Below, piece by piece: positions 1-64,000 of a DNA stretch of 64,000 nt. Position 1 is the stretch's first letter. Every line of letters starts with the position of its first letter. The DNA is from Chlorokybus atmophyticus (Eukaryota > Plantae > Mesostigma and Chlorokybus algae): NCBI GenBank assembly GCA_009103225.1, contig RHPI01003156.1:1112159-1176158 (forward strand), in the 5' to 3' direction. A program made the position numbers and the translations under genes. Under the pieces are notes generated by a model. It did not search any database. It was not told where the DNA came from and saw nothing but the letters and a program-made list of their open reading frames with translations.

Positions 1-3000
1 AGCTAAGGTTTTAAAATACGACGGACCCCACGTTTAAAAGCGACAGCTCTGGCAAATGAAAAAAAGGCGGTAAGACTCTTTTTCAAACGAGAAACGGTGC
101 CAGCTCTGGAAATAAGGGCGGTGCCATTTGCCAGAATTCCGGCGCTGGTGACTTGAGGGCGGTTAGTTTTGACGGCGGCAAAATAATGAGCAGCCCATCT
201 ACAAGATATTTTTGTAGATTATCTTTTTGGAATTAACTAAATTCGCTAGCGTTTATCCACATTATTTTCAGTTTTTAAGTATAACTTGAACAGTTTAAAT
301 ACATTGATGTTGGCCATAAGTGATGCTCGTTGTGCATAACTGCAGCGCTGGCTTAGCATGGCCAATAAATGCAGATTAACTCGAGGGTGTGAGGCTCTTG
401 CCAAATCCCTTGCTAACTTTGTAAACAATAATTGATCAAGAGGTTTTCACTCTCGGCCACGAGAGTTAACAAAGTTAAGCTGTGACGAATAATTTTCAGC
501 GCTTGGGCATGCTGCCGAGAGGCTAAATGAAAAAGTAATAATTGTAAGCTATCGTTAATAGTTTGAGCCTGCAAAATGTCGTTGGCGCTCATGCTGGCAA
601 TAAACAATTCAGCTTAACCATGCGCGATTAATGTCGGCGTCAAAAACTACTTATTGGCTGGTTCTTTTGTTTTCCTGAGGCGAAGATAACTGACTATGCG
701 GTATCAATGCTTGCCGCTGTTGACTGTCGTGCTTTCGTAGCATTAAATAAGGCCCCCCCAAAAAAAGGCTGGCGTGGCAGTTAACAGCAGCCAACGCGGA
801 TCTTGCTGCCAAGCCCAACTGCCATCGGCTTGAGGCACAAAGCTCAAGTGGTAGCGTTGATTCTACAGACGTTATCCCCGCAGCGGTTTATCGCATGTAT
901 AAAGTACCGGTCTTATCAACAAACCTTAATACCATTTGCAAGAGCGCCGGAAAAATGTTGAGGTGTGGCTAAACTTGAAGATTTTTTATCGCCTCAAAAG
1001 GGAGGCTCGGTGGCATCTTGATGGGGGCGCGCAATATAGTGAATTGTTTTTTGAGTTGCTGCTTGTATGGCTTCTTGCAACTTAGCTTTGAAAAGAATTT
1101 CTTGGTGTAGGTTTAACGCTGCAATAGCGGAGAGTTGTTTCCGTTGTAGTCCTTTGGCTATGGCACGTTATGGTTGCCAAGACCATTGTTAAAAATAATA
1201 ATGGTTGATGTTAACATAGAGGGCATTAGCGGAATATTATAGGCATATTCTTTCATGATTTTATGGCGCAGTTGTTGCAATAAAATTTTGCTCAGCTTAT
1301 GAATAAAAAAATTAGTGAAGCATTTCCATCCTCAAGAGCCAGAACGTTGACCAGTGTGCCAAGCTGCTGGAGTATCAATACAAGGTTGCGCTTGACCACA
1401 ATACCTTGGCAATAGTTTACTGTATAATGTTGTGGCGCCATTTGTTGCGGTCGGCAAAATAGCAAGAGAAATAAGTTAAAACAAAAATGAGTTTGGTTGC
1501 AAATCATGAAGAGTTTTTGCATCAATATTACCCCGAGCTATGACCCAAGCATTTTTGTTTTTGGTGGTTCTGAAGTGCGCATTGTGGGAAACCATTGTAA
1601 TTGAGGGGGAGGTTACCTCATCCCTCAAGGGTACACCATACAACGAGGTGGAGCCGGTATAATGGGAGATCAACAACTCCGTACTGCGCGCATACGACTA
1701 GAAGTCACGCTGCACAGGTTGGAGGGCAGTGCATAAAGAGAGATGATGGGGATGCGAGAGGGCAGCGCAGCTCGAGCATGGATAGTGACATGGCTCGTCG
1801 CCAATAACCCTGCCGTCCCCATGTTTGCCTATGGCATTACAGCATTATTGTTGGGGGCGTTCATCCGTTCGCTACGACAAGCATATGATGAAGTTTCCAC
1901 CACTGCTCCAGACACCTTAGAGGGAGTGCAGGAGGCAATGCTACGTCTTCTAGGAATAGAAACAGCACGATAGCGTTGGCGCATCGCCATCGCTAATGAA
2001 CTACACACGCAGCAAACAGACCTTTAACACACCATACGTGCACGCGCCATAACGGTGCTCGATGTGGGTGTGGTGCAAGGAAGGGGGGACGCCTACATGG
2101 CATGGATCTTGCGGGTCTTCACCATCACCCACGACATGCGGTGACAGCTGCTACGCGCAATGTACTCGCAGCCCATGCCGCAATATCACCACTTGATCGA
2201 TGTAAACACGAAGCCCACGGCCACATGGGAAGGGACGTTGGTCAGAAAGGCAGCTCATGCTATCCGATGGGTCTACGCCGCAGAGCAAGCTGAACGAGAG
2301 GCAGGCCCACAAACACCGGGTCCACCGGGCTTCCCTCCCCATCCATTGGGGACACCCACGGGCATAATCCCATCCTCCCAAAGGCGGCATCCGCCATCAC
2401 CTCCACCATAGCCAGCACCAGGACCCCCAGCTCCAAGACCTCCCCGCGTCGCGTATGAACCCCCACGACAGGGTCGGTTTGGCAGAGGGAGAGAAAGAGG
2501 AGGAGGTCCTCAACACCCAGCAGGTAGAGCAGCCTTAGAGTAGAGAAGCCCTAAGTAGCTGCAATGCGCTCATCACCCTCAGCTTAGAGAAATGAGGCAC
2601 AGCTGCCGGCAGCCCGCACAAAGAGGCTGCGTATTAACGCCAACGCTGCCATGGTCGCCAACCAATGCAAGCACATGACCATCAACGGCCTGGCACCCAA
2701 GTGTTTAATGCTGGACAACAAAGCACAGCCTGTCATCATCGGGCATTTCCTTGCTCGGTCCCTCCGCCATCGCCAGCTCGGACTTGATGCCATGTTCGTA
2801 TGTGTTGGACACCGCTACAAGTGGTCGCGACAAGATGATGGGGGTCACCAAGGAGGCCTTCTGCATTTGGTTGACATGGTTCGATCCAACCCACAGAGAT
2901 TGTACAACAATGTGTGGCCACTAATGCCGGCTCCTTCGATTTTATGCTTTGGCAGGAGTTTAACGTTCTCGTAGGCATGGGCCTTGACTGCTTGACCGAG

Positions 3001-3424
3001 CGGGCTTGGTTCCAACCACATTGGGACGAAGACGATGGAGAGATGCACAGCTACCTGCCTCTCGAGTTCGTATCGCGTACACGCGCCCAACGCAAAGTGG
3101 CTGCAGCCACTCGCAACCATGTGCGCATTAGGGTAACTGTAGCAGCCACATACGTCAGCGCTCGCACCAGAGTTGCTGCCGTTGCCACAGCTCCTTGCCG
3201 CATCGACGACTCCTCTCTTATCCCATACCATGACGAGCATGAGGATGCCACTATCGAGGCGGCATTGCAAGACGGGCGAACGCCGTTGGCGTGCATATGT
3301 GGACGCGCATCTCTTGCTGACCCAACCACTAATTACCTTGCGCTTCCACAACTACAAGGGACATGGCAAGGTTCAAGATCACCACATGGCCATTAGGGTG
3401 GTGGAGTTCCACACATTCAGGGGA

Positions 3425-4490
3425 CAGCAGGGCATCACCGTGTAGGAACTGTTCGGAGGCATGGGCAGTGGCCTCGCTTCTGTTCTCAACAAGGGTCAAG
3501 GTCACCAAGTACTATTGGTGTGACCCCGACCCGAACGCGCAAACAGCCCTCATAACCACCTACACCAGCTGCACGAAAGCCATCCACAGCAGCTGCCACT
3601 GTCACGGCATTACAAGGCAGCCTCAAGGCATTGCCGCAAGACATCCGGCTGACCACCAAAGACCATCTGCTGTCCCTTGGCGACATTGACTTGTTAATAG
3701 CTGGGAGGGAGTGCCAAGGGCACTGTAGAGCAGGACAAGGTCAAGGCCTTGACAACCCTCGCTCAGGAGTGTTTTGGAAGTTGATGAGAATCATCAATTT
3801 CCTCTAGCAGCACCAGAACGCTAGGCAGCTTGGGTATATCATTGAGAATGTGCACTCGGAGGACGACAAGCGTTAACACGTGGCTTCCTACCGACAAGTG
3901 TGCTCCAATCTGGGGCACCCACTCAAGGTGAACGCAGCACGCCATGGCTCGCGTGCACATCATGTACACGCTAAGTGGACAAACTTGGCCACCACAAAGG
4001 AGCTCATGAGCGCGGAGTACACATGCAGCGCACGACCACGAGGCCTGTTGGTCGACGACATCCTTGACCCTGGTCGGAAAGCCCAGCCTGTTACGTGCCA
4101 TGATCACAATCACTTATACCAGTGCAACCAACCTGACCAACCACGTCGCGCACTATCCACCTTGGTGTCCTACCCGGGCTATGCAAGTTTGGAGTGGGGA
4201 TAATGGCATGGTGTTTAACAAGACAACATGCAAGCTACTTGGGCGCGCAACGGACCAAAACAGCATGGTCTGGCTGCTGGGCCCGGGCTATGCATTTCCA
4301 AAATGGGGATACCAGCATGGTATTCAACGAGACAACATGCAAGCTAGAACAATCCAATGCACGCGAGCACGAACGCGCCATGGGCTTCTTTCCCAACGGT
4401 ATCACAGAGGCACCACCAACAGACAGTTAGCGATGCCATCTATTGGGCCGCGTCACAGACCAAAACAGCATGGTCTGGCTACTGGAGCTG
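3425..4490 (+). pseudogene. C5 cytosine DNA methyltransferase domain inside the Gypsy pol region (broken by stops and frameshifts)
   Basis: Motifs in canonical order. I: V*ELFGGMGSG (3440-3472). II: YYWCDPDPNA. III: LPQDI. IV: DLLIAGRECQGHCRAG (Cys codon 3712-3714). V: GLDNPRSGVF. VI: YIIENV (ENV 3844-3852). VIII: NAARHGSRAHHVHAKWTNL. IX/X-like: ERAMGF...LLGRVTDQNSM. Confidence 0.88.
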
Positions 4491-4780
4491 AGCTTTGCAT
4501 GGCATGACCCCCATGTGTCCTTCGAGAATCTCGAACACTTGGCTGGGGGGTGGGCTGATTGCGTTGCCGACACTAAAGTAGCTCACACAGCCCTTGAGGT
4601 GGTACGCATGGAGGAGCAAGCAGCAGTAACAGTGGACGAAACTCCCGTGGTTGTCAACGCAACTTCATGAGACCATGCCATTGGCCCTCTTGCCACAGAA
4701 GACACACGAGAGAAGTCGGAGGCTCTCCTCATCAAATGGAGGAGCCAATTCAGCTTCAACGTAAGGAGTTGGGTACATGC

Positions 4781-5285
4781 TGTCACGAATTGGGATAAAT
4801 TGTGACAGACGTCACTCATGGTAGTGTCTTTTACTACCATAGCCTAGTGGTCGGGCCCCAATTGTTACAATGGTAACGGAGCTTGACATTTTAGGTTCAA
4901 TTCCCGTAGGGGACTGAGGCAGATCCAAGGCAGAAACATAAACATTTGGGGCGGCTTGCCCTAGGCTGGGCGCAGGATTACGACTTGCGCGCTGAGCCAG
5001 TTCAACCTAAGGCCGCGTGAGCGGTCGCGCTGCGATGGCAGGTCACGCGGTGAGGATGGCCGTTCATTCGGCCAGGACCGTTCCTGGGCCGGATCCAACA
5101 GGCCGCGGGCAGACTAATCGTGGTACTGCCGCAAACACGGCAACGTGGGCTAGTGCCTTATTGAATTATGAGAAACTCATGGGAAATTGGGGAAAAATGT
5201 CACGAACTGGGATAAATTGCGACAGACCTCACTCATGGTAATGTCTTTTACTACATAGCCTAGTAGTCGGGCCCCAATTGTTATA
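4781..5285 (+). mobile_element. TRIM (miniature LTR retrotransposon) nested in the Gypsy pol gene
   Basis: Direct repeats 4781-4869 and 5198-5285 (89/88 bp, TGT...ACA / TGT...ATA). Perfect 5-bp TSD CATGC (4776-4780, 5286-5290). PBS-like TGGTAACGGAGC at 4871. PPT GGGAAATTGGGGAAAAA before LTR2. Removing it restores the pol frame ELGTCSVYQMDIKLVDTKLVFRQQYRL. Confidence 0.92.
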
Positions 5286-8228
5286 CATGCTCAGTTTACC
5301 AAATGGATATCAAGCTGGTGGACACGAAACTGGTGTTCCGACAGCAATACAGACTCCAAGTTGGAATACAGACTCCAAGTTGAAAGAAGACCTTGTGAAG
5401 CAGAGACGTAAGGCTCTGCTAGATGCAGGCCTTATTCAAGGAATCCACATCGGACTTTACAGCGGCAACCGTCATGCCGTTGAAAGAGGGTTCGGCAGGC
5501 AATTGGACAGAATGGCGCATGTGCGGCGACCTTCGCCCCCTCAACAACAAAACCAAGCAAGATAGGTACCCCATGCCAAAAGCACAGGGTAGCTTCGATG
5601 ATGTGGGAGACTGCACGGTCTTTAGCATCTTTGACATGCGTTAAGGCAACCAAATGGCCATTAGGGACGAGGACAAGAACAAGACCTCCTTTTTGGGCAA
5701 CCAACAGCTATACCAATAAAGGGTGATGCCGTTCGGGCTGAAGAATGCCCTTGCCAAGTTTCAATGCGTCATGGACAAAGCCTTAAAGGGGCTGAATTTG
5801 AGCGGTGCTACATCGACGACATCCTCATCTTCAGTTGCAGCAATAATGAGCATCTCCAGCATATCGAAGCAGTATGGAACGGCTAAGGGGAGTGGGGTTG
5901 ACTGCACACCCTGACAAGTGTACTTTCTCCACCCACCATATGCCATACTTAGGGCACATGATTGTGCCCCATGGTGTGTATGTGCAGCAGGCAAAAGTGG
6001 AGGCTCCGGCAGCTATCCCTACTCCAACGGGCCTCACACGCTTTTGCGCCTTCTTGGGCCTTGCCACTACTATCCGATTCGTAAAGGACTGCGCTAAGAT
6101 TGCGAGGCCTCTTAACGAGCTACTGAAGAAGGAAGTAGAGTTCGCGTAGAAAGAGCCACAACAACAGTCAACAGGCCTTCGAGGAATCGAAGAGCAGGCT
6201 CACCACAGCCCCCATCCTTTGATGCCCTGCCTACACCAAGCCTTTCATCCTTCACACCGACTGGAGTAAGCTCGGGATTGGAGCCGTGCTGATACACGAT
6301 GAAAAGAGCGAGTGGTGTTATACGCCAGCCGAAGCAACAACAGCGCGGAAGCCAACTACAGCAGCTACGAGGGAGAGTGCCTCGCTGCAGTGTGGGCTAT
6401 CTCCATCTATCGGCCCTTCCTCTTCGGCCGACAGATTGCGTTGCTCACCGATTATCAGCCACTCACAGTGGTTGATGACCAACCAACACCTGACAAGGAA
6501 ACTTGCTAGCTAGGTCTTGCTATTGCAAGAGTATGACTTTGGAATCGACCACCGCGTTGTTCTTACCAACCAAAATGCCAATGGATCAAGTCGTAACCCT
6601 CACCTCAGCATCAATGATGCAGCCGGAGCTCGGCATAAGCTCGGCCCTGCAACATCAGCTCCTGTAGTGGCTGCCATGTTTGCTGCCGCCGCATTACACT
6701 CAGAGCGCATCGACAACACCACTGCCACAGCAATAGCTAAGGAAATGTCTGCTCTGCAGCCGACCGGCCCCGTAGTGAACACACCCGTCAGGGATACTCG
6801 CGTTGTCAACATCGAGGTCGATGTCATAGAGCTGGCTCTTACCGACACCAGGCAGGTGGCTGAACAAGCCATCCCTCTCCTTCCTGCAAAGTGGCCAGCT
6901 TCCCGCAACCATAAGTGCGCGTAAGAAAGACCGCGTTAATCAACGCACACAGCACTGTTGCTGGGCAGATGACAAGCTGTTTCGCCGCCTCCATGGTGAA
7001 GACAAGGAGGTGCCGATAGCAGCCATACGTGAGGGCATCATCGCTGCCCTTCACACGAAACTTGAACATCTTGGTGTCAAGCGAACAGTCAGCCTTGTAA
7101 GATCACCATATTGGTGGCATGGGTGGTACAAGCAAATGCAGGGGTTTGTACGTCACTGCCAGCAATGTGACATGGTGCGCGCTAGCCTCAACACGCGCAG
7201 CGCCACGTTGCACCCTCTGCCCATCTCCGGTCTATCCCATTAATGGGGGCTCGAAAACTTGGAAGACTTGTCACCCTCGGCACGCGGCAACCGCTACATG
7301 CTTGTAATAATCGAGCACTTCTCCAAGTGGGTGGAGGTGATGCCACCGCCCGACAAGAGCAGCAGGGGGGTGTCTAAAGGCTTCCTCTCGCATGTCATCA
7401 GCCGGCTCGGCAGCTGCGCTGAGGTCATCACCGACCAAGGCACTGAGTTCAGAGGAGAGTTCGACACCCTCTTGAACAGGTGCTACACTGATTATCGTCA
7501 TACCTTGCGTGACCACCTCAAAGCTAATGGTCTCGCCGAGCGCATAATGCAGACCATTAAAAAGGCATTGCGCAAGTATGTGCTAGAGTATGAGACGAAC
7601 ACCTAGAATAACCACCTCCCATGGGTGACCCTCAAATACCAGCTGTAAAAGCAAGCAGCTCTGCGCGAGTACAGCCCTTATTACTTGCTGTTCACGCGAC
7701 CGCCGTTGCTTCCCTTTTACGCACCGCAGTAGGTGGATCGTGTGATAAATAACCTCGATGACCCCAACCAGATGCACCACGACAATGCCAAGCGCGCGAC
7801 ACTGTTTGAGCGCACCGTCCCCATGGCCTTTAACAATATGCGCATTGCGCATCACCGCAACACGCTGCGCTACGAGCACGTGCGTTGTGGCTTCCACAAG
7901 GAGCGTCAACGGGGTTTTTAAGCAAGGGATATTGCCTACCGCATGGAGGTCAGGAACACATTCGACACCTCCATTAGCCGCACTGTCTACAAGGTACTGA
8001 AGGTGTACTGTAACAAACCACTAGGCTACAAAAGCACGAAGCGTTTTGTGGCCATTGCGGCGTTAATATTCAGTTGTCCGTGACATGTACCCCACAGGGA
8101 TGCTGGACCTCCTCGGCCAGAACGGCCAGAGGTTGAAGGATGATATGGTAAACTGCGCGCCATGTCACCTACCTTGCGTAGCTGACTTCGGGCGCATAAA
8201 GCATTCTCGCCACGCCAATAGCACGCGT

Positions 8229-8363
8229 TGTGAGCGTTGCGACAACGCGAACGACGACCCGCTCATGATGCTTTGCGATGGCTGTAACAAAGGGCTGCAC
8301 AGCTACTGTCTGGAGCCCCTTTTAGATGAGGTACCGATGGAGGAGTATTGGTATGATGACTGC
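8229..8363 (+). pseudogene. PHD finger at the C-terminus of the Gypsy integrase region
   Basis: CERC...MMLCDGCNKGLHSYCLEPLLDEVPMEEYWYDDC matches C4HC3 PHD spacing, with the seventh Cys lost. Confidence 0.85.
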
Positions 8364-8517
8364 CGCACCAACGGACCTCCACACTTGCGCTAGAAGCTGA
8401 GCTCTGAAGCTGGAACCTTCCAAGAAGCTCAAGGGTGGCTTGTTGAGACTGTGCCCTACAGCACAAATTGTATGCTATGGTGGAGCACAACTCTCCAAGT
8501 CTGTATCACTCAACAGT

Positions 8518-8905
8518 TGTCACAGCCCACTCGACCATAAAAGACTTGGTGCTTTTATGGTCGATTTGTGGTTATATGATGTACCTTCCCGTTACATTCC
8601 CCCCCACTTTAAAACGCTGACATCCTCGGCTGCGACAGGCAGGTCGCGTTCTGCTGCGCCGTCTGAACTGGTTAGTCCGACGCAACTGCCATTCAAAAAG
8701 TCGCGACCTATTAATGATGGCACTTATGAAGTGACCGTTTACGATGTTACTGGATTGAGAAACAACGACCGCGGAATTCGCGTGTAAGGCAGGAATTGAA
8801 CCCGGGTCTCAAGCTCCGATGACCAATGTCACAGCCCACTCGACCATAAAAGACTTGGTGCTTTTTTGGTCGATTTATGGTTATACAATTTACCTTCCCG
8901 TTGCA
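8518..8905 (-). mobile_element. Second TRIM, inserted in the 3' region of the Gypsy element in the opposite orientation
   Basis: 79-bp direct repeats 8518-8596 and 8827-8905 (TGT...ACA / TGT...GCA). TSD ACAGT/ACATT (4 of 5). On the minus strand, PBS-like TGGTCATCGGAGC lies next to 8827 and PPT AAAGTGGGGGGGAA lies next to 8596. Confidence 0.88.
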
Positions 8906-10589
8906 ACATTGGACAAGCTCCACCAAGCACTTGTCCCTTATTCAGAGCTGGGCTATCTCTCACTTTCACCGACATGCCATGACATGCTGCAGTAGCATGT
9001 TTAGCAAGCATGTCTTCTCCGGCAGCTATCCGATACAGCATGACCCTCAACTCTCCTCGGCCCGACAGCTGTCATGCCAATTGTCTTCACATGCCAGCCT
9101 ACATCGAGCATGCTCACATTAAGACCCTCGCCCGGCCTATCAGCATGAAGATCCCCGCGCGTCACTGACCAGTAGCTTGGTCATGACTCTATACTAGCTC
9201 ATGACTATAGCCTTCATGAGCACCGCGCGTAGCTGTTCAGTTGTGGGTTCAGTCATGAGTTGTGTTCTGTATGAAGGGGAGGGGGGGGGTCTTTGGGAAA
9301 TAGCCTCGATATGACCGTTAGCTTATGTTCTGAACAAGCATGATGTTACTTGTACTTAAGTAGTCACAGTGTTCACCGGATCAGCTGGTGACATTGTGTG
9401 TGAGAAAGCGAAGAGCTTGTAAAGCGACTTGAACTACGAAACGCGCCGTCCCGGTTCTTAAGAATCCTCTCACCGTGTGAAAGCCTGGGCATGCTCTTGT
9501 GCATTGTGCTTGTCATTGCTGTGAGCTTGGCGTGCTTGGTTGCGGTATGCTTGTTGGCATCAGTTAGGGCATAGCATCCACGTGTTGCTTGCACATTCAC
9601 CTCACTTAAACGGAGTAACAGTGTAACATATTTTCCACTCATGCAAAGAGCTGTGTAAACAGCGCTGCATATATGAGTGGCTTGTTGACTGTGTGCCCTA
9701 CATCACAGCTATTACCTTTTATTGTACTTTAAAATGACAAATCATTGGAGAGACGATTTTACGCATTGACTTCTTACTATCAACAACTCCATTGCAACAA
9801 GTTCAATGACGGCGTGTAACTTGAACCTTACAAGACATATATGCTGAGATTTTTGCAGCTGTACAGCCGAACTACATAATGTATGTACTATAGTGAAGGC
9901 CCCCTTTGCAAAGCTCCCCTCGGCAAAAACGGGTGAGAGCTGAAGTGTAACTTGAAAAGTTACCAAAAAGACAGACATGTTGAGGTTTGTACAGATGTAC
10001 AGCCCAACTACCTAACATATCACTAACAGTAGAGTTGCTAGCAGCAAACTCGAGTAGAAAAACAGCGGAGTGCAAGCCATTTGCAAAACAAACACGCGGC
10101 AAGAATGTTTAGCAACTGGGGGCCAAGGTATTGCTGTATGTACTCTAGTGAAGGCCCCCTTTACAAAGCTTCCCGCAAGAAGGGCTGAGGGGGCTTGATG
10201 TGCTCATTTATAGGCAATTGTTTCCCTCAATAGAGCCCCCCCTAGCAAAGGGGAAAGGGGGGCTGCAAGATAAGAAGGTGGCTTCATCATAGTACAGACA
10301 TTATTGACAATCAACACCAATGGCAAAGCAACAAGTGTGAATACGCATGCCATACGTATGACACCACAATTGCTGGTGAAAAATTTAAGACAACCTGCAG
10401 CATCATAGCTGTACCCATGTACATTGGTGTAGGCTGATACATGGCATGAAGTCTCTGCATGCCACCACAGGCTGCAGCAAGACCAAATCCAGTACCAATA
10501 GATGATGGTTGCAGAATTGTATCTACGGGCTACAAAAATAATATACATCGATGTTGAGTACAGTACAGATAGCTGCAATCCAGCATACG

Positions 10590-12232
10590 CTACACTTTGA
10601 ACGACTCCACAACATCGTTCAGCATGCTCTTGTACTTGGCCCACTGCTTCTCTGACGCGCTCACAGTCAACATGACAACAACATTACCAGTGGACGTGAT
10701 CGATGCCAGGTTATGAGCGCCAGTCAGAGCATATGGCGTGTACAACTCGTACATATAGTACTGCAGACAGAATGCAGTCAGCGCACTACTTCAGAGCAAA
10801 CTGAACATGTTGCACGCACAAGCATTGCCTCCCTTCAGCAGCTGAGAAGCGCACAGCACACATTGACCACTAAGAGTTAAACAGTGGCAGCGTCTGAGAC
10901 GCACCTTATGGTTTTGAACATCCTTCACATGGCTTGCAACCAAATCGTCAATGTCAAACGAATTGCCTGTGACGAACTGTCCTAACCGCTCAATCATCAA
11001 GGCTGGAGGTGCAATCTCCTCAATCTGGGCCTCTGGCCGATTTGTCAATCTCACAAGAGGTGCCACAATGACCTGCAAGACAATGGCTGGACATGAGAAT
11101 CAAAGCTGCATCCGCAGCAGCATTTCCACGTACATACATCTTCAACAGTCTTTCTTGACTGTGTTGTACAGCAAGAGGACTACTAGGACAGGACCATAAG
11201 TCATAAGCACACCATCACCCATTGCGAACCTGCAATTGGCCTTGCTTGTCATCCTCATACTTTGCTTCCACCCATGGCTCTGCACACTTGGGCTGGACAC
11301 ACAAATCGTGTCGTAAGCACCGAGTTTCGAGCATGGCATGGATGTAAGATGCATCATCATCGCACGTTATGTGTCAGTCACCAAGTCAGTAAGCTGTCAA
11401 TTGCTGAGCTTGTCAATACGCAAATGTCAGGCAGCTGCAATGCAACCGCAGCAACACACCCACCTGACAATAGTTCCCACTTTGTATGTTTGCTACTCTT
11501 GCAGGTTTCCATGATGGCGGTATGTAGATCCTGTAAGGCTTCACAATGCCTGCGCGCATAGCAGGCGTGGACCGCACATCGGGTTCGTACACAACCAAAT
11601 CGCCGACACCTGCAGTCATGGGTGTTTGTGTACTATACGCACAAGGCAGCATTGTTCGCCTCCACTGTTGTTGAAATCGAATCGCCTACTGCCGCACACA
11701 GATAAACACATACTCTGCATCACTCTGTTCCATCAATGCATGCCAGCTGAATGCTTATGCAAGGCTTGCATACAGGAACATGCGTAGGGCTTGCATGTAC
11801 CTGCATGCGTAGCCCTACGCAAGCAGTTTTGTTGATGAGTTATTGCTCGTTGTGTGAGACATGCATAGTTATTGAGTTAACCAGCAACACGTCACATGGC
11901 CATACAAGGTCAGCACCTGTGTGCTGCTAACTCATACCTGATTTTGTTAAATACTCTCCAACAGGGCCAGCCGTGGCCAATGCGGGCAGAGGCACGCTGA
12001 GTGGTAATGCTGCAGCGGCCACAGCAGCGGCGGCGGCGCTCAGGACGGCACTACGTCGGGAGCATGTGGGTTCATCCAGCACGACAGCCACTCCACGCTC
12101 AAGCTCCGCATTGCCGGCAGCAGCGGCGGAAACCCTGACCGACAGCCGGCTGCCCTGGCGACGGCCTGATCTGCCAGGCCTCGCCGTCAGCAGCACCGAC
12201 GGCGCCAACGCAGCCAGTAAGGACGACGCCAT
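10590..12232 (-). CDS. PPD5: PsbP-domain protein 5 (thylakoid lumen), multi-exon
   Basis: Bipartite transit peptide with SRR...ALA. Exons YIPPSWKPARVANIQSGNYCQ, QVIVAPLVRLTNRPEAQIEEI...LGQFVTGNSFD and YYMYELYTPYALTGAHNLA...EKQW...VVESFKV* resemble plant PPD5. Confidence 0.88.
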
Positions 12233-13861
12233 GTTCCGAAGCTCAACCCGGACGCCCACCTCGCCCACCACACCGCCAACCCTCCTTCACCTCCGTCGCC
12301 ACGACCGTCAACCCTACTCTCTGGTGCCTCAACTCACTCCACAGCTCAGATGTAGCCACGTCACTGAGCAACCCCGCGCAATATGGCTTCTGCAAGAAGC
12401 GGAACTAGTGTCGCTGCCCTGGCTGGCAGACAGCGACTTCCCCCTCGGCAGCGTGTCAGACTTGCGTACGTTACGCGCCGTCCCGCCACAGGTCCAATGA
12501 TGATTATCAGGCTCGGGCCGACGGCTGCCGGCGTTTTGTCCGCCGTACACCACTCGGAGCTGTCAGTTACTGGACGCAAGCCCGTCCGCAGTCCATCATC
12601 ACCCGATGCTACACCGGTCGCAGCCGGTCAAAACAAACGCCCTCAACCGACTCCGGAGTGCCCATCCACAAAACCCTTACGCCGAAACCCTAACTCAGCT
12701 GGCTGCTCATTACGCAACGTAATTTGTAGTGGTATGCTTTTCAATGCACTGCGTCGGGCTAAGGCTTAAAATAAAGGCGTTTCATGGGATTCATGATGGG
12801 TATTGTCGCTGTTGTGAAGCGTAAGGAACAAGCGTATGCCGCCATAGCCGGGGGAAAAGGTTGGGTCAGGCGAAGCTAGGTGCCACGGCGGCATAGTGGC
12901 GGCACAGTGAGAGAGGGTTGGCTGCTGCTGTCTGGGCGTGCCACCTGGGCAGCCTGGGTTGGCTGCTTTTGTCCTTGTTTATTGGAGGTGGCAACCCCCC
13001 CTTCTTGCTTTGCTCTTTTTGGGGGCAAGGCCGCCTCAGAGGAAGGAACAGGCAGCAGCAGGTGCCACACTGAAGCTGCTGCTGCTGCTGCTGGCTCATC
13101 ATCCCTACCACTGAGCCTTAGCCAGTTGTCCCCCCAAAACCACTGGCCCATCATCTACTGCGCCCGCGCCCCCAACCCATCACCGTGCCCCTGCGGCACC
13201 GCCGCTGGATTGTATGCGCTCACCCCCTGACCACCACGCCGCACCCTCCGCCGGACCGCCCAGCTCGGTGCGTGCCCACCCCATGCACATGGCAGCAGGA
13301 GTGTTCAGTACGCCGCCGAGCAGTCAGACAATTAGCCTTGTAGCATCAACCGCCGCTGTCGTATGCATTCAGCTCAGTAGCCGTGCAATTGGCCTGGCTG
13401 CTGAAAACGGCTGCCCCACCGTCTGCCATGTGCGTGTGTGTCGCAGACATGCATTGCTCCCACTGCGTTTGTATCGCACAGTGTGTAGCGCATGGGCGCT
13501 TGCTGCGGCCAGCGTGCAAGTTTCTTGATGGAACGGAAGCAATTGCTGAGTCGAACAGTGTTCGTGCGTCTCGTTGGGCACATTTTAGAGTGCAGAATAG
13601 TTGATAGCCGTCTGTGGCTGTGCTTGTTTTGACTGCGCAGCCACCTGCGTCGTCTGCACAGCCGCCCTTCATCTGGAACCCCCCCCATGTCGGCTTCTGT
13701 TACATTGCACACGAAAGTACTTGTCTGCGTTGTTCGTACTATGACTAAAGTAACAAGGTTCTGCGGAGAAACACTCGATACTAGGGAGATCTGGAACGAC
13801 ATTGACAAAATGCGCTATGAAGGCCACGTTTTGTTTTGTGTGACAGTTGGGTTTGCTGCAG

Positions 13862-21755
<7,894 letters not shown>

Positions 21756-23092
21756 CTCTTGCCTAGCTCTGTATTGTGGCAGTAGTAGTTTGTATTACAC
21801 GCTTTAGCTCCCTAGTGAGTTGTACAGTGTTGCACAGCGTTTTCTAAGTGCTGCTAACAATAGGTATTCTTGTATGGGCGATGCAGGACCCTGTATCATT
21901 ATGTTGGACTTCGGGCCTTAAGTTCCAAATTGTTATGCTGCTTTCGCGTTTGTGTACCTGCAAAAGTAACCTGCATACTTAACAAGGGTCCTTGATTTGT
22001 ACCATTAGTTTTGTATTCTTCACAGCGGAACATCATGTCAAAGCCGAGATACTCGCGTAGCTGGCTGCACAATTACAGGTTGTGTTTATGAGCATATGTC
22101 ACTGGGTGTTGAATCAGTAACAGACACAGTCTAGCATATTATCTTACACTCAAATGCTCACTGTTGTCATTGCCATACATGGCAGAGCTTGACTTTCCAA
22201 CAATGTAAGCATCATTTGCCAAGGCGCCAGATGCATGCTGCAATATGTTCCGGTCATGGCATTGCTGGTGGAGTAGAGTAGCTGGGGTGGAACCGCAGTT
22301 TGTCACACCATGCATTCCGTCTTGCTTGACACGCAGCCCTTCCAACTGTTGCTTGGTCATTCTGCCAGGTGAGTGCTCAACAGGCGTTAGAGTTGTCCAG
22401 TTTCAACATCCCAAAACTGCAGTGTGTCCCATGTGCCCGCTTGGGTGATAGCGTGCATGCGTGCACAGTGTACAGAATATGCACGTGATGTATGTACAAA
22501 GAACGGCGAGGGTATTAGCTGCGTGCAAGGCATGCGACATACAACACACATGTCATAGCATAGCTGGCAGCTGCATGCTACCAGCTAGCGCAACACACGG
22601 CACCAGGCACAACGCAGTCAACAGGGCACCACCGGGCTACCTCATTAGTTCTTACACTTTTCTATCTCTAGCTATCATCTCTACTGCCCACACCCCGTTA
22701 GTGATGCATGCATGCTTGGATGTCAGGTCACCTCCGCTGCTGATTGTGTGTGTACATACAGAGAGTGCGTGCAGTTGCGCATCTGTACTACTGGAAAGCC
22801 TATGCAATGTGGCGTGCAATGTATGCGCAAGGCTGGATAGCATCCACTTTGAACGCCTTGTACACTCACAGTTCTGCTTGGTGACACACGGATACATACA
22901 TAAGATCGGAAGGTAGTGCGCATCATGTGGCGTGCGCGCACGCGCACGCGCACACGCACACACAACAGCACCCGCGCAAGGCATGGGGGAGACTCTGCAA
23001 ACAGAACTGTTGATTCACAAACGCCCCCCCTCTAGATGCAACTCTGCTACCAGACTGGTAGCGGTCGCTTGCTTCCTGAGACAGGGGGGAAC

Positions 23093-24993
23093 TCAGTCAT
23101 TAACAATGACCACTTTGCCCGTGGTCTGCGTATCAAACACCTCATACGCTTGTCGTATCTGGTCCAGCCCAAACCTATGCGTGACAATGCACTCGGGATG
23201 CAAGTCCCACCTTTCCAGCAAACCAAGCAACTCTCTCATCTGTGGCACCGAACACACCCACGAGCCCAACAACGTCAACTGCTTATGCAGTAACAAAGGA
23301 CTCGGTTCAAAACTCACACTCCCACCTTCGCCAATAAACACAACTCTCCCCCACTCGCGCGCGGCGTGGAGGCAAAGTACTCTTGCTTGTGGTGCGCCGG
23401 AGCACTCGAAGGCCACCTCTACGTTGTTGTGTAGGGTGAGAGTGTCGGTTGTGTCCAACACGCGGGTGAAGCAAGATAGTGAGTTGGCGTGCGTGCGGCG
23501 TTGGGGAATGGAGTCCACGCCGTTGATGTCGAGCACACCGAGGGCGCGGGAGAGTAAGGCCACGCCGAGGCCGACGGGGCCGAGACCTGATGTGGGTGTG
23601 TGGATGTGGGTGTGTGCGTGTGGGTGTGTGGGTGTGGAAGTGCATGTACTACCAGGTACCTGTTATGAGGACTCTGTCTCTGCCGGATACTTGCGCTCGC
23701 TCGCACGCCGCAAAGGCGGTGCCGAAGCCGCACGCCGCCAACGCCCCGTCCACATATGTCAGCTGAGACAGAGGTTCATGTTGGGATGATGAACAATATG
23801 TGTCAACACTGAGCCAAACAGTGAAATACACAACACCACCGCCCTTGCCTTGTCTGGTAGCTTCAGCAGGCAGCTTCGATGAACCGTCATGAAGTCTGCG
23901 TGTCCGCCATTAAGCTGCCAACCGTACGCCCCACGACCCTCCTGATGTTGTTGATACGAACGCAAGCAGCGTGTAACGTTTGCGCATTTGCACACGCCGT
24001 TGCTCACTCGCACACGCACGTACGCGCACGCGCCATCGCACGTCCACACACTCGTGTGTGCATGTACGTGCCCGCTGTGTGCATGTGCAAGCAGTAGATG
24101 TACACGCATACATAGGCACACACGTATGCACACGCATGCACACAAAAACGCACACCCATTAACGTGTGCATGCATGTGCGTGCGCACACGCGCATGGTCA
24201 CGTATGTGCGCGCGCGTGTTGTAGTTCACCTCTGCTGCCCCCTAATGTACCTCCGCCCTGCAGTTGATCATCCATCCTTTGATGCAGTGCTCGCACAGTC
24301 CACACCCTTTGATGTGGTAGATCGCCACTCTGTCGCCGGGCTGAAACCCGCTCACGCCAGGACCAACAGACACTATCTGCAGGAAGCATACCAGTCACAC
24401 CTTCTGTCATTGGCAGTTTCTCTCTCAAGCTGTTGCACAGAAGTTGGGTAAGACTGTCTCTCTTTCACCCTCTCACCCACCCACCTGCCCGCATGGCTCG
24501 TGTCCCGCTATCACGCCCTGATAGCCTTCGGCCCCGCTGCCCTGTGACCAACGACAAACGCGAGTAGTAGTGCAAGTTGTTGTTACTGCAACCCAACCGT
24601 AGTAGTAGTTGTTGTCTCAGCAACAACACCACACACGTAAAGTGTCACAGGCACTGGTTCTGACACTGACACCGATGCCGTGAACACTGCAGCAGTAACA
24701 ACAGCGTACTTACTACTGGAGAAAGGACAAGTCATCGAGTTGGATTCTTCAATGACCACAATGTACACATATGCATACACAAATGCATGCATGCATGCTC
24801 TACACACACACACACACACACGCGTGCCCACCTGGTGTCCTGGTTCCGGTCGGTATATGGCCCGCAGGTCGCTGCCGCACAGTCCGCTGGCCTTGACGGC
24901 GACCACCACATGGCCCTCCTGCGGGGCCGCCGGCTCGGGCAGGTCGGTCCTCAGGTCCACCCGGCGGCCGCCAGGCAGGACAGCGCCCCGCAT
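23093..24993 (-). CDS. Zn-dependent medium-chain dehydrogenase (threonine/sugar-alcohol dehydrogenase-like), multi-exon
   Basis: Spliced product contains [12 protein letters not shown]...[34 protein letters not shown]...C (structural Zn), [17 protein letters not shown], the Rossmann motif GLGPVG, and THRFGLDQ...GKVVIVND*. Confidence 0.9.
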
Positions 24994-26623
24994 GACGACG
25001 ACGACGACAACGACAACGACAGGGTTGGCCATGCAGTCACGCTTGTAGGGCCGTCACGCGAAGCGCCTGCGCGTGATGCATCCGATCGCTCCGCGTGACG
25101 CATTGTCGACGTGTGCATGGTTAAGACTTGAGCCTCAAAATGGGGCTTCTGGTCCGATAACGGCGATCGCGCAGCCAAGTTGTTGGTTACCCCAACCAGC
25201 AAGATGGTACCGATGCTGTTATTGTATCGGGCACTGCATTGATGTGTGTGCGATGCTGTTGGGGCGTCATACCACACCCCAATTGCAGCAGCACACTGTC
25301 CAACAACGTTGCAAGCAAGAGGACAGAGGCGACTGGTGCCGAAGTGAGGGTTCAAAACAGCACAGGAGGCTCACCATGGAGCTTTTGTCACAGACAGAAT
25401 TGCAAGAATGCTTCTTGAGGGTATCGACGCCTTCAGTTCCCCAAACCTATATGCTTTGCGGCCATCGAAATGTTCACAAGGATACACACTTATCTGATTT
25501 GTGATATGATCACGCAACTGCATAGGGCTGGGCTCATGGTTCGCACACCGTACCTGGCCACACAGCCAAGTTCACCACCCAACCCCACCACCAGCACCTA
25601 ACTGCCAGCAACGACACAACACCACAACACCAGCATGCACTGCGGACTGGCACTGCGCACCAACGGTGACAGAGCGGCAAGGGTTGCAGCACACGCATGT
25701 GAAGGCGGAGGCGGACGTGGGAGGGATGACTGAGTGGGCGTGGGAGGAGAGAGAAGAGATAGAGGGAAGGGAGGAGGGGCGAGAGGAAGAGAGGGGAGAT
25801 GGGGAATTGGGGAGCGCATTCGCACGCTGCATTGTCCTGCTGTAGCGCTACTCTGCGTCCATACTACATTGGCCTGACGCTGTTGCCGGTGCCGTCCACA
25901 GGTGACGATTCAACATACATACATGCACTCATGCATGCATTCGTAACGGGGTAGCCAAATAGTTGTAGTGTGTTAGGAATTGCATAGCTTTAGCCCGGTG
26001 GTGAAATAGTGTTGACTGCCTCTGGCTGTTTGCACGTGTGGTATGCGTGACAACATGCATAACTGATTCTGGTCACACTATGCATGCGACCCTATGAGCA
26101 CACGCTCTTCTGTACACACGCCATGGCACCCGATGACATTATAGACGGGCGTGCACGGCACAATCATATGCCCCATTGGCTCCGTGATAGCATGCAACTA
26201 ACTGGTGGTAGACACTTCCGCTATCACAATCAACACAGTGCATAGCTTTGAGTGAGGCATGCCATTCTCATCACTATCATAGGATGCAATCTGCCACGAA
26301 CACAGATGCTGTTTGGTAGAGTTGTCTAACGGACAACATGACAAAACTCATCACACTTGCCAGTTGACACTCTGCGCGAAATACGCCTCGCAAAGGTATG
26401 TGGGTCGACGACAAATCGTCCATCACCTTGTTCCTCAATCAACTGTTCATCATCTCTTAATGACAGACTCTGCAAGACTCCTTAGACCATGACACTTGTG
26501 TGCGTGTATGTAAGGGTTGTGCGTTGCGTGCGCATCAGCGCCAATGGTAAAGTTACTGATCTCCACTCGTCGTTAATACCAATAGCAGCTGTTATTAAAC
26601 CAAGCTATGGCATCAATTCCAAA

Positions 26624-29438
26624 TCATAACCTTCCTGTGAATGCCAGCAGCGCAGCGGCCAGCAGCATCACCACAGCAAACACCTGCCAGCGAAGCAAGC
26701 ATTAATGTGTCAGATGGCATACCTCCCACAAACAATGTCAAGTGTATGCGCAACAAAGCCGCCAGCCACAAAGAGCAGACTTGCTTGCCTGCTGGATCAG
26801 CCCGAACGGCTTCAACGCCTCAGCTCGCTGTTCGGAGCCGCCGAAGCCAAACGCATACGCTGCGTATGCGAGGAAGGCCAACAGCACCACCTGCAGCACA
26901 ATGCATGAGATTGACGTCACACAACCTTGACAGCTCCAACTTCCACACAACAAGCACATGCGCGTGCTACGCGCACAAGAACGCACCAGACGGAAGCTCA
27001 GCGAGCTTGCCGCCAAGTCTGCTGCTTCTTGTTTCCTACAAGAGTGTGCACGTAAGCAGAAGGCCTCTTGAGTCAAGATCAAACACAACCATACAAGCCA
27101 TCAGCAAAACACGGCACAGCGCTTACTGCAGAGCTTTCTGCCTTCCTTTTTCGCACTGCAGCAGCAACTTTTTGACCGCCTCTTCAGTCTCTTTCACGCT
27201 CGGGTCATCTAAGTTTGCTTTCACCTTCATAACATGGCAAACACTGCAACTTCAAGGACTCGTTCCCCAAAACAGCCACACCTTCCAACATGGCCTCAAC
27301 GCCTCACCTTCGCACGCAGTTCGGACGCAAACTCGACCAATGATGTGTACACAGCAAGCATGGAGGTGGTATTCACAACGATCCTGGCGCTGGCGCCTGC
27401 AAGACACGATGTCATGTGTTGTTGCCGCAAGCGTGAAAACATCCGCATGCAACAATGTTTGCAACATGCATGGGACGCACCTCTTCTCATCTTGACATTT
27501 TTCCTAAAAACATCGACGTTGTTGTAACAGACTGTCAGAGTGCCCATTGCCATAATCTAAGCAGACCACATCACATCTGTGTGTCGTGACAACAGCAAAC
27601 CGGCATGCGTAATTTACAGCATCACAATGCACATGCCTGCGGGATGGCAACAAAGCGGAACACCGCCGGGTCTTTCAACCTCTCCAAGTACGTCAGCGCG
27701 TCCGTGCCGTGGTGCAAAGCATTGGTGATGAGCTCGTTAAGACACCTCAGCGCACTCGAACCGTTCTTATCAACATTCTGGAAGTCCTGGCACCACAGCT
27801 CCAAGTCAACATCGGTCAGGCGCACACATGTAGCTGTGTCTGTGTGTGCGTGTGCGTGCTTATACAGGCGCTTAGCGCATATGTTCATGTGTGTGTGCGT
27901 GCGTGCTAACATGCATGTACGCGCACACACAGTGCTACATGTGTTGAACAAACACTGCCAATGTACGCATGCTTACATATGCATGCACATGTTCGCTAGC
28001 ACGCGAAGGTGCAGGTCCGGGCATGAGTGCATGTCTGCGCGCATGTGCACGTGTCTCTTGACATAGCCCAGTAGTACCTCTAAATGTGTGGCATACTTCC
28101 CCCACACTTCCTTCGGCCAAAACATGCGTGGGGCCGGCAGCTCCGTTATGTCTTCATGATAGTCTCTGATGATGTTCGTCTTCTGCAGGAAAAGCCCGAG
28201 CGAATTCGACAGGTCATCCGCGCTGGCAAAGTAAGGCTCTTCAAGCCCGGCATTAACAAATAGATTGGACAGCCCGATGCCGACCAAACCCGCGACGTAG
28301 TGGCAGTACAGGTCATAGTCCTCCTTTGTGATAACCTGTGATGCAAAAGGTGTTAGTATGAAGTCTTGTTGGTGTTGTGGTTGCTTACACATACTTGCCT
28401 CACGGCCGATAAACTCTGCCATGCCTGCACCCATGCGTTTGGTAATGTCCTTTATGACTTCTTGAAATCTGCAGGAAGCCATCCGTTTGTATTGACTGAT
28501 TGCGTTACATGCCCTCATTGTTCGCACAGTAGTTACCTGAACTCACAAGAATGCTTACTTGGGTGAGAGCTTGAGGTATGACTTTGTGACCAGCGAGTAC
28601 TTCTCCATGAGGTCAGCGTAAGCTCCTGTCCCGCCTGAATGAAGTCAGCAGCCGTGTACACACAGGATGACCCCCCTAAGACAACAATGCATACAATCTT
28701 AAGAATAAGGTGCTTGCACGTACATCTGATGGTCCATGTCGGGTCCTCGAGGTGCGTGTAGAACGTTTGCAATGCGGGTACCTTCACATCCTTTGGTATG
28801 GACATGTCATCCTCTGCATGGCAAGGACATGTCAAGCTGTTTACAGCTGTTACCAACTCAACAAGTGCTTGTAGGACACAACCTCCAAGCATTGTCTGTA
28901 ATATGTCACTTGACAACACATGGCTGCAACATTCCCAGTGTAGCTTCACGCACGCACGGTCATGAACGGTAAAGGTGAATTAAAGCATGAGCTCAACTCA
29001 CCGACAGTGTCCAGAGCGCGCAATACCAAGTAGAAAATGCACACCTGTTGAAGGCCAAACCATCGTAAGCTCGCAGTTGATACCAATGCAGTGTGATAGT
29101 TATGCCCCCATTGCATGCATGTTCTCCTTATGAGCAAACTGACTGGAACTAAGCAGCAATGCGAAACCCTGATGCCAATCACTCAAGAAAGCAGTGTGCA
29201 TGCATGCTTCCTCTCTTTCCCTCACGACACTTACGGCATCTCTCAGTTCCGTCCCCAGCTGCTGTATGACAACAGCAAACGACCTCGACACCCTATTCAG
29301 CATTCCATAGCAGAAATCCAGGTTTGGATCATCCCACCGCCGCTTCGCCGCCGCCCTCGCCAGCAGGGCAGCCCGACCAAGCGCCAAGAGCTCAGCGGGA
29401 CGACCCAGGCTGGCCGCCACAGCCGCACCCATGCCCAT
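26624..29438 (-). CDS. SQS: Squalene synthase (canonical), multi-exon, with a hydrophobic C-terminal anchor; last exons approximate
   Basis: [51 protein letters not shown] and VKMRRG are all intact. Confidence 0.95.
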
Positions 29439-30189
29439 GGCTGGAGAAGAGAAAGCAGTGAAGAACAACGACGGCCACGACTACGACGAGGACAATGACA
29501 AACACAATGCCGCCGCCGCCGCCCCCCCTCCAGCTGCCGCCAGCTGGCAATTGTGATGCATAAAGAGTCCGTTGCTTCGCTGTTTTGGCGGGTAGATGGT
29601 GGTGGCGGTGGTAATGACGGTTGAGGCATTGTAGTTGTTGGCGGTGGCGGTGGTGGTGGGAGGGGGGGAAGGGGCATTCCAGTGCAGTGCGGAGTAGGGT
29701 GTGGAGCTGAGGGACGTGCGTCGACGGAGCAGAGTGCAGACGACAGGTTTTGCTCTGCTGTCAACAGGTTGCAAGCAGGTGACCAACGCTGAGAGCAGCA
29801 GCTTAATGCTGTCCAATCCTTTGCCTTCAGTACAGTACTATGTGCAGTGCAAGGGAGAGTACGCACTCTCTGTGTTTGTTATGCACGTGGTGTGGCAGTT
29901 CAGTAAGCTTACGGACTGCATGCTCCCATTTCGTGATGAGCTGAATGGGATGCTTTCCATTTTGTTCCATGCGCAACTGCCTAAGCACCTGGTGCTGACT
30001 GTTGCATGCGTGCGCGAGTGTGGTCGATTGAACTCGACCACACTCTAGCAGTGCTTGCTTACGACTTCCACATCCAGGCAAACCTGGACAGTGCGTGCAT
30101 GTTTGTTTGCGTGATAGATCATGATGGGCGACTTGACTCGAGCATGCTGCAACGGCATTGGCAACAGCAGCGACAGCAGTAACAAACCA

Positions 30190-30455
30190 TGCCGCACAGT
30201 GGGGGAGAGTTGTGTTTATCGGTGGGAGTGTGAGCTTCGAGCCGAGTCCTTTGTTGCTTCGTAAACAGCTTACGTTGTTGGGGTCATGGGTGTGTTCAGT
30301 ACCACAGATGGGAGAATTGACTGGTTTGCTGGAAAGGTGGGACTTGCACCCTGTGTATTGTCACGCATAGGTTTGGGCTTGTAAGATACAGGAAGCGTAT
30401 GAGGTGCTTGATACGCAATATACGGGCAAAGTGGTCATGTTAATGACTAACTGAC
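30190..30455 (+). pseudogene. Decayed, inverted partial copy of the 3' end of the Zn-dehydrogenase gene
   Basis: [51 protein letters not shown]...EAYEVLDTQYTGKVV aligns with 23093-23375 (minus strand) but has indels and frameshifts. No upstream exons were found. Confidence 0.88.
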
Positions 30456-32746
30456 TTGAGAAATGCGGCTGTGGGAGAAATGTGGCTTGTGTAGAATATA
30501 TGCAATGGTGTGCATGTGACTCACCGTTGCACGGCCTTGTCACATACGCAAGCACAAGCACAGTCCAACATGGCAACAACTTGTTTTACCACCGGGCTGC
30601 CTATACAACCTCAGCTATCTAGCTTCGCTATTGCCCTTGTATGTGTGGCTGTTAGATGGTATGCTTGAGCACGCTTTCCATGCATGTACAGCAGTACCCT
30701 CACACTGTATCGGTTTTATGTAGTCACATGTACAGTCACCATCAACTTCTCGCGGTGATTGTTGCTTGCCGCCAGACCAGTCCTTAAACAAAAAAGGCAG
30801 CTCAGCCCACACGCCATGATGTATTGAGGTTGTCAAAAGACACCAGCGTGTAGTCGGAACAGGGTAGACTGACATTCTATTCCTCGTCAAATCAGTCCTA
30901 GATTTCGTCCCAACTACACAAGCACAACAAACATCAGTTGCATGACGACGAGCAGTTGCGCAGCAGCAGTGGTGGCGACATGGCGGTGTGCATGCTGCGT
31001 CCTAAGCCTCCGCCACCACCACCACCAGCAAAGTCGTCCGTTGGTACCAGTCACTGCACTTATAACATACCACAACGATGATGACAACAGGGCAACATTG
31101 ACACTGAGGGCCTCCTGCTAAAGCACAGACCAGCACGTGGTGCTGCCCTTGCAAGCTGGCGTGTATGATAGTGCGTGTTGGTAACGTTTCCCTCTTCCCC
31201 TTCGCTCTGTCTCACGAAACCTGGGTTCTCACCTGCGCATGTTGTTGTTGTTAATAGTCTGTGCGAGCCGGTAGCCAAAGTACAGTGCGCAAGCACTTGT
31301 TGTTATTGCTGCTGTTAATGTTGCTGTCTTTGTTAGTGGAGCGGCTCGCGTGCGCAATCCTTCCAGCACGAGCAACAAGAAGCAGGTTTTTGTCTCCACG
31401 CAGCAGTGCGCATGCAAAGCAGGTGAACTTTGCATGTAGCGAAAGTACGCTTGGCCTGCTAATATGTGGCCTGTCAAAGGTTGTGCAAGCATTGGAACTG
31501 CAAGTCAAGTCTCTCTATTCCTTCGCACTGCAGTGGCCTGGCATTGGATGTGAGGTTGCGTATCGCTTAGAAAGCTCAGCACCCGCATATGCGCACAGAC
31601 AGACCCCAAAACTGACAAACAAAACAGACAGACACACAGTTACAACGACAAACACATGCACACACACGCGCACGCACGCACGCACGCACGCAGTGCCGGA
31701 ATGCCCTTGGCATGTTATGTTAGTTACGTTAGTAGTAGTAGAATGTACAGCCTAGCAGTGGTTGAACCGGTTTGGTTCGGCTGCTTCAACTGATTGCAGT
31801 GTTGTAAGCGCTTGTGCATGTGGTGCTCGCAGGTGTGGTGCGTGTTCACAACAGACTGCACACGCGTGACATTTGCATGTGCAACTATACAACTGGTAGC
31901 AGTACATCATGAGCGTGCAGGCCATATAACTTTGTCTAAGGAGAAATATTATAGGGACAGAGTTTCAAGTTTAGCGTAGCCTAAGCGTCTAAACAACAAC
32001 AATGATGGTACTAGCATCACCACCAGTTACACTTACAGCACTGGCAAATTGCAACAAGAGCCATACCCTCATGCAGGTGCAGCAACTCCACCACCTTGCC
32101 GCCCCTATCGCCGCCGCCGCCGTCGCCGTTGCTGCTGTTGACAATGCGTTAAGGCACTGAATGCACTTTTTCACTTGACGCTCAATGCTTAACGCCGCAG
32201 TGAGCATGCATTCAGTGTCTTAACGCTAAGTTCTGCGCTGGTTTAAGCTTGGCAGAGCTAAGCTTAGCTTAGCTCAGCTTGGCGGCGGCGGCGTGTAAGG
32301 CGTTGCTGAGCAGTTGACAGACGAAGCGAAGGCATAACAGGAGGAAGAGGAGGAGTTCAAGGGTGAAGGAAATCCCTTCCCTATCTCAACCTGCTGTGAG
32401 GTGAATGCGAGGCAATTCCTGCTGTGCTTTGCTGCTGGCCTCTCAGTGCCTCACAGCTGAGCATGCATGCATACCTGTGTGTAGCAGCTGGCATGCATGC
32501 ATACCTGTGCGTCCGTGTATGCGTGTGTGTGGCTCTGGGACGCTGGTGCTTGTCTCAAACAAGCATCACAACTCAAGCTTGCGATTGTTTCACGCATTTA
32601 GCTGCTGTTAAGCCCGATTGCTGACCCTCACGGATATCACTGCACATTTGCACATCATTAAGAATGGCTCAGCGAGTGGAATTTGTTTACCATGTCATCA
32701 ACCAAAGTACCACCTCATCCGCAGTCTCAGCGTTCAGCTCAGTGTC

Positions 32747-35441
32747 ATGGCCGACGTGGATGGCGAAGTGGCCGCTGTTGTGAGCAGACTGCTTGCGCCG
32801 CCTTCAGCTGAAGACGTCCAGGTGAGAGTGTATTGTTATGCATGACATTTGTTAAGAAGTTTGTTGAGAACATTGTTGAGAAGGTTGTGAACCAGCGAGT
32901 GAAAGCTTATAGCAGTGTAGGTGCTTGAGGTGAATGAGTGAGTCTCTGGTATTGGTAACGAGAGGGTGACAGTGTTGATGTTGATGAAAGCGCGATGCGT
33001 GCAGGCGTATTATCAAGCAGAAGTTGGCGCGGGTTTGGCCGTGCGCTACATTGATGCGACGCTGAGCAAAGGTAAGAAAGCGGTTACACGCACGCACGCA
33101 GAAATGGTTGGGCGTGTGCACATGCGTGCAAGTGTGTGAGCGTGTGTACTCATGCTTGTGCGCACGCACCCACACTTACGAGCGCTCAGGTGTACACGCA
33201 GTGTGTTTGATGCATGTGTCCATGTCCACAGTTGCACCTGATGGACACATTCTTACTCTGCAAATCACAGTGCTTGCAGACAATATGTAGATTACAACAA
33301 CCCTGCATGCAGGCGTAATTGCCACGCGCAACTTTGGTGAAGGCGACGTGCTCGTAAAGGAACCGAAACTCGTCGGCGCTCAGCATTTTGCAAACAAGGT
33401 GACAGCCAATCTCCACAGTATTCTCACACGCATGTGCATGCACGCCATGCACAAGCGTGTGTGCGTGTTAGCATACACAGCAAGTACTGCATCACCTTTC
33501 TCTCTTTCTTCATCAGGCCGTTGCACATGTCTGCAGCCACTGTTTCCAGTACATTGGCTCGGTAGAGCAGCAAATAGGCAGGCGCATATTGGTACTCTCA
33601 ACATCCACTTCGCCACATCACGCCCATGGCGAAACATCTCACACATGCTCCGATGAAGAACAAGAAGAACAAGAGCAAGCACAAGTTGATGATGATGATG
33701 ATGATGGCAATGCTGTTGAGATCAGCTCAGAAGTCCAGCATTTGGCTTCACAGCTCACTGAGGGCAGCATCAAGCTTCCATTCACTGAAGATTTTGCTTT
33801 ACCTGAGGCTGTGGCTTGCCCTGGCGGCTGCGAAGATGAAGCATTCTGCAGGTATGTGTGCATGCGCACGTGTTCACGTAATGTGACTGCTACAAGCTGC
33901 TTCTGTGTTACTCAACTCTACGTTGTGGTGTTGTACTAGCACCTTATGCGCGGAAGCGGAGTGGGAGTTTTGTCATCAGTTGTTGTGCAATGGAACCGGC
34001 TCGAACGGCAACGCGCGTGCGCTAACAAGCTTCAAGGCGCACGCGAATGAAACCAATGACATCTTTCATGTAGCCGCACAGGCAAGTGAATGCAGAGAAT
34101 TCAGTTGAGGTGTGCGTGTTTTCTTTTTTGAAGTTGGATCATGACACTTGCTTTGTAGGTTATTGCTGCTACGGCCTTGCGATATCTCCGCTTATCTGAA
34201 GGCAAAAGGCCACATTCTGAGTCTGCGGGTGTCATTATCGACTTGTTGATGGAAGCCTGGAGGCCGTTTGGTATGGGTCATAAGGCCAAATGGTCCGAAT
34301 GCGTCGCTGCTCCGGAAGAAATGAGCGTGAATGAAGTGATACAATTCGGGCAACAGCTGAAGGAGGTGCGTTTTGTTGCATGAGTTGAGACGTGAATGGA
34401 GTATGTATTGTCTCATCTTATGACAGCTTGCAGGGGAGTCACTGTCGCTACTCAGCGATGCCATTGGAACTTATGATCCTGTCATGAAGTTTCTGCTGCA
34501 ACAAGACGTGTATGAGAGCATCGTTGGCATGTTCGAGCTCAACAATCTGTGAGTTGATTTTATTTTGTTGTCTATGTGTATTCGATGATTTCTGTTATGG
34601 CTGGCTTGACACGATTATCCAGCGCTATGCGCTTATGTTTGTTGTAGAGACATGGTGGTTGAGTCCCCAGTAGAGCGCTATTTTCTTCATATGGATGGGC
34701 AAGCGCCACAGCTCAAGGTGATTGGTCATTACCACTGTGTGCGTGCGTGCGTGAGAGTTCTAGTGAGTGAATGATTTACCAACTGGCAAGATGTTTCTTT
34801 TATTCCAAATAAGGGATGCAATACAGGCCATCACGCAACCGCTGTTGGATGCACTCGGGCCTTCGTACGCCGATCATTGCGAAGGTAATGTGATCATGAC
34901 GAGTTGACACGGTTTGTAGTATTGTTGAGATGACTTGTTTGGTAACATCACAGTTTGTTGGTTGCAGGGACGTGCTTCTTCCCCATACAGAGCTGCATGA
35001 ACCACTCGTGCAATCCAAATGCGCACGCTTTCAAGCGAGATGAGGTGAGACACACACATGCGCGCGTGCGTGCGCGTGCCCGTGCATAAAACGGAAACAA
35101 ATCAAGCAAGCAGATAACCTTGCATACATGTGTGCTATATGTCATATTTCTGAGCCTTCTGTACTGCATTGCAGGACACTAATGGGAGCGCTGTCATCCT
35201 GGCCAAGCGGCCCATCTTAGCTAGCGAACAGGTACACACATTTATGTATATGTATATGTATACTGCACCAATGAAGCTTGTCTCGCTGCAGTACTTTCAA
35301 GGCCTTAGAACTGATGTTGGTTCTAATGCGCAGGTTATGATCTCATATATTGATGAACATGAAGAGTTGGAGGATAGACAAGCGGCGTTGGCGGATTACG
35401 GATTCCATTGCGAGTGTGAGAAGTGCCGAGCAGGGAGGTGA
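32747..35441 (+). CDS. ATXR2: SET/MYND-type protein lysine methyltransferase, ATXR2-like
   Basis: VAAVVSRLLAPP; KEPKLVGAQHFANK; CSHCFQYIGSVEQQIGR; CPGGC; FKAHANETNDIF; MFELNN; QSCMNHSCNPNA; ISYIDE...DYGFHCECEKC. Confidence 0.88.
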
Positions 35442-35639
35442 CATCAAGTGCGTATGTGAAAGGTGCTATTGGCAAGCAGTGGTGTGTTGCAGCATGCGGT
35501 TTGTCAACGGTGGTTGGGCACGTGTGTACATGGCTCGGTATGTACTTTGTGAATTACAAATATGTGCGCACTCCATTGCAAGATGCTCAAAGTATGATCA
35601 TGCCAACCACCGCACTCAAGCAACCACAACTCTCAACAG

Positions 35640-36740
35640 CAACCGCCAGTCTGGCCCGGGCTTGGCGGGTGCTACAGGCAATACACATGGGTGCTAACAC
35701 CGCGCGCACACAGCTCAACAGCATCCCATACAATGTCGCACGCATCACTCCCGCCATGCCCGCCTCACCGTCGTCGCCCACGCCATTGCCTTGTTCCATG
35801 CTCGCCACGCTCATAGCACACCGTGTGGCGCTCACGCCAGTATAGTGCGTCCGCCTCAGCGGTCATGAGCCTCGACAACACTGGCGTCCACCCTGGCACG
35901 GACGCCAATATCTCCGCAACATACTCCAGCACTGCCTGCGCAAAAGGAGATGACAACATAAGAAGTGCCTCGGAGGAAATGTTTGTGCGGCACAGAGTGT
36001 ATATTACAATATTAACCACACAACTCGATGCAAGACTACTTACCCTGTAGAGGTGCCTCCACAAATTGGAAGCACACCGACTAACGCTAGAAGCAAGCTA
36101 TTCATCACATGAATGTGGGTAGGAGTTGGGGCGGTCAGTACGGATAAGCTGAGGTCTGCGTGTGCGCGGTGTTGGCACCCATGTATACAGGATATGCTGC
36201 CAGTAGTTGTAGACATGCACACACGTAGCCAAGTAGTGGTAGTTGAGTGCGTTGTGAGTACCTAGCCCGGAGGTGAAATAGCACTGTGACTGCTGCTGAC
36301 TGTTTGCTTGCAGCGTGTGCATGACTACATGCATGTCTCATGCTTATGGCCCCTTGCATGCGGTCTTATCAGCACTCCATCTTTTGTACACTACATATAG
36401 TGCATGTATGTAGTGTATGCACAAAAGCAATGCACAGAGGTAAACCAAGCACACCAAAGAAACAGTCATTACAACGCAACAAGCCAGCAGCAAACAGCAC
36501 GCAAAGGGCTGGCCCGGGCCCCTAACAATGGCAAACCGAAAAACAACTTGCAACACGCATGCAATCAACTACAACTCAAGGCAGGCAGGCAGGGGAGTGT
36601 GCCGTTTTGCTTCATCCTAAGTCACATTTTCTGTAGATTGGGTCATGAGTGTTACTGCTGGCCACCTGGGAGGTGGCATCGTCTGATTGGAAGGTGTTGC
36701 CAATAGTGATGTGTTGACTTGCGAAAAGCAGTTCTTCAAC
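35640..36740 (-). CDS. Possible unidentified multi-exon gene (or remnant)
   Basis: Exon-like blocks with GT/AG borders, e.g. CYFTSGLGTHNALNYHYLAT|PQLIRTDRPNSYPHS and AVLEYVAEILASVPGWTPVLSRLM. No family was recognised and no complete model could be built. Confidence 0.3.
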
Positions 36741-37152
36741 TGTGGCTGCTAGCGCACATGTGTAGCGCATGGTGCTTGGTATGTAGTTTGTGCATTGTGC
36801 AACACATGCATCGTTTTCGCACGTGCACTCTGTATCAAGGTGCTCATGCTAACATAGCACTCAAGCAGCTCATGTACATAGCACCGCTAGGCTGCGTGCT
36901 TGCGGATGTGCGCGTGTGAGCGGATGCAGCGCAGGATAACGCCAGAGCAACAGAAGTTAACTACGCATTGGCATGCATTTGAAACCAGAGTGCACAACAG
37001 AGCCTGTTGAACAGAAAAGGCGAAATGAAGTGGGAATATACAAGCAGAAATTACAATATGAACAAAAGGCTACGGCATACACTATACAAAGTGCCGCACT
37101 ATCACCATCCATGTGAAGAAGAGAAAGAGAACCCCCCCAAAAAGTCGTCCCA

Positions 37153-40100
37153 TCACATGACATGGTCAAACCCCCACATCTCCAGCCGTCGCACTCTGAA
37201 CTCCGCACTCGCCGCCAAACACTCCGACCCGTACGTGTCGCAATCACCGCTGCTTCCCTCATCTAAATCAGAATCCACTCTGAAAGCGAATCGCCCGCCG
37301 CCTCCGAACGCGAGCGCGTGACTCTCGCACAGCACGTAGAAGCGGTTGAGGCCCGTGGACGGGTAGATGCGCGGCGTGTTGGGGGACTGTTGGAAGACGA
37401 AACAGTCATTGGAGCCTTGGTAACGGTAGTGGAGGTGCTGCTCCCAGCGGACGCCCATAGCGAAGCCACCGAACACAGCCCCACCTGACAAGCGATGTGA
37501 AGAACTGGCTTTGGAAATCTAGTCAATCAAACAATCACTTGCAGCCAGCTTAAGTCTCGCAACAGGCAGACATAACCGCACGCATCTTGAGACACATGCA
37601 CGCACACATGTGCGCACGCGCACATAAAACACGCACGCACGCACGCACACGCGCACGAGTATGCGTGCACAGATACAAACCCTCTACACATGCACATACT
37701 CACCTGTGTCGCCAATGACTATGAGTGTGGGCCCACCATTGGCCGGCGCCTTCCGATAAAGCGTGCTGAGTGCGATGCCGTGATGGTCGGTGGAGTACAG
37801 CAGGTTCCAAGCGCGTCCTAGGCAGGCCGATGGCAGGGCTCCCGCCACGAACGACGGAAAGTCTTCCGAGAAGAGTGCCGACTCGCCAAGCAGTGTGGGC
37901 GGCCGCAGCCACAGGCCACGCCACCGCGGGGTCCAGACACGCCCGCTACTCGAGGCTGGAGCGCTCTGCGACAACCTCAACCTTTCATTAGCATCAATTG
38001 TGTGAGCCCATTCAGAGTCTCCTTCTCTCCCTTCTGCTTGAGGGCTTTTGGGGCTTCGCCCGGAGTCGGCTATATATATCCCTTCTATGCTTATGCGAGG
38101 GGTCCGGTTGTCGGCGTCATGGAATATATCATCATCACCGTCTGATGATGAGGAGGAGGAGGAGGTGGGAGAGGTGGAGGAGGTAGGCTCTGCTGGTTGG
38201 GCTTCGACAGCGTCGTGCATCGGCAGTAAGTCCTCAGCAGCTTGCAATGGATCGATTGGCGTGTCAACAGTTGCACTGTTGACGCGCTTTGTGGGTGTTG
38301 AAGGGGCTGGGGTCAACAAAGACCACAGGAATGCCGCCTGTGCAAGAGTTGCTTTTACCACTTGTGGTGCAGTCGCGGGCAATTGTCAAGTTATACCACT
38401 TATATAGCAGTGACTCGCATTTGCTTGGTCATGCTCAGCTGTGTCACATTCATAGCACATACCAAGGAGGACGTGTCTGGCCCATCGGGTAAGCTTGCTC
38501 TCATGTTCTGAAGCTGGCGCAATGCATAACAGGATCAGGACCAGCAACAACACTGACATGCAAACATAAACTATGCATGAGCCATAAGGCAGATCAAAGC
38601 GCTACCGATAAGAACGAGGATGACTTGCGAAGCATTGAGCCTCGTTGAGCTTTGCGTCGTTGTTTGCACAACTCCTTGAGCTGCGATACAGCCGTGCGCG
38701 CTGTCGAGTCATCCGCATCCACCTGCATGCGGACAAGACAGATGATGAAACTTGACTCCAGACATAAGCCACCTGCATGCCATTGTTAAGTCACCACCTT
38801 GGCTTCAAACTCTGTCAGACTCTGCGCCAGATGTTGCAGCACGTCCGACATGCCGTTGACCTCTTTGACCAGCTGCGCGGTCCACCCTGCAGGGCAAATG
38901 ACACGCAAGCTAGTCAGAACAACATGTTTGATGATGCACAGAGAACACAGTGTCATGGATGTGGGGTGGACCGACCTTTGCGAAACAAGAGCCGATGGTG
39001 AAGACAGTCCACGTTGTTGTAACATAATGCGAGCTTGTGCATAGCAACAACCTGCATGTAGGTACATGTCAAGGAGCCAAGAGAGTGAGTTTGTTGCCGC
39101 AGTAACGACTTGTCCTTGACAACAGGAGAGTGCACCGGCGAACCTGCTGTACTGCTTCAAGGCGCAAGAACGCTTCGTCTTGAAGCGCTTCCAAACAAGT
39201 CAATACGTCTGGAATGTGCCGCAAAGCATCTAGCGCAACACTGTTTAAACACTTCAAAACGCCCTGCTCATGCGCATCAACCTCAAGCAAGTCCTGTAAA
39301 TAGGACACATCAGCTTGTCAAAAGCAGGCACCATGTGTGACAACACGCTCAAAAGGCATGAAGACCCGACACGCGTTGACCAGCTTTGCAATGAAACTTG
39401 GTTGTACTACAAGACAGCACCTCCAAGTTGTCTAGATGCTGCCAGCACAGTTCCTGCGGCCAGCGTAGCCGATGTGAAATGCTGCGGCACTCAAAAGCAA
39501 GGCGCACTTTCTTTGCAAACATGCCGAGGGCGGTGACGAGCTGTTCATATTCAGAGTCGGCGGGCACCTCCACGTCCGCTGTGACCGCCAAACGCAGCGC
39601 AGCCACTGCAGCCGTGCCAGCTGTCACACGGCAGTATTGGTCGTATTTTGCCACGGTTGCTGCCTGAAAAGTACAGCTGTTAGCCCACGAGTCTCATTAA
39701 ACTACTGCTAAACGCACTGTGAGCTACACGAGAGTGCAACCAACAACACTTGCAACATCAACATATATTGTCGCGCATTGCGCATTACCTGACTCTCGTG
39801 GAAATCTGCCATGCCGGCACCAATGCATTGCGCTGCTTCACGTATCAACTTCTGGTACCTGGTTGCACGAGACTACTTATCCGCATGAAGAATCCAACAC
39901 ATCATATGGGTGCAGCAGGTGTCCACACACACGCCAACATGATTGCCTCAAGAAGTGCCAACATTTATATGAGTTGCAACTTACAACTCTGGAAGCTGCT
40001 GGAAGGTCTCTGCAAGCGAAGGCCAGGCGTCAAAGATCTCAGCGTGAGCTCCATGTCCACCTGCATTGCAGGCCAGTCAATACAATAATAGTCTATCAGA

Positions 40101-41143
40101 GCATCCAGTATCGAACATGTAGTACACATTCAACCCATCATCACTATATTCCAACACTTCTTGGCGGGTCTAATAATACTGCAAGCTCACATTGAATCTG
40201 CCAGCTGGTGTCGTCAAGGCGTGCATGAAGCCCGCGCAACAAGTCCAATCTGCTCCGTGAGTCCAAGAAGCTGTCATCCTCTGCATGGATTTTTCGTAAC
40301 AGTGACGCATAGATTAGTAAGGGAATGCATTGCTGACCATCGCTGTTGCCACAAGCGACTGTTACCTATTGTTTCCAAAGCTGCAGTCACCAAGTGAAGC
40401 ACGCACAGCTGCCAAGAAAGGAGGAGCAGTGAGGCATGCTGGGGTTGAGCTGTCAAGATTGCCAACACCACATGGCGATGCACATGGAGTCATCAATTGA
40501 CTTCAATTGGGCAATGTCTGGTAACTGCTTGCGTGGTACTGGAGATTGCCAACAGGCAAAAGCACACCATGCTCCATGCACGCATGAAAGCGCGTCAATG
40601 ACTGTTGCTTGCAACCGTGATTGCTTCTTTCACACCCGGTGTCGTACTCAACCCATTGCAATAGACTGTACTGGCATAGTGTTGTCCACACATCCACATG
40701 ACACGCACCACCGCGCACCGGAATAGCACGCATTCACAGAGTAGCATGGAGGTATTACGATTATGTTGTCAGAAAGAGACGCAATTTACCTGACTTATTA
40801 CTCCGCCAAACAATGAGAAGGAACTTGGCTGTTGCGTGTGCGCAATGCACAAATGTAATGCTAAAACAAACTTGCAGAGCGATGTGCCATTGCCATTGTG
40901 ACATGCATGTCAGTACACACTCACAGCAATGCGTATCTCCTGCGGCTGCTGATCCACCAGCATCCCAACCGGCCTCGACACCCTCTGAAGCACGCCGTAG
41001 CACAGCCCCAGCCCAGGTGGAGCATCCTGGCCCAGCAGCGAATCAGGGTTTCCTCCTCCTCCTCCGGCGCCAACGGTGGCGGCCGCTGCGGCCGCCCTCG
41101 TCCTGATCCCCGCCGCAACTCGTCCCAGCAACCCTGTGGCCAT
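37153..41143 (-). CDS. Squalene-synthase-like domain with degenerate active site fused to a C-terminal TLDc domain (13 exons, ~729 aa predicted)
   Basis: Exons: 41143-40925, 40408-40366, 40280-40191, 40060-39985, 39858-39789, 39663-39421, 39293-39144, 39051-38976, 38886-38798, 38722-38606, 38513-38463, 38337-37704, 37484-37153. All introns are GT-AG and phase-compatible; total 2190 nt with no internal stop. The N-terminal half aligns with the local SQS. The C-terminus has TLDc motifs (LLYSTDHHGIALSTLYRK, GAVFGGF, YQGSNDCFVF, LAFGGGGRFAFRVDSDL, LEMWGF). The 38606/38513 junction is the least certain. Confidence 0.8.
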
Positions 41144-41740
41144 CTCCCCAGCTCACCTCAACCCTCCCCCCGCCACCCTCCAGGCCGCCCTCACCGCCAC
41201 CGCCGCCCATACCCGTACGGACACGGATGGTGGTGTCAGCACGTACCCGTACCCCTGTGCTGACACCGTCACGCATTACACATTAGCTGCTGTCCCGTCA
41301 CGCGTCATGCGCAAGCGATGGAGTGGCTGGCTTATGACGTGGCTTACGTCAGCCGCCACGTCACGGGCCATCTACTCTAATCGCATGATCAAACGTGGCA
41401 AGAGTTAGCCAATCACAACGCCACACGCAGGAGGCTGTGTCGCGTGGCCCTCGTAACCTCGGTTAAGCAGTTCTTGTCGGCGTAAAAGCGGCGCTCTGTG
41501 GCTGAGTGACTGCGTTTTCCCCGGCGAACGCAGCCACAGAACCACGGTTAGTAGACGAACTGCGGTTCAGTATGCTACACACAAGGGGTTAAATACTCAC
41601 TTTTTCGTCAGCCAGAGAGTTGTCAGGGTGCGCCACGTGGCGTGGCCCGTGCAGCGGCGGCGGCGGCGGCGGCGGCGGCGGCAAACAAGCAGGACAAGGA
41701 GCAGGAGGGGGAAGCACAGGAGAAGTGAGAGGTCGGCGCC

Positions 41741-44700
41741 ATGGTTCGCCGCGAGGGTGTGCGCCGGGGTGTGCGTACCAACGCTTCCATTGGCCCCAAT
41801 GGCAACAAGCAGGTATGGAGACAGCTGTGTTACTACGACTTGTGGCATGTGTGTGTATGTTTATGTCTGTCTATCTTGCATGTTGGATGCTGAAAATTGT
41901 ACGTTACCATACAGATGGAGGGCCTGCTTGGCAAGTACGCCAGTGGCTGGGTTGCGAGGGAGGGGTTCGCTGAGGTTGATGCGATTGATGGCGGCATTGG
42001 CGTGTCAGCCTGGCCTGTTGCACATTCCCTCTCAAAGGTAAGAAGGGGGGGGAGTAATAACACACAAGATGTGGTTGGGTGTGCATGTGATGTTGACTTG
42101 AAATCTTGAGTGAGATGTGTGTGTAACAGAAAAAGAGGTGGCTGCTCCCCAAGCTGCTGGCTCAACACGCGGAGGAAGCTCATACGAGGGAGATGGAGGA
42201 GTCGAACCAACATGCAGAGAGTAAGTGCAGTAGCAGCGATAGCAGTAAGACTTCCAACCACCACTTGCCTGTATATAGTGTCTCCTACTTCTGGTCATTG
42301 TTTTCTCTTTGCTCCAACAGGGCAGAAGAAGCGCAAGCCCAAGCAACCCAAAGTGGTTGAGGAGGCCAGCCACAGCGAGCCCGCACATGTTGTGGTGACA
42401 GAGTTCTCTACCGACTGGCCTGATTGGAGCCGCAACCGACAGCGAGTCGTCGCAAGGTGGGAGACACACAGTCACATTGTGCGTGGATGTCTGCGTGCCT
42501 GAGTATGTGCGGCGTCTAAAGCACAGCCCATGCAGGCATCCCGCGCGCGATGAAGTTGTCGAACAAGCGGGGCCGAGGCGGGAGCATGTGCAGTATGAGG
42601 TGTACAACATGCAGGCGGTAAGTGTCACTCAGTCCAACACGGCACGTGTAACCGGTTCTCATCCTCACACAACCACCACATTACAACCTGCTGCTGTGTG
42701 GCAAGCAGAGAACACGCCCCCGACGAAAGGGCCGGTCCCTGCGCGGTGGAGACTGCAACTCCTCCCGCACCACAAAAGCCCACAACGATGAATACAGCTA
42801 CGACTACCCCTATGACTACGATGAATACAGCTACGACTATGAGGAGGTGGAGGAGGAGGACTATGACGAGGAGCGGGTGTCCACTAGCTATCTGCCAGAC
42901 TGCGTCCCCACCGTGTGGGACGCCTGCACGCTGGCTCGCACGCACAAGCGCACGCGGCCAGTCCTCGACGAGGCTGGCTGGGAGTTGGTTGCTGCATTCG
43001 AAGATGTGGTTGAAGAGTGGGAGATGGTGGATAGTGATGCTGATAGGGGAGAGTGTTCTTCTTCTGTTGGTCAGAAGAAGAAGGGTGTGAAGGAGGAGAG
43101 GTGCGGTGAGAGATACGAGCCCGAGAAGAGGGTGAAGGTAGGTCGTGTTGGGTTGGTTGTTGTGTCGCCGGCATACAAGCTCTCTGAAGGGTATGAGAGT
43201 CGTTGCTAGGCAAGTGTTTTTGTTCAAATGTGGGTACCTTTGCAGAGTGGTGATGATAGTACTCATGCAAGCCAGAAGGCTGCGGCCTCGGGACTCCTCG
43301 CATGCGCAAGGGTTCACATTGAGGTGAGGTTTTGGTTTACCGACACAAGTATGCACATGCATGTGTGTTTACTGTCTTGTCATCTCACTACCTGACATCA
43401 TGCCTTGTTTGTCAGACCTTCCCTCTCGAGTCTGCATGCCCAACACCCGAGGATCGCCCACCCCACACATGCACAACAGCACAACAAAGCTCGCTCCCCG
43501 CATCAACCGCAACACGCCGCAGCATCCCTCTCCCCCTCACAGCACCCTCCTACGCCCTCATCTCAAGGTGAGAGGCGAGAGACACACAAACACACATAGG
43601 TCTATGAGTCAACATGACTCACTTCTCCACTCAACCTCAGAGCCTTACGTTGGGATGTGCGCGTGATCGACGCCGACGCCACCCACAAGGTGGCTTTGGC
43701 CCTGGCCAACACCCTCATCGCATCCACATGTACGTCATCACAACACACTCACTCCTCTCCTCTCACCCTCTTCACCGCCTTGGGCATCCTTCGCTCTCAC
43801 CGCTGGGACGTGTTGGACTCCCTCTCCCACGCGCAGCGTGCCCACCTTACGGCCGCTCCATCAGGACCAATGTTGTTGGTAGAGGGAGAAGAGCAGAAGC
43901 AGCTGTCGTGTCCTGTTTGTTTGGAGGGTGAGGAGGATGTGTGTGTGGCTAATGTGAGGGTGGAGGCGCCTGAGTGTGGGCATTGGGCGTGTGAAGAGTG
44001 CTGGAGAGGGTACATTGGTTCTGCTATGAGGGAAGGAAGGGTGAACATCAATTGCCCTATCCCTCATTGCCAACAGGTATGCTGTGTGTTGTGGTGGTGG
44101 TGGTGGTGGTAGAGGTTGACCTAGTGGTGAATGTGGGTATGTGTTTGGGCACATGTACAGGCTATGGATGAGTTGATTGCACCCCTGATGGACGAGGTGG
44201 CAATTGACCGATACACCCGCATCCTCACAGGTGACTGATACTTGAATATTGATGCGCTTTGCAGCATTTGCACCACACACACACACACACACACACACAC
44301 TACAGGTACTTTGGCCGAGACCAGTCGCCATTGGCGCCCCTGTCCTCGTCCCCGCTGCCGCCTATCCGCCTGGTCCTCCCACATCATCATCCACTCACAA
44401 CCCAACCACCACACCACCACCACCACCACCACCACCACCACCACCACCACCACCACCACCACCACCACCACCTCCAACTCCGCCGTCACGTGCGCATGTG
44501 GACGCGTGTGGTGCTTCGGGTGCGGTGGGGAACCACACTGGCCCGCAACATGCAAGGTGGAGACTGATTGTGTGTGTGGGTGTTAACATAATGATACAAC
44601 ATGTACTGACACAACATGTACACATGTGCAATAGGAGGTGGAGTACTACGTGAGGTCTGTGGCGAGGAACCTGTTGTACGTGGGTTCGAGTGGCAGCGGT

Positions 44701-45830
44701 GTCACGCTCGAGACGCGTGCGTGTCCGGCGTGCTCGTACCCGATCAACAAGGACGGCGGGTGCAACCACATGGTCTGCAGCAGGGTAATGTGGGGTTGTT
44801 GTGTGATTGCAGGGGAATGTGGGTTGCTGTATAATGTATGTGGAAGCCTATTAAGTGAAGGTTGTGGTTTGGGCTGACGATGTGTTGTTGCTTATGTTCT
44901 GTTTGTTGGTTGCAGTGCCAGTTTGCCTTCTGCTGGGTGTGCAGGGCCTCCTGGGAGCCTTCACATTACAACTGCGTGGTGCGTGTACGCTGTCGTTTCA
45001 CACACACGCACGCCGTCCACATGTAGGCCTTGTCCACTCACGTAGTCAATGTTGGCAGGAAAGGGAGAGTCTCGGTGAGATGCAAGAGCACCACTTTGCC
45101 GTGCCGAAAGACCACGCTTTCGTCGCGAACATGCGGCAGCGGGCGGAAGCCAACACAACCACCCGCCGCTCACAGGTCACTTACCCACCAACAACACAGA
45201 TCGTGTTGTTGGTGTTCATTAACAAGTCCAGCATGCGACTCACACCCCATACACAGGTTGCGTTGGCAGCAGCAGCGCTGAGAGCCATCCACAAGTATAT
45301 CCGCACTCACCGGACGGATAGCGCAGCCACCCACCTGCACAACACCACAATCGAGGCCCTGGACTTCATCCGCCAGGTAGGCGTGCGCTTGCGTGCGCAT
45401 GCGTGCGCATGTGCCCACACACATGCGAGACGACGTACGCACACAACACTTGCACACAGACACATACACACTTGCAGGCGAGATTGGTTCTGCGCGGCGC
45501 GTGTATAGCGTTGATATCCCTCGGTCGCACCAAGCGCTCCCACCCCGCGCGACACTGGCTGGACGCCCTGCAGAACCACGTCGACCTCACCGAGAGGGTG
45601 AGTAGTGTTGTCGCTGTTGTTGTTGTTGTCTCACACCCCAACATGACTCCCAAGTCTCTGAAGTCTCAAGCTTACACTTGTGCTGAGATTTGGTCTCACA
45701 GGAGTTGGTCGCTGGCATGAGGTCGTGCGTCCCTCCACGCCAACGCGCGAACAACGTAAGGGGTCTCGTGCGCTCGGGGCTGAGGGTTGTTGGTAACTTG
45801 GACAAAGCGTTCCAACGTGCTCGGGGCTGA
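41741..45830 (+). CDS. Ariadne-type RBR E3 ubiquitin ligase (RING1-IBR-RING2-Ariadne domain)
   Basis: RING1 CPVCLE...CGHWACEECW...CPIPHC; IBR WRPCPRPRC...CACGRVWCFGCGGEPHWPATC; RING2 TRACPACSYPINKDGGCNHMVC...CWVC. Start and end inferred from splice phases. Confidence 0.85.
44413..44472 (+). repeat. (ACC)20 microsatellite encoding poly-Thr within the IBR domain
   Basis: 20 perfect ACC units, in frame, with no AG acceptor between the repeat and the downstream IBR cysteines. Confidence 0.9.
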
Positions 45831-47334
45831 GAGTGGGATACGAAAACAAAACGACGACATGTTGTTCAAGGACAGACAGGAGTGGGTTGCGCTACACGTC
45901 TCCTGAGACTGTTTTTCTATTAGGAGATGTATTGAAACTCTGTCGTGGTCCGAGTCGAGCTACGCCCTGCTGAGGTGAGAGTGTCACTTGCCTGCTTTAT
46001 ACCGTTCACGTTGCTGTTGCGTGAGTGAATTGATGATAAGGTGTTTATGCAGGTATGGCGCAAGGCGTTGGTGTGAATTGCCAACAGAAGTGAGAGGTTA
46101 TTACTTGAAACCTGGTTGGGGCCTCAAGCCTGCGGCGTCGCGCTGAAAGTGACAGAGTTATCATGGATACATATTATGAGTTTCTTGCCTGTGTTGTCGC
46201 ATAGCGCACGCAGGGAGATGCACAGCTTGCGCGTGCTTGCATGCGTACACGCACTTGTGCAAGTCGCACTCAATCAAGTAACGCATGCACGCAGTCAGGC
46301 TGTTCAAACATGGCCAAGTTGGCTAATGAGATGAGTATCATTATATCAAAGCCTTCATTAACAACAAGCTTGGTGACGATTTGGTGCAATGTCATTGTGT
46401 CGATGACTTGCACACGTTGTGGTCTGCAGCACATGGCAGATAGGGTGTAGCTGAATAAGTTGTCAATAGCACCACAATGGCGCCACGCTACATGAGGAAT
46501 GCAGCCGGTGTACATACACCAGCTGTAGCGTTACCTCCCCAGTATTGTAACGAGTGCCTTGTTCTGTCTGCTCTGCTTTGACACACGTCATCCGGTTCAG
46601 GTTGTACTTTGCATAGCATGCCGCAGCAGCGCAGCGAGGCTTACCAGAAGTACTTGCTGTTATAGGAGACAATCGGCGTAGCTGCAGCGTAGATATAAGT
46701 GCAACCTGTCGCTGGTTGTGAAAGGTCCGCATCTAGTGCTGAATGCCATGTACAACATGTCAACGGAGCAAGTCACAATGCACATGCACACAGACGCACA
46801 TGCATGATGATGTAGTAGACTGCGTACCACGCCGCAAGGTAAGCGAGTTTACCTCAGGAAACCAACATTCTTTTGGCCAGCTGCATGCAACCTACAAGCG
46901 AGACAACGACAACCAGAGCACACGTAAAAGCATGGCATAAGCTGGTGAAACATGCGGATCATTGTTGAGAATGCAAGGAGCAATACACTTGCACCACGAC
47001 AGATTTTAGGGGAGGTTGCCCCAACAAGAGTCCTCAAGTAACACGATGTCTTTCATTGTTCCTAACACACACGTCCGCCTGACTAGCGGAGGACCACCTG
47101 TTTGTAATGGATAAATGTCTGCTGAGGCCGTTTGGTAACTTACACCTTAGCCCACGAGCAGCTAACTGTCGCGAGGGCACTTCTTATACCTACAAACACA
47201 CACTGGGTGTATGCTGGAGAAAACTTTGTTTGGACGTAGCCTACCACACACACTGGGGGGGGATGGTGGAAGAAAAGCCTTGTTGAAGCTGCTGTTGCCG
47301 CTGACGTGCGTATTTGCGCTACTGTACCGCGTGT

Positions 47335-49285
47335 CTACGCGTAAATCGCGTCCGCTGGTGCCAGTTTTTCAAAGACAGGAAGCCTGCGCGTTCGGCCGCT
47401 TATTAGCATTCCACTAACTGAGAAGTGTAAGCCAATACTATAGAAGCTTTGGGAAATCACCAATGCAAGTGGTTAAACGAACGGCATCACATGAAAGACT
47501 TGACCTCACAACGAGTTGCTGAAGTGCCATGACCAGCTGCTATGCAGACACATAACGATGCAGAATATGGCAGGAGTTAGTGAGCTGAAACAGCTTGAGG
47601 CATACACAAAGTCACACGGCAATCTTGTCAGAGAACACAACGGTGCTGCTCATAGCCAGGCCTGTTACCTGCGTGAGCACGGAGGAGGGCTGGGCCATCG
47701 TGTAGGTAACTCCGAGCCAGACTGATGGATGAACCGGCAGCGCGTACCGTATGGGCAAGTGCCTAGCTGATTAAAGGTTCGGCAGATCTGAAGCACAGCG
47801 GACTTGCTCAGCTTGCAATACATGATGGAAGGCATGTGACAGCTTTAGAGCCAGTGGTGAATAGCTCACCTCTGTCTTGTACTTCGGGTGGCGGGCCACT
47901 GGTCGCAGCTCGTCCTCACCATGCGCAAACTGCAAAGAAGGAGCAAAAGACGTTACACCAGTGCAGTTCAGCAGCAAACTGACAGCCTACTCATCGTCAT
48001 CAGGCAGTGCTCAACACATAGTGCAGCAAGTGTCTCCCGGCAAACTCTGCAACCATGCAGCTAGTACTCGGCACCCAAACTACAGCCAGTACATGCATCC
48101 TAGTAAACATTGTTTTCAACTACGAAGCCCTGCACAACTGATCTGAACTAAACCTTAACACTTGCTGAAGTAACGCTTATACTCGCACTTAGCCACCAAC
48201 GAGGCACGGCGTCCCATGTTAGCATTAAGGCCCAATTGCCAAACATGGATCAAGCGGCATACCGCGTCATAACTGCCATACCAACTGGCTGAACCACAGT
48301 CGCTACTGCTTCGCAACACATGTAAAGCAGTCAGCAACAATTCAAGTGCACTGCTTATAGCATCTACAGAACGCATGCACTACCTGCTACCATAGACAGC
48401 TGCCATAGTATGCTGCGAGTTGCGCTTGAACACTAGCTTCACAGACTGAGGCAACCAGTCTAGCCACTAGTCAACTTGCGCTTGCACAATGTAAGAGCTG
48501 CTTGGCATGCATGTTGAGCATGCTCTACTGAATTCTACTACTAGTAGCTTCTCATAGCCGGAGCCACGCGGCCAGTTTAACACTCGCTCTAGCAACTCGC
48601 TCTCGCAACTTTGTAAGCAAGCTGGTCTCCGGCTGCGGTCGAACGTGCTACCACTAGTGGTTGTACTGCGCTAGTATGCAGTTAATGCCTTCACTCACAA
48701 TATGCAGCTTCTACACGTCTGTGCTGCTCAACACTTGGACACAGCAAGTCGCAAGCATGCTCAGTGTGCTTGTGCAGGCTGCACATGAAAGCTGTTACTA
48801 CGTTGGAAATAGTTCATTACTGATTCTACTGCTCTACACGCAAGTAACTTGAAGCAGGCTCTCAGCAGCGGAAAAGTTGTGGCTGCAATGCGACACTCGC
48901 AATGCATGACACTGCATGCATACAGTTACCACGTCACATCCAGTACCTGGCACTTGGAGCCATAGCGACAGGAGCCAGCTTCGGAGAAGCCTCGGCAGAG
49001 CTCAGTCTTGTACAGTGGGTTGCCACCGCCTAAGGAAGGAGTGCTTGCCAGTGGGGGAGGCGAGGGGCATGCCTCGGGAGGGGTAAAAGGGGGAGAAACC
49101 CACCCAAAGCCTATGTTGCTGCTGCTTGCAAGTGGGCTTCGAGGCAGCACTCCACCAAGGCGGTTGAGCCGGCACTGCCAGCTGGCCACAGTCGGCAGCT
49201 GCTGCTGCTGCTGGATCCGCAGCAGCTGCTCCTGGGCATTCTGGTAATGGTAGATCAGCAGCTGCACAGCTGTTTCCACGTCCAT
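47335..49285 (-). CDS. Tristetraprolin/ZFP36-like tandem CCCH zinc-finger protein
   Basis: LYKTELCRGFSEAGSCRYGSKCQ|FAHGEDELRPVARHPKYKTE|ICRTFNQLGTCPYGTRCRFIH, and a terminal exon R|LPVFEKL resembling the CNOT1-binding motif. There is a ~1 kb intron between the finger exons. The start codon is uncertain. Confidence 0.88.
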
Positions 49286-50663
49286 GGCGCTCTCAACCAC
49301 CCAGGCAGCTGAATTTGACACACAGCCAAAGCACTGTAGACCCAAGCACTTGAGAACTCAGATTATCTTCCAACCCACCTCAGCAGCCCGCCCAATGCAT
49401 GCATGCAAACTCCAGAGCACAATCAGCCTGATCTAAGCTTGCTACCAAGCCATGCAAGCTCATGCACACGCACAAACACGCAGCATTAAGCTATCCACCT
49501 CGGCTAGTACCACCCAAGCTATGCTGAATTGCTCCGCCGCCGCCGCCGCCGCCGCTTCAGTAGAACCCGAGGCAGCAACAAAGGCAGGCAGGCAGGCGCA
49601 CACAGCAGAGAGCACAGCAGCAGTTTATATGTACTTATATTGCAGGAAAAAAGTACTGGCAACCACTGTGCTTGTGCACTAAAGCCCGCCTCTCTGGTGA
49701 TATGTTGCAGTAGTCTGTATCTATCCGTAGCCTGATCAGGCCAAAGTTGTGCATGCTGACCGCTATGCGTCACGCATCACACTGGTTATAAGCCCTTCAT
49801 AAGTGAGCTCTCACTGAGTCCATGCCATGGACTGTGGAGGTAGGGTGAATCCATGCACCTGTGGGGTTTTATTGCAGCGTTATTCAACGATTACGCTAGC
49901 CAGCATGCGCATATGCTCAGCATGCTGCATGCATGTCAGCAACGATTGCTTTGGCAGACAGTCCTTTCTGTTCGTTTTATTATGTTGGTTCACATGCTGC
50001 GTCACATGCACAGGGTGAAGGCGTAACGTCCTTTGTACTAGGAGCCGGTTGGATGGGCGTTATTTTTCATGTGTGATAAAAACACAGCCACAATACTATC
50101 CAACAACACAGGACACGACTTGCCTGTATACAACGCTGCATGCAAGGGTGGCAGCAGGGGCAGGACTCACGGTGTGTGCAATACATTGTGGGGTCGATCT
50201 TAGTACCTCCGAAGCGTGTGATACGTGACATGAGATGTGACAGTTAGCATTTGCGACTGAGGGCCTGATTAGGGCCTCAATTAGGGCCTCGTGCGGGCTG
50301 TGCGCGCGAAATAGAAAGGGCGCCGGCATGACCTGGTGTGTGCCGCACATGCGACATGCAACGCGGTGTCATAAGTTTTGGCATGCACGCAAAGATGTTG
50401 ACGACGTCCAAGCCAGGCCGTGTAGAAACAATGCGCAGTGTCGTTACTCATGCATCATATCATGCACATGACGCATAGCAGTATCACACAGCAGGCATTC
50501 ACCTCACATACACTTGACCACTAGGGCTATACAACTGCATATCCAAGCCACCCTATATACCATCACCCCTTTTGTCATGCACGCATCATGTAATCACCCG
50601 CGCACGCGGACGTGTATGCAAAGCCGAGTTCAGAGCACACATGTTGTTGTAAAAAACCAAGCC

Positions 50664-50747
50664 TTTCTTCCGGTAGTCAGAATACCGCTACGCCTGTAGT
50701 AACAATTTCTTCCGGTAGTCAGAATACCGCTACGCCTGTAGTAACAA
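50664..50747. repeat. Perfect 42-bp tandem duplication
   Basis: TTTCTTCCGGTAGTCAGAATACCGCTACGCCTGTAGTAACAA x2 (50664-50705, 50706-50747). Confidence 0.95.
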
Positions 50748-51276
50748 TACACCTATAATGGCAAGTAAGTGACCCGAATTCAGAGTTAATTGTTATCGCA
50801 TTAATTGAGGGAGAGAGAGAGAGAGAGAGAGAATGCGCATTCGTTATAAACAATTGCATCAAAAGGCATGTTTTGCAGCCATGATGCTTGGCTCAATCAA
50901 TAACTAATGCTGTCGTAAAAAGAGGTAACCGTTACCTATGCGTAATTGAAACCTGTTATATGATAACATGCGTTAGTGCATTGATGTAATTGTATCATAT
51001 GCATACGTACACATCAGTGCGATACAAGCACTAATTGATTGCAAGTTTTATAAATTTTGTTTCATCGGATATATATTGTCAATTGGTATAAGAACGGCTG
51101 AACATCACGTATTACGTGTCTTGCTTTTACAACCATTGTTTTTATAAAATATTGCACCTGTAATGATGCTGTGAACTCGCCTGTGACTTTTGCAATCCAT
51201 CTCAATTCTCATTTGTCAGCCTTGTATATATTAGGTTACCTTGAACAACATTAAAACTTTGTAGCAATGATGATTA

Positions 51277-51311
<35 letters not shown>

Positions 51312-51347
51312 GCGATCAATACCATCGCAATGAGAGCATAAAAAGTA

Positions 51348-51952
51348 NNNNNNNNNNNNNNNNNNNNNNNNNNNNNNNNNNNNNNNNNNNNNNNNNNNNN
51401 NNNNNNNNNNNNNNNNNNNNNNNNNNNNNNNNNNNNNNNNNNNNNNNNNNNNNNNNNNNNNNNNNNNNNNNNNNNNNNNNNNNNNNNNNNNNNNNNNNNN
51501 NNNNNNNNNNNNNNNNNNNNNNNNNNNNNNNNNNNNNNNNNNNNNNNNNNNNNNNNNNNNNNNNNNNNNNNNNNNNNNNNNNNNNNNNNNNNNNNNNNNN
51601 NNNNNNNNNNNNNNNNNNNNNNNNNNNNNNNNNNNNNNNNNNNNNNNNNNNNNNNNNNNNNNNNNNNNNNNNNNNNNNNNNNNNNNNNNNNNNNNNNNNN
51701 NNNNNNNNNNNNNNNNNNNNNNNNNNNNNNNNNNNNNNNNNNNNNNNNNNNNNNNNNNNNNNNNNNNNNNNNNNNNNNNNNNNNNNNNNNNNNNNNNNNN
51801 NNNNNNNNNNNNNNNNNNNNNNNNNNNNNNNNNNNNNNNNNNNNNNNNNNNNNNNNNNNNNNNNNNNNNNNNNNNNNNNNNNNNNNNNNNNNNNNNNNNN
51901 NNNNNNNNNNNNNNNNNNNNNNNNNNNNNNNNNNNNNNNNNNNNNNNNNNNN
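51348..51952. other. Assembly gap (605 N), flanked by (AT)n and (GCC)n repeats
   Basis: Run of N. ORFs in the provided track that cross it are artefacts. Confidence 0.99.
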
Positions 51953-51984
<32 letters not shown>

Positions 51985-52378
51985 TCGCGCTGCTTCTTCG
52001 CCAGCCAGGACGTGTTTCGTGAGACAGCTTGCCGCTGACAGTTCTTGAGCTTGCTTTGAGCTGGCAATTGGGGAAGACCACGCCTGTGTAAGGTTCATCA
52101 CTTGCTTGCGACGTGAAGTTGCTGCGCTTCTGGTTGTCGTGGGTGAGCTTCTCGGAAGTTGGCGCCTTCTTGACGTTCCAGCACGCTAGTGTTTCTATCC
52201 AAAGCACAGCGTTTTGAATCTGACATCCTGCCGTAGCTGTTTGAGCCCCAAACCTGCTGGTTTTGCTTTGCTCAGACCGTGTAGCTGTTGAGTTAGGGTT
52301 TGCCGCAGTCACTTCTCATTTTAGTGGGTTGTTTGCCGTGCTCATCCGGTGATTATTATACGGAAGCTCTGCTGCTGA

Positions 52379-52407
52379 TTTTAGGGTTAGGGTTGAGGGT
52401 TAGGTTT
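52379..52407 (+). promoter_or_regulatory. Telomere-like/telobox repeat cluster upstream of UBC12
   Basis: TTTTAGGG TTAGGG TTGAGGG TTAGGTTT about 30-55 bp before the ATG, plus TTAGGGTTT at 52293-52301. Confidence 0.65.
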
Positions 52408-52435
52408 CTGCTTGGCTGCGGCCTTACGCCGCACG

Positions 52436-53532
52436 ATGATCAAGCTTTTCAGCGTCAAGCAGAAGCAGCAGCAGGATGCAGCTTCATCCAATGGCAAGGT
52501 CTCGTCTGGAAAGCGACAAACGCCTGGAGAGCTTCGCTTGCAGAAAGGTACCTGCATGCTCTTCACACAGAGGCGCACCTCACGTTAACTGTGTGTGCAG
52601 TTTGAATAGTCTTCAAGCTGGTCTGTGCAGCATTTGATGTGCAACAATCAATGTGACCTTATGCATCTCGTTTGTGTCGCTTTACGCCCAACTCTTTCGC
52701 CCATTCCCTTGCTATGTTTGCAGACATCAGCGAGTTGAATTTGTCACACACGACCTCCATCAACTTTCCAAACGGCAAGGATCGGCTTTTGGACTTTGAG
52801 ATAACCATCCGCCCAGAGGAGGGGTATTACAGGTACTGCATGCACAGTATTACATCATTGCACAGAGTTGCGTGTTGTCTGTGTCACATAAGAAGTAGGT
52901 GGAATTTGCCAGTGCTGCCATGCTGGTCCTGTCAGGTTCCTTGCGGCTAAGCTTCTGTTTGCATGTATTGCAGCGCTGGCACGTTTATCTTCAGCTTCAC
53001 CATACCGCCAACATACCCACATGAAGCCCCCAAAGTCAAGTGCAAGACAAAGGTACTCGCTGGTCAGAGTTTGCTGTTAGCGCATGCATATGCGGCGCAA
53101 GGCTACCTATGGTGGCGTCTTACAATATGATCATGAGCTGCTGTGCGCTTCATTCGGCAGGTGTACCACCCCAATATAGACCTTGAGGGCAATGTTTGCT
53201 TGAACATCTTGCGCGAGGACTGGAAACCAGTGTTGAGCGTGACTTCCATTATATATGGCTTGCAGTACCTCTTCCTGGTACGCAGCCATTCATAGCAGCT
53301 TCTGTGCATGCCATTGCGGCATGTTGGCAAGTAAACCGAGTATGTGAACATGTGCGCTTTTGCATGCAAGTGAAGCATACCTACCCAACTGCAGGATCCC
53401 AATCCGGATGACCCGCTCAACCATGAAGCTGCAGAGGTGCTGCGGGACAACCCGCGACAGTTTGAGGTGTATGTCAGGAGATCAATGCAAGGCGGCTACA
53501 TTGGGGGCACTTTCTTTCCACGATGCATCTAG
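52436..53532 (+). CDS. RCE1: NEDD8/RUB-conjugating enzyme Ubc12
   Basis: [11 protein letters not shown]...GELRLQK|DISELNL...|[13 protein letters not shown]|[25 protein letters not shown]...|[13 protein letters not shown]...FPRCI*. Confidence 0.96.
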
Positions 53533-56295
53533 GTGATTGAAAGCCCCTTGTGCAAGCTCATGCCCGGCAAGGCGCGCTGGCACAGCATTCCAGGGCAGTA
53601 GTTGCGTGTTGTTGTGTATGTACTTCCACAGCCCTGATGCAAGAATTGCAAAATTTGGTCGCTTCTCAAGTTGTCACGAAACACATATTCCGCTCTCTTC
53701 GGCTGTAGTGGTTTGAGTGCTTGCCAATTTTATCATCTGCTGCGGGGTGGTCCAACGCATTGAAGTCAGCCGTCAAGCCAACCATAGCTTGATTGACTGC
53801 TGCTGGTAATATCTGGTAGTTGTGTTGTTTGGACCTGTGCTTGCTGCAAATAGATTAGTGTCATGCGGCCGCTTGCGTTGGATTTTGGCTGCTCTTGTCC
53901 ACCTCACTAATTGGAGTTATGCGTCGAGCAGCTAATGCTAGAGAGCACAACCATTTGTGACATATATGATTTGTCAATAGACCATAAAGCACCATGTGCG
54001 CGGTAACCCAAGCACACAACCACATGTAGGCTGTCATGCGCGTTGCGGTTGATGACAGTGCCTTCCTCCGCCTATGTGATGTGTGTTGTCGTGAATGTGT
54101 TTGGTGGTTAGTACTTGGGCACACTCCGTTGTTGGAGGCCCGGGCTAGCCCTTGCACTATGCTACTGCTTATTGTTAATGTGCTCGTTGTACAAAAACAA
54201 TTGTAAAAATTATCATCTACTGTTCTTGTGCTCTTCTTCTTGTGCATATACCGGGAATATGGATGCTATGTGAACATGTTCACCATTCAATTCAGACATA
54301 CCAATAGCGGCGACGTGTGTGTGTGTGTGTGTGGTTAGGCGCACCGCACTTCACAAGCACTGACACAAAGATTGTTGCGAGCCACCGCCAACCAACATTT
54401 TCTGGCGCTGCAGGTTCTGAAAGCTCACTGCTTGCCCTCATCTTTGCTTAACATGCGCTGCGTCTGCATGCACGCAAGTGTGATAGCCCATGTAGGCTGA
54501 TGCGGTGGCAGACTTGGTGGTGTGGTGATGAGTTGTGTGCCTATAGTTTCTGTTACACAGAGCTATGTCGAGTTCTTAATAGAAACTTTCTACTTTTATT
54601 CGCCGAGCGCGAACAAGAATAGAGACAATTCGGTTGTTACGCGTCACATTGGCACCGAGTAATGTTATGTGCTGTAGTTATGTATGATAGAATGTTGGGT
54701 TGAAATTCTAGTACAGCTGCGCTCGTTAATCATGGTAATAAACATTGTGATACATGCTGGTAGCGTGTCTATCACACCCAACCAATTTGCATAATCACAG
54801 TGCAAGCTCCTTTGTTGCAAAACGGCTAAGTTACACTTGTAATGCAAAACTTTACACGTATGTATTATACATGTTAAAACAAGTAGAACCTTGAAACAAC
54901 GTTTTCAGAAGAATGCACGTGTGCATAATTGGGAACACTTGCATGAAGTTTGACTTATCACACACAATAACCGACCGGGGGAAACACACAATGCTTATTA
55001 TCAGGCCGCCCTAATGCGGTGGCCGCATGTAATACCACTTGCTACTTGCCGACGTGATGCAAATGTTTAAAGTTAACAAGCTTGAGTTAATGGGCGAGAC
55101 CTTCGCACGCTGCGCAATGCAGCGACACTTGTGCTGCCTCATTTTTACATAGCAAACTGCAATTACACTGTTAGATTTAACAATATTATCATTCGTTTCG
55201 AGTTTAACAACGTAATAATGTTGTAATATTATTTATGGTCCATAAGTATGTATTAATGTAGAAGTAATTAATAACCACCATGTAAAATATGGGACTTGTC
55301 TATGATCGTTTTAAGTATAAACTTCCTTACAACGTCAGCTTATGATAACGTGGCTTTTATTACAACTTATACTGTACAAGCATACCCTCATGAATAACAT
55401 ACTTATGTTGGCAACTTCCAACATAGATCATTTGTTGAGAGAATACCCCCGGTTTGTGGAGCAGAATGCTGAAGTATACGTGATTTTTACAACGGGAAGA
55501 CTGTACGTGTCATGCTGCATCGTACTGTACGGCATGATGTCGTATTGGTACAAGATCAGTACGAAGCGACACAGTGGCGTTACGCCATATACAGCGTGAC
55601 GGGTGACGCAGTAGCATGGTTTGGATTACAAGGCGCGCCACGTAAGCTGCAATACATGATAAGCACGAGGAAATCGATAAGCTCGAGGCAGGAGGTCGAG
55701 TTTATCTATCGCGATCTACTGGTAGACCGCATGGATCAGAATGCGATCACACTCATAAGACTCATGACTCAAGATTGTGGACCCCTCGCTGAGGGGCCCT
55801 CGAGGCTTCATCCATCAAGCAAGTGCGACCGTCGAATTGAGCACATTTACACGCATGACTCATGGGCATTCACGTCCCTGCATTCCGTAAAAGGACCCCT
55901 ACCACCCCGAAAAGTAGCCTGCAATAGGTCCAGCAGGCTGGCAGTACAGGCGTGGCAAATTCCCAGGTGACCACATGTTCAGTCCCCCAAAAAAGAAAGA
56001 AAATCAATGACCCCTGTTGCGTAACTTGAACTAAAACCGCGTGATTCAGTGAACTACAGTACAGTACTGTACAAAGCATGTCGCAGACAGAAGGGCGCGC
56101 GCCTTGCCAAACAGCCAACCGTCACGGACGGGGTCAAGTTTGAACTTAGCCGCTTGCAGCTGGAAGTACCGGTGGCAGTGGCAGTGGCAGTGGCACAGGC
56201 GGCGGCGGCTGTGGTGAAGGCGGCGCTAGCTGGCTTTGCAGGCGAGGCAGTTAGGTTAGGGTTTGGTGTAGGTGGCGGCGGTGGTGGCGTCCAGC

Positions 56296-59317
<3,022 letters not shown>

Positions 59318-60860
59318 TGGTAGGCTGTGTGCTTTGTCTCAAGTTGCAGTTTCCAGAAGAGTTTTCCTACGTGTATAGTCATTTCTGTTTGCGCGGTTTA
59401 TTATCATTATGCGGAGGCCGCAGTTGTCAATAGTGTATACAGGCTCTAGACTATTACTTACAACCACAGGTAGCAACCTGTGGTTGTAGTTTGTGTAGTT
59501 CGTGTTCAGGTGTAGAGGGATTTCAAGTTGTTCAACGTGTCGTGTACTTTTGCCTCATGTTGAAGTGTTTGTTGCAGCCAAACATTGTGCAGACAGCATG
59601 CCACATGTGTATCAGCAGACCCTGCTGGCGACAGGGTAGTGGGGCACCCTGGCGCACGCTCAGTGTTGCTGTATGTGCGCTGAGTGTGCGATGCATGTTA
59701 ATCGTGCCGTGTGAGTGGCGGGGTGTGTGATGAATAGTCTGTGTGCAACTGTGTGAGGTGGTGTGCAACTGACTGTAAGCATGCCGTGCGATTGCCTTGT
59801 ACAAAATGCCGCTATGCTTAATGTTACTGTGCTGTTGCGTTGGACTGCTTGATTGCTCCTGTGTGCGTTGCTATATTGCATGTATTTGCTTTACATAGAA
59901 GCGAACTGTACCAGGTATAGCTTCAGCTGTGTTGCTGTACCAGCCGTGTGACTAACATTGGTGGCAATATGAGCTATGGCGGCTTGATTGTACCACTCAT
60001 GGCGCCAGAAGGTTGATGATGTTGGTGTTGTCGGTAATCGCTCCGCCACCGCTGCTGCCCCCTCCCCCTTGCTGTCACTGTCACGCTCAGCAACAAGCAG
60101 TACAGCATCCAAGTTGTGGCCTTCAAACTTGGATGCGCCCATCTAGTACCAGTACTTTCTTGTACCCATATGCATATGCATAGAGATCATAAGAGTTGCA
60201 AAGAAGCAACTCACGCTTTAAGGGGCCCAATGCATAGCACACCGAGCACAAAGCACACAGCAAATGCAGCAAATAGAGTGGGGGCCAATGTAGAGCTTGC
60301 AAACAGCTATCCTAGCTATCCTAGCTATGACACACATGTAACAGGCATGCGTTTGAATGGCAAGCATCCTGTAAAAATGTCCATCAACGCAAATAGATAT
60401 TGTAGCCAGTTCTGTAGGTCATAATATGGCTATACATCAACACCGTGTGGCATGGATGCAATTGCCGGACATTCACCATACTAGCAGACAGTATTCCAGC
60501 ATCCCATTTCACAGAACCTTGGAAAGAGTCTCACCCAACAACATTTTCTGCCCACTGTGAGCTAACTTGTTAGCTTGTGAAAGCCAACAACTTAGCAGAC
60601 ATGTCTTGATACTGTCTAGCCAGCTTGGCAACTAACGCAGCACCACAGCAGATTCCAGAACCTACCAGAAAGCCTTATGTAACAGGGTTTGCAAGTCATA
60701 AAAAATGCGCTGTAGTGCGCACAGACCTCTCTAGGAAGCAGCCTGCAGCGCAGGCAGCCTCCTCCTCTTATTTAGTCAAACAGGGAGGCTGCCATTGAAT
60801 TAACGACACTCATGCCAGGTGCTGCACATGTGCAAGCCTCAACCGCACCGGATGTGGCGG

Positions 60861-62360
60861 CTACCTCATGCGCGCAGAGCGTGCATAGGCCAGCGCAGAG
60901 ACAGTTGCGGCAGTGAGGACAATTGCAACGGTGGCCCACCGATTTGAGACCATGCGGGCGTCACGCAGAGCATCCCGCAGCTCCACCACCTCGCATTGCA
61001 CGCCAGCCAAGTCCCCCTTTGCCCGCGCCGCCTGCGCCCGCAGCTCCTCCAGGGACCTCATCAGCCCGGGGTTTTCCTGAAAAACGACCGCAACACAACA
61101 AGGACACGTCACAATCAGACGGATGGCGTTGTGTTCACACTCCAGCCACACGGCCACTACGCACCTCTGGTACACGTGTGGGCGACTTGGAGTTGCTGGA
61201 TGCAGTCTCCTCTTTGAGCAACCTCAGCTGCTTCTCACTGTCATCTTTTGCCCGTCGTGCTTCCTCGCTTGCCTAAGCACACAATGCATATTGGCAACCA
61301 AATCAGTGCACACAAATACACGCGCGCGCGCACCACACATTAACCTTCAGGATGCTGTACCTTATTGGCATGAGCGAGCTGCTTGGAGACCTCATCGGAG
61401 CGGGATTCGGAGGCCGACAAGGCGGCGCGAATGAGGTCCCGCTCCTGCGTGAGTAACATGATCGAGCGGTCTTGCGCTTCCCTGGCCTTCTCGCGCTCGC
61501 TCTCCAGCCCCTGCACGCATTCTCGCAACTCGCCGGCAGCCTTGCGTGCAACATCAAGCTCCTCCTCAGCCCTCGCCAGCTGCCAGACAGGTGACGACAA
61601 CGATGATAATCACACAACAATGCCAATAACAATAACAACAACAACAACAAACAACAGGAGGATTTGTACGTATTGGTCTACCTAACTAGTCTCACCCTCT
61701 CTTGTGCATCGGCCAGTGCCGCCTCAACTTCCTGCCGCTCCGCCCGCAGCTTGCTGGCTTCCAGCTGGCTTTCTTGCAAGTTGGCCTCTTGTGCCGACAA
61801 CTGCATGCGACAACCAACGAGCTCATGTACCCAACAGACTGACAAATCTACAATGTTCAATGAACTCACATCATGTGCGTGCATGCGCGCATGTGTGCAC
61901 ACTTATTCACGCCACACCCGATACTTGCATTACATTCACAATCGCATAATCTTGGTCATAATTACGGTTGTCATAAGCTTTCTCGTACCTGTTGGCGAAG
62001 GGATGCATCGGCATCGCTCATTGCGGCATTGGCTGCATCATTGAGCACATCATCATTGAGGTCCGCAACAGACTCGCCGCCAGCAGTGGCGCCTGCGGTG
62101 GACGTGGCGCTGCGGCTGGAATGGGCAGGGCTCGATGGCGCCGCAGACGCAAGCTCCTTGTTGCTCATGTGGTCGATGTCGTCATGGTGGGCAGCATGAA
62201 CGTCAACAACAGTCCCGTTGCCATTCGCTGCCGATGATGGTGATGCCGCTGCCGGCGGGGATCGCCCCCGCGACGGAGATGTTGTTTGCGATCGCGTTGG
62301 CGTTGTCAGCCCCGCTGTGCCGCCGCCGTTGCCGGCTTTCTTATGCTTGTTTTTCCCCAT
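60861..62360 (-). CDS. Coiled-coil protein with a C-terminal transmembrane (tail) anchor
   Basis: MGKNKHKK... low-complexity N-terminus; four heptad-rich exons (EANLQESQLEASKLRAERQEVEAALADAQER etc.); ends WATVAIVLTAATVSALAYARSARMR*. Confidence 0.75.
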
Positions 62361-63080
62361 TACCACACCAGCTGTATTGCAATGTTCCTTTTCCGCTTCA
62401 CCTTCATGCACAATACATATGGCGTCAATAATGCGTGTGGACTAGCTGAGCTCTAAACTCACGTGCATGCATTGCAACTAAATCCCAGGCAATTACATAC
62501 TCTTTGCAACTGTTGCAAGGTCGCTTGACATTTGCTGCTTGCTACACAAGACGAATGCTGATGGGGAACCGACACAATCACGCAACATGCATGCAAGTAC
62601 CAGTCGAGAAAGTTCAAACTGGATTTGGTAAAGCATACGTAGAGTGAATGCGTCGAAACAACCTGACTTGCAAGAAACATAACCTCATACGGCATCACAA
62701 CAGTATGTGCACTCCAATGAGCCAGGTGAACATCAGCCATGACAGGTTAACATGCCCACTGACGGCACTGACGCTTCGCCTGAGCGACGCTATCAGCAAA
62801 GTCGCCACAGCTCACCTGGCAGCGCTCACTGGTCCAATCTACGACGATGCCCACCCCAACATCGCCACGGCCGCCGACGCCGCCGACAACAACAAGGACA
62901 GCACCGCAGCCGTTACTTGGGGCAAGCCATCTGAAACCCTAATTCTTCATCGCAGCGCTTGGTTCAGTGACGCGAATCAGTTGAATCAGTGAATCAACTC
63001 TTGAGTGATCTGATTGTAGAATGTTGTAAAAAAGCCAAAACCTAAATCTACAGCCAAGCCTCAGCCCTATCTGGGCGGCG

Positions 63081-64000
63081 ATGGCGATGCCGATGGCGAC
63101 GGCGGTGGCGGTGGCGGCGGCGGTGTTGGTTAGGGCAGGGGGAAAATCTTGCTGTAATTCAAGAGCATGCACGATGACGTGCAGAAGCGTGCCGCCGCCA
63201 CCGTCTGCAGTGGTGCGGGCACCGAGCAGCACGGTGACGCTCAGGCCCAGAGGGCGGAGGAGGAGGCGGGGGAGGCGGCGGGAGCGGTGTGCTGAGGTGC
63301 ATTGCGCTGCTGACGTGGTTGATCTGGTCACGGACGACACCGCCAATGCCACCGCCTCGGGGCCGGTGTGGGTGGAGACCAGGTCGGCCGGTTCGGCACT
63401 GACGCTGGCTGATGGAATGGAGGCGCTGACGGCGGCACTGGCGGACATGCGCATGCAGGAGGATGACAACGACGACGCGCTCCCCTGCGGCCTGGTCCGC
63501 GTAGAGGTCGCCCTCCCCCCCGCCGCCGCCCCACCGCTGACGTGGCTCGCCGCCCAGGACGCTGCCCAGGGCAACGCCCAGGACGCCCTTCTCCTACCCA
63601 GGGTTTACTTCAGATCCCGTGACCCCCGCCCAGGGTTTCCTGACCCTGACCCCGACGATGATGACAATAACAACAACAAGGCCCGCACGCACACGCACGA
63701 CCACACTCACCCCCTCGCTTGCGCAAGCATTGGCGCTGCGGCCATCTGGCAAGATAAGGACAACAACAATCCTCTTGACATCGATGTGTGGCAAGACATC
63801 CATAGGTATGTGTGTGGTGTGGTGCAATGTGATAGTCATGCATGCGCATGTGGTCAGTTGCAAGATTGTGACCAGGTGGATGTCGGCGTCAGCACCACAT
63901 GTGAGAGTCTACGGAGGCACGCGTTTTGATGTGTATGGGACAGTTTCGTCCGAATGGGCGGAGTTTGGGTCGTACTTCTTTGTGCTTCCGCTGGTTGAGT
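63081..64000 (+). CDS. ICS: Isochorismate synthase (MenF/ICS, or PHYLLO N-terminal module), truncated by the window end
   Basis: Transit-peptide-like start, then GLVRVEVALP...PLTWLAAQ...LPRVYFRSRD, ASIGAAAIW and YGGTRFD...SEWAEFGSYFFVLPLVE. Confidence 0.8.

Follow-up and report, generated by a model that had tools for sequence, protein, structure and literature searches.

Chlorokybus, an alga and early-branching relative of land plants, possesses a single expressed nuclear gene (in the CCAC 0220-type genome) that joins a squalene synthase (SQS)-like domain in frame to an OXR-type TLDc protein. The gene lies in a stretch of 64,000 nucleotides of the Chlorokybus atmophyticus genome, hereafter the window. 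In the reading that we consider likely, a duplicate of SQS, still folded like the enzyme but deprived of the catalytic machinery and the membrane anchor, has been fused to a complete OXR-type TLDc protein; judging from the two families, the TLDc domain would act on the V-ATPase and the SQS-like domain would serve as a regulatory or targeting module.

Structure and expression of the fusion gene

The gene model comprises the following features.

37153-41143, minus strand: whole coding region, 13 exons, 729 codons (exon join and RNA contigs X1 and X2)
41143-40925, 40408-40366, 40280-40191, 40060-39985 and 39858-39789, minus strand: exons 1-5
39663-39421, 39293-39144, 39051-38976, 38886-38798 and 38722-38606, minus strand: exons 6-10
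38513-38463, 38337-37704 and 37484-37153, minus strand: exons 11-13
37019-37152, minus strand: 3′ UTR (ends of the RNA contigs: 37032, 37020 and 37019)
37705-37737, minus strand: 33 nt present in RNA but not in the public 718-aa model, supplying 11 codons to a TLDc core strand

Joining the 13 exons by script gave a stop-free open reading frame of 2190 nt (729 codons) in which each intron is GT..AG, reproducing the structure proposed by an earlier sequence-only reading of this DNA. An in-frame TGA is located 12 nt 5′ of the ATG, while the 3′ UTR contains TGTAA at 37055-37051, a green-algal poly(A) signal. The RNA evidence consists of de novo assembled contigs, and those of 2093 nt (run X1, from a 2021 study) and 2293 nt (run X2, from a 2013 study) carry all 12 splice joints. 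A Chlorokybus protein that is already public, P0001 (JGI Chlat1 model 3489, 718 aa), bears both Pfam domains, SQS_PSY and TLD, and matches the 729-codon model except at the donor of intron 12. It is because this one donor is misplaced that the public model lacks 11 TLDc residues; the RNA joint 37484|37704, which skips 219 nt, is present in X1, X2 and X3. A variant, divergent Chlorokybus contig in run X3 displays base differences that are synonymous in 10 of the 11 cases listed, which points to constraint on the coding sequence, and the fragmentary X3 contigs hint that the fusion is conserved beyond the sequenced strain. Elsewhere in the window, a low-GC stretch at 51.3-51.9 kb, with zero G+C in the bin 51400-51699, is read as an assembly gap and not as biology.

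The SQS-like and OXR-type halves are joined across intron 10.

38514-38605, minus strand: joining intron 10; 92 nt, GT..AG, phase 0, its joint seen in both RNA contigs

The sequence-only reading had left the length of this intron at 92 or 98 nt and had proposed a search for RNA across it. The 92-nt form, not the 98-nt alternative, is used, since the RNA contigs, which come from two separate studies, join 38513 to 38606 (skipping 92 nt, CT..AC). If intron 10 were left unspliced, the frame would, from the sequence, continue for three further codons to a TGA at 38596-38594, and an ATG (38504-38502) is found 9 nt past the exon 11 acceptor. Because assemblies drop rare isoforms, messages with only the TLDc or only the SQS part may exist at a low level. 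This blindness of the contigs, together with the positions of the TGA and ATG, would fit a read-through (conjoined) transcript of two separately working genes, in which ATG 38504 would serve the TLDc protein and the SQS-like protein would come from a message left unspliced or terminated in another way. However, only 90 nt separate the TGA from the ATG, too few to hold a 3′ UTR, a promoter and a 5′ UTR. The two halves are joined in frame, and the 394 upstream codons contain many ATGs that would stop scanning ribosomes short of ATG 38504. Furthermore, contig depth in the bin 38472-38652 equals the exonic share exactly (89/181 nt) in X1 and X2 alike, and therefore no assembled contig covers intron 10; among the X1 and X2 contigs none was seen to begin at exon 11. 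These data favour the fusion over a pair of transcripts that end near the TGA at 38594 and start at ATG 38504, respectively, and a read-through origin is very improbable.

Ancestry and fold of the SQS-like domain

The SQS-like domain was compared with canonical SQS, a copy of which is encoded ∼8 kb from the fusion gene.

38606-41017, minus strand: SQS-like domain, residues ∼43-391, exons 1-10 (phmmer, Pfam, AF2, Foldseek and shared introns)
26624-29438, minus strand: neighbouring canonical SQS, 13 exons, 454 aa (model from homology alone)

The SQS-like half matched human SQS with an E value of 1e-44 over 320 residues (phmmer against the PDB), and SQS_PSY (PF00494) scored 53.4 bits in the public full-length model against a Pfam cut-off of 26. 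AF2, working from a shallow alignment, modelled the domain with a pLDDT of >90, and Foldseek returned TM scores of 0.89-0.92 to SQS crystal structures (human and T. cruzi). The structure prediction advised by the earlier reading is thus consistent with retention of the SQS fold.

The neighbouring SQS is 40-50% identical to plant, red-algal and fungal SQS, contains intact DTVED and DYHED motifs and has C-terminal membrane helices. Introns 1-9 of the fusion gene correspond in position and phase to all nine core introns of this neighbour, and seven exon sizes are identical in the two genes. The best pairwise identity of the SQS-like domain (32%) is also to the neighbouring SQS, and the two are sisters in the tree (support 87/92), with branch lengths of 1.94 for the SQS-like domain and 0.31 for the neighbour, a ∼sixfold difference. 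Judged by sequence and gene structure, the SQS-like half is an SQS paralogue that probably derives from a local duplication, and the neighbouring canonical SQS is its probable parent. A word-indexed search of 5.8 billion proteins with a 400-aa piece found no stand-alone orthologue of the dead SQS. NDUFAF6 and its fungal relatives, non-catalytic proteins that assemble complex I (PMC8007014, PMC12795983), set a precedent in employing an SQS/PSY fold as a non-enzymatic module. NDUFAF6 is not orthologous, however, as every sequence and fold match was to canonical SQS, from which the gene structure and tree derive the fusion domain. The domain further differs from NDUFAF6 in being fused to another protein and in displaying no sign of mitochondrial targeting.

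Loss of catalytic residues and the membrane anchor

Alignment with human SQS located the sites of the two Asp-rich motifs.

40276-40375, minus strand: first Asp-rich motif site, ETIED instead of DTxED, its codons split by intron 2 (40365-40281)
39481-39495, minus strand: second Asp-rich motif site, FECRS followed by a two-residue deletion (human R218-D219-Y-L-E222; D223 missing)

Human SQS numbering is used here and, like the mutational data, is taken from PMC10378455. The first motif (human 80-DTLED-84) is not intact, as it carries D80E, and Asp-to-Glu changes in the SQS cavity are reported to abolish activity (PMC10378455). The second motif (human 219-DYLED-223) is lost, ECRS preceding a gap, such that D219 is replaced by Glu, E222 by Ser and D223 is deleted, while the flanking R218 is replaced by Phe. 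Further replacements relative to human SQS are R77A, Y73H, Q212K, N215R, F288L and K315L. R77, R218, N215 and Q212, which play a role in diphosphate binding in SQS, are invariant in the canonical enzymes. Across the 75 columns that are invariant in canonical SQS, 40 are retained in the SQS-like domain and 35 are lost; the structural invariants W-P, C-L-N, N-N and G-M-A are retained. The equivalent of Tyr171 is present (Y176), but the second-step residue F288 is a Leu and Y73 is a His. A version of the domain devoid of the catalytic Tyr171 was considered and rejected, as both Asp-rich anchors fix the numbering, by which Tyr171 is kept and the adjacent Tyr174 is lost.

The description of the domain as a catalytically dead SQS, made in the sequence-only reading, is borne out in that residues essential by published mutagenesis are missing, but the loss of catalytic residues is incomplete, the Tyr171 equivalent being retained. 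Persistence of Y176, together with E83-D84-D85, S51-R52, R228 and R317-K318, and the replacement of three bulky cavity residues by Ala, which suggests that the pocket is enlarged rather than collapsed, might indicate that the domain still works as an enzyme whose chemistry has changed, to another type of prenyl coupling or a hydrolase-like step, which would make the protein bifunctional. This is extremely improbable given the disappearance of the second Asp-rich motif and the D80 to Glu change, each of which abolishes activity according to the mutagenesis summarised in PMC10378455, and the replacement of all four of the invariant residues R77, R218, N215 and Q212. The residue pattern instead favours an SQS-like half with its fold kept and its catalytic machinery lost. 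The membrane anchor is also missing, as the fusion protein contains no 19-residue Kyte-Doolittle window of at least 1.6, compared with 24 in the neighbouring SQS. Relative to canonical SQS (FDFT1/ERG9), the fusion domain thus shares the fold, Tyr171, E-D-D in motif 1 and numerous residues of structural importance, but differs in its ETIED motif 1, its destroyed motif 2, the lack of an anchor and the presence of an OXR protein at its C-terminus.

The OXR/TLDc half

Downstream of intron 10 the coding region contains four features.

38463-38513, minus strand: exon 11, with which the OXR-derived part begins; the OXR N-terminal motif lies in exons 11 and 12
38314-38486, minus strand: conserved motif DGPDTSSLAAFLWSLL, residues 401-416, split by intron 11; common to stand-alone streptophyte OXR/TLDc proteins
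37888-38313, minus strand: acidic Ser/Pro-rich linker, residues 417-558; S 16%, P 10%, D 10%, net charge -8
37168-37887, minus strand: TLDc domain (Pfam TLD), residues 559-725, split by intron 12 (37485-37703)

The streptophyte OXR N-terminal motif, (D/E)GPDTSS(L/F)xAFLxSLL, is present in the fusion protein. In a BLASTP comparison of the linker with fetched TLDc relatives, residues 401-416 were matched in 14 proteins (from Sphagnum, Lactuca, Arachis, Closterium and others) at 50-80% identity, all annotated at source as oxidation resistance protein 1 or TLD domain protein. AF2 places a helix at residues 405-416, and predicts that the linker, whose acidic, Ser/Pro-rich composition agrees with the earlier reading, is disordered (pLDDT 30-38). 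The ATG at 38504-38502 is probably where translation of the OXR gene formerly began. Exon 11, together with the beginning of exon 12 (AAFLWSLL), had been considered a relic of the SQS anchor exons on account of similar sizes (51 versus 49 nt); this was rejected, as the stretch constitutes the OXR N-terminal motif.

The TLDc domain is, as claimed from the sequence, complete and of the OXR1/NCOA7 type. Pfam TLD was detected over exons 12 and 13 (E values of 1e-22 and 2.5e-6), covering profile positions 3-169 of 170 and ending four residues before the stop. The domain is 44-49% identical to streptophyte OXR proteins (Sphagnum, Pteridium, Chara and Closterium), and among solved structures NCOA7 is nearest (9e-20), followed by zebrafish Oxr2 (2e-17) and mEAK7 (8.5e-10). 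It differs from the myristoylated mEAK7/Rtc5/OXR5 type, to which the E value is only 1e-9 and whose C-terminal helix it lacks. In the AF2 model the TLDc half was poorly predicted (pLDDT 40-60) because the public sequence on which it was run is without 11 residues. The protein resembles the OXR family (AtOXR1-4-like ‘oxidation resistance protein 1'), which displays the same GPDTSS..AFL.SLL N-terminus, a variable acidic linker and a C-terminal TLDc. By motif and profile, exon 11 onward is a whole streptophyte OXR-type protein with an intact Oxr1/NCOA7-like TLDc. The proposal that TLDc replaced the SQS anchor is therefore correct with respect to the missing anchor, and the joining intron is indeed only ∼7 residues from the equivalent, anchor-preceding intron of the neighbouring SQS, but the replacement is a whole OXR-type gene with its GPDTSS..AFL.SLL motif and not TLDc only.

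As the OXR part is complete alone, with its N-terminal motif and a probable old ATG, it may be the only part that matters, the SQS-like half being a functionless passenger acquired when the OXR gene accidentally came under the promoter, and took up the exons, of an SQS duplicate that was decaying. A branch some six times as long as that of the parent and the loss of catalytic residues and 35 of the 75 family-invariant positions would accord with such a history. However, neutral sequence would be expected to decay or vanish, whereas all 729 codons are still open despite a branch of ∼1.9 substitutions per site, over which neither a stop nor a frameshift has entered the ∼390 SQS-like codons and the ten introns have remained intact. 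The structural invariants were preserved over the same branch, and the predicted domain folds with high confidence close to SQS. A mere passenger is thus unlikely, and these observations are in keeping with a retained, non-catalytic module.

Uniqueness of the architecture

In known OXR/TLDc proteins the TLDc domain is accompanied by LysM/GRAM, TBC, EF-hand-like or RUN-RhoGAP-ELMO modules, or only by a short N-terminus; none has an SQS fold. A word-indexed search of 5.8 billion proteins, using the full-length protein, regions 1-400 and 400-718 and the 400-aa piece, returned no protein with SQS_PSY and TLD other than P0001, and no second example emerged from an exhaustive HMMER search in which the TLDc exon was the query, Pfam analysis of 19 long TLDc relatives or Atlas look-ups. 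The combination is unique within the databases searched, with the proviso that the database searches depend on shared words and length limits, which a very divergent second example could escape. No paper naming both TLDc and squalene synthase emerged from a literature search. The architecture, not known to be described when the gene was read from sequence, is hence not widely catalogued, although the fused protein was already public with both Pfam hits.

Origin, possible mechanism and significance

The preferred reading, an SQS-derived module on an OXR-type protein, suggests how the gene may have arisen. SQS would have duplicated within ∼10 kb, one copy would have lost its last three exons, and exon 10 would then have come to splice to an acceptor 9 nt 5′ of the start codon of the downstream OXR gene, giving a protein predicted to be soluble and of ∼79 kDa. 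By analogy with the families, the TLDc end would associate with V1 of the V-ATPase, the vacuolar proton pump, and alter its assembly or activity, while the dead SQS domain would be an added regulatory or targeting module, acting through any remaining lipid/isoprenoid-binding channel or through protein contacts. TLDc proteins bind the V-ATPase, at V1 (EG stalk, A/B, C), in yeast, mammals and Arabidopsis, examples being yeast Oxr1p, NCOA7, mEAK7 and Arabidopsis OXR5 (PMC8804929; bioRxiv 10.64898/2026.07.01.735876). The partner of the fusion TLDc may not be the V-ATPase, however, because a mitochondrial location is reported for plant OXR2 (PMC13748695). The sequence-only reading had proposed an isoprenoid-diphosphate sensor or scaffold that could link sterol status to V-ATPase or redox control. 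It is conceivable, but quite doubtful, that the dead SQS domain binds farnesyl diphosphate, presqualene diphosphate or squalene in an enlarged channel, and that its occupancy gates the engagement of the V-ATPase, or of a mitochondrial target, by the OXR/TLDc part; a single polypeptide would then sense the supply of sterol precursors and couple it to the acidification of organelles or to redox protection.

So far the fusion is known from one genus only, as an orphan of a non-model alga whose genome contains many other lineage-specific fusions. It would present a clean, datable birth of a pseudoenzyme, in which the parent is 8 kb away, the introns are identical, the anchor exons have been lost and the next gene has been captured in frame. 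The N-terminal modules of TLDc proteins are thought to supply specificity, through sensing or direction to V-ATPase pools, and the fusion is a natural case in which that module is a recognisable former sterol-pathway enzyme with a defined ligand channel, raising the concrete idea that a TLDc protein may be under isoprenoid control.

Transcript structure of the fusion gene

The fusion gene (37153-41143, minus strand) joins a squalene synthase (SQS)-like half to an OXR/TLDc half. Translation of the minus strand of 36800-41500 in three frames, and joining of the thirteen segments proposed by the sequence-only reading, gave the following structure.

Minus strand, exons 1-5: 41143-40925, 40408-40366, 40280-40191, 40060-39985, 39858-39789
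Minus strand, exons 6-10 (SQS-like, as are exons 1-5): 39663-39421, 39293-39144, 39051-38976, 38886-38798, 38722-38606
Minus strand, exons 11-13 (OXR-derived): 38513-38463, 38337-37704, 37484-37153

In the exon join every intron starts with GT and ends with AG, the 2190 nt comprise 729 codons without a stop, and the ATG is preceded, 12 nt upstream, by an in-frame TGA. The TLDc domain, split over exons 12 and 13, is complete (Pfam profile positions 3-60 and 65-169 of 170). The exon join and Pfam agree with the earlier description of 13 exons forming one stop-free 2190-nt ORF with a complete TLDc domain, and that observation as a whole is confirmed. If the joining intron 10 (38605-38514) were unspliced, three more codons would be followed by a stop at 38596-38594.

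Of the words sampled from the 4.1-kb stretch, 44% were present in one and 53% in the other of two RNA runs from the same organism but different studies, X1 (2021) and X2 (2013); as the coding sequence constitutes 53% of this stretch, these shares are as expected for a spliced message. De novo RNA contigs were aligned to 36300-41700, skipping simple repeats at 38136-38180 and 41644-41700. All twelve splice joints occur in a single 2293-nt contig (X2) and in a single 2093-nt contig (X1). The fusion had been staked on spliced reads across the junction, and in contigs of both runs joint 38513/38606 skips 92 nt (CT..AC), demonstrating that of the two intron lengths considered, 92 and 98 nt, the shorter is used. 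Depth in the bin 38472-38652 was 159.9 of 325.2 (X1) and 25.5 of 51.8 (X2), which is exactly the exonic share of 89 bases in 181, and thus intron 10 itself is free of assembled contigs in both runs. The RNA contigs terminate at 37019-37032, about 20-30 nt past a TGTAA. The dominant message is the fused one, although there may be a minor separate transcript, as assembled contigs can hide rare isoforms. A 311-nt contig in X1 (40379-40689) runs from exon 2 into intron 1 at a depth of 7.65, the spliced contig having a depth of 325, and the first intron (516 nt) is thus retained at a low level.

The SQS-like half

The SQS-like domain was aligned to human SQS by HMMER (E 1e-44, 320 residues), with human numbering anchored on 80-DTLED-84 and 219-DYLED-223 (PMC10378455). 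Residues lost or changed are Y73H, R77A, D80E, V179A, L183A, F187A, Q212K, N215R, R218F, D219E, E222S, D223 (deleted), F230R, Y276C, F288L and K315L. Retained are S51, R52, E83, D84, D85, Y171 (as Y176), R228, Q293, R317 and K318. SQS activity is abolished by mutation of Asp219 or Asp223, or by Asp-to-Glu or Asp-to-Asn changes in the cavity, while Phe288 mutants lose the second half-reaction (PMC10378455). The lost residues, in combination with these mutant effects, make the view that the SQS-like half is a pseudoenzyme well supported at the level of sequence, although one diphosphate site may partly survive. Across eight canonical SQS from four kingdoms 75 columns are invariant, of which the domain keeps 40, and most of the active-site residues changed relative to the human enzyme are also among the lost invariant columns.

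From a shallow alignment, AlphaFold2 modelled residues 40-400 with a pLDDT above 90, and the model superimposes on crystal structures of human and T. cruzi SQS with TM 0.89-0.92 and rmsd 2.0-2.4 Å; the SQS fold is thus predicted to be intact. No membrane-anchor-like segment was found in the fusion protein, whose maximum 19-residue hydropathy is 1.57, in contrast to 24 windows of at least 1.6 in the neighbouring SQS. Residue losses, predicted fold and hydropathy are all consistent with the catalytically dead, anchorless SQS fold originally proposed, for which structure prediction had been the suggested check.

On the same strand, at a distance of 8 kb, is a canonical SQS gene (29438-26624). Its model (13 exons, 454 aa), built from homology, has DTVED, DYHED, the YCHY tyrosines, FxxAIPQ and two C-terminal hydrophobic helices, and shares 40-50% identity with the SQS of plants, a red alga and a fungus. 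In alignment, introns 1-9 of the fusion gene are identical to those of the neighbour in position and phase, and seven exon sizes are common to both genes (43, 90, 76, 70, 150, 76 and 89 nt). Intron 10 is about seven residues further on and in another phase. The SQS-like domain is 32% identical to the neighbouring SQS, compared with 25-29% to other SQS, and is its sister in a maximum-likelihood tree (support 87/92), with a terminal branch of 1.94 versus 0.31. Collectively, these data point to an SQS gene that was duplicated locally, in this lineage, and to a copy that then diverged fast, although its precise position in the tree is not fully certain given the long branch.

In the homology-built neighbouring model, three of 12 introns have GC donors (GCAAGT after 28399, GCATGT after 27637 and GCAAGC after 26789), an unusually high share for one gene. 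At least one plus-strand gene seems to lie in the 7.7 kb between the paralogues, where 29500-37000 contains ORF pieces such as 30158-30370 and 35169-35441, the second of which has a Cys-rich HCECEKC at its end; the two SQS paralogues would thus not be strictly adjacent. Elsewhere, an apparent AT-rich island at about 51310-51950, bordered by (AT)15 at 51279-51308 and by (GCC)n at 51953-51984, is probably an assembly gap, as G+C is zero in the 51400-51699 bin.

The OXR/TLDc half

Comparison of linker residues 385-560 with previously retrieved TLDc relatives by BLASTP revealed a motif, DGPDTSSLAAFLWSLL, that is sharply conserved and occupies residues 401-416, across the exon 11/12 junction. It is matched at positions 30-240 of fourteen stand-alone proteins (50-80% identity) from Sphagnum, Lactuca, Arachis and Closterium, named 'oxidation resistance protein 1' or 'TLD domain-containing protein' by their sources, and one Sphagnum protein is colinear with fusion residues 401 to 728. 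The motif and the colinear match identify everything from exon 11 onward, at the level of sequence, as a whole OXR gene, in agreement with the placement of the fusion point at intron 10. ATG 38504, nine bases past the acceptor, was probably the former OXR start. The possibility that exons 11 and 12 are remnants of the SQS anchor is ruled out by the OXR motif that they contain.

In sequence, the TLDc domain is close to the streptophyte consensus, and it shows 44-49% identity with the OXR proteins of ferns, mosses, Chara and Closterium. Its nearest solved structure is NCOA7, including the V-ATPase-bound chains 7UZG/7UZJ (9e-20), whereas mEAK7 is a far weaker match (8.5e-10). The 140 residues in between, for which disorder is predicted, are acidic and have a high Ser and Pro content.

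Public record and distribution

When the last exon was used as query in an exhaustive HMMER scan, one protein matched at 100% identity, the 718-aa public model P0001 (EukProt EP00898 Chlorokybus atmophyticus P002764; JGI Chlat1 model 3489), and no further match had E < 1e-30. The sequenced strain, CCAC 0220, is now named C. melkonianii (Irisarri et al. 2021, PMC8611356). P0001 contains both SQS_PSY (4e-14, 53 bits against a cut-off of 26) and TLD (6e-27), showing that the fusion was already predicted in public data. It differs from the 729-aa model only at intron 12, where its donor lies 33 nt upstream, removing eleven residues of a TLDc core strand (37705-37737, minus strand). Joint 37484/37704, present in RNA of X1, X2 and X3 (a third run, from the 2021 study), favours the longer form.

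A word-indexed search of 5.8 billion proteins with precomputed Pfam found neither a second protein with PF00494 and PF07534 nor a stand-alone dead-SQS orthologue; Atlas matches were plain SQS clusters only, and SQS_PSY was present in none of 19 long TLDc relatives scanned with Pfam. A literature search found no paper treating TLDc together with squalene synthase. 'Unique' here means not found rather than proven absent, the searches being bounded by word sharing and length windows. The claim of an undescribed architecture thus holds for the other proteins and the literature searched but not for databases, where P0001 carries both domains; the architecture is an unremarked gene model in public sets, so far from one genus.

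The SQS search also matched P0154 (Logan assembly, 839 aa), which combines SQS_PSY with squalene-epoxidase and FAD-binding Pfam families; here two enzymes that act in succession in the sterol pathway appear to be fused in one chain. Four long TLDc relatives (P0069, P0074, P0075 and P0113) have a RUN-RhoGAP-ELMO-TLDc architecture, another example of TLDc domains freely acquiring N-terminal modules.

The ORF and twelve introns are intact in spite of the long branch. X3, labelled as the same organism, contained 17% of words, and its contig over 37907-38273 has 14 differences from the window, mostly at third codon positions; the 11 listed comprise ten synonymous changes, a CGT-to-AGG arginine pair among them, and a single Glu-to-Asp replacement. 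Chlorokybus species are about 3-8% apart in a published distance table (PMC8611356). The simplest reading of this contig is that it represents the orthologue in a sister species, evolving under purifying selection. The exon 1/2 joint is also present in X3, whose fragmentary contigs only hint at conservation of the fusion in that species. In X3 (37907-38273 and 40379-40954) the divergent contig occurs beside contigs identical to the window, and the run is probably a sister Chlorokybus species with some carry-over between libraries of the same study.

Functional implications

These data show that one message encodes a soluble two-module protein, its SQS module dead but folded and its OXR module complete. 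TLDc proteins probably get their context from N-terminal modules. According to published reports, the TLDc domains of Oxr1p, NCOA7 and mEAK7 dock on the V-ATPase V1 sector and alter its assembly or conformation (PMC8804929; PMC11066047), as does that of Arabidopsis OXR5 (bioRxiv 10.64898/2026.07.01.735876). By family resemblance, and given the role of N-terminal modules, we favour an OXR-type regulator whose TLDc part would dock on V1 and whose added SQS-fold module would supply regulation or targeting. The mitochondrial location reported for AtOXR1 and AtOXR2 (PMC13748695) counts against the V-ATPase assumption. A ligand-sensing SQS-fold module is attractive, as the channel is kept, three bulky residues are now Ala and half of the diphosphate ligands remain, but we consider it improbable. 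The structural interpretation in the sequence-only reading is supported and sharpened: the gene encodes an OXR/TLDc protein with an unprecedented N-terminal module, which is also a new SQS-derived pseudoenzyme.
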